Source: an uncultured Gammaproteobacteria bacterium (GTDB lineage Bacteria > Patescibacteriota > Patescibacteriia > Magasanikbacterales > GWA2-37-8). Taken from it: a DNA stretch of 63,385 bases. The stretch is from assembly GCA_964570525.1 (NCBI GenBank), contig CAZMYO010000062.1, positions 1-63,385 on the forward strand, given 5' to 3'. This document shows positions 1 through 63,385 of this stretch, piece by piece. The number at the start of each line of letters is the position of its first letter. Positions within the stretch are counted from its first letter, which is position 1. The position numbers and the translations under genes are program-made. The notes under the pieces are model-generated. The model searched no databases. It worked only from the letters and a program-made list of their open reading frames with translations, and was not told the DNA's origin.

Positions 1-186
1 TCAGCGGCATTGCAGGGTAGCCACGTTTAGCACGGATAAACGCTGAAAGCATCTAAGCGTGAAGCCGTCTTCAAGATTAACATTCGTTATAGACCCCTTG
101 TAGACTACGAGGTTGATAGGCTCTAGGTGTAAGCGCCGTAAGGCGTTGAGCTGAGGAGTACTAATCGGTCGAGCGTACAACGGAAG
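1..186 (+). rRNA. rrl: 23S rRNA, 3'-terminal part (window starts inside the gene)
   Basis: Conserved domain VI strings: GCTGAAAGCATCTAAGCGTGAAGCC, GTTGATAGGC, GAGTACTAATCGGTCGAG. The 3' end is approximate, placed by analogy with the ~20 nt that follow TACTAAT in E. coli 23S. Confidence 0.85.
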
Positions 187-212
187 CACTAAGATGTGCT
201 TGAATCAGTCAC

Positions 213-288
213 AAGTCCATAAAGTCTTTAAAGTCCATAAAGTCGCCAATCACGACTTGACGGACTTTTGACTTTCGACTTTTGACTC
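213..288. repeat. AAGTC-word imperfect hairpin in the 23S-5S spacer
   Basis: Left arm aagtccataaagtctttaaagtccataaagtc faces right arm gacttgacggacttttgactttcgacttttgac. The same word family occurs at 61501-61577 and as a half copy at 13327-13363. Confidence 0.7.
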
Positions 289-334
289 ACTACGTACCCT
301 ATTTGATTGATTGTTATTGAAAAAAGAACCAATG

Positions 335-444
335 TCTTGGTGGCATGAGCGGCAAGGCAACACCTGTTCCCTTCCCGAACACAGCAGTTAAGCTTGCCAG
401 CGCCCATGATAGCCTTCGGGCAAAAGTAGGCCGCCGCCAGGACA
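335..444 (+). rRNA. rrf: 5S rRNA
   Basis: TCTTGGTGGC...CACCTGTTCCCTTCCCGAACACAGCAGTTAAGC...GTAGGCCGCCGCCAGGAC shows the helix I pairing and the CCGAAC loop C motif. It is followed by ggacaatggtcc plus a T-run. Confidence 0.85.
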
Positions 445-508
445 ATGGTCCTTTTTTATTTTTATACGGAGCAGCTTCCGCTTTCTAATTTGACTGTGGA
501 TAGACACC

Positions 509-537
509 TTGACAAGAAGAGTGGCTTATGGTATATT
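509..537 (+). promoter_or_regulatory. sigma70-type promoter upstream of the high-GC ORF
   Basis: TTGACA (509-514), a 17-nt spacer, then TATATT (532-537). Confidence 0.5.
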
Positions 538-699
538 TAAACATTAATCTATTAGGCTAGAGTCACCAAAGAATACGATTTTAGGCTAACGAATGGCATT
601 CTTTAGTGAGAAGCTCTTACGTGGTACGCAATTTGCGAACACGGAGAAAGGGCTTCTATTCACTGAAAATTGCGCGCAAGCGCAAACTAGGAGGGTCCC

Positions 700-1881
700 A
701 TGTCCACTCCCGAGTCCGCTCTCGAGTCCGTTCCCGAGTCCGTTCCCGAGTCCGCTCCCGAGTCCGCCACCGTGGTCGTTCCTCCGCCGGAACAGGCGGT
801 GGAGGCGAAGGTGCGCTGCACCGCCGGCAACAAGAATCCGGAGGACCAGTGCCAGAACGAGGATGCCACGAACAAGATGTACATCCCCGGGTTCGATTTC
901 CTCTCGAAGAAGCTCGGCGGTCGCCCGATCGAGCTGATCGATCTGAAGGAGCTCGAGGGATTCGCGATCTGCGCCCACTGCCACCAGCTCGTGACGGAGG
1001 CAGCGCGGAAGAGCAACATGAAGATCGAGTACTACAACCTCTCCACCTGCGTGGAGAGGCAGAAGCAGCACCGCGACAGGCGCGCCGCCAAGACGGTCAT
1101 CGACGCGGCGCAGGCGAATCTGTCGGAGCAGCAGAAGCAGCTCTTCAAGGCCAAGGTCGACAAGTACCTGGCCACTCTCCGCAAGAACGCTTCGGCGGAC
1201 CTCCCCCCCCTCGACGCGCTTCCGGAAGTCATCAACTGCGTGTTCGAGAAGTGCGGCCACGCGTTCGCCGGCAAGGACAAGATGTACGTCCCCACCCTCA
1301 CCCGCCTCAACCAGGCGCTCGGCCGCGACGTGGTGGAGGGTGATCTGCCCAACTTCGCCCTGTGCTTCGAGCACGCCCACGCGCTCGAGAAGCGCGACGA
1401 AGAGATGCACCTCCTCGTGGCGTCCATCTGGATGATCGCAAAGAACCGTCCCAAGCGGGAGGCGGCCAAGCAGACCAAGGCCAGGGTCGACGACCTCCTC
1501 GCCGAGTTCGCCGAGCCCATCACCTGGGAGGACGGCCTGCCCGACGCCCCGGTGCCGTGCCGAGGGGAGGGTTGCCCGAACACCATTCCGGCCGGCAAGG
1601 GCAGCGTGTGCGACAGCTGCAAGCGCAAGTGCAAGACCGACGGTTGCAACAATCGCATCCCCAAGATTCACGAATACTGCTTGAAGTGCAAGCCGAAGAG
1701 CCCGCTCGGGAAGAGCCCGCTCGAGAACAAGACCCCCCAGAACTCCACCCTCGCGGATCGGGAGACGAAGCGCCACTGGCGCCAGGGGGAGACCTCCGTG
1801 AAGGGTCCCGTGAAGGGTCCCAGCAACGATCTCTGCCTCCACAACTTCAAGGGCAAGGGCAAGGGCAAGGGCAAGAAGTAG
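700..1881 (+). CDS. Hypothetical Cys/His-rich protein encoded by a high-GC foreign-looking gene (393 aa)
   Basis: AGGAGG lies 7 nt upstream of the ATG. Third codon positions are strongly G/C, which marks this frame as the coding one among six open frames. Features: N-terminal (P)ES(V/A) 12-nt tandem repeats, two related Cys/His modules, a C-terminal CxxC cluster and a KG-repeat tail. I recognise no family. Confidence 0.7.
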   Translation: MSTPESALESVPESVPESAPESATVVVPPPEQAVEAKVRCTAGNKNPEDQCQNEDATNKMYIPGFDFLSKKLGGRPIELIDLKELEGFAICAHCHQLVTEAARKSNMKIEYYNLSTCVERQKQHRDRRAAKTVIDAAQANLSEQQKQLFKAKVDKYLATLRKNASADLPPLDALPEVINCVFEKCGHAFAGKDKMYVPTLTRLNQALGRDVVEGDLPNFALCFEHAHALEKRDEEMHLLVASIWMIAKNRPKREAAKQTKARVDDLLAEFAEPITWEDGLPDAPVPCRGEGCPNTIPAGKGSVCDSCKRKCKTDGCNNRIPKIHEYCLKCKPKSPLGKSPLENKTPQNSTLADRETKRHWRQGETSVKGPVKGPSNDLCLHNFKGKGKGKGKK

Positions 1882-1956
1882 CCTTTTCCCAACACCACTA
1901 CATGACACGCTAACGCGTGTCGGCGATGCTCGAGCGCCTCATCTCGAGCAACAATC

Positions 1957-1990
1957 AAAGTTCCCGATACCCAATCGGGACTTTTGATTT
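1957..1990 (+). terminator. Rho-independent terminator after the high-GC ORF
   Basis: aaagttcccgat-accca-atcgggactttt stem-loop followed by ttgattttt. The stem belongs to the host CCCGA/TCGGG hairpin family. Confidence 0.5.
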
Positions 1991-2098
1991 TTATGGGCTC
2001 TGGCCCCGTATAGATCTTTAGAAATTATACGGGGATTATACGGGGTTTGACGACCACTTGGCCGTATGTTACTCTAGAGGCAATCAAAGCCTTTTTCT

Positions 2099-2755
2099 AT
2101 GCAAAAAAATCTCATCGAGAAGACGGCGGAATATGTTAAAATTAAACTTGCTCAAGAGCCCACCGGACATGATTGGTATCATGTGGAGCGAGTCTGGAAA
2201 ATGGCAAAACTTCTTCAGATAGAGGAGGGAGGCGACCTGGAGCTTATTCAGCTCTCGGCTTTGCTCCATGATTTGGGAGACTACGACAACCCGGAAGATT
2301 TTGATGAGGAAAAAGGGTCGCTGGTGCTTAATGGGATGATGGATGTTTTAGAAATTGACGAATTGATGAAGAAAAAAATTATTACTATTATTCACGAGAG
2401 CCAATATATTGGTAACGATACCAAGCCGGCCGCTACTACTGAAGGAAAAATTATTCAGGACGCGGCGTGGCTCGATGCCCTGGGCGCCATCGGGATTGCT
2501 CGAACCTTCGCTACCGGCGGGTTTATTCGGCGGATGTTACATGACCCGCATCGCCCACTTCGCCGCAAACTAGCCAGAGAAACTTATAAAAATCACAAAA
2601 AGAACAGCACCAGTATCGATTCTTTTTACGAAAAGGCCCTCAAGCTCCCAAAATTAATGAACACTCCCACCGCTCGGCGCATTGCGGAACGCCGCGCCGA
2701 CTTTATCCAACATTTTATCGATGAATTTTTGCAGGAGTGGGAGGGGGAGAAGTAA
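2099..2755 (+). CDS. HD-domain phosphohydrolase
   Basis: GHDWYHVERV and LHDLGD form an H...HD metal-binding signature. The YedJ-like length fits. Confidence 0.8.
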   Translation: MQKNLIEKTAEYVKIKLAQEPTGHDWYHVERVWKMAKLLQIEEGGDLELIQLSALLHDLGDYDNPEDFDEEKGSLVLNGMMDVLEIDELMKKKIITIIHESQYIGNDTKPAATTEGKIIQDAAWLDALGAIGIARTFATGGFIRRMLHDPHRPLRRKLARETYKNHKKNSTSIDSFYEKALKLPKLMNTPTARRIAERRADFIQHFIDEFLQEWEGEK

Positions 2756-2796
2756 AAAATTTCAAAATCCAAATTTCTAATTTCCAATTTCTAATT
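2755..2796. repeat. Direct word-repeat spacer (aatttc-type words) abutting a start codon
   Basis: aaaatttcaaaatccaaatttctaatttccaatttctaatt lies immediately before ATG-2797. Related words occur at 31818-31842. Confidence 0.5.
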
Positions 2797-3660
2797 ATGG
2801 ACTTGTCGCCATTTAAATACCACGATCGGTTTCTCATGTTGGCTTTGGATCACCGCGGCAGTTTTAAAAAATATATCAGCAAGAATCCCGAAGCCGTAAC
2901 CGTTGCCGACAGCATCAAGGCAAAAGCAATGATTATCAATTCGTTGGCCGATCAGTTTAGCGGCGTTTTGCTTGATCCGAGCTGGGGGCTTACGGCCTAT
3001 CAAGGTGGTGCAAAACCGTATTTACTATGCTTAGAAAAAACCGGCTATGTGGAAAGCGGCAGTGAGCGAGTTACGGAATTAGAATATACGGCGAAACAGT
3101 TGAAAGAGCTCGGAGCGAGTGGTACAAAGCTTTTGCTGTATTTCAATCCCGAGGCAAAAAGCCGTGTTCAGCAAATCGAAACGGCAACCAAAGCGCTTCT
3201 GGATTCTCATAAAAATAAGTTGCCGCTGTTTTTGGAAATTGTAACGTATGGCAACGAAGCCTCTGGTAAAAGCCGAGCGGAGTGGGTTTTACGATCGGTG
3301 AAAATGTTGTTAGAAACAGGAGTTGTTCCGGACGTGTGGAAGCTGGAGTTTCCCGCCTCCGTCCGCCTCGGGCGGACTATGGCGGGCAGGCCGGGCGATT
3401 TTGAAGCGTGTAAAAAAATTACCGAACTGGTCGGTGATACACCGTGGATATTGCTCACGCGCGGCGAGTCATTTGAAATGTTTAGAGAACAACTGAAAGT
3501 GGCGGTCGCCGCCGGGGCCGTTGGTTTTTTGGCGGGGCGAGCTTTGTGGCAGGAGTTTGGCCAGTATCCGGACGAAGCGGCGCAGAAGGAGTTTTTAACT
3601 AATACCGTAAAGCCACGATTTGCCGAGATTTCCAGGATAGTACTAGCTAATCCATCCTAA
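2797..3660 (+). CDS. Class I aldolase, LacD/tagatose-bisphosphate-aldolase-like family
   Basis: MLALDHRGSF, DVWKLEFP and FLAGRALW resemble LacD/DeoC-family motifs. The start was moved to MDLSPF (ATG 2797) because the upstream part of the ORF is a word repeat. Confidence 0.6.
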   Translation: MDLSPFKYHDRFLMLALDHRGSFKKYISKNPEAVTVADSIKAKAMIINSLADQFSGVLLDPSWGLTAYQGGAKPYLLCLEKTGYVESGSERVTELEYTAKQLKELGASGTKLLLYFNPEAKSRVQQIETATKALLDSHKNKLPLFLEIVTYGNEASGKSRAEWVLRSVKMLLETGVVPDVWKLEFPASVRLGRTMAGRPGDFEACKKITELVGDTPWILLTRGESFEMFREQLKVAVAAGAVGFLAGRALWQEFGQYPDEAAQKEFLTNTVKPRFAEISRIVLANPS

Positions 3661-3791
3661 AAAGGATGGTAGGGAGGTGTTAGAGGGGAATAAACGACTT
3701 ATCCACAGAAAGCTGTCGAAAAAAAGTTGACAGCTTTTTTAGTTGTGATATCTTTATATTATGCTAATAACAATGCTTTTATAGTCTTGGT

Positions 3792-4529
3792 ATGGACATC
3801 AGTATATTTAAAAAGTTAGGATTTTCTGACAAGGTATCCCGTATTTATCTGGTGCTTTTGTGTATGGGTCCGTCTTCGGTGCGCAATTTAGCCAAAAAAG
3901 CGGAAATGAATCGCGGCAGTGTCTACGACGCTCTCAAGTGGCTAAGAGACGAGGGGCTAGTAAGTTTTTACGAGAAAGACGCCAAGCAGTATTTTGTAGC
4001 TGAAGATCCGGGCAAGCTTCACGAAATGCTCGAACGGCAGAGTAATCAGCTTAGCGACGTCAGTAAAAAGTTGCGAGAGGTGGTGGCCGAGCTTAAATCG
4101 GTCTATGATCGCGGCGGAGAGCGCCCCGTGGCGCGCTACTATGAGAAAGGGGATATCAGAAAAATTTTGGAGGACGTGCTTAGCGAGTGCGAGAAGACCG
4201 GCGAGATGGAGTATCGGGTTTATTCGGACGCGGCCATTCGTGAATATTTATACGATGGTTTTGAAACTTTTAGCGATGCGCGCGTGGCCAAGGGGATTTC
4301 GGTGAAAGTGATCGCCGTCGGCGGCGGCGGGGAGCTGCGCGGTTTAGATGAGCGCAAGTGGCTGAAAGTAAAAAGCGGCACCCCAACGTATATTCTTATT
4401 TATCCCGGCAACACCGCCTACATTTCTTTAAACGCCCAGGGCGATTTGGTTGGCGTCGTGATAGAAAACGAAGGAGTTTACGCGACGCAAAAAAATATTT
4501 TCGATGCCCTCTGGGAGAAGCTAGATTAA
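3792..4529 (+). CDS. TrmB-family HTH transcriptional regulator
   Basis: The N-terminal winged HTH (LGFSDKVSRIYLVLLCMGPSSVRNLAKKAEMNRGSVYDALKWLRDEGLV) is typical of TrmB. Confidence 0.75.
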   Translation: MDISIFKKLGFSDKVSRIYLVLLCMGPSSVRNLAKKAEMNRGSVYDALKWLRDEGLVSFYEKDAKQYFVAEDPGKLHEMLERQSNQLSDVSKKLREVVAELKSVYDRGGERPVARYYEKGDIRKILEDVLSECEKTGEMEYRVYSDAAIREYLYDGFETFSDARVAKGISVKVIAVGGGGELRGLDERKWLKVKSGTPTYILIYPGNTAYISLNAQGDLVGVVIENEGVYATQKNIFDALWEKLD

Positions 4530-4530
4530 T

Positions 4531-5169
4531 TTGAATATGTTTGAGTACAGCTTTGTAGATTTAGACTCCACTATTTATGAGACGCACCGGCTGGCGCAAG
4601 CAATGCGGGAAACATTTTTAAATCATGGCGTTACCAAAGAAGATTTTGAGGTATCTTTAAAACGAGCGGTGCATGGCGAACAGGGTGATCACTACGACTA
4701 TACTTTCGAGAGCCAGGTGGCCAATTTGCGGGGTCTAGGGTATGCTTTATCCGATGCGGTTGTTGACGAACTTTATTCCCTATTTAATGTTGATTACCAA
4801 GCCGACGATGCCGAAAAATTTTTGAAATTTTTGAAAAAAACCAGCGAGAAAACGGTGTTACTAAGCGCCGGTAACAGCGGTTTTCAGAAACAAAAACTTT
4901 TTTCCTCTAAATTAAATAATTTTTTTGATGAGATCCACATTGTCCATGGCAATAAGCATGAATTGGTAAGGCAAAGGAGCGGAGATGGGCACAGCCTGTT
5001 TGTTAACGATAGTCTTAAAGAAAATTCTATTATCAGCAAAATGTTTCCTAATATCTTGGTGGTTTCCCGGGTTAATCCACGAAAAGACATTATGGAATAT
5101 AAGCAAAGCGGCTTGCCTTATTTTAAAACATTAATCGAAATAGCTGATTATGTCTCGAAAGTACGGTAA
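4531..5169 (+). CDS. HAD-superfamily hydrolase (putative)
   Basis: VDLDST is DxDxT motif I, LLSAGN is motif II, and GNK...VNDS is motif III/IV-like. The start is either TTG 4531 or ATG 4537. Confidence 0.55.
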   Translation: MNMFEYSFVDLDSTIYETHRLAQAMRETFLNHGVTKEDFEVSLKRAVHGEQGDHYDYTFESQVANLRGLGYALSDAVVDELYSLFNVDYQADDAEKFLKFLKKTSEKTVLLSAGNSGFQKQKLFSSKLNNFFDEIHIVHGNKHELVRQRSGDGHSLFVNDSLKENSIISKMFPNILVVSRVNPRKDIMEYKQSGLPYFKTLIEIADYVSKVR

Positions 5170-5902
5170 TCTTGGGGTTGTAATTCTTGCTGCCGGCAAA
5201 GGAACGCGCCTGGGATGTACCGACACACCCAAGGCGATGCTTAAGATTGGCGGCCGTCCGATTGTTAGTTATATCGTGAAGACACTGGAAAAAATGGGTT
5301 TTAGGCCGGAGCAGATTTGTTTGGTGGTGGGGTTTAAAAAAGACAAAGTCAGGGAATATTTTGGCGAGCGCGTAAGTTACGCGGCGCAAGAGGATCTTTT
5401 GGGAACCGCGCACGCGGCGTATCTCGGCATGTTGTCTCTTCCAAAAGAAATTACTCAAGTACTGGTAATGGGAGGCGACGACAGCGCTTTTTATCGGCCG
5501 GTTTCTCTCTTTAATTTGCTTCAAGAACACGCGAGGCAGGCTGCCACACTCACCCTTCTTACAGTGGAGGCAGATATTCCAAATCAGCTCGGCAGAGTTG
5601 TTCGTCATGCTGATGGCAGCGTTGAAATAATAGAAAAGGAATATTTAACCGAGGAACAAAAATTAATTAAAGAAATTAGCACCGGCACTTTTGTTTTTGA
5701 CCGGCAGTGGTTCGAGAAAATGTTTCCAACCATGCCAAAGCTCCGCAAGCTCGGTGAATTTGGTCTCCCCACCGCCTTGGCTATGGCCAGGAAAGAAAAC
5801 GCGCCGTATCAGCTTATAAAGTTGTCCAATTCTGATGAGTGGTTTGGGGTGAACACTCCCGAGGAATTGGCGGAAGCGGAGCGGAGAAAAAAAGGTGGTT
5901 AA
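5150..5902 (+). CDS. Sugar-1-phosphate nucleotidyltransferase (GlmU N-terminal-domain-like)
   Basis: The VILAAGKGTRL signature plus the GTAHA motif. It lies next to glmS. Confidence 0.75.
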   Translation: MSRKYGNLGVVILAAGKGTRLGCTDTPKAMLKIGGRPIVSYIVKTLEKMGFRPEQICLVVGFKKDKVREYFGERVSYAAQEDLLGTAHAAYLGMLSLPKEITQVLVMGGDDSAFYRPVSLFNLLQEHARQAATLTLLTVEADIPNQLGRVVRHADGSVEIIEKEYLTEEQKLIKEISTGTFVFDRQWFEKMFPTMPKLRKLGEFGLPTALAMARKENAPYQLIKLSNSDEWFGVNTPEELAEAERRKKGG

Positions 5903-5917
5903 GCAAAGTCGCGAATT

Positions 5918-5960
5918 CAGAATCTTTAATCTTACAGTCTTTCAATCTTTAGTCTTTCAC
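5918..5960. repeat. Direct word-repeat spacer (aatcttta / gtctttca words) abutting the glmS start
   Basis: cagaatctttaatcttacagtctttcaatctttagtctttcac lies directly before ATG-5964. Confidence 0.5.
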
Positions 5961-5963
5961 CGT

Positions 5964-7787
5964 ATGTGCGGCATTATCGGTTACATCGGTCAAAAAGAAG
6001 CGTTACCGATCCTCATTAAGGGGCTGCGGCGTTTGGAATACCGCGGTTATGATTCCGCCGGTGTGGCGGTGTTTCATGAAGGAAAAGTGCGGCGCCGGCG
6101 CGCGGTGGGCAAGATTGATATGCTGGCCGAAAAGCTTAAAAAAGAATCGTTTCCGGGTACGGTTGGTATCGGCCATACACGCTGGGCCACGCACGGCGGC
6201 GTAACGGAGGAAAACGCGCATCCGCACACCGATTGCACCGGTAACATTATTGTGGCGCATAACGGCATTATTGAGAACTATCGCGAGCTAAAAAACAATT
6301 TTTTAACCGGGCATGCGTTCCATTCCGAGACCGATACGGAAATTCTGGCCCATCTCATCGAATTTTTTTATCGGGGAGATTTGCGTTTGGCGGTGGAGCG
6401 GGCGCTTAAAGAAGTGCGCGGAACCTATGGTTTGGTTGCGATGCATCTACAGGAACCGCGCAAGCTTATCGCGGCCAGACTCGGGAGCCCCCTAGTAGTC
6501 GGTGTCGGTGACAAAGAGTATTACCTGGCTTCCGACGCTTCTCCAATTTTGGCGTATACGCAGCAGGTTATTTTTTTAGATGATGGAGAAATAGTGGAGT
6601 TAACCGACCACAGTCTTCAAACCTTTAATCTTAAAGACGAAAAAATTAACAAATCCGCCGAGTTTATTGACTGGAATGAGAGTCAGGCAGAAAAGAACGG
6701 CTTCCCCCATTTCATGCTCAAAGAAATTTTTGATCAGCCCACCGTAATTAAAGACGCCATGCGCGGCCGGCTGGTGGAAGAAGACGGGGCGGCGCACTTG
6801 GGTGGACTTAACATGACGGAGCCCGAGATGCGCCGAGTGCAGCGGATTATTTTACTTGCTTGCGGGACTGCCTCGTACGCGGCACTGGTGGGCAAATATG
6901 CTTTTGAACGGCTGGCCGGTATTCCGACCGAGGTGGATGTGGCGAGCGAGTTCCGTTATCGTGACCCGATTATTGATAGCAATACTTTGGTATTTGGTGT
7001 TTCCCAATCGGGAGAAACAGCCGACACCTTGGCGGCTCTGCGCGAAGCCAAACGCAAAGGCGCCTTTGTGCGCGGCATCGTGAATGTGATCGGCTCCACC
7101 ATCGCGCGTGAAACCGACGGCGGCACCTATATTCACGCCGGGCCGGAGCTCGCGGTGGCTTCTTCCAAAGCGTATACCAATATGGTGGCGGTTTTGACAA
7201 TGTATGCTCTCCAGTTCGGCCGGAGTAGCAGGCTTACCGTTGCTACCGGCCAGCGCCTGGTTCGCGCGCTCAACGAGATTCCGGAAAAGATGAAAGTTGT
7301 TTTAACAGAAAGCGATAGGATTAAAAATATTGTTGAGAAACACAAAACTGCCACCAACTTTCTTTTTTTGGGACGCGGCATCAACTACCCGGTAGCTCTC
7401 GAAGGATCGCATAAGCTCAAAGAAATTTCCTATATCCACAGCGAAGCTTATCCGGCCGGCGAGATGAAACACGGAGCTAATGCCCTGCTCTCGCCGCAGT
7501 TTCCGGTTTTAGCCATCATGACCAAGAATCAACTATATGAAAAAATGCGCAGCAATGTTGAAGAGGTTCGAGCTCGCCACGCCCCGCTTATCCTCATCGC
7601 GACGGAGGGCGACACACAGGCCAAAGAGCTCGCCGATGATATTATTTTTGTGCCGCCGACCATGGAATTATTGGAGCCACTCATCAACACGATCCCACTT
7701 CAGCTGTTCGCCTACCATATGGCGGTAGCGCTGGGGAAAGATGTTGACCGGCCGAGAAACTTGGCTAAGAGTGTGACGGTTGAATAA
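5964..7787 (+). CDS. glmS: Glutamine--fructose-6-phosphate aminotransferase
   Basis: MCGIIGY provides the N-terminal nucleophile Cys2. Two SIS domains are present and the C-terminus is KSVTVE. The ORF-track start at 5895 would bury the catalytic Cys. Confidence 0.95.
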   Translation: MCGIIGYIGQKEALPILIKGLRRLEYRGYDSAGVAVFHEGKVRRRRAVGKIDMLAEKLKKESFPGTVGIGHTRWATHGGVTEENAHPHTDCTGNIIVAHNGIIENYRELKNNFLTGHAFHSETDTEILAHLIEFFYRGDLRLAVERALKEVRGTYGLVAMHLQEPRKLIAARLGSPLVVGVGDKEYYLASDASPILAYTQQVIFLDDGEIVELTDHSLQTFNLKDEKINKSAEFIDWNESQAEKNGFPHFMLKEIFDQPTVIKDAMRGRLVEEDGAAHLGGLNMTEPEMRRVQRIILLACGTASYAALVGKYAFERLAGIPTEVDVASEFRYRDPIIDSNTLVFGVSQSGETADTLAALREAKRKGAFVRGIVNVIGSTIARETDGGTYIHAGPELAVASSKAYTNMVAVLTMYALQFGRSSRLTVATGQRLVRALNEIPEKMKVVLTESDRIKNIVEKHKTATNFLFLGRGINYPVALEGSHKLKEISYIHSEAYPAGEMKHGANALLSPQFPVLAIMTKNQLYEKMRSNVEEVRARHAPLILIATEGDTQAKELADDIIFVPPTMELLEPLINTIPLQLFAYHMAVALGKDVDRPRNLAKSVTVE

Positions 7788-7802
7788 CTGTGTAATCTGT
7801 GT

Positions 7803-8753
7803 ATGAAAAAGAATGTCGTGGTTATCGGAGGAGGAAATGGCAGTGCCATTATTTTAAGCGCGCTGAAAGCTGACGTTAAAAAATTAAATCTCGCGGCAGT
7901 TATTTCCATGAGCGATTCCGGCGGATCGTCAGGCCGTTTGCGCAGAGAATTCAAGACGCTTCCTCCCGGCGATATTATGCGGGCGATTCTCGCTCTCTCC
8001 AAGTACGATTACGCCGCCCTCCGAAAAATTTTTTACGCTCCTCGGTTCAAGGGCCTGGGGAAACTGGATGGGCATAATTTAGGAAATTTATTTTTGGTTT
8101 TGGTGGCGCATTACAGCGGTGATTTTTTGGCGGGGCTTATGGCGCTCTCCCAGAGCGTGGAGGCGGTGGGAAGAGTTTTACCCGTTACTCTCAAGAGTGC
8201 GGACCTGGTGGCTAGGCTTACCAACGGCGAAATTATTAGAACGGAAGCATTTATTGATAAACCACAATACAATCGTGGATTGAAAATAGAAAAGGTATGG
8301 CTCGAGCCGGAATATCGTGTCTATCCGGAAGCAAAAAAAGCCTTGCTCGGGGCGGATTATATTATTTTTAGTCCGGGGAGCCTATACACGAGTCTCGTGG
8401 CTACTATTTTGCCCCAGGGAATCCGTGAGGCGATAGCAAAATCAAAGGCCAAGCTTATCTATATTGCCGGCGATGCCTATCGCCAAGATGGCGAAACCGG
8501 GCCGGAAAAACTTAGCGATTTTGTGCGCACGCTTGAAAGTTATTTGCCACGGGGCCTGGATACAGTGGTGTATAACAATTCCAAGCTTACGGCGCGGCAG
8601 CGGCGGACGTATCACGAGGAAAAATGGGGAGTTTTTGAGAAAGATGTGAAAAATTTACCGGGCTATAAATTAGTTGGAGGAAATTTTGAAAAACCGGAAG
8701 GCGGCTTAAGTTCCGAGAAGATTGCGAAGAGTTTACGGAAGTTAATTGTTTAG
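7803..8753 (+). CDS. yvcK: YvcK/CofD-family gluconeogenesis factor
   Basis: VVIGGGNGSA, SDSGGSSGRLR and LPPGDIMRA motifs. Confidence 0.85.
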   Translation: MKKNVVVIGGGNGSAIILSALKADVKKLNLAAVISMSDSGGSSGRLRREFKTLPPGDIMRAILALSKYDYAALRKIFYAPRFKGLGKLDGHNLGNLFLVLVAHYSGDFLAGLMALSQSVEAVGRVLPVTLKSADLVARLTNGEIIRTEAFIDKPQYNRGLKIEKVWLEPEYRVYPEAKKALLGADYIIFSPGSLYTSLVATILPQGIREAIAKSKAKLIYIAGDAYRQDGETGPEKLSDFVRTLESYLPRGLDTVVYNNSKLTARQRRTYHEEKWGVFEKDVKNLPGYKLVGGNFEKPEGGLSSEKIAKSLRKLIV

Positions 8754-8755
8754 AT

Positions 8756-9085
8756 ATGGAAATACAAAAGACGGTGTGTAAGAGCGAGGCCATAAAAATT
8801 ATTATGGAGGAAGCGGGGAAGGTTGTTGGTAGGGTATATTTGTATATTGTTTTAAATGATTTGCACGCTGAGCCGTATGGATTAATTGAAGATCTATATG
8901 TGGAGGAAGCGGCGCGGGGGCGGGGAGTGGGCACCGAGCTCATAAAAGTGGCAGTGACCGAAGCCAAGGCGCGGGGCTGTTATAAAATAATCGCCACCAG
9001 CCGGCAATCTCGCGAGCAGGTGCATGCGTTGTATGAGAAGAATGGATTTAAAAATTATGGAATAGAGTTCAGAATGGATTTTTAA
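8756..9085 (+). CDS. GNAT-family N-acetyltransferase
   Basis: RGRGVGTELIKVAVTEAKARG is the acetyl-CoA binding motif A. YEKNGF is also present. Confidence 0.75.
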   Translation: MEIQKTVCKSEAIKIIMEEAGKVVGRVYLYIVLNDLHAEPYGLIEDLYVEEAARGRGVGTELIKVAVTEAKARGCYKIIATSRQSREQVHALYEKNGFKNYGIEFRMDF

Positions 9086-9094
9086 AAAGTCGTT

Positions 9095-10303
9095 ATGAAT
9101 CTTTACGAATTTGAGGGAAAAAATTTATTTGCGAAGCATGGGATTACTATTCCGAAAGGCGTGGTAGTTCGTCGTGGGGATGACTTTAGAATTAAGTATC
9201 AAGAATTAGGAGTTAAAGATGTTGTCGTTAAAGCGCAAGTATTATCGGGTAAACGCGGGAAGAATAATGGGATTAGATTTTGTTCAAGTGTTGAAGAGGC
9301 GCAAACAGCTTGTGAGGAGTTGTTTGCGATGAACATTCAGGGGCAATACGTTGCCGCAGTGTTGATTGAGGAGAAATTTGATATTGCCGAGGAACATTAT
9401 TTGTCTATTACCTATGATACCAACAAAAAACAGCCGATGTTGATTTATAGTCGGCGAGGTGGAATGGATATTGAGGACGTGCCGGAGGGCGGTATTGAGA
9501 AGATGTGGTTGGATGTACGAGGGGAAACGTTGGCAGGGTTCGGCGCTCTCGGCAGTGGCCAGTTATCCCCCTCTTACCAAGAGGGGGCTCGGGGGGAGTT
9601 GCCGTTGTTGGCTCAATCCCTATGGAGTTGTTTTTTGGCAGAAGATACTCGTCTCGTCGAAATTAATCCTCTCATCAAGACTACAGATGGCCGGTGGGTA
9701 GCGGCCGACGCCAAGGTTGCGCTCGACGACGACGCCTTTTATCGCCATGAAGAATGGAAAGAGTTGGAACCACGGACGATGCTGGGACGCCTGCCGACCG
9801 AGCGTGAACTTGCCGTGAAAAAAATTGATGAAGGCGAGGCGTATTATCGCGGTACGGCCGGAAAATATATTGAAATGGACGGGGACATCGCGATTTTATT
9901 CTCTGGCGGTGGAGCGAGTATTGCCAATATGGACGCGCTCATTAAAGCCGGTTGCCGGCCGGCAAACTATACGGAGTATTCCGGCAACCCGCCCCGAGAA
10001 AAAGTCGCGCAGTTGGCGAGAATTGTTTTGTCCAAGCCCGGGCTTAAAGGTCTGTGGGTTGCCGGCGGGGTGGCTAACTTTACTAACATCGCCGAAACTT
10101 TTAATGGCATTACGGATGCTTTAGATGAGATAAAACCAAATTATCCGATTGTGGTGCGCCGCGCCGGTCCCTTCGAAGAAGACGGCATGCGACTCATGCG
10201 CGAATGCGCCGAGCGTAATCATCTAAATATGAAATTATTCGGCAAAGAGACTTCAATGAGCGAAACGGCGAAAATTTTGGCGGAGATGGTAAATAAACAA
10301 TAA
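9095..10303 (+). CDS. Succinyl-CoA synthetase beta-subunit-like ATP-grasp protein (SucC / citryl-CoA synthetase large-subunit-like)
   Basis: The MNLYEFEGKNLFAKHGI N-terminus and the length match SucC. It contains a GC hairpin insert at 9564-9597. Confidence 0.8.
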   Translation: MNLYEFEGKNLFAKHGITIPKGVVVRRGDDFRIKYQELGVKDVVVKAQVLSGKRGKNNGIRFCSSVEEAQTACEELFAMNIQGQYVAAVLIEEKFDIAEEHYLSITYDTNKKQPMLIYSRRGGMDIEDVPEGGIEKMWLDVRGETLAGFGALGSGQLSPSYQEGARGELPLLAQSLWSCFLAEDTRLVEINPLIKTTDGRWVAADAKVALDDDAFYRHEEWKELEPRTMLGRLPTERELAVKKIDEGEAYYRGTAGKYIEMDGDIAILFSGGGASIANMDALIKAGCRPANYTEYSGNPPREKVAQLARIVLSKPGLKGLWVAGGVANFTNIAETFNGITDALDEIKPNYPIVVRRAGPFEEDGMRLMRECAERNHLNMKLFGKETSMSETAKILAEMVNKQ

Positions 10304-10305
10304 GT

Positions 10306-11277
10306 ATGTCCATTCTTATTACTAAAAATACCAAAGTTTTGGTTCAAGGCATTACCGGAAAAGAGGGCGCCAAGGCCACCAAAGCCATGCTCGAGTACCA
10401 CACGAACGTGGTTGCTGGCGTGACCCCGAACAAAGGCGGGCAAGAAGTTGAGGGTAAGCCAGTGTTCAATTCGGTGAGGGAGGCACTGGCTGCCATTGCG
10501 AGCGAAGCGAAGCAATCTCCCAGCTTAAGCACTCCTGATGACCAGGGGATTGCCACGTCGGTCGCTACGCCGCCTCCTCGCAATGACATTGTTTCAGCCA
10601 TCTACGTTCCCCCGTTCGCCGCCAAAGCCGCTATTCTCGAAGCGATTGAGAACAATATTCCTTTGATTAATATTATCGTGGAGCGTATCCCGATTAAAGA
10701 TACGGCGTATTGTTTGGCGGCGGCGCGCGAGAAAAATATCCGGATTATTGGGCCGAGTTCGCTCGGGCTCATCAGCCCCGGCGTCGGTCGCATTGGCGTG
10801 GTCGGTGGCCCCTTGGTCAACGAAATTTTTCAACCCGGGTCGATCGGCATTATTTCCCGCTCCGGTGGGATGACGAACGAGGTCTCGTGGCAAGTCCGTA
10901 AAGCCGGACTCGGCCAGAGTAGCGCAGTGCACGTGGGCGGGGACCTCCTTATGGGCACAACCTATGGCGATCTGCTACAATTGTTTGAGGGGGACCCGCA
11001 AACCAAGGCGGTGGTGATTTTCGGGGAACATGGCGGGAGTTATGAGTTTGAAATTGTGGAGCTCATTAAACAAAAGAAATTTACCAAGCCCTTGGCTATC
11101 TACATTGGTGGCAAATTCGCCAATCTGTTTCCCGAAGGGATGAATATTGGACATGCCGGGGCGATTGTGGCGCGGGGTCAGGGCGCGGCGGAGAAGGCCA
11201 AGGCCCTAAAATCGGTGGGAGCGCTTATCGCCAATAGCTACGAAGAATTGGCAGCGCTTGTTAAACCATATGCTTAA
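10306..11277 (+). CDS. Succinyl-CoA synthetase alpha-subunit-like protein (SucD / citryl-CoA synthetase small-subunit-like)
   Basis: VLVQGITGKEG forms the CoA-binding Rossmann motif. IGHAGAI is the phosphohistidine loop. It carries a ~31-aa in-frame insert encoded by a palindromic element. Confidence 0.8.
   Translation: MSILITKNTKVLVQGITGKEGAKATKAMLEYHTNVVAGVTPNKGGQEVEGKPVFNSVREALAAIASEAKQSPSLSTPDDQGIATSVATPPPRNDIVSAIYVPPFAAKAAILEAIENNIPLINIIVERIPIKDTAYCLAAAREKNIRIIGPSSLGLISPGVGRIGVVGGPLVNEIFQPGSIGIISRSGGMTNEVSWQVRKAGLGQSSAVHVGGDLLMGTTYGDLLQLFEGDPQTKAVVIFGEHGGSYEFEIVELIKQKKFTKPLAIYIGGKFANLFPEGMNIGHAGAIVARGQGAAEKAKALKSVGALIANSYEELAALVKPYA
10494..10587. mobile_element. MITE/REP-like palindromic element inserted in frame in the SucD-like CDS
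   Basis: The termini cattgcgagcgaagcg and cgcctcctcgcaatgac are inverted repeats. The core gcaatctcccagcttaagcactcc...ggggattgccacgtc matches a second copy at 22473-22576. Confidence 0.6.
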
Positions 11278-11282
11278 GCGTT

Positions 11283-12215
11283 ATGAAAATTATATCTAAA
11301 TTTCTCCACTTAGCAGTCCTTTTTTTCTTGGTAATTCCCCAAGGAGTTTTGGCGAAGGGCGCTGGTTTTGTGCCGGCCGGCGGTATTTGGTTTTCAACCG
11401 ATACATTTTTACCCAAAGAGACTGTCCGGGTCTATACAGTTATCGTTAATAATAATTATTTTTCCCTGGAAGCACAGGTGAATTTTTATGATAATGGCGA
11501 GTTGATTGACGCGGCGGAGATTCATGGATTACCAAAAGAGGCCGCCAAAGTAGTTAGAGTTTTTTGGCAGCCGACCGAGGGGCGGCACATAGTGTCGGCT
11601 CGGTTGCTTAAGGCGGTGGCCACGGATGAAAGCGGTAAGCGTACCGAGCTTTCTCTCGCCGATCTCACGAGCGTGCCGGGAATTCCGCTTATGGTGGTTG
11701 GAAGCAGCGCCTCCCCCCCACCTTTAATCACTGAAAGCACGGCCTTGGGAGCTACGACAGTCGCAATAAAGCGAGAAGGTGACAAATTTTTTATTACCGC
11801 CCTCGATAAGCGAGGGGTTGAAGGCGAGAAGATAGCAGGAAGTGGGGTCGCGAATACCGAAGAGGCTTCGGCTACAAGTTCTTCGGGGAACAATACCCAA
11901 GATTTTTTTAAGAAAAATCGGGAGGCACTTGATAAACTACGGGGCGTCGCGGCGGGAGTTACCGGAACAGCGAGTGCTGTGGGCCAGGCGTACGGTGAAT
12001 CCAAATCTTTTTTGGAAAAAGGTAAAGAGCTTTATGAGACCAGCCGTAAATTTACGGATAAACTACAGCCATTTTTCGACAAGGTTGTGTCCGGGTGGAT
12101 GGTAATTTCGGGTAATAATAACCCCAAACGGGTAGTATTGATTGTGGGAGGCAGCGTAGTGGCTTGGCTGGCGCTTCGCCGCTCGCGGCGCTCACGAAGA
12201 TATTTTGGACGTTAA
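11283..12215 (+). CDS. Hypothetical exported protein with a C-terminal membrane anchor
   Basis: N-terminal signal-like segment LAVLFFLVIPQGVLA. C-terminal hydrophobic helix followed by RRSRRSRR. Confidence 0.5.
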   Translation: MKIISKFLHLAVLFFLVIPQGVLAKGAGFVPAGGIWFSTDTFLPKETVRVYTVIVNNNYFSLEAQVNFYDNGELIDAAEIHGLPKEAAKVVRVFWQPTEGRHIVSARLLKAVATDESGKRTELSLADLTSVPGIPLMVVGSSASPPPLITESTALGATTVAIKREGDKFFITALDKRGVEGEKIAGSGVANTEEASATSSSGNNTQDFFKKNREALDKLRGVAAGVTGTASAVGQAYGESKSFLEKGKELYETSRKFTDKLQPFFDKVVSGWMVISGNNNPKRVVLIVGGSVVAWLALRRSRRSRRYFGR

Positions 12216-12232
12216 TTTTTTAAAATAATTTT

Positions 12233-12979
12233 ATGACTTGGAAAACGAGTATAAGCAAAATCACCGACAACAAGGAAATTGTTCGAGGGGTTGATCTACA
12301 AGAGCTTATAAAGAAAAGAGATTTTGTGGAAGTAATTTTTTTGTTGCTGAAAGGACGGTTGCCCACCGCCCAAGAAACAAAAATGCTGAACGCGCTCTTT
12401 ACCGCCTGTATCGATCACGGCATTGGCGCGCCAGCGGCGACTGTTGCCAGGATAGTTGCCTCAACGGGGAACAGCCTGCATACCGCGGTTGCCTCCGGGA
12501 TTTTGGCGATGGGAGAATTACACGGCGGCGCGATTGAAGGAGCGGCGAAATTTTTTCAGGAGAATGTTGATGTTGCAGAGACGCAAAATTTTGCGTCTCT
12601 GCAGAAATTTATCCAATCGTTAAAAGACAAAAAAATTCGCATCCCCGGGTACGGCCACAAGGTGTTAACCCACGATCACCGCGCCGACACCTTATTTGAA
12701 GTTGCTAAAGAAACAGATTTTTACGGCGAGCATTGCGCGTTTGCCGCAGCAGTTGGTGAAGCATTAAATAAAGTTTCCTCAAAAAAATTACCGCTTAATG
12801 TTGATGGCGCCATGGGGGCAATTGTTTCTGACATGGGGTTTGATTGGCGGCTCGCCAAAGGTTTTTTTGTTATCGGCCGTGTACCTGGCCTCGTGGCGCA
12901 GGTGTATGAGGAGATGATGAGCGGCGAAGGAGTCAGACGGGTAAGTGAGGCGGATATCGCGTATCTTGGAGATGAATAA
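12233..12979 (+). CDS. Short citrate-synthase-family protein (citryl-CoA-lyase-like)
   Basis: GYGHKVLTHDHRAD resembles the citrate synthase GYGHRV..DPRA signature. The ~248-aa size is like stand-alone Ccl. Confidence 0.7.
   Translation: MTWKTSISKITDNKEIVRGVDLQELIKKRDFVEVIFLLLKGRLPTAQETKMLNALFTACIDHGIGAPAATVARIVASTGNSLHTAVASGILAMGELHGGAIEGAAKFFQENVDVAETQNFASLQKFIQSLKDKKIRIPGYGHKVLTHDHRADTLFEVAKETDFYGEHCAFAAAVGEALNKVSSKKLPLNVDGAMGAIVSDMGFDWRLAKGFFVIGRVPGLVAQVYEEMMSGEGVRRVSEADIAYLGDE
12575..12602. repeat. REP palindrome (GAGACGC family) inside the CDS
   Basis: gcagagacgcaaaattttgcgtctctgc is translated as AETQNFASLQ. It is related to the REPs at 54243 and 54584. Confidence 0.6.
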
Positions 12980-12989
12980 TATTATCTTT

Positions 12990-13880
12990 ATGGCTGACTA
13001 TACAATTCTTACCACAGAACCAAGCAAGGATTTCGAGCTTCTTGATAGCGGCGAAGGGGAAAAGCTAGAGCGCTATGGCAAAATAATCATTTCTCGTCCC
13101 GACCCCCAAGCTTTGTGGCGGAAGCATTTGAGCGAAGTGGAGTGGAAGAAAGCGGACGCGTTTTTTAAACGAGACAGTAAGGACGCGACTTGGGACTTTA
13201 GGAAGGAATTGCCGGAAAGGTGGACGACTGAACTCGCGGGTTTAAAATTTTGGATTAAATTGTCGGCCTTTAAGCATACGGGATTATTTCCGGAGCAGGC
13301 GGGGAATTGGAGCTGGCTGCGCCAGCAAGTCGAAAGTCAAAAGTCCATAAAGTTGAAAAGTCCGGTGAAGATTTTAAATTTGTTTGGTTATACTGGTGGG
13401 GCGAGTTTGGCGGCGGCCAAAGCCGGGGCGGAGGTTTGCCACTTGGATGGTTCCAAAGTGGCGATTGGGTGGGCGCGAGACAACGCGGAACTTTCCGGTC
13501 TTAAAGACAAACCAATTCGTTGGATACTCGATGACGCGCGAACATTCGTGAAGCGGGAAATAAAACGCGGTCGGCGCTACGACGGGATTATTATGGATCC
13601 GCCGGCGTTTGGCCACGGGCCGGGCGGGGAGATCTGGAAAATTGAAGAACACTTTTTAGAGTTGTTGGATTTGTGCCGGCAAGTTCTGTCGGAACAGCCG
13701 CTATTTTTTCTCATTAATGGCTATGCTTCCGGCTACTCGGCCTTAGCTTACAAAAATAATTTGGAAGAGATTGAAAAAAAATATCAAGGCAAGGTGGAGG
13801 CGGGGGAACTAACCATCGCAGAGTCGGGCAGCGAACGCCTTTTGCCCTGCGGGATTTTTGCGCGATGGAGCAGTCTATGA
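12990..13880 (+). CDS. Class I SAM-dependent methyltransferase (RlmI/YccW-like)
   Basis: LNLFGYTGGASLAAA is SAM motif I. IIMDPPAFG is the catalytic motif. It contains the half word-repeat at 13327-13363, translated as VESQKSIKLKSP. Confidence 0.75.
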   Translation: MADYTILTTEPSKDFELLDSGEGEKLERYGKIIISRPDPQALWRKHLSEVEWKKADAFFKRDSKDATWDFRKELPERWTTELAGLKFWIKLSAFKHTGLFPEQAGNWSWLRQQVESQKSIKLKSPVKILNLFGYTGGASLAAAKAGAEVCHLDGSKVAIGWARDNAELSGLKDKPIRWILDDARTFVKREIKRGRRYDGIIMDPPAFGHGPGGEIWKIEEHFLELLDLCRQVLSEQPLFFLINGYASGYSALAYKNNLEEIEKKYQGKVEAGELTIAESGSERLLPCGIFARWSSL

Positions 13881-14542
13881 CACTCAAAATTCTCTACGAA
13901 GACAACCACCTCATCGCCGTCTACAAGCCGGCTGGAGTTTTGGTGCAGGGGGATGTTACAAAAGACCCGACACTAATGGATGAAGTGAAATATTACTTAA
14001 AAACAAAATACCATAAGCTTGGGAAAGTTTTTTTGGGGCTGCTTCATCGGTTGGATCGGCCGGTGCAAGGCATAATCCTCTTTGCCAAAACTTCTAAAGG
14101 CGCCGCCCGATTGTCGGAGCAGTTTAGAAAGCATGAGGTAAAAAAAATTTATGAAGCAATAGTGATTGGCAAACCGAAAGAGTTAAAAGCAACCCTGGTT
14201 CATTATTTAAAAAAAGATTCACAAAAAAATAAGACAGCGGTAAGTGAAAAGCGAAGCATTGGCGCGCAGGAGGCTGTGTTGCATTATAGGGTTGAAAAAT
14301 CGAACGCAAAATATTCCTTGCTTAAAATTACTTTGGAAACCGGTCGGCCGCATCAGATTCGGGCGCAACTAGCGGCTATTGGTTGTCCGATTTTGGGTGA
14401 TGTTAAGTATGGCGCTCCCGCGCCCTTGGCCGATAAATCAATCGCTCTCGCGGCGATATCACTTACGTTTCAGTTGGCAACACAGCCGGAGATGAAGACA
14501 GTAGAACTGGCTGTGCCGGAAGTTTGGAGAAAGTATGTGTAA
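13877..14542 (+). CDS. RluA-family pseudouridine synthase
   Basis: HRLDRPVQGIILFAKT contains the catalytic Asp motif. The start shows ATGA overlap with the upstream stop. An alternative start is at 13865. Confidence 0.85.
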   Translation: MTLKILYEDNHLIAVYKPAGVLVQGDVTKDPTLMDEVKYYLKTKYHKLGKVFLGLLHRLDRPVQGIILFAKTSKGAARLSEQFRKHEVKKIYEAIVIGKPKELKATLVHYLKKDSQKNKTAVSEKRSIGAQEAVLHYRVEKSNAKYSLLKITLETGRPHQIRAQLAAIGCPILGDVKYGAPAPLADKSIALAAISLTFQLATQPEMKTVELAVPEVWRKYV

Positions 14543-14551
14543 TATAGTTAC

Positions 14552-15688
14552 ATGAATTCCCTTGAATACCATCGAAAATTGAAAGGAAAAATAGAAGTTA
14601 TTTCGCGGGCGAAAATTGCTACCCGCGAGGATTTGAGTTTGGCCTATACACCCGGTGTGGCCGAGGCTTGCCAGGCGATTATTAAAGATAAGGAAGAGGT
14701 GTACGCTCTCACCCGAAAAAATAATCTGGTTGCCGTCGTTACCGACGGCAGCGCCGTACTCGGGCTCGGTAACATCGGACCGGAAGCAAGTTTGCCGGTG
14801 ATGGAGGGCAAATGCGCGCTCTTTAAAGAGTTTGCCGATGTGGATGCGATACCGATTGCGCTTAAAACCCAGAATGTAGAGGAAATTATTCGGACGGTGG
14901 CTTTGATATCGCCTGCTTTTGGCGGTATTAATTTGGAAGATATTTCCGCGCCGCGCTGTTTTGAGATTGAAGCCAGATTGAGCGAGCTTTTGGACATACC
15001 GGTATTTCACGACGATCAACACGGCACGGCTATTGTGGTTATGGCCGGACTTTTGAACGCGCTTAAGGTTGTCGGTAAAAAATTGGCAGAAATAAAGATT
15101 GTTGTCAGTGGTGTCGGTGCGGCCGGGTCGGCAGTAAGTTTTTTGCTTTTGCACGCGGGCGCTCAAGATATTTTTTTAGTTGATTCAAAAGGAATAATTG
15201 TTGCTGGTCGAGACGGTCTGGATGGAAAAAAACAAGAATTAGCTGTTTTGACTAATAAAGAAAAAATAGTCGGCGGCCTCAAAGAGGCGGTACGGGGAGC
15301 GGATGTGTTTATTGGCGTGAGCAAGCCTGGAATTCTTACGTCGGAGATGGTCGCGACTATGAACCAGAAAGCGATTGTGTTTGCTATGGCCAACCCCATA
15401 CCAGAAATTATGCCCGAGGTAGCGGCAGCAGCCGGGGCCAGAGTGGTGGCTACCGGACGGAGCGATTTTCCCAATCAAGTAAATAATGTGCTGGCTTTCC
15501 CGGGAATATTTCGCGGATTGTTAGATGGGCGAATCAAGCATGTTACGATGGGGATGAAATTAGCGGCCGCTCAGGCACTGGCTCGGCTTGTCCCTTATCC
15601 AACCACAGAGATGATTTTACCAAGTCCGCTCGATAAAGAGGTGGGCAAGGTAATCGCCCGGGCGGTTAGGGCCGCGGCAGTATTTTGA
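14552..15688 (+). CDS. NAD(P)-dependent malic enzyme (short type)
   Basis: LSLAYTPGVAEAC, FHDDQHGTA and GVGAAG Rossmann motifs. Confidence 0.85.
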   Translation: MNSLEYHRKLKGKIEVISRAKIATREDLSLAYTPGVAEACQAIIKDKEEVYALTRKNNLVAVVTDGSAVLGLGNIGPEASLPVMEGKCALFKEFADVDAIPIALKTQNVEEIIRTVALISPAFGGINLEDISAPRCFEIEARLSELLDIPVFHDDQHGTAIVVMAGLLNALKVVGKKLAEIKIVVSGVGAAGSAVSFLLLHAGAQDIFLVDSKGIIVAGRDGLDGKKQELAVLTNKEKIVGGLKEAVRGADVFIGVSKPGILTSEMVATMNQKAIVFAMANPIPEIMPEVAAAAGARVVATGRSDFPNQVNNVLAFPGIFRGLLDGRIKHVTMGMKLAAAQALARLVPYPTTEMILPSPLDKEVGKVIARAVRAAAVF

Positions 15689-15689
15689 T

Positions 15690-16961
15690 ATGCTTGAAAA
15701 AATTATTGATCTCCATATTCATTCTAAATACTCGCGGGCGTGTTCGCCGGCGCTCACGCTGCCCAACATTGCGCGCGTTTGTGAAGACAAAGGCATAGAT
15801 ATCGCATCAACTGGGGATTTCACCCATCCCGCTTGGTTTAGCCATATTGAGGAGAATTTGGAAGAGGTTGATAGCAGTGGGTTATATGTCTTAAAGAATA
15901 ATAAAAGCAAAACTCGTTTTATTTTGGGCACGGAAATATCTTGCATTTATAAACATAAAGAAAAAGTTCGGCGATTGCATCTATTGATTTTTGCTCCGAA
16001 CATTGAGATGGCCAGTAAGTTTAATAATGAGTTGGAAAAGAGAGGTGTCAATTTAAAATCAGACGGCCGTCCGATCATGGGACTTTCCGGAAAAGAGATA
16101 GTAAAAATTGCCTTAGAAGTTGATGAAAAGATGATGGTAATTCCGGCGCATGCTTGGACGCCATGGTTCGCGGTATTCGGTTCTAAATCCGGCTACGATT
16201 CTCTGGAAGAATGTTTTGAAGAGCTGGCCCCGCGTATCTTCGCGATTGAAACCGGTCCTTCGAGCGACCCGACAATGAATCATCGTTTAAGTCAATTGGA
16301 TAAGATTACTTTGATTTCCAATTCCGATGCTCATAGTTTGGATAATTTGGGTCGGGAGGCCAATGTGATGGTTTTTGATGATGAGCACGATATAAATTAC
16401 GGAGAAGTCCGGCGAGTAATTAAAGAAGGCGACAGAAAAAAGTTTTTATATACCATTGAATTTTATCCCGAAGAAGGGAAATATCATTATGACGGCCACA
16501 AGGATTGCGAGGTAAACCTTAGTCCCAAAGAAACCAAGCAAGAAAAATTCATTTGTCCCAAATGCAAGAAGGTTGTTACGGTGGGGGTTCTACATCGGGT
16601 GGATGACCTGGCTGATCGGGAAGATAAAGATATTCCGGAAGAAAAGTTTATTCCCCATAAATATATCGTGCCCCTACGCGAGGTTATTGGCAGAGTTTTT
16701 GAGGTTGGGAAGAAAGCCAAAAAAGTTGAACAGGAGTATCGCCGGATGATAACCAATGTCGGCAATGAATTTTATATTTTACTTCACGCTCCGTCCGAGG
16801 AAATATCGCGGCACGCCTCTGATCTTAATCTGGTTCTCGCCATACAAAATATGCGTGAGGGGAAAGTGAAAATTATTCCCGGATACGACGGAGTGTACGG
16901 CGTGGTGGATGTATTGCCCGAAACCCACCAGCGTGGCCCTAAGCAGTCGCGTTTATTGTAG
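15690..16961 (+). CDS. PHP-domain nuclease, endonuclease Q-like
   Basis: DLHIHSKYSRA, TGDFTHPAW, PAHAWTPW, SNSDAHS..LGRE, GKYHYDGH, the CPKCKK zinc ribbon and the C-terminal PGYDGVYG match my recollection of the EndoQ motif order. Confidence 0.7.
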   Translation: MLEKIIDLHIHSKYSRACSPALTLPNIARVCEDKGIDIASTGDFTHPAWFSHIEENLEEVDSSGLYVLKNNKSKTRFILGTEISCIYKHKEKVRRLHLLIFAPNIEMASKFNNELEKRGVNLKSDGRPIMGLSGKEIVKIALEVDEKMMVIPAHAWTPWFAVFGSKSGYDSLEECFEELAPRIFAIETGPSSDPTMNHRLSQLDKITLISNSDAHSLDNLGREANVMVFDDEHDINYGEVRRVIKEGDRKKFLYTIEFYPEEGKYHYDGHKDCEVNLSPKETKQEKFICPKCKKVVTVGVLHRVDDLADREDKDIPEEKFIPHKYIVPLREVIGRVFEVGKKAKKVEQEYRRMITNVGNEFYILLHAPSEEISRHASDLNLVLAIQNMREGKVKIIPGYDGVYGVVDVLPETHQRGPKQSRLL

Positions 16962-16970
16962 ATTTTGGTA

Positions 16971-17003
16971 AAAAAAACCCTGTCCGCCCAGGCGGACAGG
17001 GTT
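16971..17003. terminator. Bidirectional rho-independent terminator
   Basis: An A-run, then ccctgtccgcc-cag-gcggacaggg, then gtt. It lies between convergent genes. Confidence 0.6.
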
Positions 17004-17011
17004 ACGAAGAA

Positions 17012-17074
17012 CTATCTTTTCTTCTTGCCACCCTTTTTCTTTTTAGCCTTCTTGGCTTTTTTCTTTTTTGCCAT
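17012..17074 (-). CDS. Micro-ORF encoding a 20-aa Lys-rich peptide (MAKKKKAKKAKKKKGGKKKR)
   Basis: A strong SD (aagGGAGGTGgctatt) precedes the ATG, and the stop lies next to the terminator at 16971-17003. It is below the ORF-track cut-off. Confidence 0.4.
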   Translation of the reverse strand: MAKKKKAKKAKKKKGGKKKR

Positions 17075-17335
17075 AATAGCCACCTCCCTTCCTTTTTTAA
17101 ACCCGGCTTGAACCAGGTGAGATAAAAATACAACGTAGTTCTATACTCGCGAGCGCGAGTAAAATCCGTGGAGAAAATTTTACATTACAAGCATGGATGT
17201 AAAATTTTTCTTCGACCATGTATATAGTATATAGCTAAAGAAATAATAAATAAATAGCCGCAAGCAAAGTTATGCACAGGTAGCTCTAAAATCAAAGTTT
17301 TTTGCAAGGGATTGTAATTTCATTTGAAGGCGACA

Positions 17336-18130
17336 TTATCTCTTAAATAACGAAATTACGCTAAAGATACCTAGCGTAATTAAAACAATCGCTCCTCCCG
17401 GAGGCAAATTAAAATAAAAAGAAATAATGATACCGGAAATTACCGAACAGAGCGAAATAATTTCCGCCCACACCAAAGTCGCCGTAAAACTTTTTTTCAA
17501 TTGCAAGGCGGCAATAACCGGAATAACAATCAAAGCGGAAATCAAGAGAATTCCAACAATAGGAATGGCCAGGGCGACCGCAGTGGCGGTAATAATAATA
17601 AAAATAGTGTTGATTAACCTGGTGGGGATGCCGCTCACCTGGGCGGCTTCTTCGTCAAACGAGATATACACCAATTCTTTATAGAAAGCGAGGAGAAGCC
17701 CGATAACAACAACGCTCAAAGTTGAAACAATAAGCACATCGCTGCGTTTGACGGTTACAATACTGCCAAATAAATAGCTAAATAAATCGGCGTTAAAGCC
17801 GTGCGCGAGGCTGATGAGAACTACCGCCACCGCCAAACCGCCGGAAAGAAACAAGGCAAGCGCCGTTTCCCCATACACGCGTTTTTTAATTCGCAGCCGC
17901 TCAATCGCTACGGAAGCAACAATCGAAGCGCCGAGCGCGGTAATAATGGGGTCAATCTTCGCTAAAAGCCCGATCGCTACTCCGGCCAAAGAAATATGCG
18001 ACAAGGTATCGGCGATGAGAGCGTAGCGGCGCAAAACCAAAAAAATCCCAATAAGGGGGGCAATAATGGCGATGAGCGCCCCCACTTCCAAGCCGCGGAT
18101 AATAAAGCTGTGCTGAAAAATCTCTAGCAT
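17336..18130 (-). CDS. Metal (Zn/Mn) ABC transporter permease, ABC-3 family
   Basis: Polytopic ZnuB/TroC-like sequence, in an operon with the ATPase and binding protein. Confidence 0.85.
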   Translation of the reverse strand: MLEIFQHSFIIRGLEVGALIAIIAPLIGIFLVLRRYALIADTLSHISLAGVAIGLLAKIDPIITALGASIVASVAIERLRIKKRVYGETALALFLSGGLAVAVVLISLAHGFNADLFSYLFGSIVTVKRSDVLIVSTLSVVVIGLLLAFYKELVYISFDEEAAQVSGIPTRLINTIFIIITATAVALAIPIVGILLISALIVIPVIAALQLKKSFTATLVWAEIISLCSVISGIIISFYFNLPPGGAIVLITLGIFSVISLFKR

Positions 18131-18139
18131 ACTAGTGGC

Positions 18140-18901
18140 TTAATGATCGTGCAGAATAAACTTGATATCTTTTCCGTAGAGCTTGTTAATATAATCGCCT
18201 TTAATGAATTCTTTGGGGCTACCATGATAAACCAAGCTTTGATTGATGCAGGCGAGCTCCGTGGCTTCGTGAGCGATAACATCAATATCATGCGAGACCA
18301 ATACCAAAGTTAAATCAAGAGAATGATTAAGCTTTTCTAGCAGTGTATAGAACTGTTCTTGCGTTTTAACATCCACGCCCACCGTGGGCTCGTCTAAAAA
18401 TATCACTTCCGGTTCGGTTGCCAGCGCCCGCGCGATGAACACGCGTTGCTGCTGCCCGCCGGACAAATCTCCGATCAGCCGATCCCGGTAATCAAACATC
18501 TCCACCTGACGCAAGGCTTGTGTTATTTTTTCTTTGTCATTCTTGGTGAGCCAGCCGAGCAACCCTCGTTTGCCGTACCGCCCCATCGCCACTACCTCGG
18601 CAACGGTGGCGGGAAATTTTACGTCAAAGTGGACTGCTTTTTGCGGGACATAGCCAATTTTTGCCCAGTCTTTAAATCGACGAATTTCCTGGCCGAATAA
18701 TTTTACACTGCCGGCAGCGGGCTTTAAAAGCCCAAGCATAATTTTGAGGAGTGTTGTTTTGCCTCCCCCGTTCGGGCCGATAACGCCCAAATAATCTCCG
18801 CGGTGAACATTCAAGGTAATGTTTTTTATCACAATTTCATCGGCATAGCCGAAAGAAACATTCTTAACTTCAATAATATTTTTGGTATGGTCTACTGACA
18901 T
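18140..18901 (-). CDS. Metal ABC transporter ATP-binding protein
   Basis: Walker A GPNGGGKTT, signature LSGGQQQRV, Walker B IFLDEP. Confidence 0.9.
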   Translation of the reverse strand: MSVDHTKNIIEVKNVSFGYADEIVIKNITLNVHRGDYLGVIGPNGGGKTTLLKIMLGLLKPAAGSVKLFGQEIRRFKDWAKIGYVPQKAVHFDVKFPATVAEVVAMGRYGKRGLLGWLTKNDKEKITQALRQVEMFDYRDRLIGDLSGGQQQRVFIARALATEPEVIFLDEPTVGVDVKTQEQFYTLLEKLNHSLDLTLVLVSHDIDVIAHEATELACINQSLVYHGSPKEFIKGDYINKLYGKDIKFILHDH

Positions 18902-19839
18902 TGTAAGGCGATTCGTAAATTAGCTAGGTTGCTCTCCATTTCCGTTAGGTAGTTTTTTTCGGCGCGGAGCTCTTCGTCGCCGAGACCCTCGATAGGATTC
19001 AGCACCAGGGTTTTGGCGCCAACTTCCTCGGCGATAGTGTTGGCTAGCTTGGGGCTAACCAGGGTCTCAAAAAAAATATAGCGAATGTCATTTTTCTTCA
19101 CAAAATCGGCTATTTTGATTAGTTTCCGAACCGATGGCTCTTCGTCAGGTGATAATCCGGAGATGGAAACTTGGTTCAAACCATATTCTTTGGCCAGGTA
19201 ACCAAAAGCGGCGTGCGACGTAACAATATCTTTTTTTTCACAGCGGCTTAAACCTTGCCGGTATTTCTCATGGAGGGCGGTGAGTTTATTCTGAAACGCT
19301 TGGGCGTTGGCTTCATAGATAGCCTTATTATTTGGATCGGCTTCTATAAAACCCCGAAGAATATTTTCCACTTCTTGCTTGGCCAGTTGTGGGCTTAACC
19401 AAACATGGGGATCTTGAACGGTCTTTCCACCCGCTTCCATTTCTTGTCTGGCCAAATTATCACCGGCAGTAATAATGATTACATGCTTCTTCTGCAAATC
19501 ATTTTTAATTTTGTTGGCCCACGGTTCCAGCTTCACTCCATTGAGGATTAACAATTTACCGGTCTCGATTTGGATAATGTCCCTGGTTGTTGGTTCAAAG
19601 TCGTGCGGTTCGACTCCGGCCGGAGTAATATTATACACCTCGGCAATATCCCCCGCCACTTGCGAAGCAAAGTAATAAAGGGGGTAGAAGGAAGCGGTAA
19701 CCCGCAACCTGCCGTTAACGCGACTATTTGGTAGCGGCATTGATTTAAAGCTGCCGGCCTTAATCAAGTAACCAACTATGGCTATCAACAAAACCGCTAA
19801 CCCAATAAAAAGTAAAGTATTTTTATAATTATTTTTCAT
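18892..19839 (-). CDS. Metal ABC transporter substrate-binding protein (ZnuA/TroA family)
   Basis: N-terminal anchor, and DPHVWLSP with H/E/D metal ligands typical of cluster A-I binding proteins. Confidence 0.85.
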   Translation of the reverse strand: MKNNYKNTLLFIGLAVLLIAIVGYLIKAGSFKSMPLPNSRVNGRLRVTASFYPLYYFASQVAGDIAEVYNITPAGVEPHDFEPTTRDIIQIETGKLLILNGVKLEPWANKIKNDLQKKHVIIITAGDNLARQEMEAGGKTVQDPHVWLSPQLAKQEVENILRGFIEADPNNKAIYEANAQAFQNKLTALHEKYRQGLSRCEKKDIVTSHAAFGYLAKEYGLNQVSISGLSPDEEPSVRKLIKIADFVKKNDIRYIFFETLVSPKLANTIAEEVGAKTLVLNPIEGLGDEELRAEKNYLTEMESNLANLRIALQCQ

Positions 19840-19862
19840 AATTTTTAATTTAAGCCCCGCTT

Positions 19863-20291
19863 CTATTTTTGACAGCGCGCGCAGACTCCAAAAAACTCTA
19901 GGGAGTGTTGAAGCACAGTAAATTTTTTAGTTTTTTTAATAATTTTCGCTTGGCGTTCCAAATCTTCGGCAAAACTAACGTCCTCTACTTTGCGGCATTC
20001 AACGCATACCAAGTGATGATGGTGTCTCTTAGAGACAGCGAGCTCATAGCGGACGCTCCGGTCCGCGAGACGTACTTCGTGTACTATTCCATAGCGCTGT
20101 AGGGTTGCCAATTGTCGATACACCGTTGTTTTATTAGCTTTAAAGCTACGCTTGTTTAACTGAACAAGTAGCTCCAGCGCGGAGATGGGGTGCGGATTTT
20201 TAACAAATAACCCAAGCAGGGTACGCCTAATCGGGGTCATTCTTTCACCCTGATCTACCAGCCTTTGAATTAGTTGTTGAGTGGGAAGCAT
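19863..20291 (-). CDS. Fur-family regulator (Zur-like)
   Basis: Winged HTH plus HHHHLVCVECRK...CARCQK zinc sites. It heads the metal ABC operon. Confidence 0.85.
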   Translation of the reverse strand: MLPTQQLIQRLVDQGERMTPIRRTLLGLFVKNPHPISALELLVQLNKRSFKANKTTVYRQLATLQRYGIVHEVRLADRSVRYELAVSKRHHHHLVCVECRKVEDVSFAEDLERQAKIIKKTKKFTVLQHSLEFFGVCARCQK

Positions 20292-20302
20292 ACAGTATTT
20301 AG

Positions 20303-20319
20303 ACGCAACTCTGTTGCGT
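20303..20319. promoter_or_regulatory. Candidate Fur/Zur operator palindrome 1
   Basis: acgcaac-tct-gttgcgt lies 12 nt upstream of the regulator start. Confidence 0.35.
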
Positions 20320-20375
20320 TACTATGTATAGCTTATCACAATCCCCAGTTATGTCAAGCGGGCCATGTGGATAAC

Positions 20376-20390
20376 TGCAACTTGGTTGCA
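20376..20390. promoter_or_regulatory. Candidate Fur/Zur operator palindrome 2
   Basis: tgcaac-ttg-gttgca shares the GCAAC...GTTGC half-sites with 20303-20319. Confidence 0.3.
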
Positions 20391-20423
20391 CATTGAAATG
20401 TTGGAGAAGCGAGCGTCTTTCCC

Positions 20424-20452
20424 TTGACACCCCCTTCTTAAAATGATAGTAT
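20424..20452 (+). promoter_or_regulatory. sigma70-type promoter
   Basis: TTGACA, a 17-nt spacer, then TAGTAT. Confidence 0.5.
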
Positions 20453-20509
20453 GTTTCTCAATATGTGAGGCCCCTACCTCACACTTTGTTAACTAAGTTC
20501 ATAATTTAT

Positions 20510-20650
20510 ATGTTTATGACACCGATAACCATTGATGAAGAAAATAACTGGCTGGACGGCGCCGAAGAGGACGAGGATCGTGAGGGTGCCATCGATCTTG
20601 GGGATGAAGAGGACAAAGGAGCCGACAGCGATGATGACGAGGAAATATAG
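20510..20650 (+). CDS. Small, highly acidic hypothetical protein (46 aa)
   Basis: MFMTPITIDEENNWLDGAEEDEDREGAIDLGDEEDKGADSDDDEEI. It has a promoter upstream and a terminator downstream, but no clear SD. Confidence 0.35.
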   Translation: MFMTPITIDEENNWLDGAEEDEDREGAIDLGDEEDKGADSDDDEEI

Positions 20651-20658
20651 ATTTAAAT

Positions 20659-20695
20659 AAAACCCCCCTCCGGCGTACGCCGGAGGGGGGTTTTA
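20659..20695. terminator. Bidirectional terminator
   Basis: cccccctccggcg-ta-cgccggagggggg flanked by A- and T-runs. It lies between convergent genes. Confidence 0.7.
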
Positions 20696-20700
20696 TACAT

Positions 20701-21261
20701 TTACGCTCGAGTGGAGTATTCGCCGGTTTCCGTATTCACCAAAATTTCTTCGCCCTCTTTAATAAAGATGGGCGCCTGAACCTTGAGGCCGTTATCCAAA
20801 ATGATTTCTTTGGTAACATTACCGGCGGCGGTATCGCCTTTTACCGCCGGTGGAGCCTCGACAACTTTGTATTGAATCTTTTTTGGCAGTTGAATGCTTA
20901 CCGGCCGATCTTCATACATACCAATCACCACTTCAATTCCCTCCTTTAAATACTTGGTATCGTCGCCGATTAAATCTCCGTTCATTTCTATCTGCTCGTA
21001 GTTGCTCATGTTCATGAAGGCGTAGTTGTCGCCCGTCTTATAAAGATACTGCATGGTTTGAAATTGCACGCTTACAATATCGACGCTTTCACTGGTTTTG
21101 TAGGTAATTTCTATCACTTTTCCCGAAGCCAAGCTTTTCATACGCACGCGCACAAAAGCGGCTCCCTTGCCGGGGTTGACATGTTGCGATTCTACCACCA
21201 CGAACAAATCATTTTGGTGGCGGATTACCGCTCCTTTGCGAACATCTGAAGTTGAAGCCAT
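20701..21261 (-). CDS. efp: Translation elongation factor P
   Basis: Full-length EF-P with the NPGKGAAFVRV loop, which carries the modifiable Lys. Confidence 0.95.
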   Translation of the reverse strand: MASTSDVRKGAVIRHQNDLFVVVESQHVNPGKGAAFVRVRMKSLASGKVIEITYKTSESVDIVSVQFQTMQYLYKTGDNYAFMNMSNYEQIEMNGDLIGDDTKYLKEGIEVVIGMYEDRPVSIQLPKKIQYKVVEAPPAVKGDTAAGNVTKEIILDNGLKVQAPIFIKEGEEILVNTETGEYSTRA

Positions 21262-21347
21262 ACCAATGAAAATGACAAATGTCTAAGTAATGTTAAACTT
21301 CACATTTGATGTTTTGTTAGAAATTAGGTGAATTAGGACTTAGATAT

Positions 21348-22463
21348 TTACTGATCTAGCTGGTCTTTCACGGAACCAAACATTACTTCATTAATATCCT
21401 TGGCGCCGGTAAACAATAGTACCATACGATCTACCCCCAAAGCAATACCCGCCGCCGTTCCTTCGGAACTCTGGCGTGGCGAGCCCCCGGTCCCTATTCC
21501 GGAACGCAAAGCGGCGATAAAATCGGGGTCCACCGGCCAATTTTCTTTGCCGAGTTTTACCCGAAGTTCGCGGTCTTTTTCCAAACGGCGGAGTTGTTCA
21601 TCCGCATCGGTTAGTTCGCCAAAACCATTGCTTAACTCCAACCCGCCAATATAACACTCCACCCGCTCAGCATACCGCGGGTCATGATTGCAGAGTCGCG
21701 ACAGTGAAGCCATCTGGGCCGGGTAGTCGTAGATAAACACCGGGCGCTCCAAACCCAACTTTAGTTCAATTTCATTCAAAAATATTTTGAAAAATAAGTC
21801 CTCATAGGCATCATCAGCATCAACTTGATAACCTCGTTCAATTACTAAATCCTTTAAATCTTTTCCGCCCAAGGCGGACAATCCTCCGACATATTCATCC
21901 AAATTCACCCCAACATATTTTTGCCAAACTTCTTTCATGCTTATCCTGTCCCATTTTCCAGATATATCAATCTTGTAATCTTTGTACCTCAACTCCTTAA
22001 TCTTTCCAGTCCAAGGCTGGTTCGCCTCAGGCGAAAATTTTTCTCCCACAAACTTAAACATCTTCTCCGTGTCTTCCATAATCTCCTGATACGTACCCGG
22101 CGCGCGATACCATTCGAGCATGGTAAACTCGGTGTTGTGATTGCCGCCAAAACTTTCGTAATCGCGGAAACATTTAGTTAGCTCAAAAATCTTTTCAAAA
22201 CCGGCGGCTAATAATTTTTTCAAAGCATACTCCGGCGAGGTGTGCAGATAAAATTTTTCGCCTTTACCGTGTGGGTCGTGAATAGTAATCGTGATGGGAT
22301 TGAGATATGGCTCCTGGCTAGCGTAATGCACCGCGATCGGCGTATCCGTCTCCACAAAGTTTTGCGACCAAAAAAATTCGCGAATGAGGCGAATAATCTC
22401 AACGCGCTTTTGGTAGACGGTTTTCAGCCGCTGATTGTTTTTGAGATCAGACCAGGTGGACAT
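21348..22463 (-). CDS. epmA: EF-P--(R)-beta-lysine ligase (EpmA/GenX/PoxA-like, class II LysRS catalytic core)
   Basis: TSPEYALKKLLAAG, HNTEFTMLEWYR, AERVECYIGGLELSNGFGELTD and ALGVDRMVLL parallel E. coli EpmA. The start was set to MSTWSD (22463) because the 30 upstream codons of the ORF track lie inside a repeat element. Confidence 0.85.
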   Translation of the reverse strand: MSTWSDLKNNQRLKTVYQKRVEIIRLIREFFWSQNFVETDTPIAVHYASQEPYLNPITITIHDPHGKGEKFYLHTSPEYALKKLLAAGFEKIFELTKCFRDYESFGGNHNTEFTMLEWYRAPGTYQEIMEDTEKMFKFVGEKFSPEANQPWTGKIKELRYKDYKIDISGKWDRISMKEVWQKYVGVNLDEYVGGLSALGGKDLKDLVIERGYQVDADDAYEDLFFKIFLNEIELKLGLERPVFIYDYPAQMASLSRLCNHDPRYAERVECYIGGLELSNGFGELTDADEQLRRLEKDRELRVKLGKENWPVDPDFIAALRSGIGTGGSPRQSSEGTAAGIALGVDRMVLLFTGAKDINEVMFGSVKDQLDQ

Positions 22464-22472
22464 AATATATGT

Positions 22473-22576
22473 GTCATTGCGAGGAAGCCGATTCGCATCG
22501 GCTGACGAAGCAATCCCCTGGCTTAAGCACTTCCTAAGCTGGGGGATCGCCACGTCACTTCGTTCCTCGCGATGAC
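22473..22576. mobile_element. MITE/REP-like palindromic element (second copy)
   Basis: The termini gtcattgcgagga and tcctcgcgatgac are inverted repeats. The core gcaatcccctggcttaagcacttcc...gggggatcgccacgtc matches 10494-10587. Confidence 0.6.
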
Positions 22577-22637
22577 AAAATAAAACGATACGCTAATTTT
22601 GCGTACCGTCTTTTTGAAAATAGCTGTACAACAAAAT

Positions 22638-22865
22638 TTACCGTGCAACATACCCCATGAGCGAAGCCTGGCGGGCGCGTTTAATCGCGCCGGCGACTTG
22701 GCGCTGATGTTTGGCGCAGAGGCCGCTTCTGCGGCGGGGCGCTATCTTCATGTAGGAAGAAACAAAACGGCGCAGGGTGCCAATATCTTTATAATCAACA
22801 AGAAGCCTGTTGTTGGTGCAGTAATGACACTCTTTGTTTCTGTCGTCTTGACTGTGTTTAATCAT
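22638..22865 (-). CDS. rpsR: 30S ribosomal protein S18
   Basis: CHYCTNN...VDYKDIGTLRRF...CAKHQRQVAGAIKRARQASL. Confidence 0.9.
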   Translation of the reverse strand: MIKHSQDDRNKECHYCTNNRLLVDYKDIGTLRRFVSSYMKIAPRRRSGLCAKHQRQVAGAIKRARQASLMGYVAR

Positions 22866-22890
22866 AAATCGCTAATTATCAACAATGTTT

Positions 22891-23346
22891 TTAAAAGGGA
22901 ATGTCTTCCACCTTAATTTCTTCTTCCACAACTTCCTCGGCCGGCCCCGTAAAAGGCGTGGCTCCCGGAGTAGCGTAGGTTGCGGGAGAAACTCCCGACT
23001 CAACGCCAGCGCCCAGCGGGCGGGCATCAAGCATAATAAAGCTTTCCGCGATAATCTCGGTGCGATAGCGTTTTACGCCGTCTTGTCCGGTCCAATCCCT
23101 GGTCTGGATGCGCCCTTCCACGTACACGCGCGAAGCTTTGTGCAGATACTGCCCGGCGGTTTCGGCGAGTTTGGCCCAGGCAACAACATTGTGGAACTCG
23201 GTTTGCTTTTGTTTTTGTCCGTTGGCATCAGTCCATTGGCGGCCAGTGGCTACCGAGAAAGAAACAACGGAACGGCCGCTGGGCAGACTTTTGAGCTCTG
23301 GGTCGCGAGTAAGACGACCAATGATAGTAGCGCGGTTGAGATCCAT
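22891..23346 (-). CDS. ssb: Single-stranded DNA-binding protein
   Basis: OB-fold N-terminus MDLNRATIIGRLTRDPEL and acidic tail ending in DIPF. Confidence 0.9.
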   Translation of the reverse strand: MDLNRATIIGRLTRDPELKSLPSGRSVVSFSVATGRQWTDANGQKQKQTEFHNVVAWAKLAETAGQYLHKASRVYVEGRIQTRDWTGQDGVKRYRTEIIAESFIMLDARPLGAGVESGVSPATYATPGATPFTGPAEEVVEEEIKVEDIPF

Positions 23347-23452
23347 AGAGATGCAGTTAGGTTGTGTGATTAAAATTATAATGATGTACGAAATACGAAA
23401 ACTACGAAATTACGAACTGGTACGAAATGTTTCCCGTATTTCGTACATATAT

Positions 23453-23947
23453 TTATATCCCTGAAATAACGTCGCCGCTCATGAGATCGTCAAGCTTCTT
23501 ATTTATTTCCTCCAGATCAAGCTTCTCCGCTATTCTGGGAGCCAAGCCTTTATCGCTCTTCTCCTCTTCTCGCGCTCTTTCCCTCACCAATCCTTCTTTC
23601 TCTATCGCCGTAGTAATACCAGAGCTGTCCGTAGAGTAGGCAATTTTTTGGCTGGCGGTGAGCTGGGTATTGAAGTGGGTTACCATCGCGCGCAACACAT
23701 CGCGCATCAGGCCCAATTTATCATGGAGAATTTTGAGCTTTTCCGGAGTGGCGGTGAAGGTAATGGTATAAAAATAACCATAGCGAATTTGGCGGATGGG
23801 ATAGGCCAAACGATTTTTACCGATGGTGTTTAATTCGGCATTTTCACCATACTCCTTAACTAACGTTAGTATCTCCTCGGAACGGCTGGCGACTTCCTTG
23901 TCATCCAAAGTGCCGGGCAGTACCAACAACAACTCGTATTTTTTCAT
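23453..23947 (-). CDS. rpsF: 30S ribosomal protein S6 with a C-terminal extension
   Basis: MKKYELLLVLPG is an S6-type N-terminus. The gene order rpsF-ssb-rpsR is conserved. Confidence 0.85.
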   Translation of the reverse strand: MKKYELLLVLPGTLDDKEVASRSEEILTLVKEYGENAELNTIGKNRLAYPIRQIRYGYFYTITFTATPEKLKILHDKLGLMRDVLRAMVTHFNTQLTASQKIAYSTDSSGITTAIEKEGLVRERAREEEKSDKGLAPRIAEKLDLEEINKKLDDLMSGDVISGI

Positions 23948-24126
23948 AGAAACTAGTTTTTCCGCACCTTTCCTCCGCCTTCTGGGGAGGAAATGGATTT
24001 ACCAAGCGCATCCTTCGACAACCAGGAAATTGCTTGGCAAAAGGTACTGGAATAAATAAAGATTTAATCGTGGGCTTATCATAGCATAATGCCGAAAAAA
24101 GTCAAATGGTGAGGCCGGAACAGTAA

Positions 24127-24155
24127 TTGACCAAAACTCTCACTTAGCTTAAAAT
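24127..24155 (+). promoter_or_regulatory. sigma70-type promoter for the polysaccharide locus
   Basis: TTGACC, a 17-nt spacer, then TAAAAT. Confidence 0.45.
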
Positions 24156-24247
24156 ACCATCAATCACCAATCTGCGCCTGCCTGCGGTAGGCCAGGTAAT
24201 TCGTTTTAATCTGACCCCATCGCGGCGGTGGTATTTCGCACATATTT

Positions 24248-25666
24248 ATGAAACGCCTAGAACTTCTCTTTACCTTTCTTCAGCTCCCTCTTGATTACCT
24301 CATGCTGATCTTGGCCGGAGTTACCGCCTATAATCTACGCTTTACCAAGTTCGTTATTTCCATCCGTCCGATTCTGTTTGATCTGCCTTGGTCGCGCTAT
24401 TGGCCAACGCTTTTAGTCGTGGCTCTCGGCTGGATTGTTATCTTTGCTTTCTCGGGGCTCTACAGCGCCAACCCCAATCGTAAATTCGCCTCTGAACTTA
24501 CCCGTATTGTGATGGCTTGTTCCACCAGCTTTGCCGCCATTACTATTTACGTTTTTTTCACCCTGCAAAAATTTGACTCCCGATTCCTCGTGCTCACTGG
24601 CTGGCTTCTAGCTATGCTGTATGTATTTATAGGGCGCCTAATCATGCGTGGCATTAAAGGTCTCTTGTACCGCGCGGGCATTGGACTCCGCGCGACCGTT
24701 ATCATCGGGCAGGAATCTGTCGCCAAGATCATCATCGATACCTTAAAAGCCAAGCCATATCTTGGCTACAAGGTAGTTGGCAATTTTGAGCGCTTTACCG
24801 GCTTAGCCGAGGACGACATGCGCAAAAAATCACCGGACGAAATTATTTTTACCGATCCCAAAGCCGACGAAGAGGAGGCGTTTAAGGCCATTGATTTCGC
24901 CAATCAACATCATGTGGTTTTCAAATACTCGGCCGATCTTTTTGACACTATTTCCACCAACATGGCTGTCTCAACCGTGGCCGGCATTCCGATTATCGAG
25001 CTCCGCCGCACCAGGCTCACCGGCTGGGGCAAAATCGCCAAACGCCTGGTTGATATTGTCGGCGCTATTATTTTATTGGTACTTTTGTCTCCGCTATTTT
25101 TGATTATTTCTATTATAATTTTATTGGAAACCGGATTGCCGATTATTTACCGCAATGAACGAGTGGGGCAATTTGGAAAAAATTTTTTTACCTTGAAATT
25201 TAGATCAATGTATCATAAATATTCCACCGGAGAGCAGTTCGGCGCGGCCGGAAAAAAAGCCTTGCGCGAAGAGGAGAGGCTCATCGAAACGAGCAATGGT
25301 AAATCCGGGCCGGTTTATAAAATAAAAAATGACCCGCGCGTAACCTCGGTTGGCGCTTTTTTGCGCCACTGGAGCCTGGATGAGCTCCCGCAATTCTGGA
25401 ACGTGCTCAAAGGCCAAATGAGTTTGGTTGGTCCGCGCCCGCATCAACCAAGAGAAGTAAATAAATATGAAAAGCGGCACCATGTTCTTTTTGCCATCAA
25501 ACCAGGGTTAACCGGACTAGCTCAAATTTCCGGTAGGAGCAATCTTACCTTTGAGGAAGAAGCCCGGCTCGACACCTTTTATATTGAAAATTGGAATCTG
25601 TTGCTTGATCTCATTGTTTTGATTAAAACGCCGTTTATAGTCTTGAAAAGAAAAGGAGCGTGGTAA
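24248..25666 (+). CDS. Polyprenyl-phosphate sugar phosphotransferase (WbaP/WcaJ-like bacterial sugar transferase)
   Basis: Multi-TM N-terminus plus a C-terminal Bac_transf signature: [21 protein letters not shown]. Confidence 0.85.
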
Positions 25667-25677
25667 GCCGGTGTCCT

Positions 25678-26796
25678 ATGCGCATAGCTTTAGTCCATGA
25701 TTATCTTTCGCAAGATGGGGGGGCGGAAAGAGTTCTTAAGGCCCTCCATGAAATATGGCCGGAGGCGCCTATTTTTGTTTTATTTCATGATCGGAAAAAA
25801 ATTACCAACTTTGCCACTGCCGACGTTCGCGAATCTTTCTTAGCCCATCTTCCTTTCGGCAAATCACAGTATCAGTGGTATCTCTCGTGGATGCCGCTCG
25901 CGACCGAGAGCTTTGATCTGAAGAATTTTGATGTGGTTATATCTACTTCCAGCGTCTTTGCGAAAGGCGTGATCACGAGTCCCAACACGCTTCATATTTC
26001 TTATTGCCATACCCCGCCGCGTTTTCTCTGGGCCGACAACTACCGCTATCTTGAAGATCTCAAATTAAACCGCTTGATTAAATCCCTTTTGCCCCGGCTT
26101 ATCCATCGTCTGCGTCTCTGGGACAAAATGAGTGTCGACCGAGTCGATCATTTTATCGCCAATTCTAAAACCGTCCAGCAGCGCATTAACAAATACTACC
26201 GTCGCGAGAGTGAAGTGATATATCCGCCGGTTGACACGCACCTGTTCCAACCGCAAAAAAATATCGGCGACTACTTTGTGGCTGGCGGACGCTTGGTACC
26301 GTATAAGCGCATTGATCTCGTTATCAAAGTATTCAATCGTCTGCGCTACCCGCTAAAAATTTTTGGCACCGGACCGGAACTAGCTACCCTCCAAAACATA
26401 GCCAAACCAAATATAGAATTTCTTGGGGCAATTACCGATGAGGCCAAAGCCAAACTTTTGGCCGGCGCCCGGGCGTTTCTCCATCCTCAAGTGGAGGATT
26501 TGGGTATCACCGCGGTAGAGGCCATGGCGAGCGGCCGGCCGGTAATCGCCTATCCGGTGGGCGGAGCCACTGAAACTGTGATTGATGGTGTTACCGGCGT
26601 CTTCTTCCGCCAGCAATCGTGGGAATCGTTCCTGGATACGGTGCTCAATTTCAATCATGAAAACTGGGACAGCGCTAAGATTAAAGAGTACGCCAGCAAA
26701 TTCAACGTTGATCTCTTTAAAATTGCGCTAAAACAATCCGTGGATAATCGTTATGAAGAATTTACCCGCGGACTCAACCAGCCGGCACTTATATGA
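25678..26796 (+). CDS. Glycosyltransferase, GT4 family
   Basis: MRIALVHDYL..GGAERV N-terminus. The E..G...VEAMASGRPVIA motif is present. Confidence 0.8.
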   Translation: MRIALVHDYLSQDGGAERVLKALHEIWPEAPIFVLFHDRKKITNFATADVRESFLAHLPFGKSQYQWYLSWMPLATESFDLKNFDVVISTSSVFAKGVITSPNTLHISYCHTPPRFLWADNYRYLEDLKLNRLIKSLLPRLIHRLRLWDKMSVDRVDHFIANSKTVQQRINKYYRRESEVIYPPVDTHLFQPQKNIGDYFVAGGRLVPYKRIDLVIKVFNRLRYPLKIFGTGPELATLQNIAKPNIEFLGAITDEAKAKLLAGARAFLHPQVEDLGITAVEAMASGRPVIAYPVGGATETVIDGVTGVFFRQQSWESFLDTVLNFNHENWDSAKIKEYASKFNVDLFKIALKQSVDNRYEEFTRGLNQPALI

Positions 26797-26981
26797 TGCG
26801 AATCTACCACCGCCACAGCGGGGTCACGCCTCACGGCGGTGACAAATTTCATTCGAATCTATCACCGCCACAGCCCCGCTTAGCGGTGGCCTCACGGCGG
26901 TGACCAGTATGCTAATCTACAAACGTGCTTCTTTCGCATATTAGTAGATTCGCATAGCATCCGTAGATTAGCATTGTACCT
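26797..26981. repeat. Densely structured intergenic repeat block
   Basis: Two tandem units of (g/t)cgaatcta(c/t)caccgccacagc...cctcacggcggtgac. They are followed by the atgctaatctac...gtagattagcat and gcgaatctac/gtagattcgc inverted words. Confidence 0.5.
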
Positions 26982-28208
26982 ATGCACATCGGCATTGATC
27001 TTCGCGCGCTCATGACCCCAATGCGCACCGGCGTTGGGGAATTTGCCTTTGAGCTCCTCAACGCTCTGTTTGCGATTGACGAAACCAACGATTATTATCT
27101 CTTTTATAATTCCTCTGGAGACGTTTCCAAAAATATTCCGCGCTGGAACAAACCAAATGTACACTACGTTTCCACGCGCTGGCCGAATAAGTTGTTAAAT
27201 GCGTCCTTGTTTTTTCTAAAAAAACCGGTATTAGATAAATCCATAATTGGAAATTTCGACGTATGGTTCTCGCCCAATCTAAATTTCACCGCTCTGACTC
27301 CCGGCACCAAGCACATTCTCACTATCCACGATCTCTCATTTGAGTTCTTTCCGGAATTTTTCACTCCGCGCCAGCGCTTTTGGCACCGCCTCGTTAATCC
27401 AAAAAAACAATGCGCCGAGGCCGATATTATTTTAACGCCATCGGAAAACACCAAACGCGATCTGGTTGATTATTATAAAATTAATGCGGATAAAATAAAA
27501 GTATTATATCCCGGAACAAATTGTCATTTCGAGCAACAGCGAGAAACCTCTTTCCAATCAACTGAAACGCCCAGAGATTCCTCCTTTGACGTCGGAATGA
27601 CAGAAAAAAAAGACGAGATTAAAAAGAAATACGATTTACCCGATAACTTTATACTTTTCCTTGGAACGATCGAGCCGCGCAAGAATATCATCGGTCTTAT
27701 TGAAGCCTTTGAACTTGCACATCAAACACCTAATATCCAATATCAAATATCTGATTATCATCTCGTTATCGCTGGCGCCCCGGGTTGGAACAACCAAGCC
27801 ATCTACGAACGCGCGGCCGCTTCACCACTCCGCGACCACATAAAATTTATTGGCTTTATCAAACCGGAAGAGAAACCGGCGCTCTACGCGGCCGCCTCGC
27901 TGTTTGTCTACCCGAGCTTTTTTGAAGGCTTTGGGTTTCCGGTTTTGGAAGCGATGGCTTCCGGAGTACCAGTCGTTACTTCCAATCGCACGTCGCTGCC
28001 AGAAATTACCGGCTCGGCCGCCTACTTAGTGAACCCAAACAAGCCTCACGAAATTGCGGAGGGCATAGCACGCCTTCTCAATCACAATCTGTGTAATCCG
28101 AGTCACCATCAGCGTAATCTGTGTCAACAAAAAAATGGCCTGGAAGAGGCCAAAAAATTCAATTGGAATCAAACTGCTCACGCCTTTCTCAATCTTTTAA
28201 AAAATTAA
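26982..28208 (+). CDS. Glycosyltransferase, GT4 family, with in-frame repeat insertions
   Basis: [18 protein letters not shown] motif. It carries a 79-nt palindromic insert (27523-27601) and aatctgtgt words near the 3' end (28086-28125). Confidence 0.8.
27523..27601. mobile_element. MITE-like palindromic element inserted in frame in the GT4 CDS
   Basis: The termini gtcatttcgagc and cgtcggaatgac are inverted repeats. It is translated as [27 protein letters not shown]. Confidence 0.55.
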
Positions 28209-29458
28209 TTATAACCAAGCGCCGAAAACACTACCAAGGCCAAGCTCGCTCCAATTAACCCGACAATGGTAAGCCAGCCGATGACGTTGCCCGGCAGCTT
28301 GTTGGTGTACTCACCCATAATCCGCTTATTATTTACAATCAGCATCACAAAAATTAAGATAATCGGCAGGAGCATTCCATTAACATCTTGGGAAAGTATC
28401 ATAATCTTGACCAGCGAAATCTTCGGCAGGAGAACGATAACGGCCGGTACCGCGATGCTCAACAAAATAATGCTGTAAAAAATCTTCCCGGTCTTCCAGG
28501 TGGTATCAAAACCCGCTTCCCAACCAAACGCTTCGCACAAAGCATAGCTCGTAGCGACCGGCAAGATAAACGCGCCGAGCATGGAAGCGGCGAACAATCC
28601 AAAGGAAAATAAAATCTGGGCTAAGTGCCCCGCCAAGGGCTCGAGCGCTCGCGCCGCGTCCGGCACGCTCTCAATCCTAATACCATGAGCATAGAGGGTA
28701 GCGGCGGTGCTGATGATGATAAAAAAACTCACCACATTCGTGAGCAAAGCCCCAATGTAGACCTCCCCTTTTTCTATTCTATAGTGTTTAATGTCCAGCC
28801 CCTTGTCGACCACATATGATTGAATAAAAAATTGCCCCCACGGCGTGATGGTAGTACCAATGAGGGCGATCATCGTAAGCAAAAACGGCGTGGTCCACTC
28901 CATGGTCGGTGTCACGAGGCTGCCGAGAGCCTGCTTAAAATCTGGATGAATAACAAACCCATTAATAATATAGACAATGTAGAGCAGCGAAAATATTAAA
29001 AATATCTTTTGGGTCGTTTTGAATGATCCTTTGTAAAGAACAAACCATACTATGGCTGCCACGAGCGGAACTATCAAATATTTACTTACCCCAAATAAAG
29101 AAAACGCCGCGGCCACGCCGGCAAACTCCGCTGTAATCGTTCCCAAGTTCGCGACGAGAAGCGCCAGCATGGCGAGGGTTGTCCAGCGCACGCCGAAATT
29201 TTCGCGAATCACTCCCCCCAGTCCCTGACGCGTGACAAGCCCGATGCGCACGCCAATTTCTTGCGTGATTGCCAATGAAAATGTAACTAAAAAAAGCACC
29301 CAGAGCATTTTGAGGCCGAAATGCGCGCCGACAATGGAATAGGTGGTAATACCGCCGGCATCATTATCGGCATTGGCGGCAATGAGGCCCGGGCCGATAA
29401 CACTTCCCACGGTAAGCGCTCGGAGCCAAAAATGACGAAGTTTTTGCCGCATATGCAT
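28205..29458 (-). CDS. Nramp/SLC11-family transporter with a non-canonical metal site (NRMT-like)
   Basis: The Nramp-like TM1 motif GPGLIAANADNDAGG reads DAGG in place of DPGN. The TM6 motif GTTITPW replaces GA(T)xMPH. Confidence 0.8.
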   Translation of the reverse strand: MHMRQKLRHFWLRALTVGSVIGPGLIAANADNDAGGITTYSIVGAHFGLKMLWVLFLVTFSLAITQEIGVRIGLVTRQGLGGVIRENFGVRWTTLAMLALLVANLGTITAEFAGVAAAFSLFGVSKYLIVPLVAAIVWFVLYKGSFKTTQKIFLIFSLLYIVYIINGFVIHPDFKQALGSLVTPTMEWTTPFLLTMIALIGTTITPWGQFFIQSYVVDKGLDIKHYRIEKGEVYIGALLTNVVSFFIIISTAATLYAHGIRIESVPDAARALEPLAGHLAQILFSFGLFAASMLGAFILPVATSYALCEAFGWEAGFDTTWKTGKIFYSIILLSIAVPAVIVLLPKISLVKIMILSQDVNGMLLPIILIFVMLIVNNKRIMGEYTNKLPGNVIGWLTIVGLIGASLALVVFSALGYN

Positions 29459-29503
29459 TACTTATACTTACAGCTTACTTTGCCTACTCTGCTTATTGCT
29501 TAT

Positions 29504-30712
29504 TTATGCTTTTGGCGCGAAGTAACGCATGATATCATCAATCGAAACCACGCCGACAAGTCTACCCTCATCATCAAGCACGGCCGACATATACAAATCG
29601 TACTTTGTCATCAAGGTGATGATGTGGCTTACCTGATCGGTAATTTTGAGCGCCGGCAGGTGCGGCTGATGCTTGATAATATCAACCAGATGGTCTTTGC
29701 CATCCGCAGTGAGGAGCCGCCGGAGCGACACTGAACCTTGGAATGTCCCTTCAGCATCTATGACATAAACATAGAGGATAGAACGCATGAGCGACGACAA
29801 GCGGCGAATCTCCGTAATGGTTTGTTCGACTGTCCAATCGGGCGCGGCCGAAACAAAGTCTGTCGTCATAAGTCCGCCGGCAATATCATCGTCATACCGG
29901 ATCAATTTTTCGGCTTTTCTAAAGCGAACATTTGTTAATTTGGAAACAAGTTTATTCGCCTCTTCTTTGGGCAGCGCCTTCAAGAGGTCCACGATCTCGT
30001 CGGTAGACATGTGGCTCACAATCTGCGCCGCTTGTTCTGGATCCAACTGGTTCACGAGCACTTTCTGGAGCGCCGGGTCAATTTCTTCCATCACCTTGGC
30101 GGCGGTTTCCGTGTCCAAGGATTTCACCAGGCGGCTGCCATGCTTGATGCTCAAATCCTCGATAATATTTGCCAAATCGGCCGGATGCAGTCGGACAAGA
30201 TCTTTAGAAACGGTATCTAATTTTAACATACCCTTCACCGGCTGGGTTTTCCGCCAGTCGATCAAATTAACTTTAAAAAGACCGAGTACATCCAAGGCCG
30301 CAATTCCTAGTCGGCGCAGAATTCCTTTAAAGCTGATATCAATGCCGAGCACGCACATTTTGTTTTCAAAAAGCCCCAGGCGCAGATCATTCACCCGCAC
30401 TACCCGCGCCCCTTCGACATCAACAATTTGCTGATCCAACACATCGCGCACCAAAAAAATATACTCGCCGGACGGCTCCGCTAAAGCAATTGCGGCGCGC
30501 GGGCTTTTGAGAGCGATTTCATCACGGCCAATATTTTCTACATATTCATAGGGAACAAAAAAATCCCTCCGGCCGCGTGACTGAACCCAGAGAAAATGGA
30601 GTGGCGCGTATGCTCCCGACGCGGGAGTGATAACAATATCTTTAAGACGACCGACTGTTTGGTCGGCGCTATCTTTAATTTTAGTGTGGAGCACCTTGCT
30701 TAGGTAAGCCAT
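29504..30712 (-). CDS. Soluble MgtE N-domain + tandem CBS protein (no transmembrane pore domain)
   Basis: LHPADLANIIEDL...EIVDLLKALP forms the MgtE_N helical domain, followed by two CBS repeats. The ORF ends right after CBS2. The start was set to MAYLSK (30712). Confidence 0.8.
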   Translation of the reverse strand: MAYLSKVLHTKIKDSADQTVGRLKDIVITPASGAYAPLHFLWVQSRGRRDFFVPYEYVENIGRDEIALKSPRAAIALAEPSGEYIFLVRDVLDQQIVDVEGARVVRVNDLRLGLFENKMCVLGIDISFKGILRRLGIAALDVLGLFKVNLIDWRKTQPVKGMLKLDTVSKDLVRLHPADLANIIEDLSIKHGSRLVKSLDTETAAKVMEEIDPALQKVLVNQLDPEQAAQIVSHMSTDEIVDLLKALPKEEANKLVSKLTNVRFRKAEKLIRYDDDIAGGLMTTDFVSAAPDWTVEQTITEIRRLSSLMRSILYVYVIDAEGTFQGSVSLRRLLTADGKDHLVDIIKHQPHLPALKITDQVSHIITLMTKYDLYMSAVLDDEGRLVGVVSIDDIMRYFAPKA

Positions 30713-30776
30713 AGAAACTTGTCTACTCGCTAGTTTACCTAAAAAACCAGTAAAAAACAACCCTTAAAAGAGAAAA

Positions 30777-30799
30777 GCGTCCCGACTTAGTCGGGACGC
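30777..30799. repeat. CCCGAC-TTAG-GTCGGG hairpin (REP family 1)
   Basis: gcgtcccgacttagtcgggacgc lies between two minus-strand genes. Confidence 0.65.
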
Positions 30800-31134
30800 T
30801 AAAACAATGGCACATTAAAACTTTGGCAGAGAATTGACAGGCTTACGGGGAGCCCAATCGCCACGATAGCTATCCCTAGCTCGGGAAGAATACAAGCCAA
30901 AAAACAGCCGAAACTTACTTGTAAAAAATGACACATGATCGTTACCGGCTCCGGATATCTAGACCAGATGAGCTGTCCGGTTTTTATGCCGAGAGCAAAA
31001 ATGACGAGGTAAAACAATCCAGCGAAAATCGCGGTAAAAAGAACTGGACGGATTCGCCACATCGCCAGCATAAGACCAGCCAAGGCTCCCGTCATTACAT
31101 GCACCACGTCAACGAGCGCGAGGTTATACGGCAT
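30799..31134 (-). CDS. Small polytopic membrane protein, hypothetical
   Basis: Four hydrophobic segments. agggag lies 6 nt before ATG-31134. Confidence 0.45.
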   Translation of the reverse strand: MPYNLALVDVVHVMTGALAGLMLAMWRIRPVLFTAIFAGLFYLVIFALGIKTGQLIWSRYPEPVTIMCHFLQVSFGCFLACILPELGIAIVAIGLPVSLSILCQSFNVPLF

Positions 31135-31283
31135 GGATTCTCCCTTCTGGGCCTTCATTGGAAGGCTACTCGATGGCTACAGTTATGGTGCTCTAAAAAA
31201 TATTTCTTGTCAATTCAAGACACTTTGTAAACCTAACTGACTTCCAGTATACTATCCCTTAGCACAGACTTTCGACTATCACT

Positions 31284-32399
31284 ATGCGTATTGGCATTGA
31301 TGCCCGGATGTACGGTCCTCGGCAGGGCGGGCTCGGGCGCTATCTTCAACAGCTTATCCTCCAGCTGGAACAAATCGAATCGACTGATGAATTTGTTATT
31401 TTTTTGCGTAAAGAAAATTGGGATGATTACACTCCAAAAAATATTAGCTTTAAAAAAGTACTGGCTGATATTCCCTGGTATTCCTGGCGGGAGCAGTTGC
31501 AACTACCCGGCATTATCAAAAAAGAAAATGTGAGTCTCATGCATTTCCCGCACTGGAACGTTCCTCTCTTCTACAAAGATCAATTTGTTGTTACCATCCA
31601 CGATCTCTTGCTGCTGCATTATCCCACCCGCGCGGCCAGCACCTTGGGTCCGATTACTTACTGGTGTAAAAACCTGGCCTACAAATTTGTTCTTCGCCAC
31701 GCCGTAAAAAAATCAGAACATATTATCGCGGTTAGTGAATTTACTAAGCTTGACCTCCGCAAAACTCTTGGCATCCCGCTCGACAAGATAACGGTTATAT
31801 ATCAAGCGCCGTTCGATAATTTCCAATTTCCAAACAACCAACTGCTAGACACCTACGACATTTCAAAGCCATATGTGTTGTATGTTGGCGTTGCTTACCC
31901 GCATAAAAATCTCTCGGGTCTCCTCCGCGCTTGGAAACTATTTGAAGAAAAATATGGCCATGAATGTCAGCTTGTTCTCGTCGGCAAAAACAATTACTTT
32001 TATGCGAAACTAAGAACTCTGAACTCTGAACTTCGAACTGCCAATGTTGTTTTTACCGACTTTGTGCCAGACGACAGCTTGCCGGCGCTTTATCAAAATG
32101 CCGCCCTCTATGTCAACCCAAGCCTCTACGAGGGCTTTGCTCTGCCAGCGCTTGAAGCCATGAGCCACGGTCTCCCAGTCGCCTCTTCCAACGCCACCTG
32201 TTTGCCCGAAGTCTTGGGTAGCGCCGCTCTTTATTTTGATCCTAAAAACTACTCCGAAATGGCAGAAGCGATTCACGAGGGCCTCACCAATGTTCCCCTC
32301 CGCACGGCTCTGGTTGCCGAAGGCAGAAAAATCCTCACTCGCTACAGCGCTAAAAAACTTGCCGAAAAGACTTATCACATCTATCAAAAAAACCTCTAA
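31284..32399 (+). CDS. Glycosyltransferase, GT4 family
   Basis: MRIGIDAR N-terminus and the EGFALPALEAMSHGLPVA motif. Word-repeat segments lie at 31818-31842 and 32012-32040. Confidence 0.8.
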   Translation: MRIGIDARMYGPRQGGLGRYLQQLILQLEQIESTDEFVIFLRKENWDDYTPKNISFKKVLADIPWYSWREQLQLPGIIKKENVSLMHFPHWNVPLFYKDQFVVTIHDLLLLHYPTRAASTLGPITYWCKNLAYKFVLRHAVKKSEHIIAVSEFTKLDLRKTLGIPLDKITVIYQAPFDNFQFPNNQLLDTYDISKPYVLYVGVAYPHKNLSGLLRAWKLFEEKYGHECQLVLVGKNNYFYAKLRTLNSELRTANVVFTDFVPDDSLPALYQNAALYVNPSLYEGFALPALEAMSHGLPVASSNATCLPEVLGSAALYFDPKNYSEMAEAIHEGLTNVPLRTALVAEGRKILTRYSAKKLAEKTYHIYQKNL

Positions 32400-32515
32400 A
32401 ACAATCCGCTTACTTTGAATTACGGCGGTGGCAAAATTACCAAATACTTCTTTGTTTTGAGTATGAAATAGTGTATAATATCAAAGCAATTAACAGCCTG
32501 GGAAACTAGTTTCCA

Positions 32516-35146
32516 ATGAACAAAGACGTCAACAAAAAAATCCAGCTGCGCCGGTGCGCCTCTTGCCAAAAAGTCGGCCATAACAAATCCACCTGCCAAG
32601 AACCGGTCTCGCCCGCCATATCTCCTTCAGCCAAGGCGCCCGCCGCCCCGCTGAAATTTTTTGTGCATCATGTTGATCATACAGCAACGCCCTCAACGCA
32701 TGTTCTCGATCTTAAGCGAGGGACGCAGGGCATTTGGGATACGATACAATCTTCTTCGCCAATCCTTCCCCCGACCTTGTATCACTCGTACCACCAAATT
32801 GCCGAGGAGCCCCCGAGCCAACTCACCCCTCCGACCAAACCTTCGCCTAAAGCAACGCCGCTTTTTGCCACACTCAAACCAGCTCAATCCAAAACTTCTA
32901 AACCTGACAAAGTTAAACCCAACGAAGCGCCGCGCTTGCCAATTTTTAGATCCTTGCTCAACGAACTCTCCCAAATAAAAAAGGATGTTTTTAAGGTATT
33001 CCGGAAAAAACCACGCCATACCTTTGTTGCCGTAGCGAAGCCAGTCCCCCGATGGACATCGGACAGGCAGGCACCCGAATACCTGGCGCAATTCAAAAAA
33101 ATTCCCCATAAACTGGGTTTGCTGTGGCAATCGTGGCGTTCCAAAATTTCACCGCGACGCCTGGTTTTGTCGGTATTTTTTCTGGCTATTATCGCGGCCG
33201 CGCCAAGCTCCGCCAAAAGCTACTATTATAGTTTAAAAACCACTAAAGCCGCGGTGGCGGAAAACAGCGCGGCTGGGTTTGCGGCTCTGGAAGATTCCAC
33301 AGTCGCTCTAAAACAAGCGGATCTTGCTTCGGCGGAGAAGTCTTCCTTGGTTGCTATCCAAAAATTCAATACGGCCACCACGGCGCTTGAAGCTCACCAT
33401 CGGCTCCTCCAAACGCTCGCCGCGGCCATGCCGTTTTTAGGCAGTGAATTCGTCAGCAGACAAAAAATTCTTTTAGCCGGGCAAGAGATCGCCACCGGCA
33501 ACAGCTATATTCTGGATGGGCTTAAAGAAAGCCAAGCGGACACTAAAAAAACACTTACCAAACGCTTGGCCGTCATCTTAGAGCGCTTAGCGGCGGCACT
33601 CCCTAACTACACTAAAGCGCTCGAAAATTTGAAGGCGGTAGACAGCGCCGCCCTGCCTCTCAAATACCAAACTCAATTTAATAATTTCCGCGAACTTTTT
33701 GCCAATCTCCTTAATGATTTTGGCAATCTCTCCGACGTTGGCAGTTCCCTCCAAGAAATTTTTGGCGGCCAAGGTTTACGGCGCTATTTGCTGGTGTTCC
33801 AAAACGAGCATGAACTGCGCCCCACCGGGGGCTTTATGGGCAGCTTGGCTATTCTCGATATAAAGGATGGGGAAATTATCAAGCTGGAAGTACCACCGGG
33901 CGGAAGCTATGATTTTCAGGGGCAGCTCAATAAATTTGTGGAACCGCCCAGCCCGCTTCTGCTCGCCGACAAGCGCTGGGAATTCCAAGATGCCAATTGG
34001 TTCCCCGATTTCCCAGCCAGCGCCCAAAAAATTCTCTGGTTCTATCAGCACAGCCGGGGTGTTACGGCTGACGGCGTTATCGCCATCAACGGAAGCGTCT
34101 TGGCGCGTCTTCTCGAGATTGTCGGACCTATCACCGACGAAAAACGGCAGATCACCTTAACGGCCGACAATGCCTTGCCCACAATCCAACAGGTAGTGGA
34201 GGAAGGCCCGGAAAAAAACCTGCGTAAACCCAAACAAATCATCGCCGATCTGGCGCCGCGTTTTGTGGATTTTTTTAAAACCTTGCGCAGTGAAAACATC
34301 ATGCCGCTTCTAGTTAATTTAAAAGAAGCGCTGGAACAAAAAGAAATTCAGGCTTATTTCACGGACACGCAAACCGAAAATACCATTAAAGCGTTTGGCT
34401 GGGGGGGACAGCTACTGCCGACCAAGCTCGCGCAAGATTATATTTTGGTAATCAACACCAACATTCAAGGACAAAAAAGCGATGCCAAAATCAAACAGGC
34501 CATCAGCCACCAAGCGCTGGTCCAAGCCGATGGGAGTATTGTAGATACCGTAACTATTACGCGCGAGCATGCCGGAAAACAGAATGAAAAACTATACGGG
34601 CAAACCAACATTAACTATCTGCGTGTTTATGTGCCCGTTGGCAGCGAGCTCATCTCGGCGCGCGGCTTTAGCTGGCCCGACGAAAAAAGTTTCCGTGCGC
34701 CGGATAAGTGGTATAAAAAAGACGCTTACCTTGCGAGCGTGGAGAGAGAGATCAAAATTGACAGCCAATCTGGCACCAAAATCACCTCCGAGTTTGGTAA
34801 AACCGCTTTTGGAAACTGGGTAATTACCGAACCCGGGCAAACGAGCCAGGTGCAATTTTCCTATCGCCTGCCGTTTAAACTTGAATCTGGAGCCGCAACT
34901 TATCGAAGCGGCTGGAAAAAAATTATCACCGCTCTCGGAGAACAGCTGGTGGATTATCAGTTGATCGCGCAAAAACAATCCGGCGTAACGAGCGCGTTCG
35001 AGAGCCAAGTTATTTTCCCAGATACCTGGTCTCCAATTTGGAAAGACGGCCAAGCCATCACCTTGGCTAAAAATGGCGCGAGTATCGACCAGTTCAGGCT
35101 AGACAAAGACACGGTGTGGAGCGTACTCGTGAAAAAAAATAACTAA
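32516..35146 (+). CDS. DUF4012-domain envelope protein with an N-terminal CCHC zinc knuckle, a Pro-rich linker and a TM anchor
   Basis: YLLVFQNEHELRPTGGFMGS is the DUF4012 hallmark. CASCQKVGHNKSTC fits CX2CX4HX4C. The TM helix is LVLSVFFLAIIAAAP. Confidence 0.75.
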   Translation: MNKDVNKKIQLRRCASCQKVGHNKSTCQEPVSPAISPSAKAPAAPLKFFVHHVDHTATPSTHVLDLKRGTQGIWDTIQSSSPILPPTLYHSYHQIAEEPPSQLTPPTKPSPKATPLFATLKPAQSKTSKPDKVKPNEAPRLPIFRSLLNELSQIKKDVFKVFRKKPRHTFVAVAKPVPRWTSDRQAPEYLAQFKKIPHKLGLLWQSWRSKISPRRLVLSVFFLAIIAAAPSSAKSYYYSLKTTKAAVAENSAAGFAALEDSTVALKQADLASAEKSSLVAIQKFNTATTALEAHHRLLQTLAAAMPFLGSEFVSRQKILLAGQEIATGNSYILDGLKESQADTKKTLTKRLAVILERLAAALPNYTKALENLKAVDSAALPLKYQTQFNNFRELFANLLNDFGNLSDVGSSLQEIFGGQGLRRYLLVFQNEHELRPTGGFMGSLAILDIKDGEIIKLEVPPGGSYDFQGQLNKFVEPPSPLLLADKRWEFQDANWFPDFPASAQKILWFYQHSRGVTADGVIAINGSVLARLLEIVGPITDEKRQITLTADNALPTIQQVVEEGPEKNLRKPKQIIADLAPRFVDFFKTLRSENIMPLLVNLKEALEQKEIQAYFTDTQTENTIKAFGWGGQLLPTKLAQDYILVINTNIQGQKSDAKIKQAISHQALVQADGSIVDTVTITREHAGKQNEKLYGQTNINYLRVYVPVGSELISARGFSWPDEKSFRAPDKWYKKDAYLASVEREIKIDSQSGTKITSEFGKTAFGNWVITEPGQTSQVQFSYRLPFKLESGAATYRSGWKKIITALGEQLVDYQLIAQKQSGVTSAFESQVIFPDTWSPIWKDGQAITLAKNGASIDQFRLDKDTVWSVLVKKNN

Positions 35147-35179
35147 ACGTTTTATTGCTTACTACCATTCTAAAACTAT

Positions 35180-37123
35180 ATGCCCGAAGACCAGCCAGTT
35201 TTTTCAACCAAACCCGTTGCCTTCGAGCTGCCGAAGCGCCGCTTGAGGAGACGCCGAGTTGCCTCCAGAGCCAGGAAAGCCGCCGGGAGCGGAGACGCGA
35301 ATCAAAAAAAAATTAATGCCTCTTTAGCCGCTATTTATCAAGACGATAACGGTAAACTACCTGATATGAAAAAAATTGCCATCAAAAAAACGCACCCGCT
35401 ACTGCGTCTAATCTCCATTATTCTCTTGGGCGGAGCGGCGCTGGCAGCGCTCGCGTGGGCCGGCTGGCTTTTTGTCCCTTCCGCCAATCGTTTTCCAGAC
35501 AATATGGTTTCACTCGAAATACATGGGCCGGAACAGTTGACTCTCGGCGCTACCAGCACTTACTATGTCGCCTTTAAAAATAATTACGCCAGTGATTTAA
35601 AGGAGGTTACGCTCAATATCTATTATCCGGCCGGGTTTGTTTTCGCGAAGAGTTCCCCCGCCGCGAGCAACCTTGGCCACAATGAATGGAAGCTTGGGGC
35701 GATTCCTCCCGGTGGCGAGGGGGCTATTACGATCGAAGGACAAAATTATGGTACGCTGAATGAAGAAAAATCATGGCGAATATTTCTCAATTATAAACCG
35801 GCTAACTTTAGCTCCGATCTGCAAAAGACTGTTACGCTTAATACCGTCATTGACTTATCTCCCTTGAGCCTTCTTGTGAAAGGGCCGGCCAAAGCTTCGC
35901 TCGGCGCTGAAGTGGAATATACCTTTACTGTTAAAAACAACGGCAACTGGACTCCGAGCGCTCTTGAACTCTCGCCGGTACTCCCCGCCAACTTCACTGT
36001 TTCGTCTTCTACCCCAGCGCTGGATAAAAACAATCGTTGGTTGTTCAGTCTTTTTTCAACTAACGCCACCGCCACCGCCTCCCTTCCTCTAAAAAATATA
36101 ACTTTTAAAATAAGAGGCAAATTTGCCGAAACCGACGATAAAACCTCGCCCATCAAAGGCGTCCTTTGGCTACCCAGCGCCCTTTCCGGGCAGAGCTACC
36201 GGGCAGAGCCCGCCAAAGAGAACTATCAGATTGCGGTGGCCGAAATTGCCTCGGAGCTTATAAAAAACGACCTTGCCTTTAACTTGGCAATAAACGGTTC
36301 GGTCGGAGACTCCGACAGTCAGCCCAATGATATTTTAAATATCACGGTGCACCTAAAAAATACCAGCGCCAAAGACATTAAAAACGCTACGATTGTCCTC
36401 GCGCTTGATACTCCCTCGGTAAAGCGACAGAGCGTTTTGAAATGGCCGGAGTTGGCTGATCAATACGATGGCGCTGTTCAGGGCGAGCAGCTTAGCGACG
36501 CGGTACGGCGCGGCAGCATCATCTGGACCAGCAAAAAAATTCCCGCTTTAGCCAAGGTAAAATTAAATGACGAAATAAATATCGATGTAAGATTGCCCAT
36601 CAAAGGCGGCGATGATTTTGATTTAACCACCCTCAAAACTTCAAAAATTTTGGCCGGCGCCAGGGTAACATTCACCGATCAAACTGGCGCCGAGCGTACG
36701 CTCAACTCCAACCCCATCACCGTTACCCTGAATTCCGATCTTAAATTTGAAAATCGCGATACTGTCAGCGTCAACCCAGCGGGGCAAGAGCAACACGCTG
36801 TTACCTGGGTTCTCACCAACAGCTTCCATGCTTTAAAAAACATTGTGGTCTCCGCCAATGCCTATGGCGATATTTCTTGGAGCCGCGACTCGGTCGCCGC
36901 GGGTGAAGTTTCCTTCGCGACGGACACTAAAAAAATAACCTGGAAAATTGCCGAGTTGCCGGAGAGCATAGATGTAGCGAACGCCGCGTTTACCATCACC
37001 CTTATTACAAAAAATCCTACGCAAAATACGCTTGTTTCCAAAGTCCATGTGCAAGCTGAAGATGCCGCCACCGGTAAAAAACTGGATTTTCTGGGCGAAG
37101 AGGTAGCGCTCACCGCTAATTAA
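35180..37123 (+). CDS. Hypothetical membrane-anchored surface protein with beta-sandwich-like repeats
   Basis: A basic N-terminus, one TM helix (LISIILLGGAALAALAWAGWLF), then repeated YxFxVKNNG-type segments reminiscent of DUF11/CARDB. Confidence 0.5.
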   Translation: MPEDQPVFSTKPVAFELPKRRLRRRRVASRARKAAGSGDANQKKINASLAAIYQDDNGKLPDMKKIAIKKTHPLLRLISIILLGGAALAALAWAGWLFVPSANRFPDNMVSLEIHGPEQLTLGATSTYYVAFKNNYASDLKEVTLNIYYPAGFVFAKSSPAASNLGHNEWKLGAIPPGGEGAITIEGQNYGTLNEEKSWRIFLNYKPANFSSDLQKTVTLNTVIDLSPLSLLVKGPAKASLGAEVEYTFTVKNNGNWTPSALELSPVLPANFTVSSSTPALDKNNRWLFSLFSTNATATASLPLKNITFKIRGKFAETDDKTSPIKGVLWLPSALSGQSYRAEPAKENYQIAVAEIASELIKNDLAFNLAINGSVGDSDSQPNDILNITVHLKNTSAKDIKNATIVLALDTPSVKRQSVLKWPELADQYDGAVQGEQLSDAVRRGSIIWTSKKIPALAKVKLNDEINIDVRLPIKGGDDFDLTTLKTSKILAGARVTFTDQTGAERTLNSNPITVTLNSDLKFENRDTVSVNPAGQEQHAVTWVLTNSFHALKNIVVSANAYGDISWSRDSVAAGEVSFATDTKKITWKIAELPESIDVANAAFTITLITKNPTQNTLVSKVHVQAEDAATGKKLDFLGEEVALTAN

Positions 37124-38093
37124 TCTCTACAAACTGGCGCACAATTTTTTCCGCTTGCGCCACGTCTGCCCCAGCCAACCAGTGAATGCGCTTGTCACGC
37201 TTGAACCAAGTCATCTGTCGTCGCGCGTAATGGCGCGTATCCTGTTTAATGGCCGCGGTTGTCTCTTCTAAAGTTTTCTCTCCGCGCAGATAAAATCCGA
37301 TCTGTTTATACCCCAGGCTACTCATGCTGGGTAAATTCCAACTATATTTTTGCCGGATGAGCGCCTTAGTTTCTTCCACCCAACCCTGTTCAATAAGTTT
37401 GTCGACGCGATTATTAATTCGTTGATACAGATCTTCGGTGGGACGGCAGATGCCGAGTTCAAGCACGTCAAAGAGCGGCGGCGATGCCTTGCGGCCCAGT
37501 AGTGTAAATGATTCCCCAGACAAGATAGCAACTTCCAGCGCTCTAATAAGCCGCCGCGGATTTTTGAGATCAATGGTTTTATACGCTTCGGGATCAATTT
37601 TCTTTAACCAGGTTTGGAGTTCGAAAAGAGTCTTACTCCCTAGACCGCGCCGAAGCTTTTTGTTCGGCGGCACCTGGGGGATATCCAAATTATCGACCAG
37701 CGACCAAATGTATAAACCGGTGCCGCCGACAATAAAAGGAACTTTCCCGCGCGCCACAATATCGTTAATGTGAGCGATCGCCAGGGTTTTAAAATCAGCC
37801 ACACTCAATTCACTCCCCGGATCAACAATGTCCATACAGTAGTGAGGAACTTCTTCCACCAGATAAGCCCGGCCGGAGCCTACCTTTTCCCATGAACCCA
37901 GTGGTTTGCCGGTGCCGATCCGCATTTTTTTAAATACCTGCCGAGAGTCGGCCGAGATGATTTCGGCGCCGTTTCCGCCCAAGGCGAATCCGCCTTGGGC
38001 GGAAAATTTTTTGGCCAAAGCTACCCCCAAATCGGTCTTGCCGCTGGCGGTGGGTCCGAGGATAACGATAACTTTTGGCAACGCGCGCGCCAT
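37116..38093 (-). CDS. miaA: tRNA dimethylallyltransferase
   Basis: The GPTASGKT P-loop and ISADSRQVFKKMRIGTGKP. Confidence 0.9.
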   Translation of the reverse strand: MARALPKVIVILGPTASGKTDLGVALAKKFSAQGGFALGGNGAEIISADSRQVFKKMRIGTGKPLGSWEKVGSGRAYLVEEVPHYCMDIVDPGSELSVADFKTLAIAHINDIVARGKVPFIVGGTGLYIWSLVDNLDIPQVPPNKKLRRGLGSKTLFELQTWLKKIDPEAYKTIDLKNPRRLIRALEVAILSGESFTLLGRKASPPLFDVLELGICRPTEDLYQRINNRVDKLIEQGWVEETKALIRQKYSWNLPSMSSLGYKQIGFYLRGEKTLEETTAAIKQDTRHYARRQMTWFKRDKRIHWLAGADVAQAEKIVRQFVEIN

Positions 38094-38237
38094 AAAAAAC
38101 TTGTTAACTAAAGAGTAAAATCTACTCTAATCTGTTTTTGCTAATTCGTCAACGACTTTTGTTAAAATAAAAAGGAATCAAAAAAACTAACCTCATTTCC
38201 CGAAAGAGTGCAATATGTACTTGACTAATACATAACC

Positions 38238-38266
38238 TTGACAAAAAGCTAAAAATATGCTATAAT
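38238..38266 (+). promoter_or_regulatory. Consensus sigma70 promoter
   Basis: TTGACA, a 17-nt spacer, then TATAAT. Confidence 0.55.
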
Positions 38267-38356
38267 AATTAATGTAAATCGTTAATTTAATCTAAAATTA
38301 GCTCAAAATTATCTTCCTTGAGGTCCCTGCCTCAAGGAAAATTAATCAACAACTCT

Positions 38357-38572
38357 ATGCGGGAAGGCGGATTCACACCACAAACACCACAAGAAAAAAG
38401 GTGGTTTAAAAAGGGCGAAGAAATGGGTCAACCGCCGACTAAACTGAAGATTGACGAATCTGGCATGCACCAAAAGAAAAAAATGGCCAAAACTCCGGAA
38501 GAACAGTTTTTTGGTGACCCAGGCATGAACGACGAAACCAAGGAAAAACCGGGCAAGAAAAAAGCCGCGTAA
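38357..38572 (+). CDS. Small basic hypothetical protein (71 aa)
   Basis: The ORF lies between a consensus promoter and a strong terminator. The start is uncertain: ATG 38357 or TTG 38318. No SD is evident. Confidence 0.35.
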   Translation: MREGGFTPQTPQEKRWFKKGEEMGQPPTKLKIDESGMHQKKKMAKTPEEQFFGDPGMNDETKEKPGKKKAA

Positions 38573-38614
38573 AAACTCTCTCGTCCATCAATTTTCTATA
38601 TCCCATGTGAAAAT

Positions 38615-38648
38615 AAAACCCTGCACCAGAGCGGTGCAGGGTTTTGTT
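38615..38648. terminator. Bidirectional terminator
   Basis: accctgcacc-agag-cggtgcagggt flanked by A- and T-runs. Confidence 0.7.
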
Positions 38649-38664
38649 TCAAAGAATTTATACC

Positions 38665-40413
38665 CTAGCTTCTCTCGTCCGTTTCGCGCAGTACTCGCTC
38701 CACAAAGGCCTCTTTTGATATTTTGAGCTGCTCTTCTTGCCCCCGCACTCGAATTGTCCATTCGCTACCTTCGAGCTCACGATCGCCCACCACTACAATA
38801 TAAGGAATTTTTTGGCCAATGGCTTTGCGTATCTTTTTACCGATGGTCTCATCGGCGTCATCTACTGCCACTCGTAAACCTTCCCCATCTAACTCGTCTG
38901 CCAATTTTTTCGCTCCCGCTACGTGCTTCACCGAAACCGGGGTCAGCTGAACCTGGACAGGAGCGAGCCAGACCGGGAAAGCGCCGGCGTGATGTTCGAT
39001 AAGAATAGACAAAAACCGTTCGATGGAACCCATAATCGCCGCGTGAATCATAACAATCCGCTCTTTCTCACCCTGCTCGTTAACACAGGTTAAATCAAAA
39101 CGTTCGGGCATATTAATATCGAGCTGAATAGTAGCCACCTGCCACTGCCGGCCCAAAGAATCCTTGGCCATAAAATCAATCTTCGGTCCATAAAAAGCCG
39201 CTTCACCCACGCCTTCAAAATATTCTACGCCGCGCTCCTTGGCAAGTTCTCTAATCTGCCCTTCCGCGAACTCCCACATGTCGGGCGTGCCCAGATAATT
39301 TTCTGGAGTCTTGGGATCGTGCAACGATAAACGCACTTTTAATGGTTCAAATCCAACCGCGAGATAGAAGGTATCGATAATGTCCCAAATTTTCAAAAAT
39401 TCCTCTTTAACTTGAATCCGACGACAAAAAACATGAGCATCGTCTTGCGTAAACGATCGTAACCGCGATAAACCGTAGAGCTCGCCCGTTTGCTCATCGC
39501 GATAACACATGGTGGTTTCCGCGTAACGCTGGGGCAGGTTGCGGTAGCTATGAGCCAGGCGTCCGTAAATCTGGGTGTGATGCGGGCAATTCATCGGCTT
39601 CAACGCGAATTCGTGGCCCTCGCGCGATTGCACATGGAATAAATCGTTTTTAAATTTTTGCCAATGTCCGCTCGTTTCGTACAATTCTCTTTTGGTGATA
39701 TGAGGAATGGTAACCTTGGCATAACCGCGAGCTTTACGCAACGACCAGACAAAATCATCAAGAATAGTGCGTAACAAAGTACCTTTTGGCGTCCAGAGCG
39801 GAAGCCCGGCGCCGACCAAATCAGAAAAAGTAAACAAGTCTAATTCTTTACCAAGTTTCCGATGATCTCGCTTCTTGGCCTCTTCAAGCTGGTTAAGGTA
39901 CACTGCTAACTCTTTGCGCGACGGGAACAACAATCCATAAATACGCGTGAGCATCGGATTCTTCTCGCTCCCTCGCCAATAAGCGCCCGCCACCTTGTGG
40001 AGCTTTAGTCCTTCGACGGGAATTTCTTTAGTGTTGCTGACGTGACCGCCGCGGCACAAATCTTTAAACGGCCCGGACTCATAGATGGTGAGATTTTTTC
40101 CCTCCCCGGAAAATTCATTGATGAGCTCGAGCTTAAACGGCTGATCTTTTTCTTCCTTTCTAGCTTCCTCCACGGTTACCACGCGGCCATTAAATTCATG
40201 GTGGCCACGAATAATCTCTTTCATTTTTTCTTCAATACGCGGCAAATCGACGTCGGAAACGGTTATACCGGAGGGAAACTGAAAATCATAATAAAAACCG
40301 TTCTCAATGGTTGGGCCGATTGCCAAATAAGTCCCCGGGTATATGTCGAGAACAGCCGCCGCCAGCATGTGCGCCGCCGAATGGCGAATGTGGTCGAGTT
40401 TCTCCTGATCCAT
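38665..40413 (-). CDS. thrS: Threonine--tRNA ligase (lacks the N-terminal TGS region)
   Basis: HSAAHMLA editing-domain motif, class II core and anticodon-binding domain. Confidence 0.95.
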   Translation of the reverse strand: MDQEKLDHIRHSAAHMLAAAVLDIYPGTYLAIGPTIENGFYYDFQFPSGITVSDVDLPRIEEKMKEIIRGHHEFNGRVVTVEEARKEEKDQPFKLELINEFSGEGKNLTIYESGPFKDLCRGGHVSNTKEIPVEGLKLHKVAGAYWRGSEKNPMLTRIYGLLFPSRKELAVYLNQLEEAKKRDHRKLGKELDLFTFSDLVGAGLPLWTPKGTLLRTILDDFVWSLRKARGYAKVTIPHITKRELYETSGHWQKFKNDLFHVQSREGHEFALKPMNCPHHTQIYGRLAHSYRNLPQRYAETTMCYRDEQTGELYGLSRLRSFTQDDAHVFCRRIQVKEEFLKIWDIIDTFYLAVGFEPLKVRLSLHDPKTPENYLGTPDMWEFAEGQIRELAKERGVEYFEGVGEAAFYGPKIDFMAKDSLGRQWQVATIQLDINMPERFDLTCVNEQGEKERIVMIHAAIMGSIERFLSILIEHHAGAFPVWLAPVQVQLTPVSVKHVAGAKKLADELDGEGLRVAVDDADETIGKKIRKAIGQKIPYIVVVGDRELEGSEWTIRVRGQEEQLKISKEAFVERVLRETDERS

Positions 40414-40443
40414 AAAATTAAATTACTATAACGTATCCACTAT

Positions 40444-40472
40444 AAATTACAGCACACAAATCTTCTTGTCAA
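40444..40472 (-). promoter_or_regulatory. sigma70-type promoter for thrS
   Basis: On the minus strand: TTGACA, a 17-nt spacer, then TAATTT. Confidence 0.5.
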
Positions 40473-40490
40473 TATGATGTATGATTAATG

Positions 40491-40517
40491 AAAGACGCCC
40501 CAATGGGACGTCTCTAC
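40491..40517. repeat. REP palindrome (GAGACG family)
   Basis: aaagacgcccc-aat-gggacgtctctac. The gtagagacg arm is shared with 53935, 54243 and 54584. Confidence 0.6.
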
Positions 40518-40538
40518 AATTTATAATCCGCATCCGTA

Positions 40539-41678
40539 TTATTGCACGTTTTTAACAACCACCCGAATGCGATCGGGCACGGTAGGCGCGCTCGCCACCC
40601 AACCCGGAGAAAAATTAACCTGTATGTTAGCTACATGATCCAAGCCCAAAAGATAACGCTCGATTTCGTCTTTTCTCTTTCCCACAAAGTTGCGCGGCAA
40701 CAATTTTTCCACATTCGCGTCTAATGTTACCACCACGTTTTGGCGCACGGACAACTCGGCTGTTCCTTCTTGAAGATCATAGCTGGCTACGCTTACTTGC
40801 GGTTTTTTATCGAGTGCCAAAAAGCGCTCCGACGAAATATCAATTTTGTCGGTAATATCTCGGCTCTCCAGATTGGACAGGTCTTCGGGATTATAGGATA
40901 CCACAACAATCGCGCTCTCGCCGAAGACGCTAAACTCCGCGACCTCTTTGCCGGCTTTGTGGCTGCTCTCTACCTTTAAATTGGTCACCGCAATGGCTTT
41001 GCCATCACCACCATCCGGCAAGGTGGCTACGAATGCCTCTTTTATTTTCTGCTCAAAATCCGCTTCGGCGTTCTTGATGTCGTCGTCGCTCAAGATCCCC
41101 ACCGTCCGCTCGCCGCCGGACATTTGTTTTTGGCTTTGGGCATAAATAACTTTTTGTTTGACCGGATTTAGCCCCGGAATAGTAAAGCGGCTCGGAGGAA
41201 CATCGCTGTCCGCTCCCGGCCGATCGGCATAGACCGGCGCTGTTACTTGGCCTTGGGCCGGTACAACCACCGCTTTAGCTAAATGAAACAGCTGGCCGCC
41301 ATCGGTAAGTACGCGCGTGGTTCGTACCAGTGGCTGATCAATGCCGGTTTTGTTATAGATAGTTACTTCTCCTTCGGCCAAACCCTCCACTCTCTTGTTG
41401 CCGGTAGGATGATATTTTTCCGTCCAGCGAAACACGGTGGAGCTCACCGTGCCGGGAATGGCGCTCGAGCTCGCATTTTTACCAACGACATTGACTACCA
41501 AATTAATGTCTTTGTTATCTTCTTTAGCGACGATAATTATTTCGACTTTTTTAGATGTGACAAAAATTACAACGCCCAAAAGTACCACCGTTATTATTAA
41601 AAAAGACAGGGCGATAAATTTATAAAACCTCACCGGCGGTTCGGGCGGCAGCTTCGTAGCCAAACGATGGGTAATCAT
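40539..41678 (-). CDS. Hypothetical N-terminally anchored extracytoplasmic protein
   Basis: A single TM helix (FIALSFLIITVVLLGVVIF). I recognise no family. Confidence 0.5.
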   Translation of the reverse strand: MITHRLATKLPPEPPVRFYKFIALSFLIITVVLLGVVIFVTSKKVEIIIVAKEDNKDINLVVNVVGKNASSSAIPGTVSSTVFRWTEKYHPTGNKRVEGLAEGEVTIYNKTGIDQPLVRTTRVLTDGGQLFHLAKAVVVPAQGQVTAPVYADRPGADSDVPPSRFTIPGLNPVKQKVIYAQSQKQMSGGERTVGILSDDDIKNAEADFEQKIKEAFVATLPDGGDGKAIAVTNLKVESSHKAGKEVAEFSVFGESAIVVVSYNPEDLSNLESRDITDKIDISSERFLALDKKPQVSVASYDLQEGTAELSVRQNVVVTLDANVEKLLPRNFVGKRKDEIERYLLGLDHVANIQVNFSPGWVASAPTVPDRIRVVVKNVQ

Positions 41679-41741
41679 AAGTAAAACGCGCTAAAAAATA
41701 CGGTAACTAACACAGATAGTATATCACAAAATTTAAAATAT

Positions 41742-43496
41742 CTACATTCTCTCTTCGGTAACTCTAAACACTTCATCCACGGTCGTAATTTTATCCAAAG
41801 CTTTGAGAAGGCCATCTTGGGCCATAGTAACCATGCCGTTTTTAACGGCGAATTCCTGAATCGAGTATTCGGAAACCTGGCTGCTTAAGATAATTTGTTC
41901 AATTTCTTTGCTCATGATAAAAATTTCATAGATGCCGATTCGCCCTTTGTAGCCGAGGCCGCTGCACTCCTCGCAGCCTTTGCCGTGGTAGAAACGCAAC
42001 TGGCGCAAATCCACATTTTTTTTCTCGGCTTCGGGCAGAGCTTCTAAAACTTTAACCACGCGCTCCATTTTTTCCGGCTCAATGGTTGCTTCCTCTTGGC
42101 AGTGTTCGCAGATGCGCCGCACTAAACGCTGACCGATAACAGAGTTTAGAGCCGGCGCCAGAAGAAACGGCTTTACTCCCATCGAAAGGAAGCGGGGGAT
42201 AGCTCCCGAAGCGCTGTTGGTGTGAATGGTGGAAAGCATTAAGTGGCCGGTGAGCGCCGCTTGGATGGCGATTTCCGCGGTTTCTAAATCGCGAATTTCA
42301 CCAACCATGCAAATATCCGGATCCTGCCGCAGGATGCTGCGCAGGCCCTTAGCAAAGGTATAATCGTGACTGGGGTCTACTTGGCTTTGGTTGAGGCCTT
42401 CCATTTTAATTTCAATCGGGTCTTCCAAGGTAATAATTTTTACGCCCGGTTTGTTGAGCGTCCTCATGATGCCGTACATGGTGGTGGTTTTGCCGGAGCC
42501 GGTCGGGCCGGTGGTAATAATCATGCCGTTCGGCCGTTCAATTTCGTGTTTAAGCCGATCGTGCGCTTCGCCGCGCAGCCCCAAATCTTCGAAAGTAACT
42601 CCTTTGCTGCCGCTGTGCAAAATTCTCATCACAATACTCTCACCATGAATAGTTGGCATGGTGGAAACGCGAACATCCAGACTTCCCGATGACAGCTGTA
42701 AAGTAACGCGCCCATCCTGCGGCCGATCGATGACGTTAATTTTTAAAGCGGCCAAGAGTTTAATTCTAGAAACGAATCGTTTCCATTCTTCCTTAGGAAG
42801 CATGGCCACATCGTGAAGCACGCCGTCAACCCGGTAGCGCACGGCAATTCCTTTTTCTTCGGCCTCCACGTGCATATCGGTCGCGTTCACCTTAAGAGCC
42901 GACGCCACCATGAGCGTAAGAATATCGCTGATTGAGACCTGCTTGAAAGCGTCTTGAAGACTGGATAAATTGTTAATCCCCGCTTTGTATTTATTTAACT
43001 CTTCGTCGGTTATATTAATGTCTTTTGATATCGGCTTAACAATGGGGAGATTGGCGTAAAGTTTTAAAACACGCTCGAGGCTATGCTCGGAGACAATGTA
43101 GAGCGCCACCTCCGCGTGGTGGCGTTCGCTTATTTGAAACACCAGCTCTTTTACATTTTCACTGGCCTCAACCGCGCCGAGACGAATTTGCTCCGGAGTA
43201 AAAAAGAAACAAACTACCCGTTTTTCTTTGGCTATCTCTTCGGGAATAGCGCGGAGCGCTTCGGACGATACCGGAAACGCGCCAAGATCAAGATAGGGCA
43301 GGCCGATGGCGGCCGCCGCCGCCGCCACCTGGACTTCCTTTTCCTGAAGACCAATTTGCTGCATTTTCTGGGTAAATTTTTCCTGGACGCTGTCCTGGCT
43401 TACCGGAGGCACCCGGACCGATTTCTGACCTTTTGTCGGCCCGGCGCCGCCGTCTCCTTTTTTAGTTAGATCGCTAATAGATGGAAAATCGGACAT
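41742..43496 (-). CDS. Type II/IV secretion ATPase (PilB/GspE family)
   Basis: Walker A GPTGSGKTTT, Asp/His boxes and the tetracysteine CEHC...CEEC motif. Confidence 0.9.
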   Translation of the reverse strand: MSDFPSISDLTKKGDGGAGPTKGQKSVRVPPVSQDSVQEKFTQKMQQIGLQEKEVQVAAAAAAIGLPYLDLGAFPVSSEALRAIPEEIAKEKRVVCFFFTPEQIRLGAVEASENVKELVFQISERHHAEVALYIVSEHSLERVLKLYANLPIVKPISKDINITDEELNKYKAGINNLSSLQDAFKQVSISDILTLMVASALKVNATDMHVEAEEKGIAVRYRVDGVLHDVAMLPKEEWKRFVSRIKLLAALKINVIDRPQDGRVTLQLSSGSLDVRVSTMPTIHGESIVMRILHSGSKGVTFEDLGLRGEAHDRLKHEIERPNGMIITTGPTGSGKTTTMYGIMRTLNKPGVKIITLEDPIEIKMEGLNQSQVDPSHDYTFAKGLRSILRQDPDICMVGEIRDLETAEIAIQAALTGHLMLSTIHTNSASGAIPRFLSMGVKPFLLAPALNSVIGQRLVRRICEHCQEEATIEPEKMERVVKVLEALPEAEKKNVDLRQLRFYHGKGCEECSGLGYKGRIGIYEIFIMSKEIEQIILSSQVSEYSIQEFAVKNGMVTMAQDGLLKALDKITTVDEVFRVTEERM

Positions 43497-43507
43497 ATAA
43501 TAATCTT

Positions 43508-44461
43508 TTACCTTCTCACAATCTTCTTGGCGTAATGCAACAGTCGGCTTACCACTCCCTCATGGTGCATTTTCATAAACAAATAAATCCAAGCGCTGGT
43601 AGTAAACGCGTTGTAGATTCCGCCGATGAAAGCCGTTAAAATAATAAAAAGTACCGAAGAAAAAATAATCCCGATGGTAATAAGCGCGGTGGCGGAAGTT
43701 ATCCCAGCGATAATTGATAAAACAAATGAAGGAACCAAAGCCAAGGTAGACGCCACAACCAGCCCGGCGATTACGATGGCGTCGCAAAGTACTAATAAAA
43801 TACTTAATTCTAGCGATACCAAAAGATGATTGGTGAACAATTTTCCTCCTTTAAGAATGGATCGCCACAGGCCACGCTGTTCTTCAACAATATAGCCGGC
43901 CGAATAAATCCCCACGGCTACCGTTGCTAACCCCAAAAGTAACCCGCCCGAAAGTATGATGACGGTCCAAACGAAACCGACCTTGGTTTCCGGCGCCAGA
44001 GCAAAGCCGACGGCGACGGCCAGAAGCAAAACTCCAAGCGCCGTTCGTTTAAGCATGTTCAGAAATAATAATCTCCAAAAGTGTTTCACTCCTTTGTGCC
44101 AAGCTTTCTCCAGATTGGGCACGGGTTTTTTCTTGAGGCTTTCCGCGACGGCGGCAATGAGCGCGCCTTGGGAGGCGACGGCGAGAAACACCACTAAGAC
44201 CACGAGCGCTAAACCAAGAACCAAAATCCACGCCAGCCACGGCGCGCCCTTCACTTCCATTAGCACCTTCAGTATTTGAGAATAATTCTCGCGCGCCGCG
44301 GGATGATTGAGCGCGACAGCGAGATTACCGATAAAGCTATTAATTCCGAATGGGCCAATGAGAACCGAAAGCAAACCAAAAATCCAAAGAATTTTATTGT
44401 GCCAGACTAAGTGCCAGGCATGGACTAGCGCTTGGCGATAAGTTGGTTCTAACATAGACAC
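43508..44461 (-). CDS. Polytopic membrane protein, hypothetical
   Basis: About 7 hydrophobic segments. The start is GTG 44461 or ATG 44455. Confidence 0.5.
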   Translation of the reverse strand: MSMLEPTYRQALVHAWHLVWHNKILWIFGLLSVLIGPFGINSFIGNLAVALNHPAARENYSQILKVLMEVKGAPWLAWILVLGLALVVLVVFLAVASQGALIAAVAESLKKKPVPNLEKAWHKGVKHFWRLLFLNMLKRTALGVLLLAVAVGFALAPETKVGFVWTVIILSGGLLLGLATVAVGIYSAGYIVEEQRGLWRSILKGGKLFTNHLLVSLELSILLVLCDAIVIAGLVVASTLALVPSFVLSIIAGITSATALITIGIIFSSVLFIILTAFIGGIYNAFTTSAWIYLFMKMHHEGVVSRLLHYAKKIVRR

Positions 44462-44580
44462 AGATTACCTGGCCTACCGGCCGGCAGGCGCTGATTTTGA
44501 AAGGATTACGCAGATTATCCCGATTTTGCGAAATCGATCGCCAATCAATCTGTGCAATCTGTGTATAGTATACCACATTC

Positions 44581-44609
44581 TTGACTAGCTACCAAGGATG
44601 ACGTAAGAT
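44581..44609 (+). promoter_or_regulatory. sigma70-type promoter for the micro-gene
   Basis: TTGACT, a 17-nt spacer, then TAAGAT. Confidence 0.5.
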
Positions 44610-44649
44610 AAATCAATCATCGGGTAAACCACAACCGCAAGGAGGCCTC

Positions 44650-44814
44650 ATGCCGCCGCCGCAGAACCTGAAAAATCTGTCTGCTGAAGAACTGCTCAAA
44701 GAATATACCGACGAGCTTACTCGCTCCATTATCACCCATGGTGATTGGCGGCATCTCGACCAGCTCAAACTCGAGTTGCTCCGACGGATGAGAGAGAGAC
44801 CGGGCTCGCGATAA
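44650..44814 (+). CDS. Small hypothetical helical protein (54 aa), absent from the ORF track
   Basis: gcAAGGAGGcctc precedes the ATG. The product is MPPPQNLKNLSAEELLKEYTDELTRSIITHGDWRHLDQLKLELLRRMRERPGSR. A terminator lies at 44917-44954. Confidence 0.5.
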   Translation: MPPPQNLKNLSAEELLKEYTDELTRSIITHGDWRHLDQLKLELLRRMRERPGSR

Positions 44815-44916
44815 TTCCGCATCGACCGACGGGGAAGAGGCATAAAATCTGCCACCCCGTCTCCATTCTAAATCACCTTATTCGTAGGATGCTTTAAAAT
44901 GAGATTTGCTTTGCGC

Positions 44917-44954
44917 AAAAAACTCTCCTCCGCCTAGGCGGAGGAGATTTTTTT
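44917..44954. terminator. Bidirectional terminator
   Basis: tctcctccgcc-tag-gcggaggaga with an A-run and a T-run. Confidence 0.7.
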
Positions 44955-44956
44955 AT

Positions 44957-45439
44957 TCAGTTTGGCTTTTCGGTTTCCGGTTTCACCAGATCCGTTTCTA
45001 AAATGTCTTTCTCGGTCCACTGGATATTACTTCCTTCCCAGGTCATTTCTTTAACTTTGATATGTCCTTCTGGATCGGGATTCGGATCCATAATCTCAAA
45101 ACTTCTTCCGTTCGCTTGCACAAATTCACCTTTATAAAATTTTGGCTGACTTACTTCAGTTAGCGGGTTATCTTGATTTTCTCTTTGCGCTTTCTCTTCC
45201 ACCATATCACGATTTATCTGGCGTTCGATTGGACTAATCTCACGCTTTCCGGCATTTTCCGCCACATACCCGCCCCACCCACCAGCTGCCTTTATCCTGT
45301 CACGTATCAAGGCAATCTGCTCGGGTTTTACACCGGCAGTTTTTGCCCATTCCGGCGCTGGCGCGGAATCGGACCCCCCTGGCGCCCGCCAATCCGCGTG
45401 CTCTTGGCCGCTTAATTGTTCTGATTGTCCTCTTGACAT
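44957..45439 (-). CDS. Hypothetical protein
   Basis: A 160-aa ORF with plausible composition. I recognise no family. Confidence 0.45.
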   Translation of the reverse strand: MSRGQSEQLSGQEHADWRAPGGSDSAPAPEWAKTAGVKPEQIALIRDRIKAAGGWGGYVAENAGKREISPIERQINRDMVEEKAQRENQDNPLTEVSQPKFYKGEFVQANGRSFEIMDPNPDPEGHIKVKEMTWEGSNIQWTEKDILETDLVKPETEKPN

Positions 45440-45459
45440 AATAATATCTAAAATTAGAT

Positions 45460-47331
45460 TTATCCCCTTATCTCTACTCCGGGACCAGTGGAAACTTTAT
45501 TAGATGGCCCTAAAATCTCTGCGATTTGGTCTTGTTCAAGCGTCTCTTTCTCGAGCAGCGCCTGTACCATCTTTTCTAGTTTATCACGATTAGACTCAAT
45601 TGTCTTCTTGGCTACTTTTTCGGCCTCGGCGATAAGACTCCTAATCTCTTGATCAATAATCTCGGCGGTCTTATCGCTGTAGTCGCGCGTTTCGTGAATT
45701 TCCCTGCCCAAGAATACCAGCTCTTCATGCTCGCCAAAGGTGCGCGGGCCAAGTGTCGTGCTCATGCCGTAGCGCGTCACCATATCGCGGGCGATTTTGG
45801 TGGCGTTTTTGAGGTCGCTCGAAGGGCCGGTAGACACGTTATCATCCCCAAAAATCATTTTCTCTACCACGTATCCACCGAGCGCCATGGCGAGCTCATC
45901 TTTAAATTGAGCGAGAGTATGATAATGCTTGTCTTCGGTCGGCATTTTTAGCGTATAGCCGCCGGCCTGCCCGCGCGAGATAATTGAAACCTTGCGCACC
46001 GGATCGGAATTGGGTAAGAGGTAACCGACAATCGCGTGTCCGGCTTCGTGGTAGGCGGTTGTTTTTTTATCGAGAACGCTCATAACGCGGCTCTTGCGTT
46101 CGGGCCCGAGGAGCACCTTCTCAATGCTCTCAAGAATTTCTTTTTCACCGATTATATTTTGCTCGCGGCGCACCGCTAGAATCGCCGCCTCATTCATTAA
46201 GTTGGCGAGATCAGCCCCCGAGAATCCGGGCGTGCGCTCGGCGATTTTGCGGATGCTCACTTCCGGAGCCAAAGGTTTACCTTTGGCGTAAATGCCCAAA
46301 ATCTCTTCTCTGTCTTTTATGTCTGGCAGGTCAATCACGACCCGGCGATCAAAGCGGCCGGGGCGAAGCAGAGCTGGATCCAAAACATCGGGGCGATTGG
46401 TGGCGGCCATAACAATAACGCCGTTGTTGGGTTCAAAGCCGTCCATTTCTACTAAAATCTGATTAAGGGTTTGTTCGCGTTCGTCATGTCCGCCGCCAAG
46501 CCCGGCGCCGCGGCGACGACCAACCGCGTCAATTTCGTCGATAAAAACAATGGCCGGGGCCGCTTTCTTGGCTTTAGCAAATAAATCACGCACGCGCGAA
46601 GCTCCCACCCCCACAAACATCTCCACGAATTCGGAACCGCTCATATGGAAAAATGGCACGTTGGCTTCGCCCGCGACCGCTTTCGCCAAAAGCGTTTTTC
46701 CGGTGCCGGGGGCGCCCATCAAGAGCACGCCCTTGGGGACCTTTGCCCCCATTTGAGTAAACTTTTTTTGATCGCGTAAAAATTCCACCACCTCCGCCAG
46801 TTCTTCTTTGGCTTCCTTGGCGCCGGCGACATCGGCGAATGTTTTCTGATCCTTGTCTTCCGGCTTCACCTGGCGCGGATTGCTCTGGCCAAAACCCATG
46901 GCGCGGTTGTTCGCCCCCTGGATACCGCGGGTCATGAAAAAGAAGAAGACGATAATGATGATAAGAGGGATGAGTCCCGGAAGAATATTCCCCAGCCAGA
47001 ACTTCCAGGAGTTCTCGTCTTTTACTTCCACCTGCAGGTCTTGGCGCGCCGCGTCGGTTACCCCGTAATTTTTTAAAATGTCGCCAAACGATTCCTGCGC
47101 TTCTTTTCTCACCTCCTGGGCGCGAGCTTTTTCATCCTTTAAGGCAACATTAAGAGTGTCTCCTTGCACCACTATCTTTTTAACGGCTCCGGCGTTAATC
47201 TCTTCCACTAGTTTACCAACGCCAATCACCTCGGGCTTCGAGCTGGCTCCGCCGCGCCATAAACTCAACGCTCCCGCCACAACCAGCAGGACCGAAAAAA
47301 TAATCAAAAAATTTTTCAAGAAATTACGCAT
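45460..47331 (-). CDS. ftsH: ATP-dependent zinc metalloprotease FtsH
   Basis: [18 protein letters not shown], the SRH region and the HEAGHA zinc site. Confidence 0.95.
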
Positions 47332-47416
47332 AGTAATAAAGTCTTAAATGTATTTTACATACTACCTTATTATTGAAAAAAAATCAAGCCTAAACGGCAA
47401 AGTTGAAGCGCCTACC

Positions 47417-47445
47417 AAAAAATCCCGATTTAATCGGGATTTTTT
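47417..47445. terminator. Bidirectional terminator
   Basis: aaaaaatcccgat-tta-atcgggatttttt. Confidence 0.65.
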
Positions 47446-47495
47446 AGAAATGTCCCGATAGCAGCGGCGCGTGTCGGGACGGCACGAAAGGTTGG

Positions 47496-48836
47496 TTAGA
47501 GCTTGCGAATACGGAGCCAAATCGGCTCGGTCGGCTTGCGCGTAAAGCCAATCTGCGGAGTAGGGCTAAAGTGGCGATCAGCGAGTTCAAACCGGACACG
47601 CTTTGCTGTTTCGGCAACGAGGAGCGCCATCTCCGTCTCGGCAAATTCCTTGCCAATACAGATACGCGGCCCGCTGCCAAAAGGCATGTGCGCCAGTTTA
47701 TGCTTCACCGAACCATCTAGAAAACGCTCGGGGTTAAACTCCAGAGGCTTGTCCCACCACCGTTCGTCTGTTCCCAAAAGAAAGATGGGGATGAGAACGA
47801 TCGATCGTTTGGGGATACGGTAGCCATCCAAGGTGTCTTCTGCCACTACCTCCCTACCCATGAGCCACGCCGTTGGAAACAAACGCATCGTCTCCTTAAC
47901 CGTGGCGCTAATGAGGCGCATCTCCCGATAGCTTTTGCTCGCGCGCGCTTCCTTCCCCAGTCGCTCCATCCACTCCGGACGGCGCGCCAGTAAGTACCAA
48001 AGCCAGGTGAGCGCGATGCCAGTCGTTTCGTGTCCGGCCAGCATGAACGTCTTGATGTTGTCGAGCACCGCTTCGTCCGTCATCCCAGCCTGGAGGAGAG
48101 TAGAAATGAGATTTGGGCGTTGCTCTCCGTGGCCGAGCTTAACTTTCTCGGCGACGATAAGCCGACGGCTAACAGTATTAAGCGTTCGTTTGGCGGCCGC
48201 CAAACTGCGGTTGGCCGAGGTCGGCAACCAACGCAAGGTGAAGGGGTCGTGCATTCCCGGAAAAATGGCCTCGAGTCCACGATCGGTGGCTTCACCAATC
48301 TGTTTGAGCTCGTCGCTAAAGTTAACACCTAAAATGCATTCCCCGAGTATTTGGAGCGTGAATCGCTCCATCGCCTCGCTCATGTTGAGGTTTTCCCCGC
48401 GCTCGGCCAGCCGCTCCCATTCTGTTACCGTAGCGTTGACGCACCGCTTCATTATCACGGCCGTTTCCTGGAGGGAACTGCCCCGAAACTGGGGATTCAT
48501 TGTATCGCGCATGCTTTTCCAGGCCGGGCCGCGTGAAGTCAAGACTCCCCAGCCAACAAGCTCGGCCAGTCGCTTCATACCGAGGGCAATTGGCTGGTAC
48601 TTGTCGCGCTCGGGTTCTTTTACCAGAACCCGGTGTACGAGCTCCGGGTTAAGGAGCAGAAACGCCGGTGTAAACAGGTTAAAGGCCACCAAATTGGCCG
48701 TGCGGCCAAAGCTCGATGCCAGCTCTCGAAGGTATCCTTCCGGATCATTGCGAAAACGGAAAAAACCCATCATTTTAGCCAACCCCCGCGGGCCCGGCGC
48801 GACATTTTTCTTATTTCCAAGACTTGGGTGATTCAT
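47496..48836 (-). CDS. Cytochrome P450
   Basis: FGSGPRICIG is the heme Cys loop, AGHETTG is the I-helix motif, and ETMRLFP is ExxR. aaggag lies 7 nt before ATG-48836. GC is elevated (36/60 in 47581-47640). Confidence 0.85.
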   Translation of the reverse strand: MNHPSLGNKKNVAPGPRGLAKMMGFFRFRNDPEGYLRELASSFGRTANLVAFNLFTPAFLLLNPELVHRVLVKEPERDKYQPIALGMKRLAELVGWGVLTSRGPAWKSMRDTMNPQFRGSSLQETAVIMKRCVNATVTEWERLAERGENLNMSEAMERFTLQILGECILGVNFSDELKQIGEATDRGLEAIFPGMHDPFTLRWLPTSANRSLAAAKRTLNTVSRRLIVAEKVKLGHGEQRPNLISTLLQAGMTDEAVLDNIKTFMLAGHETTGIALTWLWYLLARRPEWMERLGKEARASKSYREMRLISATVKETMRLFPTAWLMGREVVAEDTLDGYRIPKRSIVLIPIFLLGTDERWWDKPLEFNPERFLDGSVKHKLAHMPFGSGPRICIGKEFAETEMALLVAETAKRVRFELADRHFSPTPQIGFTRKPTEPIWLRIRKL

Positions 48837-49314
48837 TGGCCGCTCCTTTTTTTGAGAAAACCTTTTCCTCGCAGCCAACTATACACTATAATCCTTAAAA
48901 TTAGCAACTGTTAGAACTAAAATCCTACCACGCCATTCACTATATTTTTTCTTCAAACTTTGGATATGTTTACTCTCGCCACAACCAATACTCCCATATC
49001 ACCTGCTCATGTATTTTTGTGGTATTGCCATGACTTAGTAGTCCAAGATATGATTGAAAACTCTCCTCACTCACTGATGATCTAATGTTCCGCATCATTT
49101 GCTGTTTTGTTTTACTATCCGACTTGAGTATGCCACAAAAATATAGATTCCCATATTTTCATCGCTCGTTCGGAAGTGAAAAAAATTTTTTCACTTCTCT
49201 CGCTCGCTTGAAAATGATTCGCCCGCCCCAGTTTCCCAGGGCGGGCGTTTTGTTGCGATGGCGAGCCGACCGCGTGCCGCCTAAAGCTTCAGCGGTGGCG
49301 CAAGGATCCAAGCG

Positions 49315-49333
49315 ATCCCGACTAAGTCAGGAT
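49315..49333. repeat. Degenerate, inverted-orientation copy of the CCCGAC hairpin
   Basis: atcccgactaagtcaggat lies 18 nt downstream of the stop of the high-GC ORF. Confidence 0.45.
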
Positions 49334-49350
49334 GCCCAAGTACCCTAGGG

Positions 49351-49944
49351 CTACTCGCTGACGAAGCCGACGAGGCAGTGCCGACCCCAGTCACCCTCGA
49401 CCGTGCGGCAGAACAGGTTGCGCCAGTCGGAGTAGGAGCGGCCGCTGAGGAAGAGCACGCTGCCCTGCTGCCGGGAGCCGAGCGCCACGATGGGGTTCTC
49501 GCGCTTCTCGCCGGGCAGCTTGATGGCGATGCCCATCGTGTGGCGAGTCTCGATCGTCTTGGGGCGACCGTTCGCCTTGCCCCACGCGCGGACCTCGTCG
49601 TCCCCCCACTCGCGGTCGAACCCGACCAGGTCGACCTTCGTCGGCTTGTCGAGCCCCACCCGCTCCTTGGCGAACTGGCGGATGAGATAGCCGAGATCGC
49701 GCTCGTTGTCGAACTTGCCGAGGCGGACGGCCTCGGCAAAGTCCGCCGCCGAGTAGGCCGGGACAATGATCGTCTTCACCACCCTGCCGACGAGCGGCGG
49801 CGGAGAGGCGGGCTGCTGGCGCACGATCTCCTCGACCGTGAGCTTGCGCTCGCCGCGGAACACCGCACGTGCGATCTCCGAACCACCCACGATATTGAGG
49901 AGTGCTTCGGTCTCGCCGAGGGTCCAGTTATTGTACTTTCCCAT
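49351..49944 (-). CDS. Hypothetical protein encoded by a very high-GC foreign-looking gene (197 aa)
   Basis: aaAGGAGacccg precedes the ATG (M42 of the ORF-track ORF). Codons are GC3-saturated (45/60 GC in 49561-49620). All six frames are open. I recognise no family. Confidence 0.65.
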   Translation of the reverse strand: MGKYNNWTLGETEALLNIVGGSEIARAVFRGERKLTVEEIVRQQPASPPPLVGRVVKTIIVPAYSAADFAEAVRLGKFDNERDLGYLIRQFAKERVGLDKPTKVDLVGFDREWGDDEVRAWGKANGRPKTIETRHTMGIAIKLPGEKRENPIVALGSRQQGSVLFLSGRSYSDWRNLFCRTVEGDWGRHCLVGFVSE

Positions 49945-50204
49945 CGGGTCTCCTTTCAGGCTGAAAGCCCAAAAAGCCTTTTGCCCCTGCCCGGGGCCCA
50001 GGTCTCTTGTCTCATGAGAAGAGCTTTTGTACCACTTGCAAACAAATGAAACTAAAGCTTTTCTCAATAATTTTGCTTGATTTATTGGCTAATTATACAA
50101 AGAGCTAACGAATTATAATAGCACAAAATAAGAGTTTTGTCGACCGTGTACAGTATCCCCGCACCAGAAGGGTACGGGGATTTCCAAATATTTAATACTT
50201 GTGT

Positions 50205-51398
50205 TTATTCAGCTGCTTTTGTATCCTTGGCCGAAGGTTCTTCGGCGTTTGCCTTTTCGGCGGAAGCTTCCTTCTTTTCGGCCGCCGCCTTGTTGGCAGC
50301 CGTGCGTCCGCTTTTGCCTTTAACACCGGCGAGCTTCAAACCCAAACGATGTTCGGCCGGCTCGAGCGAGACGATTTCAAAGTCCAATTCTTGCCCAATT
50401 TTAAATTTATCGGCCATATTGTTTATGGGCTGATCGGAAAGCTCGGAGATGTGAGCGAGACCGTGAATGTTTTTATCGAGACCAATCATCAAACCAAACA
50501 GTTCGATCTTTAAAATTTTCCCCTTAACCGTATCGCCAACCTTGAATTTTTCTTTTACCGACTTCCAAGGGTCTTCGATGGTACGCTTGATGGAGAGATA
50601 AATTTTGGAGTGATCAAGTTGGATAACTTGCGCCTTAACCATGTCGCCTATTTTTAGAACATCTTTAGGATGATCAATTCTTTGCCAGGCGATTTCGGAA
50701 ATGTGCACCAATCCTTCCAGGCCCTGGCCAAACTTAATAAAGGCTCCAAACGACGTGAGGGCGCTGATCTCGCCTTCCACAACATCACCAATTTTATAGG
50801 CTTCAAGCACGGCCTTCTGGGAATCTTCCCACACCGCGCGCTCTGATACGATTAGCTTGTCTTCTTTATCATTAACGTCAATTACCTTTACCTCGAGCTC
50901 CTTGCCCACCATTTCTCTAAGTTTTTCAAAGATGCGATTTTTGTCGCCCCCCGCTACGCGCGGATAATTATCCGGGCTAAGTTGCGATACCGGCAAAAAT
51001 CCGTTCAAGGCTTCTACCTGCATCATCAGGCCGCCTTTGTTGGCCGCGACTATCTTGGCCTTGATGGTTAACCCTTCTTTCATCCACTTTCTCATGTTGT
51101 CCCAGGCTCGTTTGTAGCCGGCGATACGGAACGACAATTCCATTTCCCCATTTTCGTTTTCAAGCTCCATTACCGTAGCCTCCACCTCGTCGCCAACCTT
51201 CAAACCGGAATACTCGCGCGACTCGGCGAACATCTCTTGGCCGCGCACAACGCCGGTAGTCATTCCTTCAATATCAATATGCACCTCGCCGCGATCAACG
51301 GAGATTACTTTTCCTTTCACCACGTCGCCGGCCGCCGGCACATCCATGGCATGCGCTTGGAAGAGTGATTTAAAATCTTGTGTCTTAGTGTCTGTCAT
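50205..51398 (-). CDS. rpsA: 30S ribosomal protein S1 (four S1 domains)
   Basis: Repeated G.VV.G.V......G..V S1 motifs. The tail is rich in Lys, Ala and Glu. Confidence 0.9.
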   Translation of the reverse strand: MTDTKTQDFKSLFQAHAMDVPAAGDVVKGKVISVDRGEVHIDIEGMTTGVVRGQEMFAESREYSGLKVGDEVEATVMELENENGEMELSFRIAGYKRAWDNMRKWMKEGLTIKAKIVAANKGGLMMQVEALNGFLPVSQLSPDNYPRVAGGDKNRIFEKLREMVGKELEVKVIDVNDKEDKLIVSERAVWEDSQKAVLEAYKIGDVVEGEISALTSFGAFIKFGQGLEGLVHISEIAWQRIDHPKDVLKIGDMVKAQVIQLDHSKIYLSIKRTIEDPWKSVKEKFKVGDTVKGKILKIELFGLMIGLDKNIHGLAHISELSDQPINNMADKFKIGQELDFEIVSLEPAEHRLGLKLAGVKGKSGRTAANKAAAEKKEASAEKANAEEPSAKDTKAAE

Positions 51399-51410
51399 AT
51401 AAATAGGAAT

Positions 51411-51429
51411 ATCCCGACTTAGTCGGGAT
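51411..51429. repeat. CCCGAC-TTAG-GTCGGG hairpin in the rpsA leader
   Basis: atcccgacttagtcgggat. A degenerate second copy lies at 51505-51523. Confidence 0.65.
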
Positions 51430-51576
51430 TGTTACTCCCAACGAAATATACCGCGTCTTTAACTTGTACATTTCGAGCGAGTAACAAAAAAATTCTGCTT
51501 ATCCCTCCCGACTTAGTCGAGACAGGTGCCTCTCTCTAGAGTGGAGAGGCTTGGATGTGTAAAATGTAGTGATTTG

Positions 51577-51605
51577 ATTCTACCCCAAAGCGCTAAATAT
51601 GTCAA
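51577..51605 (-). promoter_or_regulatory. sigma70-type promoter for rpsA
   Basis: On the minus strand: TTGACA, a 17-nt spacer, then TAGAAT. This implies a ~170-190-nt leader. Confidence 0.55.
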
Positions 51606-51695
51606 CCCCGCGCCAAAAGCGCCACCCTTTTCTAGATTTCGTAAAATTTAACAAATGAATGTTAAAACAGTATCAGATTTATTTGAGATTTAAGT

Positions 51696-52259
51696 TTAGG
51701 CGGCGTGTTGCCGAGAGAGCTCCGCCTGGCGCGCGGAAAATTCGGGAATAACTTCGGCCACGAGCTTCCAGAAACGCCGGGAATGGTTCATCTCCTTAAG
51801 GTGGCAAAGCTCGTGCACCACCACGTAATCCACCAGGTGATTGGGAAGAAAAAAAAGTTTATAGTTAAAATTTAAATTCCCGCGGCGCGAGCAACTGCCC
51901 CAGCGGGTTTTTTGATTCCGGATAGAAATTTTTTGGTAGCTAAATTGATAGTGCCGGTTATGCTCGGTGATTTTTTGGATAATATGAAGACGAGCGCGGG
52001 AGCGATGATTGAGATAATGCTCGCGGTTAGGCGCAAATAATTCCCGGCCGGATATAGTTTTAAACCGCGCAACTTTCTCCAATATCCAGCCGGCTTTTTG
52101 CCTTATAAACGATTCAGCCTCCGACCACGTTACCCAGCGCGGAATAGTTAACGACACCTCGGCGGCGCAATTTACGGTGAGGCGCAGACGCTTGGCTTTG
52201 GGGTGGCGGCGAACGGTGTATGATATTTCTTTTTTATTGAGGGTAATTTTTTTCAGCAT
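51696..52259 (-). CDS. YgjP-like (DUF45/M48-type) zinc metallohydrolase
   Basis: VVHELCHLKEMNHSRRFW contains an HExxH...H motif. Confidence 0.8.
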   Translation of the reverse strand: MLKKITLNKKEISYTVRRHPKAKRLRLTVNCAAEVSLTIPRWVTWSEAESFIRQKAGWILEKVARFKTISGRELFAPNREHYLNHRSRARLHIIQKITEHNRHYQFSYQKISIRNQKTRWGSCSRRGNLNFNYKLFFLPNHLVDYVVVHELCHLKEMNHSRRFWKLVAEVIPEFSARQAELSRQHAA

Positions 52260-52330
52260 AACTACTTCATTGTAACAGTCGCGGCAATTTGCTACAATAG
52301 AAACGAGTTTGTAATTATGTCAGGCCTCGC

Positions 52331-52351
52331 AATCCCGACTTAGTCGGGATT
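52331..52351. repeat. CCCGAC-TTAG-GTCGGG hairpin
   Basis: aatcccgacttagtcgggatt. Confidence 0.65.
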
Positions 52352-52379
52352 AACTCACCCTTAGAAATTATCGCTTAGT

Positions 52380-52655
52380 ATGATTTCTATCCCGCTCTAC
52401 CTTCCTCTCTTTGTTTACCTCTTTTTTCTATTGATCTTTGTGGTATTTTTTTTGGTGAATGTTTGGCACTTGGCGGAAACCGGAACCTTTACCTTCGTGA
52501 GTTTTTTAGCAACCTTTTTCTGCCTGGCCCTCACCACACTCGCCCTCTGGGCTACCTGGCAACTCCTTCAAAATGTCGGTTGGCAGGAGCCGGTTACCCT
52601 CTGGAATTCCGCCTGGCTCGGCAGTATTTTTTCTGTCTCGCCTTCTTCATTTTGA
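52380..52655 (+). CDS. Small membrane protein, hypothetical
   Basis: Two or three hydrophobic helices. It lies upstream of the PH-domain membrane protein. Confidence 0.4.
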   Translation: MISIPLYLPLFVYLFFLLIFVVFFLVNVWHLAETGTFTFVSFLATFFCLALTTLALWATWQLLQNVGWQEPVTLWNSAWLGSIFSVSPSSF

Positions 52656-52696
52656 ACCCACCCAGATTTTCGGATATTGTTTCTAAATATACCGGT

Positions 52697-53245
52697 ATGC
52701 ATCTTACTCAATTCATTCATCAAAAATCGTACGAGCGTATTATTTACCAAATGCGCCGGCACCCCATAACCTTTGTTCCGGCCGCGCTTGGGTTTTTTCT
52801 TTTATTGGCTATTCCGGTGGTTTTGTATTGGTTCACTGGCAGGCTCTTCCCCACCTTGTTAAGCGGATCGGTTGCCTACCCCCTCTTAGCGCTTCTCGGC
52901 AGTCTCTTTTATCTTTTTTCCATTTTATTTTTCTATACTTATTTTATAACTTTTTATTTGGATCTTTTGATTGTCACCAACGACCGGCTTCTCCACATTG
53001 AACAAGAAGGCCTGTTCGCCCGCACCATCTCCGAGCTCGATCTCTACCGAATTCAAGATATCACCTCCGAAATTAAAGGGGTTTTCCCATCGCTGTTTGG
53101 CTACGGCAATCTTCTCATTCAAACGGCCGGAGCGGTGGAAGAGTTTAAAATCACAAACATCGCGCATCCGGAAAATTTGCGCCAAGAGATTCTTGATTTG
53201 GCGGAAGAAGATCGCAAATACCACGCGCAAACGACAAACCCATAA
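52697..53245 (+). CDS. Membrane protein with a bacterial PH (YdbS/YdbT-like) domain
   Basis: Two TM helices followed by the pattern TNDRLLHIEQEGLFARTISELDLYRIQDI...GNLLIQTAG...F. The start was set to ATG 52697. Confidence 0.55.
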   Translation: MHLTQFIHQKSYERIIYQMRRHPITFVPAALGFFLLLAIPVVLYWFTGRLFPTLLSGSVAYPLLALLGSLFYLFSILFFYTYFITFYLDLLIVTNDRLLHIEQEGLFARTISELDLYRIQDITSEIKGVFPSLFGYGNLLIQTAGAVEEFKITNIAHPENLRQEILDLAEEDRKYHAQTTNP

Positions 53246-53246
53246 T

Positions 53247-53276
53247 AAAATCCCCCGCCTAGGCGAGGGATTTTGT
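53247..53276. terminator. Bidirectional terminator
   Basis: aaaatcccccgcc-tag-gcgagggatttt. Confidence 0.6.
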
Positions 53277-53277
53277 T

Positions 53278-53910
53278 TTATTCTGATTTTTTATCGTCTT
53301 CATGCGCTGGCAGTGCCGGAACCTCCGGCTTACCGGTCAGCTGTGGCGGGGTGTCTGCTTCCGATAACTCTTTTGTACGCGGGCCAAATAGTTTGGCAAT
53401 GGCCGCCTGACCTTTTTCGGTAAATCCTTCATTAAATCTGCGTTTTTTCCTTACTGCATCTTCGTTCATGTCGTAGTCTCTCTGTCTTACAAGGGGATAA
53501 AATATATTAAATAGAAATTTTGTTTCTCGTTCTGACAATTTTTCACCGTCTACAGTGCCCCCACCATGTCGCCAGATTTTAAGCTTAACTCCATTAAACT
53601 TACCTTCAACGTTGCCGTAATCCGTTATTTGTAGGTCTCTGACATGTTCGGCTAACGCCTCTTCGTGGGAAATATCTAATCCTGCCACCTCTTTAGGCTT
53701 AGCTTTAGGCTTAGCTCTTCTTGAAAAAAGTTTTTTATACCAACTTTTTTTTATCCATTCTATCTCGTTCTCCTTGTTTCTTAATTGTGCTTCTTCAGAG
53801 GCTATGCGATCGCTTTCTAGGGCCGATTTGCGAACAAAAGATCCGCCTTTGTCTTTCACGTGACGAGCGGGGTCAAAAGGTTCTTTTTCCGCGGGATGTC
53901 TGTAGGGCAT
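53278..53910 (-). CDS. Hypothetical protein
   Basis: A 210-aa charged protein. I recognise no family. Confidence 0.45.
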   Translation of the reverse strand: MPYRHPAEKEPFDPARHVKDKGGSFVRKSALESDRIASEEAQLRNKENEIEWIKKSWYKKLFSRRAKPKAKPKEVAGLDISHEEALAEHVRDLQITDYGNVEGKFNGVKLKIWRHGGGTVDGEKLSERETKFLFNIFYPLVRQRDYDMNEDAVRKKRRFNEGFTEKGQAAIAKLFGPRTKELSEADTPPQLTGKPEVPALPAHEDDKKSE

Positions 53911-53934
53911 ATGGTATGAAATAATTTACGGTGG

Positions 53935-53966
53935 GTAGAGACGTCCACCTAGGCGGACGTCTCTAC
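53935..53966. repeat. REP palindrome downstream of the RAYT gene
   Basis: gtagagacgtcc-acctag-gcggacgtctctac. Confidence 0.65.
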
Positions 53967-54003
53967 AATTTAATATATCAAACTAACGGCACGTTGTCTA
54001 GCA

Positions 54004-54564
54004 TTAGACAAACATTTCATCCTCAAACCATTTAGTAGGGTTTTCCAGAATATATTGGCGTATTTTTTCTAGCGAACGATCGTCATGAATGATGTGGTCG
54101 TGGAAACGCGATTGCCAGGCGAAATTAGAAATATTTAATTCTTTAACAACCCTACGCGCCACCGCGCCCTTAAAACCACGGACTATTGATGATAAATTAT
54201 TCCGTTGAGGACCAAAGGTATTTTTATAATTCATCTCGCGTTGTAGAGACGCATTGCAATGCGTCTCTACGGCCTGGTTGTCCAACGCTATTATCACATG
54301 TACATGATTCGGCATAATAACCCATTCGTCGATGTTAACATTCGGCCTGATTTCACCTGTTTTTAATAATTCTTCTTTAACAATCTCGCCAATTCCCGAT
54401 AATTCCATTGCACCCTCTTTCACCTCTCCAAAATATTTCTCTCTGCCTCTGGTGCAAATCGTCACAAAATATAATCCCGTCTGGCTATAATCGTATCCAA
54501 CCATTCGCGCCGACTGGATTCGATAGATATTTTTAAATTTTGGGTCAGGGTCAGCCTCTTGCAT
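54004..54564 (-). CDS. REP-associated tyrosine transposase (RAYT, IS200/IS605 Y1 HUH family)
   Basis: MPNHVHVII is the HUH motif. The C-terminal part QSRFHDHIIHD...IRQYILENPTKW is typical. The start was set to ATG 54564 because upstream codons lie in a REP. Confidence 0.75.
   Translation of the reverse strand: MQEADPDPKFKNIYRIQSARMVGYDYSQTGLYFVTICTRGREKYFGEVKEGAMELSGIGEIVKEELLKTGEIRPNVNIDEWVIMPNHVHVIIALDNQAVETHCNASLQREMNYKNTFGPQRNNLSSIVRGFKGAVARRVVKELNISNFAWQSRFHDHIIHDDRSLEKIRQYILENPTKWFEDEMFV
54243..54270. repeat. REP palindrome inside the RAYT CDS
   Basis: gtagagacgcattgcaatgcgtctctac is translated as VETHCNASLQ. Confidence 0.65.
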
Positions 54565-54583
54565 GATAGTAGAGATGTATGGT

Positions 54584-54611
54584 GTAGAGACGCATTGCAA
54601 TGCGTCTCTAC
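54584..54611. repeat. REP palindrome upstream of the RAYT gene
   Basis: This 28-mer is identical to the one at 54243-54270. Confidence 0.7.
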
Positions 54612-54642
54612 AACGATGTTACAACGGTATGCGTTATTGTTT

Positions 54643-55710
54643 TTAATAAATCTTCTCCACCTCTACCCCGGTGTAATAGTACTTTAAAATCTCTTCGTAG
54701 GTCCAACCGTCTTTCTTCGCGTGCTGCATGGCGTCACGATTGCTCATGCCGATGCCGTGGCCAGACATTTTTTTACCTTTATCATAGACTGCCGGGACGC
54801 TTTGGAGCCAGGGGCGATCGGCGCCGCCGGGTGTATTTTTCCAGTTCTTGGTTTGGCCGTTCGAGTGGCTAAAATAGGGGGTAACTACCGGATTCCCCTG
54901 GTAGGTAACCATCTCTCCGGCCGTAGCCGCGGCGGCCAGGGCGACCTGCGGCATGTAACCTTCGGAATTGTACCCGAGGTAGAGCTGGTCAACGGTTGTG
55001 GCATAGACATCAAACATGCGTTTTTCGGTTGGTGGCAGTTTGCTGATATGGGAGTAGGCGTAAGACCGCGCGGCAATGAGAAGCGCTTTTAGGTATTCCG
55101 CTGGCGCGTCGTTCGCGCTTTCGGCAATGCCGGCGACGTAGGCATCGAGCGGGAGCTCGTTAATAATATAGGAGGCTCTGCTTTTTGGCGAGTAACGAAA
55201 TTCCAGGGCGCCGCGATAGGCGTTAAAATTTATCTTCTTTCGGCCGGCCACCGGCCGATAGTAGCTCGTGATGGTAAAAAAATTTTCCGCGTCCTCTGGT
55301 ACCAGCCGGATATAGCCCTCCGAACCGAAAAAGAGGTTTTCGCTTTTGAAATTATATCTTCCGTTAGTATAGGCAAGTGTCGCCTCCTCACTTTTTGGCA
55401 GCCTACCCTGGTACTTTTCACCGCTATATACTTCGTAGGGAAATTCAGAGGTAAACGTAACCGCGTCTTTAATTTTATATAATCCCACGCGGATGGTTGG
55501 CGAGGGTTTAAGCGCCCTTGGCGGTAGCGTCGGGGTTGCCGGCTCCTCCTGACTGCTAGAGGCGACTATGGTTGTTGTGGCCACTACGGGAAGAGAGAGT
55601 GAACTTGTAACCACCTGGGCCAAGGCTGGATTTACTCCAACAACAAAAAGGCTCACGAGGCTCAAAAAACCTTTAAATTTGGAGATTTTTGAAACGATAT
55701 TCATAAGCAA
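54643..55710 (-). CDS. SpoIID/LytB-domain protein
   Basis: Signal anchor, ALLIAARSYA, YFSHSNGQT and GHGIGMS motifs. Confidence 0.7.
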   Translation of the reverse strand: MLMNIVSKISKFKGFLSLVSLFVVGVNPALAQVVTSSLSLPVVATTTIVASSSQEEPATPTLPPRALKPSPTIRVGLYKIKDAVTFTSEFPYEVYSGEKYQGRLPKSEEATLAYTNGRYNFKSENLFFGSEGYIRLVPEDAENFFTITSYYRPVAGRKKINFNAYRGALEFRYSPKSRASYIINELPLDAYVAGIAESANDAPAEYLKALLIAARSYAYSHISKLPPTEKRMFDVYATTVDQLYLGYNSEGYMPQVALAAAATAGEMVTYQGNPVVTPYFSHSNGQTKNWKNTPGGADRPWLQSVPAVYDKGKKMSGHGIGMSNRDAMQHAKKDGWTYEEILKYYYTGVEVEKIY

Positions 55711-55909
55711 AGCTTGTCCCGATCCCGAAGGATCGAGGATCCCGACTCGCCGTCGGGAAAAGTCGGGCTTCAGTATAACACAATCAATCTATCGAAGGAA
55801 GACGGCGGGTGTGCTATAATTTAAGTATTAAGCAGAATAAGCAGGGTAAGTTTATAAGCCTGTTGCTTAATCTGCCTACTCTGCTTACAAACTTACAGCT
55901 TCTATTCCC

Positions 55910-57343
55910 ATGTCTCTCACGCGCACTATCGCTCATAATACCATCCTCCAAATACTTGGCAAGGGTATGAGTACTATCCTTGGCCTCGCGGCGGTTGCGA
56001 TTATGACTCGCTCTTTGGGTGTGGAAAAGTTTGGTTGGTATATCACCGCTACCGGATTTCTCCAGTTTGTTGGCATCATTAGCGACTTTGGTTTCACCGT
56101 TACCACCTCGAACATGCTCGCGGAGCCGGCGTTTGATAAAGAAAGACTCTTAAATACAATTTTTACTTGGCGATTTTTGACCGCCCTTATTTTCCAGGGT
56201 CTGGCGCCGTTGATAATTCTTCTGTTTCCGTATCCCCGAGAGATCAAACTGGCGGTGGCGATCATTTCTGTTTCCTTTTTTGCCGCCGCTCTACAACAGG
56301 TATTTATTGGACATTATCGCGCTCGGCTTAAATTGGCGGTAGTTGCGTGGGGAGAAATTATCGGACGAATTGTTTTGGTGGCCGGGGTGGCGCTCCTTGC
56401 GGAACGCAGTGCCGGATTTTTGCCAATGATGGCGACCATTACGTTAGCATCACTGGCATCGACGGCGTACCTCTGGTCAAAAATCGGAGCGCTCAAACTC
56501 TGTCTCGATCGCGCTATTTCCCGCGCGCTCTTCCATAAGATGTGGCCGACGGCGCTCTCCGTTATCTTCAATGCTTTTTACCTTCAAGCCGACCGCGTAA
56601 TTCTGCCGCTCTATGTTTCGCAAGCAGAAGTTGGGCTTTACGGCGCGGCCTACCGAGTGCTAGATATCGCGATTCAAATCGCGGCGATTGTAATGGGCCT
56701 TATTATGCCGCTTATCACCTACGCTTGGTCGCGTAATCTTAAAGAAGAATTTGTTAGGCGCTACCAGCTTGGTTTTGATCTTTTAGCTCTAGTACTTCTC
56801 CCCATGATCGCCGGCCTTGTGGCCCTGGCCCAGCCGATTATGCATTTTGTCGCCGGAGAAAATTTTTCGGCCGCCGGGGAACTGTTAAAATGGCTGGGTC
56901 TCTCTATTTTCGGCACTTGCTTTGGCATGGTCTTCGGGCACGTCGCCCTGGCCATCAATCGCCAGCGGCAAGCGCTGTGGATTTATTTTTCGGACGCGGC
57001 ATTGAGCCTTATCGGCTACTTTATTTTTATCCCCCGCTACGGCTTTTGGGGGGCGGTCGGAGTCACTATTTTTTCCGAATTTTATGCTGGACTCACGCTG
57101 ACGTTACTCGTCGTTTACTATACCAAGGAAGCTCCGCGGCTCGGCGCTTTTATAAAAATGATTGCCGCGAGTACGCTCATGGGCGTTCTCGTCGCTTGGA
57201 TTCAACCTCTCAACATCCTACTATCGGTCGCGTTGGGAGCCGTAGTGTATGGAATTTTGGTTATGGCTTTGCGCGTTATTTCACTTACTACCATTAAAGA
57301 CACGCTGCAATTCCAAAAATTTGCTCCCTCGCCGGAAAAATGA
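55910..57343 (+). CDS. Polysaccharide/oligosaccharide flippase (MOP superfamily, Wzx-like)
   Basis: A ~14-TM protein with a typical N-terminus: NTILQILGKGMSTILGLAAVAIMTRSLGVEKFG. Confidence 0.8.
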   Translation: MSLTRTIAHNTILQILGKGMSTILGLAAVAIMTRSLGVEKFGWYITATGFLQFVGIISDFGFTVTTSNMLAEPAFDKERLLNTIFTWRFLTALIFQGLAPLIILLFPYPREIKLAVAIISVSFFAAALQQVFIGHYRARLKLAVVAWGEIIGRIVLVAGVALLAERSAGFLPMMATITLASLASTAYLWSKIGALKLCLDRAISRALFHKMWPTALSVIFNAFYLQADRVILPLYVSQAEVGLYGAAYRVLDIAIQIAAIVMGLIMPLITYAWSRNLKEEFVRRYQLGFDLLALVLLPMIAGLVALAQPIMHFVAGENFSAAGELLKWLGLSIFGTCFGMVFGHVALAINRQRQALWIYFSDAALSLIGYFIFIPRYGFWGAVGVTIFSEFYAGLTLTLLVVYYTKEAPRLGAFIKMIAASTLMGVLVAWIQPLNILLSVALGAVVYGILVMALRVISLTTIKDTLQFQKFAPSPEK

Positions 57344-57396
57344 TATTATAAATTCAAGCTTTGCTTATACTGTCTGTGGTAACCAATGCGCATCCT

Positions 57397-58440
57397 ATGG
57401 ATTTCTCTAAAGTTCGCGTTATCATATTCTCCATTCTGCTCGGGGCGGTTAGTATTTTTTTTCTCTACGTTGTTAGACCCCTCTTTTATCCCATCTTTTG
57501 GGCGGCCGTAATTGCCAGTATCGCCTATCCGCTTTACGTTCGCCTAAAAAGTAAAATTAAATACGCCAACCTTAGCGCCGCCATTATTCTTCTCGCTACG
57601 ACGCTTGTTATTATCGTGCCGGTAGTCTTTATTGGCAGTTTGCTGGTGAAAGAAACGATTGAGCTCTACGGAGAGCTGGGTGATAAGGGCGGGCAGATAA
57701 GCGGCGGTGTCCAGGCCGCTGTTAATTGGATAAAGCATAGCTCACTTGGAGAACTTACCATTGATGAAAATTTTTGGATAGAAAAAGTATCAGAGGTTGC
57801 CACTTTAGCCACCAACCTCTTGCTCTCGGGCATACGAAGCTTTACCGAAAACTCCCTTACCTTCCTCTTGATGTTTGTCATCATGCTGTATGCCTTATTT
57901 TACTTTATCCGGGACGGAGCCAAAATTTTGCGTAAAGCAATGCGCTTATTTCCGCTGGGTGACAAGCATGAAGTAATGTTTTATAACAAATTTACCTCCG
58001 CGGCGCGGGCGGCGATTAAGGGAACTTTGGTTATAGGTTTGGTGCAGGGGGGGCTCGGCACGCTTCTCTTTTTTGCCGTAGGAATTAAGGGCGCTCTAAT
58101 TTGGGGCACCGCCATGATGTTGTTCTCCATTCTCATTGGCGCGTACTTTATCTGGGTTCCGGCCGGACTCATCATGCTCGCGCTCGGCCACACCTGGCAG
58201 GGGGTTTTAATTTTCGCCGTCGGAATTCTCATTATCAGCACAATTGACAACCTGCTTCGGCCGATGCTCATTGGCCGCGATATCCAAATGCATCCGTTAC
58301 TTATCTTTCTCTCTACCTTGGGCGGCGCCTTGGTTTTTGGCCTCTCCGGTTTCGTAATCGGCCCGGTAATTACCGCGCTCCTTATTTCTTTTTGGGAAAT
58401 GTACGAACATTATTATAAGCAGGAGTTGTCGCATGATTGA
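57397..58440 (+). CDS. AI-2E family transporter (PerM/UPF0118)
   Basis: The STIDNLLRPMLIGRDIQMHPLLIFLSTLGG signature. Confidence 0.8.
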   Translation: MDFSKVRVIIFSILLGAVSIFFLYVVRPLFYPIFWAAVIASIAYPLYVRLKSKIKYANLSAAIILLATTLVIIVPVVFIGSLLVKETIELYGELGDKGGQISGGVQAAVNWIKHSSLGELTIDENFWIEKVSEVATLATNLLLSGIRSFTENSLTFLLMFVIMLYALFYFIRDGAKILRKAMRLFPLGDKHEVMFYNKFTSAARAAIKGTLVIGLVQGGLGTLLFFAVGIKGALIWGTAMMLFSILIGAYFIWVPAGLIMLALGHTWQGVLIFAVGILIISTIDNLLRPMLIGRDIQMHPLLIFLSTLGGALVFGLSGFVIGPVITALLISFWEMYEHYYKQELSHD

Positions 58441-60041
58441 ATCCACGGTCTATGTTGGCAGGTTTTGTTAAGATTAAATTTTTTTTTATTTCTCCGTGGT
58501 TTTCGCGCGCCATTATTATAGTGGCGCTTTTGTTTTGGTACGGATTTTTCCTTTTTCATCCGATTGATTTGATTCCGGCCGATTTGGGGCGGCACCTTAA
58601 AAACGGAGAACTGATTTTCTCCGATTCCAGAACGTTCAAGGCGCTCACCCATACTAATTTATACTCGGCCAATTTTGCCGACTTTCCTTTTATTAATCAC
58701 CACTGGGGCAGCGGCGTTATCTTCTTGGGCTTATATCGCTTGGGTAGCTTTGCTTTGCTCTCTGTTTTTTTTATCGTCGTGAGTTTGGCGGCTCTGGTTT
58801 TTGTTTTTGACGCGGCGCGTAAAGCGGCCGGTCTTTACCCGGCAACCCTTGTCGCTATTTTTCTGATTCCGCTACTCGCGGAGAGAACCGAAGCGCGGCC
58901 GGAAGTATTTACTTATTTATTCGCCGCTGTTTTCTGGTGGATTCTCTGGCATTACCGTAATGGCAGGTTTACGGCGCGCGCCCTTTGGCTACTCCCGTTT
59001 ATCCAGCTCCTCTGGGTCAACCTCCATATCTATTTCTTCGTTGGGCCGCTTCTTATCGGTATTTTTTGGTTGGACGCGCTTGTTAGCAAAGAAAAAAATA
59101 GACAGCGGATGAAAGAACTCGCGCTGGCCTTGGCCGTTGCTGCTCTCATAAATCTCGCTAACCCGAATGGCCTGGCCGGAGTTTTGTATCCTTTGCGCAT
59201 TTTTGGCAATTACGGTTTCCAGGTAGCGGAAAACCAGTCGGTTGTCACTACCGGCGCGCGCGATCCGCTCTATGCTAATTTGCTTGTTTTCAAACTTGCC
59301 TTTTTTGCCCTCCTCGGCGCTTTCGTTGTCGCCTTTTTAAAACGGCGGCGGCAGTTTCCCGTTGGCTACTTTTTACTGATGATTTTAGTAAGCGTTCTGG
59401 CCTGGCGATCGGTGCGCAACCTAACTTTATTCGCGCTTTTGGCCTTACCGGTTGGCGCCGAACTAATCAGGCTTTTACTCCCCAAACCACCGCCGCTCAA
59501 GCATCGCTCGGCCAGGCTGGTTTGTTTGGTTGCGATGGTCGTTATAGCCACGATATGGATCAGCCGAGCGCGTATTATAGAAACAGCTAAAATGGCGGGG
59601 CTTGGTCTGCGCCCGGGCAACCGCGCGGCAGCTGATTTTATTTTGAAAAACAACCTCAACGGGCCGCTCTTTAATGACTTTGATATCGGCGGTTACGCCA
59701 TTTTCTATTTGTACCCGCGCTGGCGTCCCTTTGCCGACAATCGCCCCGAAGCCTACCCCGCAACCTTCTTTACCGAAACCTATGTGCCGATGCAGACGGA
59801 TGAAAAAGTGTGGCAGGCGAAGGAAAAAGAATACGGCTTTAATCTTTTACTTTACTCGTTTCAAGATCGCGCTCCGTGGGCGGTGCCTTTTATTGTTCGG
59901 CGTCTCCTCGACCCCAGCTGGGCGCCGGTCTTTGCCGATCAGTACGCGATTATTTTTCTAAAGCGGAACGAGCAAAACGCCGAACTGATTAAGAATTACG
60001 AAATTCCGAGAGACCGGTTTGGTTTGCAGAAAATAAAATAA
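58437..60041 (+). CDS. Large polytopic membrane protein, possibly a GT-C-fold glycosyltransferase
   Basis: About 12 TM segments plus a C-terminal soluble domain. A TTGA overlap suggests a TTG start. ATG 58452 is an alternative. Confidence 0.45.
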   Translation: MNPRSMLAGFVKIKFFFISPWFSRAIIIVALLFWYGFFLFHPIDLIPADLGRHLKNGELIFSDSRTFKALTHTNLYSANFADFPFINHHWGSGVIFLGLYRLGSFALLSVFFIVVSLAALVFVFDAARKAAGLYPATLVAIFLIPLLAERTEARPEVFTYLFAAVFWWILWHYRNGRFTARALWLLPFIQLLWVNLHIYFFVGPLLIGIFWLDALVSKEKNRQRMKELALALAVAALINLANPNGLAGVLYPLRIFGNYGFQVAENQSVVTTGARDPLYANLLVFKLAFFALLGAFVVAFLKRRRQFPVGYFLLMILVSVLAWRSVRNLTLFALLALPVGAELIRLLLPKPPPLKHRSARLVCLVAMVVIATIWISRARIIETAKMAGLGLRPGNRAAADFILKNNLNGPLFNDFDIGGYAIFYLYPRWRPFADNRPEAYPATFFTETYVPMQTDEKVWQAKEKEYGFNLLLYSFQDRAPWAVPFIVRRLLDPSWAPVFADQYAIIFLKRNEQNAELIKNYEIPRDRFGLQKIK

Positions 60042-60073
60042 AGATACTCTTAAAGAAAATCTCTGCCGTCCCT

Positions 60074-60373
60074 TTATTGAGTTTCTATAAGTCGGAATCT
60101 AAAATTGTTAACTTTTTCTAGAGTTGTAATAGTCAAAGCAACCGAAAGGTTTGAAGTATTTTTTAGAAATACCTGATCCCCATATTGTTTTTGTATGGGG
60201 GTCAGAAACTCATCACCCCAAGAAGGTGAGAATGTATTCATACCAGAAAAATCAATAATCAACTGTTCGCCTTCTTTTAATTCTGATAGCGTAGGCAAGA
60301 ATGCTAAGTAGGCCTCTTTACCGGCTTGCCGAGAGGTTAAAACATTACCAAATTTTTTCATGAATACATTCAT
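60074..60373 (-). CDS. STAS-like small protein (DUF4325-type)
   Basis: LTSRQAGKEAY...LIIDFSGMNTFSPSWGDEFL matches my recollection of the DUF4325/STAS-like pattern. The region is low in GC. Confidence 0.55.
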   Translation of the reverse strand: MNVFMKKFGNVLTSRQAGKEAYLAFLPTLSELKEGEQLIIDFSGMNTFSPSWGDEFLTPIQKQYGDQVFLKNTSNLSVALTITTLEKVNNFRFRLIETQ

Positions 60374-60396
60374 ATAATTTTATGGCTTTAATTGTG

Positions 60397-61131
60397 TTAA
60401 AATTCTATCATGGATAAGCACCCGCGAATAGGCACGTCAGCCTCATTTATAGTGAAGCTTGATTTGCCTTTTTTTATTTCAAGCACAGAATTACCCGATT
60501 GGAAAAAAAGATTCGCTTTTGCTTGCATAATGGCATCTCTGACATATTTCAAACCATTACCCCGATGTTCAGGAGCCCGGCCAGTAACGAATTCTGTGAA
60601 GGCAACATGTAGGGCCTCCTTATCATTCTTAAGGCCAGGTCTTATCCGGCGCAATGTTGTCAATACACCAACGCCACGATCGGCGAGCACAATTCGGCGC
60701 TTGCCTAAATCGTAAGCAAAGAATGTACCCATAATATCAGGCCAATTACCGAGGTTGTGATCAAAAGAATTGTTTCCAATTTCACCTGCCGCAGAAGAAA
60801 CTAACGAATTGATACCTTCAAGGGTTGATTCGGCATTTAATTCATTCGCCATTCTTTCGTGCCGGGCTTTAAACCTATCGCTTGTGGAGCAATAAAAATC
60901 TTGCTGTGGCATAAAAGGATCCGTAGCGCTGGCCCACTCTTGAGCAAGTCTAAAGATACCCTTTGTTTTTCTTTCCAGATCAGACAATGAGTAATAGCGA
61001 TGACCTCCTGGCGAACGAAAGGTGGCCCTAAAAGACCCGCTGTTATCCCATCTTCGGAGTGTTGCTTCTGATAAACCAAGGTGCCGAGCAGCATCCTTAA
61101 TGGAAAGAAGGTTTTTGTTTAAATTATGCAT
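60397..61131 (-). CDS. Excisionase/MerR-type HTH fused to a GHKL (histidine-kinase-like) ATPase domain
   Basis: The HTH is LSIKDAARHLGLSEATLRRWDNSG. EIGNNSFDH is N-box-like, DRGVGV is G1-like, and HRGNGL is G2-like. The start at 61131 is supported by the promoter at 61148-61176. Confidence 0.6.
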   Translation of the reverse strand: MHNLNKNLLSIKDAARHLGLSEATLRRWDNSGSFRATFRSPGGHRYYSLSDLERKTKGIFRLAQEWASATDPFMPQQDFYCSTSDRFKARHERMANELNAESTLEGINSLVSSAAGEIGNNSFDHNLGNWPDIMGTFFAYDLGKRRIVLADRGVGVLTTLRRIRPGLKNDKEALHVAFTEFVTGRAPEHRGNGLKYVRDAIMQAKANLFFQSGNSVLEIKKGKSSFTINEADVPIRGCLSMIEF

Positions 61132-61147
61132 ATTTAGACTTAAGATA

Positions 61148-61176
61148 ATTATACATAAGTTATACAAATTTGTCAA
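61148..61176 (-). promoter_or_regulatory. Consensus sigma70 promoter for the HTH-ATPase/STAS module
   Basis: On the minus strand: TTGACA, a 17-nt spacer, then TATAAT. Only ~10 nt remain before the ATG, giving a near-leaderless transcript. Confidence 0.55.
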
Positions 61177-61380
61177 ATCTATACAAATCTATACATTAAT
61201 GCGAATTCTGTCAAACAAGGCTTAAAAATTAACCGACCTCGCCTCAAAACCACGCTTTTCCGCTAAAAATAGCCAAATTCTCATAGTCAACCTTTTGTGA
61301 CCATGATTCTTAGTTTTTTTTCAAGGAAGAGGGGGAAAGGCCCCCTACCACCTTTGGTTAAAATCCCTTCCTCCATAATT

Positions 61381-61421
61381 AAAATAATTCCGCTCGCCAA
61401 AATGGCGAGCGGAATTATTTT
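61381..61421. terminator. Terminator after the tRNA array
   Basis: aaaataattccgctcgcc-aaaa-tggcgagcggaattatttt. Confidence 0.6.
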
Positions 61422-61422
61422 G

Positions 61423-61496
61423 TTGCGGGGGTGGGATTTGAACCCACGACCTGGTGGTTATGAGCCACCCGAGCTGCCAGGCTGCTCTACCCCGCT
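61423..61496 (-). tRNA. tRNA-Met (CAU), initiator-like
   Basis: A hand-folded cloverleaf: AGCGGGG/CCCCGCA acceptor stem, CTCATAA anticodon loop, GTGGG-TTCAAAT-CCCAC T arm. It is close to E. coli tRNA-fMet and has a 1:72 A-A mismatch. CCA is not encoded. Confidence 0.85.
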
Positions 61497-61500
61497 GTGA

Positions 61501-61577
61501 TAGTCTAAAGTCTTTAAAGTCGTAAAGTCGAAAGTCGTGACTTTATAGACTTTATGACTTTACGGACTTTCGACTTC
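61501..61577. repeat. AAGTC-word imperfect hairpin between two tRNA genes
   Basis: tctaaagtctttaaagtcgtaaagtcgaaagtc faces gactttatagactttatgactttacggactttcgac. Confidence 0.7.
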
Positions 61578-61580
61578 GGG

Positions 61581-61654
61581 AGCGGTAGACCGGATTCGAA
61601 CCGGCGACCTTCTCCTTGGCAAGGAGACGTTCTAGCCAACTGAACTACTACCGC
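61581..61654 (-). tRNA. tRNA-Gly (GCC)
   Basis: A hand-folded cloverleaf: GCGGTAG/CTACCGC acceptor stem, TTGCCAA anticodon loop, GCCGG-TTCGAAT-CCGGT T arm. CCA is not encoded. Confidence 0.9.
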
Positions 61655-61681
61655 GTGTCTTGAGTTTTTACCTTTGTAGAT

Positions 61682-61768
61682 GTTCTAGCCAATCCCGATT
61701 TTGCTATGGCGCAAAATCGAGGATCCTCGATCCCGACTTAGTCGGGATCGGGACTGAACTACTGCCGC
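61682..61768 (-). pseudogene. Duplicated 5' half of tRNA-Gly interrupted in the D-loop by a 61-nt REP composite
   Basis: GCGGCAGTAGTTCAG, then the insert at 61693-61753, then TTGGCTAGAAC. This differs from the first 26 nt of the adjacent tRNA-Gly at one position. No anticodon or T arm follows. Confidence 0.65.
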
Positions 61769-61839
61769 GCCCTTCGCTTTGGCTTGGACCAAAGCTTCGA
61801 CATGTAAACGTGTATTTTTAACCCTTAACAGTAGCTACC

Positions 61840-61868
61840 ATTATATCTAGATTAGGTTTTTTTGTCAA
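61840..61868 (-). promoter_or_regulatory. Consensus sigma70 promoter for the tRNA array
   Basis: On the minus strand: TTGACA, a 17-nt spacer, then TATAAT. Confidence 0.6.
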
Positions 61869-61883
61869 TCATTTTCCTCGGCC

Positions 61884-61912
61884 TTGATGTAATCTCAAGC
61901 ATATTCTATAAT
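61884..61912 (+). promoter_or_regulatory. sigma70-type promoter for the serine hydrolase gene
   Basis: TTGATG, a 17-nt spacer, then TATAAT. It overlaps the TTG start used by the ORF track, which favours ATG 61957. Confidence 0.5.
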
Positions 61913-61956
61913 TGGCAGTGAGGCCGCAACGGAAGCTTGCTTACACCGCTATACTT

Positions 61957-62982
61957 ATGTTTACTAAAAAAATACTGGTGATGCTCGGGGGAATTATCCT
62001 CGGTTTTTTTGCAGTCGGCTTATTCGTCGGTCGAGCGCTCTATCACGTTCCCGGAATTGGATTTAAACAGATTAGAGAAGGAGCTTATAACCAGGGTAAA
62101 TATGAATTTATTAATCCTCTCTTGGGCTGTGAGGTGGCAGAACAGAAAGAGGTTTCCGAATTTATGCCTTTAAAAAATAAGATTTTGAATCTTATCAAAG
62201 AAAAAACTAGCCAAGGTGACGCCACTGCTATTTCGGTCTATTTTGACCGACGCGACGGTCGCTGGTTGAGCGTTAACGGCAGGGAAAAATATTTCCCCGC
62301 CAGCCTCATGAAGGTGCCGACAATGATGGCTTTCTTTAAACTTGCCGAAACACATCCGGAAATACTTCAAAAATCAGTTGTCTATCAGAGCGCTTCCGAT
62401 CTTAATCAGATAGAGTATTTTAAATCGGAAAAAACGCTGGAGGTGAACCGCCGCTACACGATTGAAGAATTGATTGAGCGAATGATTGTTTATTCTGACA
62501 ATAACACTCTACCTTTGCTGCTTAACAATATAGACGAGAATGCCTTTGAGGATGTCTTCACCGATCTTGGGCTCAAGCTTCCCAAGGACAATAAAGAAGA
62601 TTTAAATGATTATATAATCGTGAAATCATACGCAAATTTTTTCCGTGTTCTCTACAACGCGTCCTATCTGACACGGACAATGTCGGAGAAAGCTTTAAAA
62701 CTTTTAAGCAAGCCGTACTTTAAACAAGGCCTTATGGCCGGAGTACCCGATACTATCACCGTGGCGAAAAAATTCGGTGAGCGTAGTTTTAGCGATCGAT
62801 CCGATAATCCCAATAGTATTAAAGAGCTTCATGATTGCGGAATCGTGTACTATCCGGAACACCCCTACCTTCTCTGTGTTATGACCAAGGGAAAAGACTT
62901 TAAAAAGCTCGCTAAAAGCATTGCCGACATCTCGCGCTTAGTTTACGAAACCGTTGATAGCGAGGTAATGAAAAAACCCTAG
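61957..62982 (+). CDS. Membrane-anchored class A beta-lactamase-like serine hydrolase
   Basis: N-terminal TM helix. SLMK is an SxxK motif, YSDN is an SDN motif, and KKFGE is KTG-like. Confidence 0.65.
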   Translation: MFTKKILVMLGGIILGFFAVGLFVGRALYHVPGIGFKQIREGAYNQGKYEFINPLLGCEVAEQKEVSEFMPLKNKILNLIKEKTSQGDATAISVYFDRRDGRWLSVNGREKYFPASLMKVPTMMAFFKLAETHPEILQKSVVYQSASDLNQIEYFKSEKTLEVNRRYTIEELIERMIVYSDNNTLPLLLNNIDENAFEDVFTDLGLKLPKDNKEDLNDYIIVKSYANFFRVLYNASYLTRTMSEKALKLLSKPYFKQGLMAGVPDTITVAKKFGERSFSDRSDNPNSIKELHDCGIVYYPEHPYLLCVMTKGKDFKKLAKSIADISRLVYETVDSEVMKKP

Positions 62983-63023
62983 ATTTTTGCTGACGAAAGC
63001 GCGCCAGCGCTTTTGGTGCGGGG

Positions 63024-63052
63024 TTGACTTCGCCACAACGATTTACTATACT
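63024..63052 (+). promoter_or_regulatory. sigma70-type promoter upstream of tRNA-Gly(UCC)
   Basis: TTGACT, a 17-nt spacer, then TATACT. Confidence 0.5.
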
Positions 63053-63108
63053 CTTTAGTACGATTTCTGCCGATTTTGTTGAAGCGAAACTTCACGACAA
63101 AATCGAGC

Positions 63109-63130
63109 ATCCCGGACTCACCGTCGGGAT
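63109..63130. repeat. CCCGAC-family hairpin variant in the tRNA leader
   Basis: atcccggac-tcacc-gtcgggat is preceded by cgattttg...caaaatcgag. The same two-hairpin composite forms the insert at 61693-61753. Confidence 0.55.
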
Positions 63131-63155
63131 AAACTTACAATCCAGACAACACAAT

Positions 63156-63227
63156 GCGGGTATCATATAACGGCTATTATGGAGGTTTTCCAAACCTTAC
63201 ACGCGGGTTCGACTCCCGCTACCCGCT
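63156..63227 (+). tRNA. tRNA-Gly (UCC)
   Basis: A hand-folded cloverleaf: GCGGGTA/TACCCGC acceptor stem, TTTCCAA anticodon loop, GCGGG-TTCGACT-CCCGC T arm. CCA is not encoded. Confidence 0.8.
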
Positions 63228-63321
63228 CTAAAATTTCTGAAAACAAAAATGGTTTGGCTTGTAAAGTCAGTTTGACATATTGATACAGCTCGCGTTACAA
63301 TGGAATCAACCTTCTTTATGT

Positions 63322-63385
63322 ATGAAAGAAATGATTTCAAATCGGGTTTACGAATTACGTTCAAAGGCCAGCATTACCCAAGAAG
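63322..63385 (+). CDS. Partial CDS, probably the N-terminus of an XRE-family HTH regulator
   Basis: MKEMISNRVYELRSKASITQE resembles the start of Cro/C1-type HTH proteins. A TTGACA-17/18-TACAAT promoter lies at 63272-63301. The CDS runs off the window. Confidence 0.3.
   Translation, partial: MKEMISNRVYELRSKASITQE

Follow-up and report, generated by a model that had tools for sequence, protein, structure and literature searches.

The window, that is, the whole stretch of 63,385 nucleotides analysed here, opens with the 3′ end of a 23S rRNA gene (1–185; Rfam LSU, 140.6 bits), followed by a 5S rRNA gene (336–442; Rfam 5S, 76.9 bits). After the 5S rRNA the terminator scan gave a terminator-like site, the hairpin of the rRNA operon (439–452), and a 'caatggtc ttttt' element at this place is common to the window and its sister genomes. 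Next come a sigma-70-type promoter, TTGACA-17-TATATT with a TG extension (509–537; 11/12 matches), a 5′ leader (538–699) some 160 nt long, the GC of which is host-like (0.42), and the SD sequence AGGAGG (689–694). An ORF of 393 codons (700–1881) encodes a Cys-rich protein. The 3′ UTR (1904–1990) holds hairpin A (1904–1921) and hairpin B (TGCTCGAG/CTCGAGCA; 1927–1950), both read from the sequence, and an intrinsic terminator found in the terminator scan, which consists of a CCCGA/TCGGG hairpin (1962–1980) and a T tract to 1990. All these features are on the plus strand. With 8 copies in the window and 0.41 expected, the CCCGA/TCGGG hairpin is typical of the host. The preliminary description had placed this ORF, with its promoter, leader and host-type terminator, right after the rRNA operon, and each of these elements was recovered. 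The AGGAGG that it reported is also present, but it lies 5 bases before the ATG at 700 and not 7 nt. In other members of the family described below, a TTGACA box is found about 150–290 nt upstream of the start codon. Placed after the 5S rRNA terminator (~460) and before the promoter (~2046) of the downstream HD-domain gene, in the lineage of the window and contig L020, the unit comprises a strong promoter, a structured leader, the SD sequence, the CDS, two 3′ hairpins and a terminator. GC by codon position (0.60/0.42/0.91), a strong three-base periodicity and the SD sequence all support coding. ORF 700–1881 is a genuine protein-coding gene and forms a self-contained single-gene transcription unit, and the neighbours that were examined (HD-domain, aldolase, TrmB-type regulator and GlmS) are cellular genes of ordinary kinds.

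Seven related Patescibacteria genomes have the order 23S–5S–HD with a gap of 74–305 bp between 5S and HD (793 bp in L004), and tblastn found no homologue of ORF 700–1881 at these seven loci. From this adjacency, the ORF is a single-gene insertion of about 1.5 kb between 5S and HD, in agreement with the single-gene island that had been proposed. Neither flanking target duplications nor terminal inverted repeats were found around it. The independent metagenome contig L020 has an orthologue upstream of HD, in the same place as in the window, and spans the 3′ end of the gene, the HD gene and the 3′ UTR, the elements of which are largely identical to those of the window. A chimeric assembly, which had been named as one possible source of the compositional break, is therefore unlikely, and the right junction is spanned by this contig. 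In L034 a homologue lies directly after the 5S rRNA and is followed by rpsL, which makes this a second lineage with the gene after 5S; L024 is of the same lineage as L034, and in both the gene is directly upstream of rpsL. Other family members occupy unrelated loci beside a lipoprotein gene. This lipoprotein gene was considered as a relative of the second GC3-rich gene of the window (ORF2), but it is unrelated and has no copy in the window. The contig pairs L026/L027, L029/L030 and L024/L025, each from separate sequencing runs, are 99.9–100% identical along the sequence that they share.

Two long putative zinc modules of the general form C-x4-C...VP...C-x2-H/C are combined in the product with coiled coils or long helices, two in number, with a pair of short zinc ribbons and with a basic tail. 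The AlphaFold model, built on an alignment of 7 sequences, is of moderate quality (pLDDT 70). At the N-terminus, a 12-nt tandem repeat in frame (702–767; 5.5 copies, TRF score 104) encodes a low-complexity (S/V)PES sequence, and residues 1–34 are predicted to be disordered (pLDDT below 50). Module 1 (aa 40–94; 817–981) has the pattern C-x10-C ... MYIP ... C-x2-C and a pLDDT of 63–89, and the residues C40, C51, P63 and C91 do not vary among 7 sequences. Module 2 (aa 180–225; 1237–1374) has the pattern C-x4-C ... MYVP ... C-x2-H and a pLDDT of 76–93, with C180, C185, V197, P198 and C222 invariant in the alignment of 7. Module 2 is an internal duplicate of module 1; at the DNA level, 867–888 and 1272–1293 are 86% identical at a distance of 405 nt. 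The two short tandem ribbons (aa 287–330; 1558–1689), each C-x4-C-x11-C-x2-C, form the block best conserved with L020. They include a stretch in which 43 of 45 nt are identical to that contig, and C287, C292, P297 and C304 are the same in all 8 sequences compared. The Lys/Gly-rich tail (1696–1878) contains in-frame repeats of 15, 12 and 6 nt (TRF). Its residues 333–393 have a pLDDT below 50, in keeping with disorder, and the tails of the window protein and L020 are not homologous.

An exhaustive phmmer/HMMER scan of 1.84 billion representatives found six relatives (E = 1e-41 to 1e-15), and the syntenic orthologue in L020 is a further one. In all, about 8 homologues were found among ~15 billion proteins, most of them on contigs of 1–5 kb, and its Cys ligands are invariant between proteins that are 30–39% identical. 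It lies in Patescibacteria where the host could be judged; the hosts of L021–L028 were not classified. A word-index protein search with the single sequence gave no relatives. With a profile, only two known members were among the candidates listed, because low-complexity words filled the candidates. Pattern-based locus scans of genome and viral collections gave no relative, and the same scan of metagenomes gave L020 alone. Searches of Pfam, NCBIfam and PDB sequences with the main protein yielded no usable match, and the AlphaFold model of the 393-aa protein had no fold match below E = 0.1 in either PDB or BFVD. A weak PHROG match to the HNH endonuclease phrog_144 (E = 0.0025; aa 308–362, profile positions 22–74 of 175) spans only the Cys-pair ribbons. 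A Pfam search of 7 members detected no HNH or other nuclease domain and a weak NinG match in one member. The earlier statement that the product could not be assigned to any family thus held. Of the unrecognised selfish or effector gene class that had also been suggested, the database and fold searches support an unrecognised protein family; a selfish or effector role is conceivable. ORF 700–1881 belongs to a very small protein family that had not been recognised previously. The Cys patterns, the basic tail and the gene neighbourhood hint that its product may bind nucleic acid, a function that we propose with low confidence.

The leader contains a family-specific helix, P1 (AAGCUCUU/AAGGGCUU; 604–662), which encloses a variable hairpin, and a second hairpin, UUGCGC-GCAA-GCGCAA (670–685), just upstream of the SD sequence. 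P1 is 98.6% paired in 8 sequences with compensatory changes in 3 pairs, and its score was reached by none of 500 shuffles; RNAalifold was also run on the leaders. The covariance model R1 matches 604–662 of the window (E = 2.5e-11) and otherwise only leaders of the same family. The folding z is −3.0 for the window leader and −3 to −5.8 across the family. Rfam returned nothing at gathering score for 538–699, and a scan of 440–2100 at E ≤ 10 gave only four chance-level matches, antisense within the CDS (803–1402). Judged from this covariation, the structured leader is a conserved, family-specific element that is inherited with the gene. P1 and the hairpin next to the SD sequence might control translation, conceivably by autoregulation. 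The string AGCTCT..ARRGCTT occurs in the window only in the leaders of ORF 700–1881 (ORF1) and ORF2 (3 matches against 0.37 expected). A leader motif common to the two genes was considered and dropped, as the covariance model of ORF1 misses ORF2-type leaders.

The composition of ORF 700–1881 breaks sharply from that of its surroundings. Its GC is 0.643, with GC1/GC2/GC3 of 0.60/0.42/0.909, and GC3 in the other 54 ORFs of the window has a mean of 0.509 (sd 0.063, maximum 0.642; z = 6.3 for ORF 700–1881). The break and the G/C at nearly all third codon positions had been noted in the preliminary description, and its hand counts were reproduced (0.70 at 781–840, 0.58 at 1021–1080 and 0.47 at 2281–2340). 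AAG accounts for 42/42, CAG for 14/14, TTC for 10/10, TAC for 6/6 and CTC for 23/32 of the respective codons; in the other genes of the window AAA is used at 71% and TTT at 76%. GC3 is even along the ORF (0.86–0.94 by quarters), and A is rarer than T at third positions of the sense strand (0.02 vs 0.07). GC1, GC2 and the Lys/Arg ratio (Lys 10.7%, Arg 5.1%) match an organism of about 50% GC and are host-like. The step in GC is limited to the CDS (0.64, vs 0.42 in the leader and 0.44 after the terminator), and the leaders of the family, which are co-inherited with the gene, have a GC of 0.33–0.50. The description of all six frames as open is roughly true, with long shadow ORFs on both strands, including an antisense ORF of 440 aa (586–1908). 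Open shadow frames are an automatic consequence of the near-absence of A at third positions.

Wherever a contig shows genes next to the homologue, the GC3 of the homologue is higher than theirs by 0.2–0.6, also on AT-rich contigs. The values for homologue and neighbours are 0.91 vs 0.51 in the window, 0.83 vs 0.58 in L020, 0.71 vs 0.25–0.48 in L021, 0.57 vs 0.18–0.36 in L023, 0.71 vs 0.10–0.49 in L026 and 0.97 vs 0.35–0.66 in L034. An orthologue at host-like GC, which would have spoken against a foreign composition, was not seen: relatives carry the gene, never at host-like GC. In L034 the host genes rpsL, rpsG and fusA favour AAA, GAA, ATT and TTT. The homologue uses none of these four codons and has a third-position A of 0.003. 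Optimisation for translation in the host was ruled out as an explanation, as the genes for ribosomal proteins and EF-G favour the opposite codons.

Substitutions were compared in a single close pair, L024 and L034, and in a single short segment that could be aligned between the window and L020. In the close pair, dS is 0.103 in the homologue and 0.254 in the adjacent rpsL, which is about 2.5 times slower (21/330 vs 21/138 synonymous differences, p = 0.004), and dN/dS is 0.47 in the homologue vs 0.037 in rpsL. In the short segment between the window and L020, 3 of 22 four-fold sites differ in the gene vs 44 of 66 in HD (p = 1.6e-5). The synonymous sites of HD are saturated between these two, and GC3 of the gene is still 0.83–0.91. 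These comparisons show that selection or another directional force acts on synonymous sites of the family. The third positions would be held at G/C against the mutational and translational preferences of the host while the protein evolves quickly, and the force may act on the mRNA or on decoding. One candidate is that messages without A/U-ending codons would not need wobble-U tRNAs, and another is that such messages might resist A/U-directed RNases. Selection for mRNA structure beyond composition was also considered; its signal is weak and inconsistent (synonymous-permutation z of −1.2 to −3.0); the window gene has a z of −1.3, and two homologues reach −2.5 and −3.0. The apparent synonymous divergence would also be reduced if lineages had recently swapped the 3′ part of the gene, and an extreme codon bias by itself lowers the level at which synonymous differences saturate.

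A second ORF with the same codon style had been reported 48 kb away. It exists (ORF2, 49351–49944; 197 aa, GC3 0.909) and lies on the minus strand, but the idea that the two ORFs form one class of gene did not stand, as ORF2 is unrelated to ORF 700–1881. ORF2 is preceded on its strand by a promoter, TCGACA-17-TATTAT (50143–50115), within an upstream region (49945–50143) that includes a leader some 170 nt long, whose final hairpin takes in part of the SD sequence. This leader has a folding z of −3.05 and is conserved in L029, L032 and L033. There are 25 homologues of ORF2, and the one with a source name is from Candidatus Uhrbacteria. In L032 the last 121 nt of the homologue are repeated at 87.6% identity beside genes for Avd (bAvd) and a reverse transcriptase (RT; RVT_1). 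Mismatches between this variable repeat (VR) and its template repeat (TR) fall at template adenines in 14 of 15 cases. The region of ORF2 that corresponds to the VR (49353–49480, minus strand) aligns to the L032 template at 74%, the C-terminal columns of the family are hypervariable, and fold matches to C-type lectin domains are weak. Downstream on the minus strand lie the remains of a diversity-generating retroelement (DGR; 48973–49247). They comprise a GC-rich hairpin of 12 bp capped by a GAAA loop (49247–49220; terminator scan) and the 3′ end of a reverse transcriptase gene, about 46 codons long and ending in ...QSYLGLLSHGNTTKIHEQVIWEYWLWRE* (49110–48973; tblastn 52% identity over 46 aa, E = 1e-11). 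No template repeat, Avd gene or internal repeat of ORF2 was found in the window. ORF2 is, from these alignments, a DGR variable protein, the orphaned target of a decayed DGR. The ORF2 family exceeds its neighbours in GC3 by 0.2–0.6 in every genome examined, as does the main family. ORF 700–1881 was also considered as a DGR target and rejected, because the window holds no repeat of the gene and the family loci have no RT or Avd. The 34 differences between P0004 and P0034 of the main family are scattered and not clustered. To our knowledge, a GC3 of about 0.9 over a whole gene is not a described feature of DGR targets. A search of the literature on GC-rich genes in these bacteria and on DGR targets found nothing on whole-gene GC3. 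The only GC-rich feature given in one survey (PMC5758913) is that of the local flanks of the VR.

Our data favour, with confidence somewhat above even, the reading that ORF 700–1881 is a cassette gene of a tiny family, patescibacterial where this could be judged, in whose CDS the GC3 is maintained and is not a fossil of a donor. The high GC3 of the family looks actively maintained rather than left over from a recent high-GC donor. The preliminary description had proposed such a donor, possibly a host organism. A recent horizontal acquisition with a composition not yet ameliorated would account for the absence of the gene from the same locus in 7 sister genomes, a GC3 6 sd above the window mean, the patchy distribution and the varying genomic position. 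We consider it unlikely, given that all homologues with neighbours exceed them in GC3 even on AT-rich contigs and that, among the 1.84 billion representatives scanned, no homologue was seen in a GC-rich context or at compositional equilibrium in a GC-rich genome. The shift also stops at the start and stop codons despite the co-inherited leader, and the amino-acid composition is host-like and rich in Lys. The gene is older than the split of the window and L020, at which HD synonymous sites are saturated, and GC3 is still high in both. A dS below that of the neighbouring gene is the opposite of what amelioration predicts. A source in a GC-rich reservoir outside the sampling, for example phages or plasmids of these bacteria, is possible. 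GC-biased gene conversion at a recombination hot spot, with frequent exchange of the cassette between strains and with the conserved rRNA or flanks as anchors, might instead raise GC3. The mosaic of the 43/45-nt block and the similar 3′ UTR amid very divergent sequence in the window and L020 would fit this process, as would the position beside a conserved rRNA operon in two lineages and a dN/dS of 0.47, which is compatible with frequent allele replacement. Conversion tracts should, however, ignore the bounds of the CDS and the codon phase, whereas here the leader and promoter are AT-rich and the effect is mostly at third positions. Reported effects of biased conversion in bacteria are far below +0.4 in GC3, and a strand-symmetric process does not predict the deficit of A relative to T on the sense strand. 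This explanation is accordingly improbable in our judgement.

The earlier suggestion of a selfish gene would be realised if ORF 700–1881 were mobile, for example a homing-type HNH endonuclease whose target is the region after rRNA operons. The weak phrog_144 and NinG matches and the position after 5S in two lineages are in line with this, but the phrog_144 match is limited to the Cys-pair ribbons, the 7 members have no Pfam HNH or nuclease domain, and PDB and BFVD gave no structural match. The insertion has neither target duplication nor terminal repeats, and other members are at unrelated loci beside the lipoprotein gene, so that we regard a selfish gene as very unlikely. Sharp GC steps and fairly open frames might also arise from an artefact, either a chimeric assembly with a high-GC fragment or a non-coding RNA that is rich in GC and contains an ORF by chance. 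Such an artefact is extremely improbable in view of L020, which spans the 3′ end of the gene through HD, L034, which spans 5S, homologue and rpsL, and other members that recur identically in separate sequencing runs. The three-base periodicity and the conservation of Cys ligands at 30% identity also speak against it.

If the GC3 of this cassette gene is indeed maintained, its meaning may be wider. We put forward tentatively, and as a rather doubtful proposal, that some Patescibacteria write a few genes with strong promoters and leader control in a private dialect of C/G-ending codons held by selection. In this dialect, which would include the fast-evolving zinc-ribbon family and the DGR variable proteins, A-ending codons are nearly absent, the opposite of the ribosomal-protein genes. 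If this were true, dialect messages could be decoded without wobble-U tRNAs, or could outlast A/U-directed RNases or anticodon nucleases. Expression of these genes might then continue during an attack on general translation or its shutdown, and their GC-rich look would be a regulatory or defence-related code and not a sign of foreign origin. A deviant GC3 is routinely taken as evidence of recent horizontal transfer, and for these two families this would mislead. If the selection is at the level of the message, it would be an unusually strong and clean case of synonymous selection against the preferred codons of the host, in tiny genomes. What is new here is a predicted zinc-binding protein family with a conserved leader RNA, beside genes of the translation apparatus of uncultivated bacteria, and annotation gains from the identification of ORF2 as the orphaned target of a decayed DGR.

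The long modules have a C-x4-C-x36-39-C-x2-H spacing, which fits the C2CH signature of THAP domains (PF05485). The likeness in Cys spacing is one by eye, and the modules differ from THAP in having no Pfam match to it in 7 members even at E ≤ 10 and no PDB fold match. The C-terminal pair resembles a double zinc ribbon (DZR, PF12773); two of the 7 members give sub-threshold profile matches (best E = 0.025), and none is seen for the window protein. The long conserved covarying helix and the hairpin beside the SD sequence resemble the autoregulatory leaders of ribosomal proteins and RNA-binding proteins, and here too the gene is near translation genes (the rRNA operon, and rpsL in L024 and L034). 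Unlike those leaders, this one matches no Rfam family, and binding of the protein to its leader is only proposed. With DGR variable proteins, the L032 homologue of ORF2 shares the VR/TR pair, Avd and RT, and the window keeps an RT remnant only; ORF 700–1881 is unlike them, without repeat, RT or Avd. Phage 'morons', as reportedly described by Hendrix and colleagues, are single ORFs with their own promoter and terminator that lie between two genes and have a deviant composition. ORF 700–1881 is similar in having a promoter, one ORF and a factor-independent terminator between 5S and HD and a deviant composition. It differs in that there is no prophage and the flanks are rRNA and cellular genes, and neither a relative in viral contigs nor a fold match in BFVD was found. 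Its deviation is restricted to the CDS, is seen in every homologue and appears to be maintained. In the model attributed to Lawrence and Ochman, compositionally atypical transferred islets are said to ameliorate towards the host. Like such islets, ORF 700–1881 is missing in sister loci, patchy and atypical in GC3. It differs from them in its host-like GC1, GC2 and amino acids and in having no donor-like homologues, and its synonymous sites evolve more slowly than those of its neighbour, with GC3 kept across a saturated divergence.

The rRNA operon at the start of the window (23S rRNA 3′ end, 1-185; 5S rRNA, 336-442; both +) is followed on the same strand by a complete transcription unit. All of its parts given in the preliminary description were found: a near-consensus TTGACA-17-TATATT promoter (509-537), a leader of ~160 nt, the Shine-Dalgarno (SD) site AGGAGG at 689-694, an ORF of 393 codons starting with ATG (700-1881) and a terminator (1962-1990). 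The GC content of this main ORF is 0.643, with GC1, GC2 and GC3 of 0.60, 0.42 and 0.909. GC3 of the 54 other window ORFs averages 0.509 (sd 0.063, maximum 0.642), which places the main ORF 6.3 sd above them, and the excess is even over its whole length. It uses AAG (42/42), CAG (14/14), TTC (10/10) and CTC (23/32), in contrast to the remaining window genes with 71% AAA and 76% TTT. The terminator was correctly recognised as a host-type element, since the window has 8 copies of its CCCGA..TCGGG hairpin where 0.41 would be expected. The copies of CCCGA(N3-8)TCGGG lie at 1963, 30781, 40562, 47424, 51413, 52334, 55741 and 61732, and four of the eight are exactly CCCGACTTAGTCGGG. The hairpin is also present between 5S and the HD-domain gene (HD) in the sister locus L002, and looks like a lineage-specific repeat serving as a terminator.

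The relatives of the HD protein encoded directly 3′ of the main ORF are Patescibacteria of the Magasanikbacteria type, and on this basis the host of the window is assigned to the same type. The order 23S-5S-HD is kept in seven such genomes, with a 5S-HD gap of 74-305 bp (793 bp in one). In these sister genomes the spacer contains nothing beyond the terminator of the rRNA operon and the promoter of HD, and none of the seven has a main-ORF homologue there. By comparison, the window thus has ~1.5 kb of inserted sequence, from ~460 to ~2046. The 5S-HD adjacency, and the lack of a family or fold match for the product, bear out the earlier suggestion that the ORF is an inserted accessory gene from a family not recognised before. 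In L020, an independent metagenome contig whose HD protein is 84% identical to that of the window, HD is directly preceded by a homologue that shares both 3′ hairpins and the terminator with the main ORF. This is strong evidence against a chimera at the right junction, and places the insertion before the separation of the window and L020 lineages. At 2002-2045 (+), immediately before the HD promoter, the window has an inverted repeat (CCCCGTATA...TATACGGGG) and, after it, two perfect tandem units of ATTATACGGGG; neither is present in L020. Sister genome L002 (4763-5207 and 5722-6000) has a group I intron in the 23S rRNA (Rfam, 56.9 bits) and, in the 5S-HD spacer, a duplicate of the 3′ end of 5S. 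In sister genome L004, the 793 bp between 5S and HD (1371-2163; ~100-300 bp elsewhere) have ordinary GC, are unrelated to the main ORF and may hold a reverse-strand ORF.

The rRNAs of contig L034 share 82-94% identity with rRNAs from Patescibacteria genomes, and its gene order is 23S-5S-homologue-rpsL-rpsG-fusA. The gene thus directly follows the rRNA operon in two lineages. The gene may land easily here, with a conserved anchor for recombination next to it, or its position may come from a functional connection to the translation apparatus. Other family members adjoin a divergently transcribed lipoprotein gene. The lipoprotein (~165 aa, LSGC lipobox, Arg/Gly-rich) is conserved on the opposite strand upstream of the homologue in L021, L022, L023, L026, L027 and L028, and is found in neither the window nor L034. 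Its gene also has raised GC (0.44-0.53), mostly through GC1 and GC2.

The genomic context of every relative was recovered, and GC3 of each homologue was compared with that of its neighbours. The homologue was higher in L020 (0.83 against 0.58), L021 (0.71 against 0.25-0.48), L022 (0.61 against 0.31-0.46), L023 (0.57 against 0.18-0.36), L026 (0.71 against 0.10-0.49), L024 (0.95 against 0.69 in rpsL) and L034 (0.97 against 0.35-0.66), and several of these loci were found again, identical, in separate sequencing runs. None of the recovered contexts showed a family member in a genome whose own genes have matching GC3. The GC step falls at the start and stop codons, and the leaders have a GC of only 0.33-0.50 although they are co-inherited with the gene. 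GC1 and GC2 track genome GC; those of the main ORF, and its Lys-rich amino-acid usage, fit an organism of ~50% GC and not the ~70% implied by a GC3 of 0.91-0.97. The GC-rich composition is a family trait and probably not the fossil of a donor, and the proposal that the gene came recently from a high-GC source is unlikely to be correct. The rpsL, rpsG and fusA genes of the L034 host prefer AAA (55:28), GAA (61:18), ATT and TTT, whereas the homologue uses none of these codons and has only 0.3% A-ending codons; its bias is thus opposite to the translationally preferred codons of the host.

The homologues of L024 and L034, contigs that are 91% identical overall, have a dS of 0.103 and a dN of 0.048 (dN/dS 0.47), against 0.254 and 0.009 (0.037) for the adjacent rpsL. 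Synonymous differences affect 21/330 codons of the homologue and 21/138 of rpsL (p = 0.004), and amino-acid differences 34/374 residues, scattered along the protein, and 2/142 residues (p = 0.0015). Between the window and L020, 44/66 four-fold sites differ in HD (saturated) and 3/22 in the alignable part of the main gene (p = 1.6e-5), a low value that may be partly due to a recently exchanged block. If a GC3-saturated gene drifted under the mutation pattern of the host, its loss of G/C should outpace change in the neighbouring genes; the opposite was seen, which shows that some directional force holds the third codon positions. Biased gene conversion is a candidate for keeping GC3 high, but it fits poorly with an excess confined to coding sequence and third positions, and with a sense strand on which A (0.02) is avoided more strongly than T (0.07). 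We favour selection at the message level, which would keep third positions G/C, and a nucleic-acid-binding role for the protein; both readings are drawn from ~8 sequences, mostly on short contigs. For selection on mRNA structure over and above composition there is no more than a hint (z = -1.3 for the window gene, -2.5 and -3.0 for two homologues).

Upstream sequence is available for eight family loci, and in each a TTGACA promoter is followed by a shared leader. The leader contains P1, a 9-bp helix (AAGCUCUU/AAGGGCUU) that includes a conserved U-G pair and surrounds a variable hairpin, and a GC hairpin right before the SD whose sequence is unrelated from member to member. P1 is 98.6% paired with compensatory changes at three pairs, a covariation score reached by 0/500 shuffles, and the leaders fold with z of -3 to -5.8. 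A P1 covariance model matched only family leaders in 205 kb of related sequence, and the leader has no Rfam match. Such a shared, covarying and family-specific element is part of the cassette and most likely a cis-regulator; the zinc-ribbon protein itself might bind it. Upstream of P1, several leaders (L034 7330-7370, L022, L023, L026 and L028) have a terminator-like hairpin with a U run (AAAACCUCUCUCUAUGAGAGGUUUUUGCG in L034, AAAAUAGGAC..GUCGUAUUUUUU in L022), which suggests transcription attenuation; its counterpart in the window is weak. In L022 (1006-1048) the P1 arms are swapped (AAGCCCUU...AAGAGCUU), the sense strand has C-A in place of the U-G pair, and it is the antisense strand that reads as the consensus.

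The second ORF with the same codon style (ORF2, 49944-49351, minus strand, GC3 0.909) is real. Its sequence, leader and mode of variation are all unrelated to those of the main ORF. Among 25 homologues, the one with a named source is from Candidatus Uhrbacteria, and in three contexts examined, at differing loci, GC3 is 0.87-0.91 against 0.36-0.73 in neighbours. The L032 homologue has its final 121 nt repeated 360 bp downstream, beside bAvd and a reverse transcriptase, and 14 of 15 mismatches fall at adenines of the downstream copy, the hallmark of a diversity-generating retroelement (DGR). As expected, hypervariable columns are interleaved in the protein alignment, and the ORF2 model (pLDDT 83) gave weak C-type-lectin domain matches. 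Because the window keeps only a reverse-transcriptase remnant (the last ~46 codons, 49110-48973, minus strand) and no template repeat was found in it, ORF2 is an orphaned DGR variable protein. The C-terminal fragment (48973-49131, minus strand) ends in ...QSYLGLLSHGNTTKIHEQVIWEYWLWRE*, and the motif cggatagtaaaacaaaacag just upstream of it is found after the ORF2 homologues of L032 and L033 as well. The gene directly 3′ of the decayed DGR encodes a full-length cytochrome P450 (47496-48878, minus strand; Pfam E = 5e-71), to our knowledge unusual in Patescibacteria, and has the highest GC3 (0.64) among ordinary window genes. Elsewhere in the window, an ATP-citrate-lyase-like gene run (9095-12979, +) with ATP-grasp/citrate-binding, CoA-ligase and citrate-synthase C-terminal domains is followed by a malic enzyme (14552-15688), unexpected metabolic content for a reduced genome.

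On the best-supported account, the main ORF is an autonomous gene under the control of its leader and restricted to a lineage, whose third positions are actively kept at G/C and whose product is a fast-evolving protein with multiple zinc ribbons. When 1.84 billion cluster representatives were scanned exhaustively with HMMER, six relatives came up (E 1e-41 to 1e-15, 31-39% identity) in tiny clusters of 1-3 members, and the protein had no match in Pfam, NCBIfam, PDB sequences, PDB folds or BFVD folds. The family alignment and an AlphaFold model (pLDDT 70; ~80-93 over most of residues 50-260) indicate a disordered, repeat-built N-terminus followed by two copies of a zinc module, C-x4..10-C...(F/Y)VP...C-x2-H/C, with a helix of ~45 residues between them (the duplication is also seen as a DNA repeat); after these come a further long helix, two short ribbons (C-x4-C-x11-C-x2-C) and a basic disordered tail of short in-frame repeats. 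Such a protein may bind nucleic acid. Membership of the THAP family is supported by neither profile nor fold; the C2CH spacing resembles that of THAP fingers.

What the first reader, a model, noticed from the sequence alone, without database searches (positions are those of the whole stretch)
49351..49944. High-GC single-gene island 2: a 197-aa orphan ORF with the same GC3-saturated codon style as island 1
A hand count gives 45/60 GC in 49561-49620. Codons are overwhelmingly NNG/NNC (AAG, GAG, CTC, GGC, CGC). aaAGGAGacccgATG gives a good SD at 49944, and the GC jump begins almost exactly at the start codon and ends at the stop. The protein (MGKYNNWTLGETEALLNIVGG...GDWGRHCLVGFVSE) matches nothing I recognise. 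A degenerate host REP hairpin (49315-49333) and two stem-loops (49172-49200 and 49222-49255) follow the stop. Two unrelated proteins share one exotic codon dialect, and each forms a solitary cassette with host-type signals. This suggests a common donor or a common mechanism of capture.
Basis: partly seen in the sequence, partly recalled or inferred. Interest (0 to 1): 0.75.

Follow-up and report, generated by a model that had tools for sequence, protein, structure and literature searches.

The report
Orphaned hypervariable-protein gene of a decayed retroelement
The GC-rich "orphan" ORF is the target gene of a diversity-generating retroelement (a reverse-transcriptase system that rewrites the tip of a binding protein) in a Patescibacteria genome, and here the mutating machinery has been deleted, leaving the gene, its signals and a reverse-transcriptase stub.

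Summary
ORF 49351-49944 (-) has GC 0.668 and GC3 0.909, 6.8 SD above 49 other ORFs in the window. Its codon usage matches island 1 (RSCU r=0.90), not the host (r=0.41).

The ORF is not an orphan. It belongs to an unannotated protein family of Patescibacteria (CPR). In seven related loci this gene sits in a complete diversity-generating retroelement (DGR): target gene, template repeat (TR), Avd, reverse transcriptase. There the gene's 3' ~120 nt (VR) differ from TR at 113 TR-adenines and only 14 other sites.

In the window a ~1.6 kb deletion removed TR, Avd and RT residues 1-246. Only the last 46 RT codons remain (48973-49110). The leader, the IMH-like VR end, the post-VR hairpin and the terminator are retained.

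The locus, together with a P450 gene, is a 2.87 kb insert between S1 and FtsH, which are adjacent in close relatives.

Two features are undescribed as far as I could check:
- The target is GC3-saturated across the family, while RT and Avd in the same cassette are AT-rich.
- The target has a conserved structured 5' leader, supported by covariation, whose last hairpin pairs with the Shine-Dalgarno sequence.

A foreign high-GC donor is not supported. Island 1 remains unexplained.

The parts
47332..50204 (-). Accessory insert between the S1 gene (50205-51398) and the FtsH gene (45460-47331). It holds the leader, the target gene, the RT stub and a cytochrome P450 gene.
   Evidence: In L040 and L041 (S1 71-79% nt identity to the window) S1 is followed directly by FtsH, with spacers of 134 nt and about 500 nt. 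No flanking direct repeat was found.
50115..50143 (-). Promoter-like site: TCGACA, 17 nt, TG-TATTAT. A second extended -10 (TGTATAAT) lies at about 50090-50097.
   Evidence: Consensus scan, 10 of 12 matches; sequence. This is a match to consensus only.
49945..50066 (-). Structured 5' leader with three elements. A long hairpin P0 spans 50066-50015. A hairpin at 49997-49983 (outer CCU/AGG pairs 50002-49977) has the conserved loop GGGCA. A hairpin at 49976-49952 pairs CUUUUU with the GAAAGG of the SD (SD 49956-49950).
   Evidence: The window RNA folds this way, with z = -3.05. Across 16 loci the two 3' hairpins are 97.5% paired, 10 of 15 pairs show compensatory changes, and 0 of 500 shuffles reach this. 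A covariance model hits once per locus, always just upstream of this gene family. P0 has -19 to -34 kcal/mol in 14 loci with differing sequences. There is no Rfam match.
49351..49944 (-). DGR variable-protein (target) gene, 197 aa. An N-terminal module (aa 1-45, 49810-49944) is followed by a Pro-rich linker and a C-type-lectin-like domain (aa 50-197).
   Evidence: Homologues. Orthologues carry VR/TR pairs beside Avd and RT. The C-domain model has pLDDT 90.5; its best structural matches are C-type lectin folds, though none is significant. The N-terminal module is also fused to at least six other C-terminal domains.
49353..49480 (-). Variable repeat (VR). The IMH-like 3' end CTCGTCGGCTTCGTCAGCGAGTAG occupies 49351-49374.
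   Evidence: It aligns to the TRs of L005, L008, L009 and L014. It differs from heterologous TRs at 13-16 of 24-29 TR adenines. The VR-type G (CAGCGAG, against TR CAGCTAG or CAGCCAG) is conserved. A 6-nt insertion (Ser-Tyr) is unique to the window.
49303..49346 (-). Post-VR nested hairpin, the counterpart of the DGR target inverted repeat. Its inner part (49315-49333) equals the host REP-like palindrome.
   Evidence: A hairpin at the same position, with different sequence, is present in L005, L008, L009 and L014, and also in L035 and L037. Palindrome copies.
49220..49247 (-). Intrinsic-terminator hairpin of the target gene: CGCCCGCCCTGGGAAACTGGGGCGGGCG followed by AATCATTTTC.
   Evidence: Terminator scan. 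It is homologous to L005 10637-10697 and is also seen in L037 and L038.
49172..49200 (-). A/T hairpin GAAGTGAAAAAATTTTTTTCACTTC, inside a 68-nt stretch (49143-49210) that is absent from L005.
49106..49142 (-). Conserved segment that in intact cassettes lies between the target terminator and TR. It contains an extended -10-like TGTGGCATACT. The deletion junction lies at about 49106-49110.
   Evidence: 83-84% identity to L005 10693-10729 and L009 865-900. Similar TG-n-TATACT or GATATA motifs occur at the same place in L035, L037 and L038. The promoter role is inferred.
48973..49110 (-). Stub of the DGR reverse transcriptase: its last 46 codons and the stop. The catalytic RVT_1 domain is missing.
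   Evidence: tblastn E = 1e-11. BLASTP gives 24/46 identical and 36/46 positive against RT residues 247-292 of L005, ending at the same stop. In the intact RT the RVT_1 domain spans residues 30-234.

Best explanation
The ORF encodes the variable protein of a Patescibacteria-type diversity-generating retroelement (DGR).

How intact relatives work. This follows established DGR biology together with the sequence signatures seen here. A template repeat (TR) lies about 360 nt downstream of the gene. It is transcribed and then reverse-transcribed by the RT-Avd pair, which misincorporates opposite adenines. The resulting cDNA replaces the last ~120 nt of the gene (VR). The IMH sequence and a downstream hairpin mark the boundary of the replaced stretch. 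This recodes about a dozen AAC-type codons on the last beta-strands of a C-type-lectin-like binding domain.

What happened in the window (shown). A deletion equivalent to about 1.6 kb removed TR, Avd and the catalytic part of the RT. No cis diversification is therefore possible.

What follows (inferred). The gene survives as an intact, probably expressed gene with a frozen VR. It keeps its own promoter, a structured leader whose last hairpin occludes the Shine-Dalgarno sequence, the IMH-like end, the post-VR hairpin and a terminator. Regulation of translation by the leader is inferred.

Composition. The high GC is a family-wide property of this target gene and not a mark of a foreign donor. 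Its cause is unknown.
For: Family and DGR linkage.
- The gene has 25 homologues in the 5.8-billion-protein set and 63 representatives at 50% clustering. The named ones are Ca. Uhrbacteria and Ca. Magasanikbacteria MAGs.
- In L005, L008, L009, L014, L033, L035 and L037 the orthologue's 3' end pairs with a TR. Mismatches fall on TR adenines 113 times and elsewhere 14 times.
- bAvd (PF22296) and RVT_1 (PF00078) genes lie next to the TR.
- The RT is 31% identical to Bordetella phage BPP-1 Brt, E = 1e-33.

State of the window locus.
- There is no TR copy in the 63 kb and no RT or Avd except a 46-codon RT C-terminal stub.
- Collinear nucleotide homology to L005 on both sides of the gap maps the deletion to L005 10730-12343.
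- The window VR differs from relatives' TRs at about 55% of TR adenines and about 13% of other positions.
- The IMH-type end, the post-VR hairpin and the terminator are conserved.

Protein fold.
- The C-domain model has pLDDT 90.5 and pTM 0.86, and the VR forms its last strands.
- The best PDB match is the Bd2740 tip (probability 0.97, TM 0.55), described as a C-type lectin variant whose only trimer-matching homologue is the DGR protein Mtd.
- The next compact matches are all C-type lectin domains.

Leader and context.
- Covariation supports the leader structure, which occurs once per locus in front of this family.
- S1 and FtsH are adjacent in relatives.
Against: - No defining DGR component is functional in the window itself. 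Assignment rests on orthology to intact cassettes.
- The C-type lectin assignment is weak: no Foldseek hit has E < 1e-3, and the solved DGR variable proteins are not among the top hits. No Pfam, PHROG, NCBIfam or PDB-sequence match exists.
- Only 63 kb of the genome is visible, so a second DGR acting in trans cannot be excluded. An intact ORF, IMH, hairpin, leader and undiminished GC3 would fit continued use.
- The cause of the GC3 saturation, and the identical composition of the unrelated island 1, are not explained by this model.
Confidence: 0.85

Rival explanations
1. The gene is still an active target. A second DGR elsewhere in the genome, outside the 63 kb window, supplies RT-Avd and a compatible TR in trans. 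The local deletion then removed only a redundant copy.
For: - The ORF, the IMH-like end, the post-VR hairpin, the leader and GC3 0.91 are all intact.
- Another family member keeps GC3 0.87 without a local DGR: L001, within +/-10 kb. For L036, also at GC3 0.87, the contig ends at the gene's stop codon, so its downstream side is unknown.
- Remote targets are an acknowledged DGR mode (PMC8144416).
- L020 carries two VR-like copies for one RT.
Against: - No RT, Avd or TR lies in 63 kb.
- The window VR carries a 6-nt insertion seen in no TR or VR of the family. Replacement from a standard-length TR would erase it.
- Patescibacteria genomes are small and usually carry few DGRs (general knowledge, not tested here).
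Confidence: 0.25
2. One reading: a foreign gene from a high-GC donor, captured as a solitary cassette. The donor or capture route would be the same as for island 1.
For: - GC3 0.91 against a host value of 0.52.
- The codon usage is the same as in island 1.
- The locus is an insertion relative to relatives.
- The neighbouring P450 gene is also above host GC.
Against: - All homologues found are in Patescibacteria-type contigs, and none is in viral contigs.
- In seven cassettes the adjacent, co-diverging RT has GC 0.31-0.44 while the target has 0.51-0.68.
- 35-45% of four-fold sites differ between homologues, yet G<->C changes are as common as all G/C<->A/T changes together. The composition has therefore been held through long divergence.
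- The C- versus G-ending preferences follow the host (r = 0.81), including the CTC > CTG preference.
- Decayed homologues have host-like GC3.
Confidence: 0.05
3. Assembly chimera: a high-GC fragment from another organism was mis-joined into a Patescibacteria contig.
For: The GC boundaries are sharp. Many family members lie on very short contigs, as expected where hypervariable repeats break assemblies.
Against: - The same GC-rich gene in an AT-richer context recurs in independent assemblies from NCBI, ENA, JGI and Logan.
- The GC-rich block contains a copy of the host's own palindrome.
- It is flanked by the AT-rich RT stub, which is homologous to cassette RTs.
Confidence: 0.02

Closest known systems
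Diversity-generating retroelements (Bordetella phage BPP-1 mtd-TR-avd-brt; the cellular Patescibacteria DGR clade, 'clade 2' of Roux et al. 2021, PMC8144416)
   Same: Orthologous loci show the defining features:
- a VR at the 3' end of the target gene;
- a TR differing almost only at adenines;
- a bAvd gene and a DGR-type RT (31% identical to Brt);
- a non-identical IMH/IMH* pair;
- an inverted repeat after the VR;
- AAC-rich variable codons.
   Different: - In the window the TR, the Avd gene and the RT catalytic domain are deleted, so it is a relic and not a working DGR.
- In this clade the target gene is GC3-saturated while RT and Avd are AT-rich. Two low-GC phage DGRs examined show no such contrast.
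- The target carries a conserved structured leader, which I did not find described for DGRs in the four DGR papers whose text I searched (PMC5758913, PMC8144416, PMC4891356, PMC10769870) or in Rfam.
C-type-lectin-fold DGR variable proteins (Mtd, TvpA, TaqVP, AvpA); Bd2740 fibre-tip domain (PDB 8OKS)
   Same: It is a small alpha/beta domain whose C-terminal strands carry the variable residues. The best structural matches are C-type lectin folds, including Bd2740, whose only trimer-matching homologue is Mtd.
   Different: - No match is statistically significant (best E = 0.05).
- There is no FGE-sulfatase or DUF1566 Pfam signal.
- No signal peptide or membrane segment is apparent from the sequence.
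- The domain is preceded by a 45-aa two-helix module that is shared with at least six other variable C-terminal domains.
SD-sequestering leaders (fourU-type RNA thermometers; riboswitch expression platforms)
   Same: A U-rich strand (CUUUUU) pairs with the GAAAGG of the ribosome-binding site in a conserved hairpin. An upstream conserved hairpin with an invariant loop, and a long 5' hairpin, precede it.
   Different: There is no match to any Rfam family. The effector (temperature, ligand, protein or sRNA) is unknown. The leader is linked exclusively to one DGR-target superfamily.
REP-like intergenic palindromes
   Same: A 19-nt palindrome occurs at 6 intergenic sites in the window.
   Different: The copy at 49315-49333 occupies the position of the DGR post-VR hairpin. 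In relatives that hairpin has other sequences.

Membership tests
Diversity-generating retroelement (complete, functional cassette) | A DGR-clade reverse transcriptase gene at the locus | tested here: not met
   Only the last 46 codons remain (48973-49110). The RVT_1 domain is absent. It is met in the orthologous loci L005, L009, L010, L020, L027 and L037. In L035 the RT match is split over two frames.
Diversity-generating retroelement (complete, functional cassette) | A TR/VR pair whose differences fall on TR adenines | tested here: not met
   There is no second copy of the VR in the 63 kb. In seven orthologous cassettes the feature is met, with 113 mismatches at TR adenines against 14 elsewhere.
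Diversity-generating retroelement (complete, functional cassette) | An accessory variability determinant (Avd) | tested here: not met
   No Avd appears in the window by tblastn. PF22296 bAvd is present in relatives.
DGR target (variable-protein) gene | Orthology to genes that carry a VR diversified from a TR | tested here: met
   The protein is 48-66% identical over its full length to targets in intact cassettes. The leader, gene and 3' signals are collinear at the nucleotide level.
DGR target (variable-protein) gene | An IMH at the VR 3' end, distinct from IMH*, followed by an inverted repeat | tested here: met
   The VR-type end GGCTTCGTCAGCGAGTAG contrasts with the TR-type CAGCTAGT or CAGCCAGT. 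A nested hairpin at 49303-49346 is conserved in position and variable in sequence in relatives. Its function in homing was not tested.
DGR target (variable-protein) gene | Ongoing adenine-directed diversity in the population | not testable with these tools
   No reads are available. The window's protein is the only member of its 90%-identity cluster, listed on one contig.
C-type-lectin-fold variable proteins | A C-type lectin fold with the VR on its ligand-binding face | tested here: inconclusive
   The model has pLDDT 90.5. The top compact hits are all C-type lectin folds (Bd2740 probability 0.97, TM 0.44/0.55; NKR-P1B, BDCA2, mincle, LOX-1 at TM 0.36-0.46), but every E-value is at least 0.05.
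C-type-lectin-fold variable proteins | A sequence-profile match (FGE-sulfatase PF03781 or DUF1566 PF07603) | tested here: not met
   None of 16 members shows such a Pfam hit at E <= 10. A profile search against PDB sequences is empty.
Horizontally acquired genomic island from a high-GC donor | Homologues in a high-GC lineage, with the whole insert sharing donor composition | tested here: not met
   Homologues occur only in Patescibacteria-type contigs and in none of the viral contigs. The RT stub, and the RT and Avd genes of relatives, are AT-rich.
Horizontally acquired genomic island from a high-GC donor | Presence/absence polymorphism against close relatives | tested here: met
   S1 and FtsH are adjacent in L040 and L041, and a 2.87 kb insert separates them in the window. 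No target-site duplication or mobility gene was found.
Known structured RNA families (Rfam 15) | The leader reaches a family's gathering score | tested here: not met
   There is no family hit in 48900-50250 at E <= 1 other than chance-level matches.
REP-like palindromic repeats | A short palindrome repeated at many intergenic sites of the same genome | tested here: met
   6 sites within 3 mismatches, against 0.02 expected.

The most novel reading that the evidence does not exclude
In this Patescibacteria DGR clade the extreme GC3 of the target gene would be produced or maintained by the retroelement itself, or by selection tied to being a DGR target. Possible routes are cDNA-mediated or recombination-associated GC-biased conversion over the whole transcription unit, or avoidance of A/T on both strands.

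On this reading the GC3 decays once the link is lost (L015, then L016, then L017 and L018). GC3-saturated ORFans such as island 1 would then be unrecognised products of the same process.

The conserved leader would be a new riboswitch-like or thermosensor-like element controlling when the variable protein is made.
Probability: 0.15. Interest if true: 0.75.

Novelty: new member of a known kind. Interest (0 to 1): 0.55.

Why it matters
- It turns an apparent alien orphan gene into an interpretable object: a relic of targeted hypermutation in an ultra-small bacterium. A GC island need not mean foreign DNA.
- It defines an unannotated, modular family of Patescibacteria variable proteins. The family combines a shared 45-aa N-terminal module and a shared leader with interchangeable variable C-terminal domains.
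- It yields a candidate new cis-regulatory RNA with strong covariation support.
- It exposes a sharp compositional contrast, conserved across the seven cassettes compared, inside a 2.5-kb cassette (target GC3 0.56-0.92, RT 0.31-0.46). Expression level, a foreign donor and general DGR biology do not explain it.

If the contrast is tied to DGR activity, it would give a sequence-only marker for active versus dead targets. It would also point to a localised GC-biasing force in bacteria.

Tried and rejected
Searches that found nothing.
- Sequence-family searches of the ORF (Pfam, PHROGs, NCBIfam, PDB sequences, a profile against PDB) gave nothing.
- Pfam on ten proteins that share only the N-terminal module gave nothing.
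- Rfam over the whole window and, permissively, over the locus found only rRNA and tRNA elsewhere.
- A viral-contig scan for the family found none.
- A homology search for the island 1 protein found no hit at all.
- Island 1 has no leader motif, no repeat shared with island 2 and no RT nearby.
- A search for direct repeats flanking the 2.87 kb insert found none that was meaningful.

Hypotheses rejected.
- Translational selection as the cause of the dialect. Ribosomal-protein genes in L001 and L005 have GC3 0.46-0.67.
- GC3 saturation as a general DGR property. In Bacillus phage BalMu-1 the target and RT have GC3 0.38 and 0.36. In a Butyrivibrio phage they have 0.53 and 0.53. This is only two comparators.

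Inconclusive tests.
- Parsimony polarisation of third-position changes, meant to separate equilibrium from amelioration. It is uninformative because A/T sites are too few and parsimony is biased at skewed composition.
- The alternative pairing of the P0 3' strand with a downstream repeat (P1). It is present in most loci but much weaker than P0, so a two-state switch is only a suggestion.
- Foldseek on the full-length model and against viral structures gave only weak C-type-lectin-like hits.
Full report
**1. The observation**

The region was read on the minus strand. ORF 49944..49351 encodes 197 aa behind GAAAGGAGACCCG-ATG.
- GC is 0.668, with GC1 0.65, GC2 0.44 and GC3 0.909.
- Among 51 non-overlapping ORFs of at least 150 aa, all have GC3 0.37-0.65 except two. 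These are this ORF and 700-1881, which have practically identical third-position compositions: A .02, T .07, G .38-.40, C .51-.53. Against the other 49 ORFs this ORF's z-score is 6.8.
- RSCU correlates at r=0.90 between the two islands and at r=0.41-0.43 between either island and the host.
- The palindrome at 49315-49333 is a one-mismatch copy of ATCCCGACTTAGTCGGGAT. That sequence occurs at six intergenic sites, against 0.02 expected.
- The GC-rich stem-loop is a 12-bp terminator hairpin at 49220-49247.
- The GC-rich block runs from about 50000 to about 49220. It therefore includes 55 nt of leader and 130 nt of 3' sequence, and is not only the ORF.

**2. The ORF is not an orphan**

Curated libraries gave nothing. 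The large protein sets gave 25 homologues at 48-81% identity, 15 of them full-length at 48-65%, and 63 cluster representatives. Genome hits are MAGs of Ca. Uhrbacteria, Ca. Magasanikbacteria and Ca. Buchananbacteria.

The host of the window is itself a Patescibacterium. Its S1 protein is 84-86% identical to the best hits, and the named ones are Magasanikbacteria. No viral contig carries the family.

**3. What the family is**

In locus L005 the gene is followed by a bAvd gene and an RVT_1 gene. Its last 121 nt match a repeat 360 nt downstream at 87.6%. In the alignment, 14 of the 15 differences are at adenines of the downstream copy. The one exception lies in the terminal IMH/IMH*-like segment.

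The same holds in L008, L009, L014, L033, L035 and L037. Summed over the seven cassettes, 113 differences fall on TR adenines and 14 elsewhere. The RT is a DGR-type enzyme: it hits RVT_1 and is 31% identical to BPP-1 Brt at E = 1e-33. The family is therefore a DGR variable protein.

Cellular DGRs restricted to Patescibacteria are a known clade (PMC8144416).

**4. The state of the window locus**

There is no second copy of the VR in the 63 kb, and no RT or Avd gene. tblastn does find the last 46 residues of the RT at 49110..48973, 240 nt downstream of the stop. These are 24/46 identical and 36/46 positive, and they end at the same stop codon.

Nucleotide comparison with L005 is collinear:
- Leader, gene and post-VR sequence: window 50055..49336 matches L005 9891-10597.
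- Terminator region: 49272..49211 matches L005 10637-10697.
- A conserved 37-nt segment: 49142..49106 matches L005 10693-10729, and also L009 865-900.
- RT 3' end: 49056..48974 matches L005 12398-12480.

The equivalent of L005 10730-12343 is missing. That stretch holds TR, Avd and RT residues 1-246. The junction lies at about 49106-49110.

The window VR (49353-49480) aligns to relatives' TRs. It differs from them at 13-16 of 24-29 TR adenines, and at 5-20 of roughly 75-95 other aligned positions. That pattern fits past adenine mutagenesis. The VR also carries a 6-nt insertion seen nowhere else in the family.

The VR-type end (CAGCGAGTAG) is present. So is a nested hairpin directly after the stop, as in intact cassettes. 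In relatives the hairpin is at the same place but has a different sequence. In the window its core coincides with the host palindrome.

**5. Genomic context**

In the two closest relatives found through S1, S1 is followed directly by FtsH. The window has 2.87 kb between them (47332-50204). This stretch contains the DGR relic and a cytochrome P450 gene (PF00067, E = 5e-71; GC 0.56). No flanking duplication was found.

Other family members sit in quite different neighbourhoods. One is RuvX|gene|RecO in L001, and RuvX also precedes the gene in L036. Another is a position next to UvrC in L035.

**6. The protein**

The alignment shows an invariant-rich N-terminal module (M-KY--WT-GE-EALLN--GG---AR), a Pro-rich linker and a ~150-aa domain. 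The last 40 residues of that domain follow the framework G-VL-L-G-S-WR-L-R--V---W-R--LVGF(L/V)SE, with variable positions between the conserved ones.

The N-terminal module alone recurs on proteins with at least six other C-terminal domains. None of these has a Pfam hit. Two of these types (L010, L032) and the divergent variants L020 and L027 are DGR targets with their own TR.

AlphaFold gives pLDDT 85 for the whole protein and 90.5 (pTM 0.86) for the C-domain. The VR forms the last three to four strands.

Foldseek finds nothing significant. The compact matches are nevertheless all C-type lectin folds. The best is the Bd2740 tip (E = 0.05, probability 0.97, TM 0.55), followed by NKR-P1B, BDCA2, mincle and LOX-1. 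Bd2740 is described as a C-type lectin variant whose only trimer-matching homologue is the DGR protein Mtd (PMC10769870). I treat the C-type lectin assignment as likely but unproven.

**7. The composition**

- Foreign cassette: excluded. In each of seven cassettes the RT has GC 0.31-0.44 (GC3 0.31-0.46), while the target has GC 0.51-0.68 (GC3 0.56-0.92). The RTs form one clade at 56-70% identity.
- Expression-linked dialect: excluded. Ribosomal-protein genes have GC3 0.46-0.67.
- Recent import: unlikely. At four-fold sites outside the VR, 35-45% differ between the window gene and its homologues. G<->C differences (639) are about as frequent as all G/C<->A/T differences (666). The sites have therefore turned over while staying G/C.
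- Native context: among G/C-ending codons, the C-versus-G choice of the pooled targets and of island 1 follows the host (r = 0.81), including CTC > CTG.
- Link to the DGR: homologues whose 3' end is of TR type and whose contigs lack RT and Avd show lower GC3 (L015 0.68, L017 0.45, L018 0.42). A homologue with a degenerate VR (L016) has 0.62. This suggests, on few cases, that GC richness tracks DGR linkage.
- General DGR property: not seen. Two low-GC phage DGRs show no GC3 contrast.

I could not determine the cause, and a parsimony polarity test was uninformative. Island 1 shares the composition but has no homologue, no VR/TR, no IMH and no leader. Its resemblance remains unexplained.

**8. 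A conserved structured leader**

The ~130 nt upstream of the ATG are conserved across the family, including members with other C-terminal domains.

RNAalifold predicts two hairpins:
- One has a 5-bp stem in which every pair shows compensatory changes, and a conserved GGGYA loop.
- The other has a 10-bp stem that pairs CUUUUU with the GAAAGG of the SD.

On 16 sequences 97.5% of cells are paired, 10 of 15 pairs change on both sides, no shuffle out of 500 reaches this, and slid controls fall to 36-62%.

A long 5' hairpin (P0, -19 to -34 kcal/mol) is present in 14 loci with different sequences. Its 3' strand can alternatively pair with a downstream repeat, but more weakly.

The window RNA folds exactly this way, with z = -3.05. 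A covariance model finds the motif once per locus, always directly upstream of this gene family, and nowhere else in the window or in 270 kb of related loci. Rfam has no such family. Control of translation is the obvious inference, but it is untested.

**9. Verdict**

The finding is a real and strongly non-random compositional island. It is not alien DNA. It is the target gene of a Patescibacteria DGR whose mutagenic machinery was lost by deletion, lying in an accessory insert between S1 and FtsH.

As a kind of system it is known, and this is a new, unannotated target family. The family-wide GC3 saturation and the leader RNA are the parts a specialist would find worth following.

Noticed in passing
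window 700-1881 (+): Island 1 is a 393-aa Lys- and Cys-rich ORF with PES repeats at the N-terminus and KG repeats at the C-terminus. Its GC3 is 0.91 and its third-position composition is the same as in the DGR target. It has no homologue among 5.8 billion proteins, no Pfam hit, no DGR feature and no leader motif. It lies directly after the 23S-5S rRNA genes.
   Followed up: partly
window 47496-48878 (-): A cytochrome P450 gene (PF00067, E = 5e-71), with GC 0.56 and GC3 0.65, lies inside the same S1-FtsH insert, immediately downstream of the RT stub. A P450 seems an unusual gene for a Patescibacterium (my impression, not checked here) and may be a separate acquisition. It may now be read from the orphaned promoter-like segment at 49106-49142.
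   Followed up: no
window 30779-30797, 47422-47440, 49315-49333, 51411-51429, 52332-52350, 61730-61748: A host-specific 19-nt palindrome (ATCCCGACTTAGTCGGGAT) occurs at six intergenic sites, against 0.02 expected. Its flanks are not conserved.
   Followed up: partly
L015 207-848, L017 259-849, L018 586-1173: These family members have a 3' end of TR type: the IMH*-like CAGCTAGTCTC, a hairpin and a T-run. In L015 every variable codon is Asn. Their contigs carry no RT or Avd. They are either VR/TR-collapsed relics or template-bearing gene copies. GC3 falls to 0.68, 0.45 and 0.42.
   Followed up: partly
L020 6001-6555 and 9612-9832: One cassette has a second VR-like copy (85% over 221 nt) downstream of the RT. 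This suggests two targets for one DGR.
   Followed up: no
L035 9633-10504: The RT next to an otherwise intact cassette matches in two pieces in different frames, and the called gene is only 215 aa. This may be a frameshifted RT on its way to decay, or a sequencing error.
   Followed up: no
L001 8910-9347: A 145-aa ORF with no Pfam hit, GC 0.63 and GC3 0.73 lies one gene upstream of the orphan target in an Uhrbacteria contig. It is a second moderately GC-rich small gene near a DGR target.
   Followed up: no
window 1-185 and 336-442; 61423-61654; 63156-63227: The window starts with the 3' end of the 23S rRNA gene and a 5S rRNA gene. Three tRNA genes lie near its other end.
   Followed up: no
L005 12490-14348: An HTH gene and a serine-recombinase (resolvase) gene directly follow the intact DGR cassette. 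This is a possible route for mobility of the cassette between genomic sites.
   Followed up: no

What the first reader, a model, noticed from the sequence alone, without database searches (positions are those of the whole stretch)
60074..61176. Low-GC two-gene module next to a tRNA array: HTH-fused GHKL ATPase plus STAS-like DUF4325-type protein, a candidate partner-switching or defence-type system
- A consensus promoter (61148-61176) sits almost directly on the start codon of a 244-aa protein. That protein joins an excisionase/MerR-type HTH (LSIKDAARHLGLSEATLRRWDNSG) to a region with GHKL-like N, G1 and G2 boxes (EIGNNSFDH, DRGVGV, HRGNGL).
- A 99-aa protein with a STAS-like pattern (IIDFSGMNTFSPSWGDEF) follows 23 nt downstream.
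- The module is markedly AT-rich (21/60 GC in 60121-60180).
- It lies immediately 3' of the tRNA-Met/tRNA-Gly array, a classical landing zone for mobile DNA. No integrase remains.
- RsbW/SpoIIAB-type GHKL kinases act on STAS antagonists. Here the kinase-like protein itself carries the DNA-binding domain, so the switch could act directly on DNA, as a regulator or as a nucleic-acid-triggered defence or abortive module.
- I do not recognise it as a named system.
Basis: partly seen in the sequence, partly recalled or inferred. Interest (0 to 1): 0.65.

Follow-up and report, generated by a model that had tools for sequence, protein, structure and literature searches.

The report
DNA-binding kinase plus STAS partner cassette
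This is a real, self-contained two-gene switch of ultra-small (CPR/Patescibacteria) bacteria: a DNA-binding domain fused to an anti-sigma-type kinase domain sits on repeats in its own promoter and is always paired with a small STAS protein, and the pair behaves as a mobile accessory cassette whose cellular role is still unknown.

Summary
On the minus strand, a perfect TTGACA-17-TATAAT promoter (61176-61148) drives gene A (61131-60397, 244 aa) and gene B (60373-60074, 99 aa).

- **Gene A:** a MerR/BldC/Xis-type winged HTH fused to a Bergerat-fold (GHKL) domain with invariant N, G1 and G2 boxes. Pfam misses the GHKL part; the fold, the motifs and remote homology support it.
- **Gene B:** a DUF4325 STAS-fold protein with a conserved [S/T]-P-S at the phospho-acceptor position.
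- **Pairing:** B follows A in 79 of 79 evaluable loci, and no third gene recurs.
- **Operator:** five tandem ~10-nt boxes (TGTATAGATT) cover the -35 and -10 elements. Homologues have equivalent arrays with lineage-specific box sequences that track one recognition-helix residue.
- **Not housekeeping:** about 10% of Patescibacteria genomes carry the pair. Its GC is at the 1st percentile of this genome.
- **Mobility signs in relatives:** about 18% of related loci have 22-151-nt direct repeats of a neighbouring gene's 3' end on both sides, and 13% lie just 3' of a tRNA. This copy has no flanking repeats.

Best reading: a self-repressing, partner-switch-like kinase/STAS cassette. It is a new variant relative to SpoIIAB-SpoIIAA and CapK/CapS (2026). 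A defence or addiction role is possible but unshown.

The parts
61146..61195 (-). Operator array. Five tandem ~10-nt units start at 61195, 61185, 61175, 61166 and 61155: TGTATAGATT, TGTATAGATT, TGACAAATT (degenerate, contains the -35), TGTATAACTT and TGTATAATTA (contains the -10).
   Evidence: Read directly from the sequence. The exact 10-mer occurs only twice in the 1.06-Mb genome, both times here. Equivalent arrays occur in homologues' promoters: at least 3 copies in 61 of 80 loci against 24 of 80 shuffled controls. Framed boxes average 1.82 per promoter against a background of 0.048 per 130 nt, with typical spacings of 10 or 19-21 nt.
61148..61176 (-). Sigma-70-type promoter TTGACA-17 nt-TATAAT. 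It leaves a leader of only about 9-10 nt before the ATG.
   Evidence: 12 of 12 consensus matches, confirmed in the sequence.
60397..61131 (-). Gene A, 244 aa: an N-terminal MerR/BldC/Xis-type winged HTH fused to a C-terminal GHKL (Bergerat-fold) kinase/ATPase-like domain.
   Evidence: The family has a fixed length of about 244 aa and is confined to Patescibacteria.
60970..61110 (-). Winged HTH, residues 8-54 (LSIKDAARHLGLSEATLRRWDNSG...GGHRYYS). Residue A23, just before the invariant TLRRW, is the candidate specificity determinant.
   Evidence: Pfam HTH_17, MerR and MerR_1 pass their cut-offs. PDB sequence hits are CarH, TipAN, MtaN and BldC-like proteins. Fold hits include MtaN and CarH. Asp at this residue goes with TGCATAG boxes and non-Asp with TGTATAG boxes.
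60400..60882 (-). GHKL-like domain, residues about 84-244. N box GEIGNNSFDHN at 60754-60786; G1 box ADRGVGV at 60664-60684; G2/lid EHRGNGLK at 60547-60570. The lid loop (residues 183-191) is modelled with low confidence.
   Evidence: Foldseek top hits are all GHKL proteins. The motif residues are invariant. 5 of 41 distant members hit HATPase_c_2. hhalign against a HATPase_c_2-DUF4325 fusion gives E=1.9e-4.
60074..60373 (-). Gene B, 99 aa: a single-domain STAS-fold protein (DUF4325). The invariant block F48-S49-P50-S51-W52-G53-D54-E55-F56 (60206-60232) sits at the N-terminal cap of the second long helix.
   Evidence: Pfam DUF4325 scores 25.6 bits against a cut-off of 23. Distant orthologues keep [S/T]-P-S-W-x-D-E-F. 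The model has pLDDT 95. B lies directly downstream of A in 79 of 79 evaluable loci.
61381..61421 (-). Context: a perfect 19-bp hairpin directly after tRNA-Met, probably the terminator of the tRNA transcription unit. About 165 nt of unassigned spacer follow before the cassette promoter.
   Evidence: Inverted repeat I2 and the sequence itself.
61422..61654 (-). Context: tRNA-Gly(gcc) at 61579-61654 and tRNA-Met(cat) at 61422-61496. Both are co-oriented with the cassette and lie immediately upstream of it.
   Evidence: ARAGORN and Rfam. In related loci a co-oriented tRNA lies within 300 nt upstream in 10 of 77 cases, against 1 of 70 downstream.

Best explanation
**What it is.** A and B form a self-contained, self-repressing signalling cassette that is horizontally spread among Patescibacteria.

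**Proposed mechanism**
- A binds through its coiled-coil-less MerR/BldC/Xis-type winged HTH, as a head-to-tail multimer, to five tandem ~10-bp boxes that cover the -35 and -10 of its own promoter. This shuts off the A-B operon.
- A's C-terminal domain is a small GHKL ATP-binding module of the anti-sigma serine-kinase type (SpoIIAB, RsbW, RsbT, CapK).
- B is its dedicated STAS partner. It docks on the kinase domain and is probably phosphorylated on the conserved hydroxyl pair S49/S51 at the cap of helix 2.
- Binding or phosphorylation of B, set by ATP/ADP or an unknown cue, changes A's oligomeric state on DNA and therefore promoter occupancy. The arrangement is a partner switch in which the kinase itself is the transcription factor.

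**Output in this genome.** The only recognisable target is the cassette's own promoter, so the loop looks closed.

**Shown and inferred**
- Shown: the gene structure, the domains and folds, motif conservation, strict pairing, the operator arrays, patchy distribution, atypical composition, and repeat-bracketed copies elsewhere.
- Inferred: DNA binding by A, kinase activity, phosphorylation of B, the direction of regulation, and the biological role.
For: - Domains and folds.
- ATP-binding residues E117, N121, D151, G153, G155, R190, G191, G193 and L194 are invariant in 41 diverse representatives.
- Links to HATPase_c_2: 5 of 41 members hit it. hhalign against a single-chain wHTH-HATPase_c_2-DUF4325 protein gives E=1.9e-4 for A's domain and 1.1e-3 for B. 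The same three domains therefore also exist fused in one chain.
- B keeps [S/T]49-P-S51 at the helix-2 cap in orthologues down to about 43% identity. That is the position of the phospho-serine in SpoIIAA, RsbS, CapS and VapS (PMC13373217).
- B follows A in 79 of 79 loci with gaps of 0-54 nt, and no third family recurs.
- Operator arrays overlap the promoter here and in homologues. The exact box is unique to this promoter in the genome.
- The residue before TLRRW is Asp in 18 of 18 loci with TGCATAG boxes and never Asp in 23 loci with TGTATAG boxes.
- BldC, a MerR-like HTH without a coiled coil, binds direct repeats as head-to-tail multimers (PMC5859096). The NCBIfam BldC model and PDB BldC chains give weak hits to A.
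Against: - No biochemical data exist, and no RNA data were available.
- The GHKL domain does not reach any Pfam or NCBIfam GHKL model itself, and profiles find no GHKL chain in PDB by sequence. Its assignment to the kinase subclass rather than the ATPase subclass of GHKL rests on domain size, the STAS partner and weak HATPase_c_2 links.
- The top fold hits are Hsp90, TRAP1 and topoisomerase II, not SpoIIAB.
- The related single-chain fusion has G-Q-A where B has S-P-S, so DUF4325 domains need not be phospho-acceptors.
- The genome has no SpoIIE-type PP2C phosphatase to reset a phospho-switch.
- After phylogenetic correction, the box/residue covariation rests on only one independent contrast on well-supported branches, or 7 on the best tree.
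- A closed regulatory loop with no output gives no obvious benefit to the host.
Confidence: 0.55

Rival explanations
1. Toxin-antitoxin, addiction or abortive-defence module. The GHKL domain of A is the harmful activity: it phosphorylates a host target or burns ATP. B is the neutralising pseudo-substrate or antitoxin. The A-B complex autorepresses its promoter as type II TA systems do. The cassette then persists by addiction or gives phage protection.
For: - The unit is about 1.1 kb, holds two genes, regulates itself and carries no cargo. Its only recognisable DNA target is its own promoter.
- Distribution is patchy, composition is foreign, and there are tRNA-proximal and repeat-bracketed copies.
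- The same genome holds another small repeat-bracketed cassette 3' of tRNA-Ser.
- Precedent: VapKSC uses a GHKL kinase and a STAS antitoxin and protects against a phage (PMC13373217).
Against: - No known toxin domain is present, and there is no PADLOC hit beyond the HTH.
- The VapC-like third gene is absent.
- Both proteins are unusually well conserved for a conflict system. Among the closer homologues A is 58-79% identical and B 57-91%, with long invariant blocks.
- Only 1 hit in 2.9 million viral contigs, and none in the phage or plasmid collections.
Confidence: 0.2
2. Mobility accessory. A is an excisionase-like recombination directionality or architectural factor. It coats tandem boxes at the cassette's left end, next to the att-like repeat, so that a host or foreign tyrosine recombinase can excise or integrate the integrase-less cassette. 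The GHKL/STAS pair gates this.
For: - The HTH belongs to the HTH_17/excisionase-MerR class.
- Binding sites are tandem direct repeats with about one helical turn of spacing, as for Xis, Cox and RdfS-type wHTH factors that oligomerise on DNA (PMC11963761).
- In repeat-bracketed loci the boxes begin 20-60 nt inside the upstream repeat.
- Tyrosine-recombinase genes lie within the fetched flanks in 10 of 80 loci, against about 1.5 expected.
- The cassettes never carry their own integrase.
Against: - The boxes overlap the -35 and -10 so precisely that transcriptional autoregulation is the simpler reading.
- The junctions share no core sequence, and the duplicated segments differ at every site.
- Five of the ten recombinase-linked loci share one synteny (Xer-like gene, tRNA-His, cassette), so they are not independent.
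- This window's copy has no flanking repeats, and no excised or empty form was seen in metagenome contigs.
Confidence: 0.1
3. Vertically inherited, lineage-wide housekeeping regulator of Patescibacteria. Its patchiness would reflect only gene loss and incomplete genomes.
For: - Sequence conservation is very high and the length is fixed at 244/96-99 aa across many CPR classes.
- At least 597 loci occur in species-representative genomes.
Against: - The pair is present in only 36 of 369 high-quality genomes of the phylum and 12 of 39 in the same family or order, at 90% or higher completeness.
- The best matches among species representatives lie outside the window's own family: 58-60% identity against at most 54% within it.
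- Neighbouring genes differ at almost every locus.
- GC is at the 1st percentile and GC3 at the 0.5th percentile of its own genome.
- About 18% of loci have repeat-bracketed insertions.
Confidence: 0.05
4. Same architecture, but the GHKL domain is a non-kinase ATPase clamp, as in MutL, Hsp90 or MORC. ATP-driven dimerisation controls DNA binding. B is an unphosphorylated regulatory ligand that binds depending on nucleotide state.
For: - The N box reads E-x-x-x-N-x-x-D (E117, N121, D124), which matches the GHL ATPase motif I (my own knowledge of the motif).
- The top fold hits are Hsp90, TRAP1 and topoisomerase II.
- The fused relative lacks the serines.
- The genome has no PP2C phosphatase.
Against: - The domain is only about 160 aa and has no transducer domain, like SpoIIAB/RsbW-type kinases.
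- Distant members hit HATPase_c_2.
- Position 49 is always Ser or Thr and S51 is invariant at the canonical acceptor site.
- Every characterised GHKL + STAS pair is a kinase with its substrate (PMC13373217).
Confidence: 0.15

Closest known systems
CapK/CapS (Chambers et al., EMBO J 2026, PMC13373217)
   Same: - The gene order is the same: an HTH-bearing GHKL anti-sigma-type kinase followed directly by a STAS protein with an absolutely conserved serine on helix 2.
- The pair autoregulates through sites in its own promoter region.
- The context is accessory or mobile.
   Different: - CapK is HTH-STAS-GHKL. A has no internal STAS domain (secondary structure).
- CapS is STAS-wHTH and is itself the DNA-binding repressor. 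B is a bare 99-aa STAS, so here the only DNA-binding domain is on the kinase.
- CapKS precedes an immune operon in 348 of 443 cases. No gene recurs next to A-B.
- CapS binds palindromes, whereas the boxes here are tandem direct repeats.
- No significant sequence match was found. The best PDB hit for B is the related VapS at E=0.29.
VapKSC toxin-antitoxin system (same paper)
   Same: A GHKL kinase is paired with a small STAS protein that has little beyond the STAS domain. VapS is the best PDB profile hit for B, though not a significant one.
   Different: - VapKSC has a third gene, a VapC PIN nuclease, which is the effector. None is present here.
- VapK has STAS+GHKL and no MerR-type HTH.
- The hit is not significant (E=0.29).
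SpoIIAB-SpoIIAA, RsbW-RsbV and RsbT-RsbS partner-switching modules (Bacillus and relatives)
   Same: - A small GHKL serine-kinase domain with N, G1 and G2 boxes is paired with a single-domain STAS partner.
- B's closest solved folds are RsbS, stressosome STAS proteins and anti-sigma antagonists.
- The serine sits at the helix-2 cap.
   Different: - No sigma factor is involved. The kinase-like protein carries its own HTH.
- The genome has no PP2C (SpoIIE/RsbU) phosphatase.
- A does not reach the HATPase_c_2 model.
- B belongs to DUF4325, not the canonical STAS families.
Single-chain wHTH-HATPase_c_2-DUF4325 proteins (uncharacterised; example L006 8199-9242, 347 aa)
   Same: They have the same three modules (DNA-binding head, GHKL domain, DUF4325) and are homologous by hhalign in both parts.
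   Different: - All three modules are fused in one chain.
- The head is HTH_24-type instead of MerR-type.
- The DUF4325 part has G-Q-A where B has S-P-S.
- The function is equally unknown.
BldC and wHTH recombination directionality factors such as Xis and RdfS
   Same: These are MerR-like or excisionase-like winged HTH proteins without the MerR coiled coil. They recognise tandem direct repeats as head-to-tail multimers (PMC5859096, PMC11963761).
   Different: They are stand-alone proteins of about 60-90 aa with no enzyme domain. The match of A to the NCBIfam BldC model is far below its cut-off (21 bits against 77).
Integrase-less cis-mobilisable cassettes (CIME-like elements) and type II TA cassettes at tRNA or gene 3' ends
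   Same: In about 18% of related loci, direct repeats that duplicate the target gene's 3' end bracket a unit of about 1.1-1.3 kb with no recombinase.
   Different: - The repeats differ at every site and share no core.
- The mechanism of movement is unknown.
- This window's copy has no repeats.

Membership tests
Pfam DUF4325 (PF14213, STAS-like) | Protein B scores above the curated gathering threshold. | tested here: met
   25.6 bits against a cut-off of 23. A whole-genome search finds the same single hit.
STAS fold | A compact alternating beta/alpha fold that matches solved STAS domains. | tested here: met
   Model pLDDT 95. Foldseek hits are RsbS, stressosome, anti-sigma-antagonist and SLC26 STAS domains, with probability up to 1.0 and TM about 0.6.
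GHKL / Bergerat-fold ATP-binding superfamily | Bergerat fold with conserved N (ExxxN), G1 (DxGxG) and G2 boxes. | tested here: met
   All top Foldseek hits are GHKL proteins. E117, N121, D151, G153, G155, G191 and G193 are invariant in 41 diverse members.
Pfam HATPase_c_2 / HATPase_c | Protein A itself scores against the family model. | tested here: not met
   No hit at E<=1. Only 5 of 41 distant relatives reach HATPase_c_2, with a best E of 8.7e-4. hhalign against a HATPase_c_2 protein gives E=1.9e-4.
SpoIIAB/RsbW-type partner switching | A STAS partner with a conserved Ser/Thr at the N-terminus of helix 2. | tested here: met
   [S/T]49-P-S51 is conserved in all orthologues examined and lies at the helix cap in the model.
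SpoIIAB/RsbW-type partner switching | The kinase sequesters a sigma factor (anti-sigma function). | not testable with these tools
   No sigma gene is linked to the pair, and no neighbour recurs. A carries its own HTH instead.
SpoIIAB/RsbW-type partner switching | A cognate PP2C (SpoIIE/RsbU-type) phosphatase. | tested here: not met
   PF07228 has no match in the 98%-complete genome, while positive controls were detected. Other phosphatase families were not searched.
SpoIIAB/RsbW-type partner switching | The kinase phosphorylates the STAS serine. | not testable with these tools
   This needs biochemistry.
CapK/CapS | CapK architecture: HTH-STAS-GHKL. | tested here: not met
   Between the HTH (residues 8-54) and the GHKL domain (from about residue 84), A has only helices and a linker. 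No STAS domain is present.
CapK/CapS | CapS architecture: STAS followed by a wHTH, with CapS acting as the repressor. | tested here: not met
   B is 99 aa and consists of a single STAS domain.
CapK/CapS | The kinase gene is immediately followed by the STAS gene. | tested here: met
   79 of 79 evaluable loci, with gaps of 0-54 nt.
CapK/CapS | The pair lies upstream of an immune operon. | tested here: not met
   No flanking family recurs in more than 8 of 80 loci. In this window a convergent membrane-protein gene lies downstream. Flanking genes were not scanned with defence-gene models.
VapKSC | A third gene encoding a VapC/PIN toxin. | tested here: not met
   No recurrent third gene.
Classical MerR-family regulators | An N-terminal winged HTH of MerR type. 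| tested here: met
   MerR and MerR_1 score above their cut-offs. PDB hits are CarH, TipAN, MtaN and BmrR.
Classical MerR-family regulators | A long coiled-coil dimerisation helix, plus a palindromic operator inside a 19-20-bp promoter spacer. | tested here: not met
   The HTH is followed by a 10-residue helix and a linker. The spacer is 17 nt, and the operator is made of tandem direct repeats.
BldC-like / excisionase-like wHTH | A coiled-coil-less MerR-like HTH that acts on tandem direct repeats. | tested here: inconclusive
   The direct-repeat array is present. The NCBIfam BldC model scores 21 bits against a cut-off of 77, and TIGR01764 excisionase scores 16.8 against 28.8. Binding itself was not tested.
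Type II toxin-antitoxin modules | A recognisable toxin domain, or demonstrated toxicity neutralised by the partner. | not testable with these tools
   No toxin family was detected. Toxicity needs an experiment.
Site-specific integrative element at a tRNA | Flanking direct repeats (att) and an integrase. | tested here: not met
   This copy has no flank repeat above chance and no integrase in the window region. Repeats are present in about 14 of 77 related loci.

The most novel reading that the evidence does not exclude
The A-B pair may be a new kind of integrase-less selfish cassette of CPR bacteria. In this reading, an anti-sigma-type kinase has itself become the DNA-bound factor. It coats tandem boxes at the element's edge, acting both as the element's repressor and as an Xis-like architectural factor. 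Its ATP/STAS switch decides when the 1.1-kb unit is silent and when host tyrosine recombinases move it between gene and tRNA 3' ends.
Probability: 0.08. Interest if true: 0.85.

Novelty: new variant of a known kind. Interest (0 to 1): 0.55.

Why it matters
- **Regulation in CPR bacteria.** Patescibacteria have tiny genomes with very few regulators, and almost none of their lineage-specific signalling has been characterised. This family has at least 597 loci in species representatives.
- **Experimental tractability.** Both proteins are small, and the operator is a short array whose sequence appears to be set by a single residue. The hypothesis can therefore be tested directly in E. coli.
- **Gene flow without integrases.** At family level, the cassette behaves like DNA that moves without its own integrase and duplicates the 3' ends of its target genes. 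The same genome shows a similar footprint at other tRNAs. This points to an unexplained route of gene flow in CPR genomes.
- **If it proves ordinary.** It still extends the recently described CapK/CapS logic to a new phylum and a new architecture.

Tried and rejected
- **Direct profile hits for the GHKL domain:** none in Pfam, NCBIfam or PADLOC.
- **Sequence profiles of A or its C-domain against PDB:** only MerR-type heads were found, with no GHKL chain.
- **B against PDB by sequence:** only a non-significant VapS hit.
- **The PADLOC mad1 hit (E=1.4e-10):** it covers only the 50-residue HTH, so I rejected it as evidence for MADS membership.
- **A second operator cluster on contig C12:** rejected as a target. 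It sits beside TGTGGATAA DnaA-box-like repeats and fronts no gene.
- **Flanking direct repeats in this window:** none above chance.
- **Empty site in relatives:**
  - Only G014 has the neighbouring 534-aa gene.
  - Synteny breaks downstream of it, with neither tRNAs nor a cassette, so it is not a clean empty site.
- **Population-level empty site or excision joint in three metagenomes:** none seen. Only assembled contigs were available.
- **RNA evidence:** no RNA runs hold the sequence.
- **Phage and plasmid collections:** no match. Viral contigs gave 1 hit in 2.9 million.
- **Known RNA families in the cassette:** only the two tRNAs pass threshold.
- **Shared core motif at cassette junctions:** none.
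- **Phylogenetically corrected test of box/residue covariation:**
  - It was underpowered.
  - Only one contrast lies on well-supported branches.
Full report
**1. What is in the sequence**

On the minus strand of 60074-61195 lies a compact two-gene unit.
- A perfect sigma-70-type promoter drives it: TTGACA 61176-61171, a 17-nt spacer, TATAAT 61153-61148, a 12/12 match (sequence). It ends 16 nt before the ATG of gene A.
- Gene A runs 61131-60397 and encodes 244 aa. The longer TTG-initiated frame listed would include the promoter. Homologues start at the ATG.
- Gene B runs 60373-60074, encodes 99 aa and follows after 23 nt.
- Upstream, in the same orientation, are tRNA-Gly(gcc) at 61579-61654 and tRNA-Met at 61422-61496, followed by a perfect 19-bp hairpin at 61381-61421.
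- Downstream, B's stop codon is 32 nt from the stop of a convergent 534-aa membrane-protein gene that has no Pfam family.
- The cassette has GC 0.396 against a genome value of 0.479, the 1st percentile of 1.1-kb windows. GC3 of A+B is at the 0.5th percentile of the genome's ORFs.

**2. Protein A**

*DNA-binding head.* Residues 8-54 pass the curated cut-offs of Pfam HTH_17, MerR and MerR_1. They match the DNA-binding heads of CarH, TipA, MtaN, BmrR and, weakly, BldC in PDB.

*C-terminal domain: negative results.* No GHKL profile in Pfam, NCBIfam or PADLOC matches A itself. Sequence profiles find no GHKL chain in PDB.

- The AlphaFold model has pLDDT 84, with low confidence only at residues 1-4 and in the loop 183-191, where an ATP lid would lie. 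Its top Foldseek hits in PDB are exclusively GHKL proteins: Hsp90, TRAP1 and topoisomerase II, at E about 3e-4 and probability 0.96-1.0. The head hits MtaN and CarH.
- The proposed N, G1 and G2 boxes are the invariant columns of the family. E117, N121, H125, N126, D151, G153, G155, R190, G191, G193 and L194 are conserved in 38 close homologues and in 41 representatives down to about 30% identity.
- 5 of those 41 representatives reach Pfam HATPase_c_2, and 4 reach HATPase_c.
- The family profile aligns with a genuine HATPase_c_2 domain across all three boxes (hhalign E=1.9e-4).

*Size and family extent.* The domain is about 160 residues with no transducer domain, the size of SpoIIAB/RsbW-type kinases. 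An exhaustive search of 1.84 billion cluster representatives with the C-domain alone found only 327 clusters. They fall into an HTH-fused class of about 245 aa and an HTH-less class of about 195 aa. A few members carry MarR, HTH_24 or HTH_11 heads instead of MerR.

**3. Protein B**

- B passes the DUF4325 threshold, 25.6 bits against 23.
- It folds with pLDDT 95.
- It matches RsbS, stressosome STAS proteins, anti-sigma-factor antagonists and SLC26 STAS domains, with probability up to 1.0 and TM about 0.6.
- The block F48-S49-P50-S51-W52-G53-D54-E55-F56 is invariant in 33 homologues. In orthologues down to about 43% identity the motif remains [S/T]-P-S-W-x-D-E-F: position 49 always keeps a hydroxyl and S51 never changes.
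- In the model the block caps the second long helix. That is where SpoIIAA, RsbS, CapS and VapS carry the serine phosphorylated by their GHKL kinase (PMC13373217).
- B's best PDB profile hit is VapS, but it is not significant (E=0.29).

**4. The two genes are one unit**

- B lies directly downstream of A in all 16 loci of the first sample and in 79 of 79 evaluable loci of an 80-locus sample from species-representative genomes, with gaps of 0-54 nt.
- Clustering of 626 flanking ORFs found no third family in more than 8 of 80 loci. There is therefore no conserved effector, sigma factor or phosphatase.
- This genome has no SpoIIE-type PP2C and only this one DUF4325 protein.
- In one related locus a 347-aa protein carries wHTH + HATPase_c_2 + DUF4325 in a single chain. 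Both of its parts align with A's C-domain and with B, so A+B is a split form of a recurrent three-module architecture. That fusion has G-Q-A where B has S-P-S. This is a caution against assuming phosphorylation.

**5. Operator**

*In this window.* The 50 bp from 61195 to 61146 consist of five tandem units starting at 61195, 61185, 61175, 61166 and 61155. They read TGTATAGATT, TGTATAGATT, TGACAAATT, TGTATAACTT and TGTATAATTA. The -35 and -10 hexamers are embedded in them. The exact 10-mer occurs only twice in the 1.06-Mb genome, both times here. The only other cluster of three TGTATA cores lies among DnaA-box-like repeats on another contig and fronts no gene.

*In homologues.*
- Promoters of homologues carry the same arrangement.
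- At least 3 copies of a best 8-mer occur in 61 of 80 promoters, against 24 of 80 shuffled controls. At least 4 copies occur in 21, against 3.
- The framed pattern T-K-N-N-T-A-G-D-T occurs 1.82 times per promoter against 0.048 per 130 nt of background, with spacings clustered at 10 and 19-21 nt.
- A box fused to the -35 (TAGATTTGACA) recurs in many lineages.

*Covariation with the recognition helix.*
- The variable NN of the box tracks the residue that precedes the invariant T-L-R-R-W. It is Asp in 18 of 18 loci with TGCATAG boxes, and Gln, Ala, Thr or Met in 23 of 23 loci with TGTATAG boxes. This window has Ala and TGTATAG.
- On a tree built from the kinase-like domain alone, the paired state changes 4-5 times.
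- Deep branches are poorly supported. Only one independent contrast lies on well-supported branches, against 7 on the best tree. I therefore call the covariation suggestive, not established.

*Reading.* Tandem direct repeats at one-turn spacing, together with a MerR-like head that lacks the coiled coil, are the BldC/Xis/RdfS mode of binding as head-to-tail multimers (PMC5859096, PMC11963761). They are not the classical MerR mode, which uses a dyad in a 19-20-bp spacer.

**6. Distribution and mobility**

*Distribution.*
- The family is confined to Patescibacteria and spread over many of its classes. At least 597 loci were found, with record titles naming Uhr-, Magasanik-, Woese-, Sacchari-, Peregrini-, Portnoy-, Paceibacteria and others.
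- It is sporadic: 12 of 39 high-quality genomes in the same family or order, and 36 of 369 across the phylum, or 36 of 322 genera.
- The best species-representative matches lie outside the window's own family: 58-60% identity against at most 54% within it.
- Flanking genes differ nearly everywhere.

*tRNA adjacency.* A co-oriented tRNA lies within 300 nt upstream in 10 of 77 loci, involving at least 8 different tRNA species. Only 1 of 70 loci has one downstream, against a tRNA density of 0.07 per kb. This window fits the pattern: tRNA-Met ends 291 nt upstream.

*Flanking repeats in related loci.*
- In about 14 of 77 loci the unit is bracketed by direct repeats of 22-151 nt at 81-97% identity.
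- The layout is: repeat copy, 66-149 nt of promoter, A, B, a tail, second repeat copy. The tail is 0-65 nt in ten of the fourteen loci and 116-498 nt in the other four. Three of those four (L089, L090, L091) carry one extra ORF after B.
- In most of these loci the duplicated sequence is recognisably the 3' end, and often the terminator, of the abutting gene. Examples are an ABC exporter, a protease-like gene and tRNA-Ala. It differs at every site, and there is no shared core.
- None of these units carries a recombinase.
- Tyrosine-recombinase genes are nearby in 10 of 80 loci, against about 1.5 expected, but five of the ten share one synteny.

*This copy.*
- It shows no flank repeat above chance.
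- No clean empty site was found in the one relative that has the neighbouring gene.
- No excision joint appears in metagenome contigs.

*Other collections and the rest of this genome.*
- The module is absent from the phage and plasmid collections, and nearly absent from viral contigs.
- This genome does have another cassette of about 0.9 kb bracketed by copies of a tRNA-Ser tail.
- Several other tRNAs have short copies of their 3' ends close downstream.

**7. Interpretation**

*Best-supported reading (confidence 0.55).* This is a self-repressing partner-switch-like cassette. A multimerises head-to-tail on the boxes and occludes its own promoter. Its GHKL domain binds ATP and B. Docking or phosphorylation of B at S49/S51 changes A's occupancy of the DNA.

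*What is shown and what is inferred.* The anatomy, conservation and distribution are shown. DNA binding, kinase activity and the direction of control are inferred by analogy with SpoIIAB-SpoIIAA and CapK-CapS.

*The closed loop.* The only recognisable target is the cassette's own promoter, and the unit travels without cargo. A purely host-serving regulatory role is therefore hard to see.

*Rivals.*
- TA, addiction or defence module: 0.2.
- Xis-like mobility function: 0.1.
- ATPase clamp without phosphotransfer: 0.15.

**8. Comparison with what is known**

- The closest described systems are CapK/CapS and VapKSC (PMC13373217). In both, a GHKL anti-sigma-type kinase phosphorylates a STAS serine.
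- The pair here is not a member of either. A lacks CapK's internal STAS domain, B lacks CapS's wHTH, no immune operon or VapC gene follows, and the operator is a direct-repeat array rather than a palindrome.
- It is also not a canonical SpoIIAB/RsbW module, since there is no sigma factor, no PP2C and no HATPase_c_2 model hit.
- Full-text searches found no paper on DUF4325 function, and none on this CPR pair.
- I rate it a new variant of a known kind. It keeps the GHKL-kinase/STAS logic but places the DNA-binding function on the kinase, and it is packaged as a mobile, cargo-less cassette restricted to one phylum.

**9. Use of earlier notes from this scan**

Earlier AI notes suggested the promoter repeats, the CapK/CapS comparison and the repeat-bracketed insertion pattern. 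I treated them as leads and re-derived each from the sequences:
- operator arrays;
- the paper and the architecture comparison;
- flank repeats.

The insertion-footprint lead changed my reading from a plain regulator to a mobile cassette. For this window's copy the footprint is absent.

Noticed in passing
window 61502-61575: The spacer between tRNA-Gly(gcc) and tRNA-Met is an imperfect palindrome with 28-nt arms, built from repeated AAGTC/GACTT pentamers (inverted repeats I1, I3 and I5). Metagenome contigs show length variants here.
   Followed up: no
genome contig C12 (outside the window), about 1.1-1.25 kb from one contig end: Two TGTGGATAA repeats (the complement of the DnaA-box consensus) are followed by TGTATAT, TGTATAG and TGTATAC boxes in an intergenic region next to a LAGLIDADG-like ORF. 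This may be an oriC or DnaA-box cluster. It is the only other cluster of three TGTATA cores in the genome.
   Followed up: partly
genome contigs C3, C7, C13, C41 and C60 (outside the window): Several tRNA genes have exact copies of their 3' tails downstream. tRNA-Ser(cga) on C7 has a copy of at least 34 nt about 908 nt away, which brackets a small cassette. Val, Gln, Lys, Trp and Thr tRNAs have 19-20-nt copies 30-170 nt away. These look like integration or excision scars.
   Followed up: partly
L006 8199-9242 (minus strand): A 347-aa single-chain wHTH + HATPase_c_2 + DUF4325 protein lies 2.5 kb from an A-B pair in the same Patescibacteria contig. It is the fused counterpart of the split pair, but has G-Q-A in place of B's S-P-S motif.
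   Followed up: yes
L020, L027, L032, L033, L070: Recurrent synteny: a Xer-like tyrosine recombinase (42-45% identical to the one on this genome's contig C57), then tRNA-His, then the A-B cassette directly 3' of the tRNA.
   Followed up: partly
L089 (about 2252-2750), L090 (about 6800-7236), L091 (about 1744-1981): In three repeat-bracketed units one extra ORF sits between B and the second repeat copy: a 157-aa coiled-coil-like protein, a 145-aa protein (possibly NUDIX-like; no profile scan was run), and a small hydrophobic ORF. The unit can therefore pick up cargo.
   Followed up: no
window 60071-60634, as seen in run X3: A lake-water metagenome holds cassette fragments about 90% identical to this one but none of the flanking genes. 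A near-identical cassette therefore exists in another population or context.
   Followed up: no
window 58437-60041: This 534-aa polytopic membrane protein has no Pfam family. It overlaps the upstream AI-2E transporter gene by 4 nt. Among 30 relatives it has an orthologue in only one, and synteny breaks exactly at its 3' end, where the cassette sits.
   Followed up: partly
window 61215-61380: About 165 nt of unassigned spacer lie between the tRNA-Met terminator hairpin and the cassette promoter. It contains a second TTGACA (61214-61209) and a GGGGGCCTTTCCCCC hairpin (61332-61345). Only sub-threshold Rfam hits occur here, including PreQ1 at 20 bits against a gathering score of 39.
   Followed up: no
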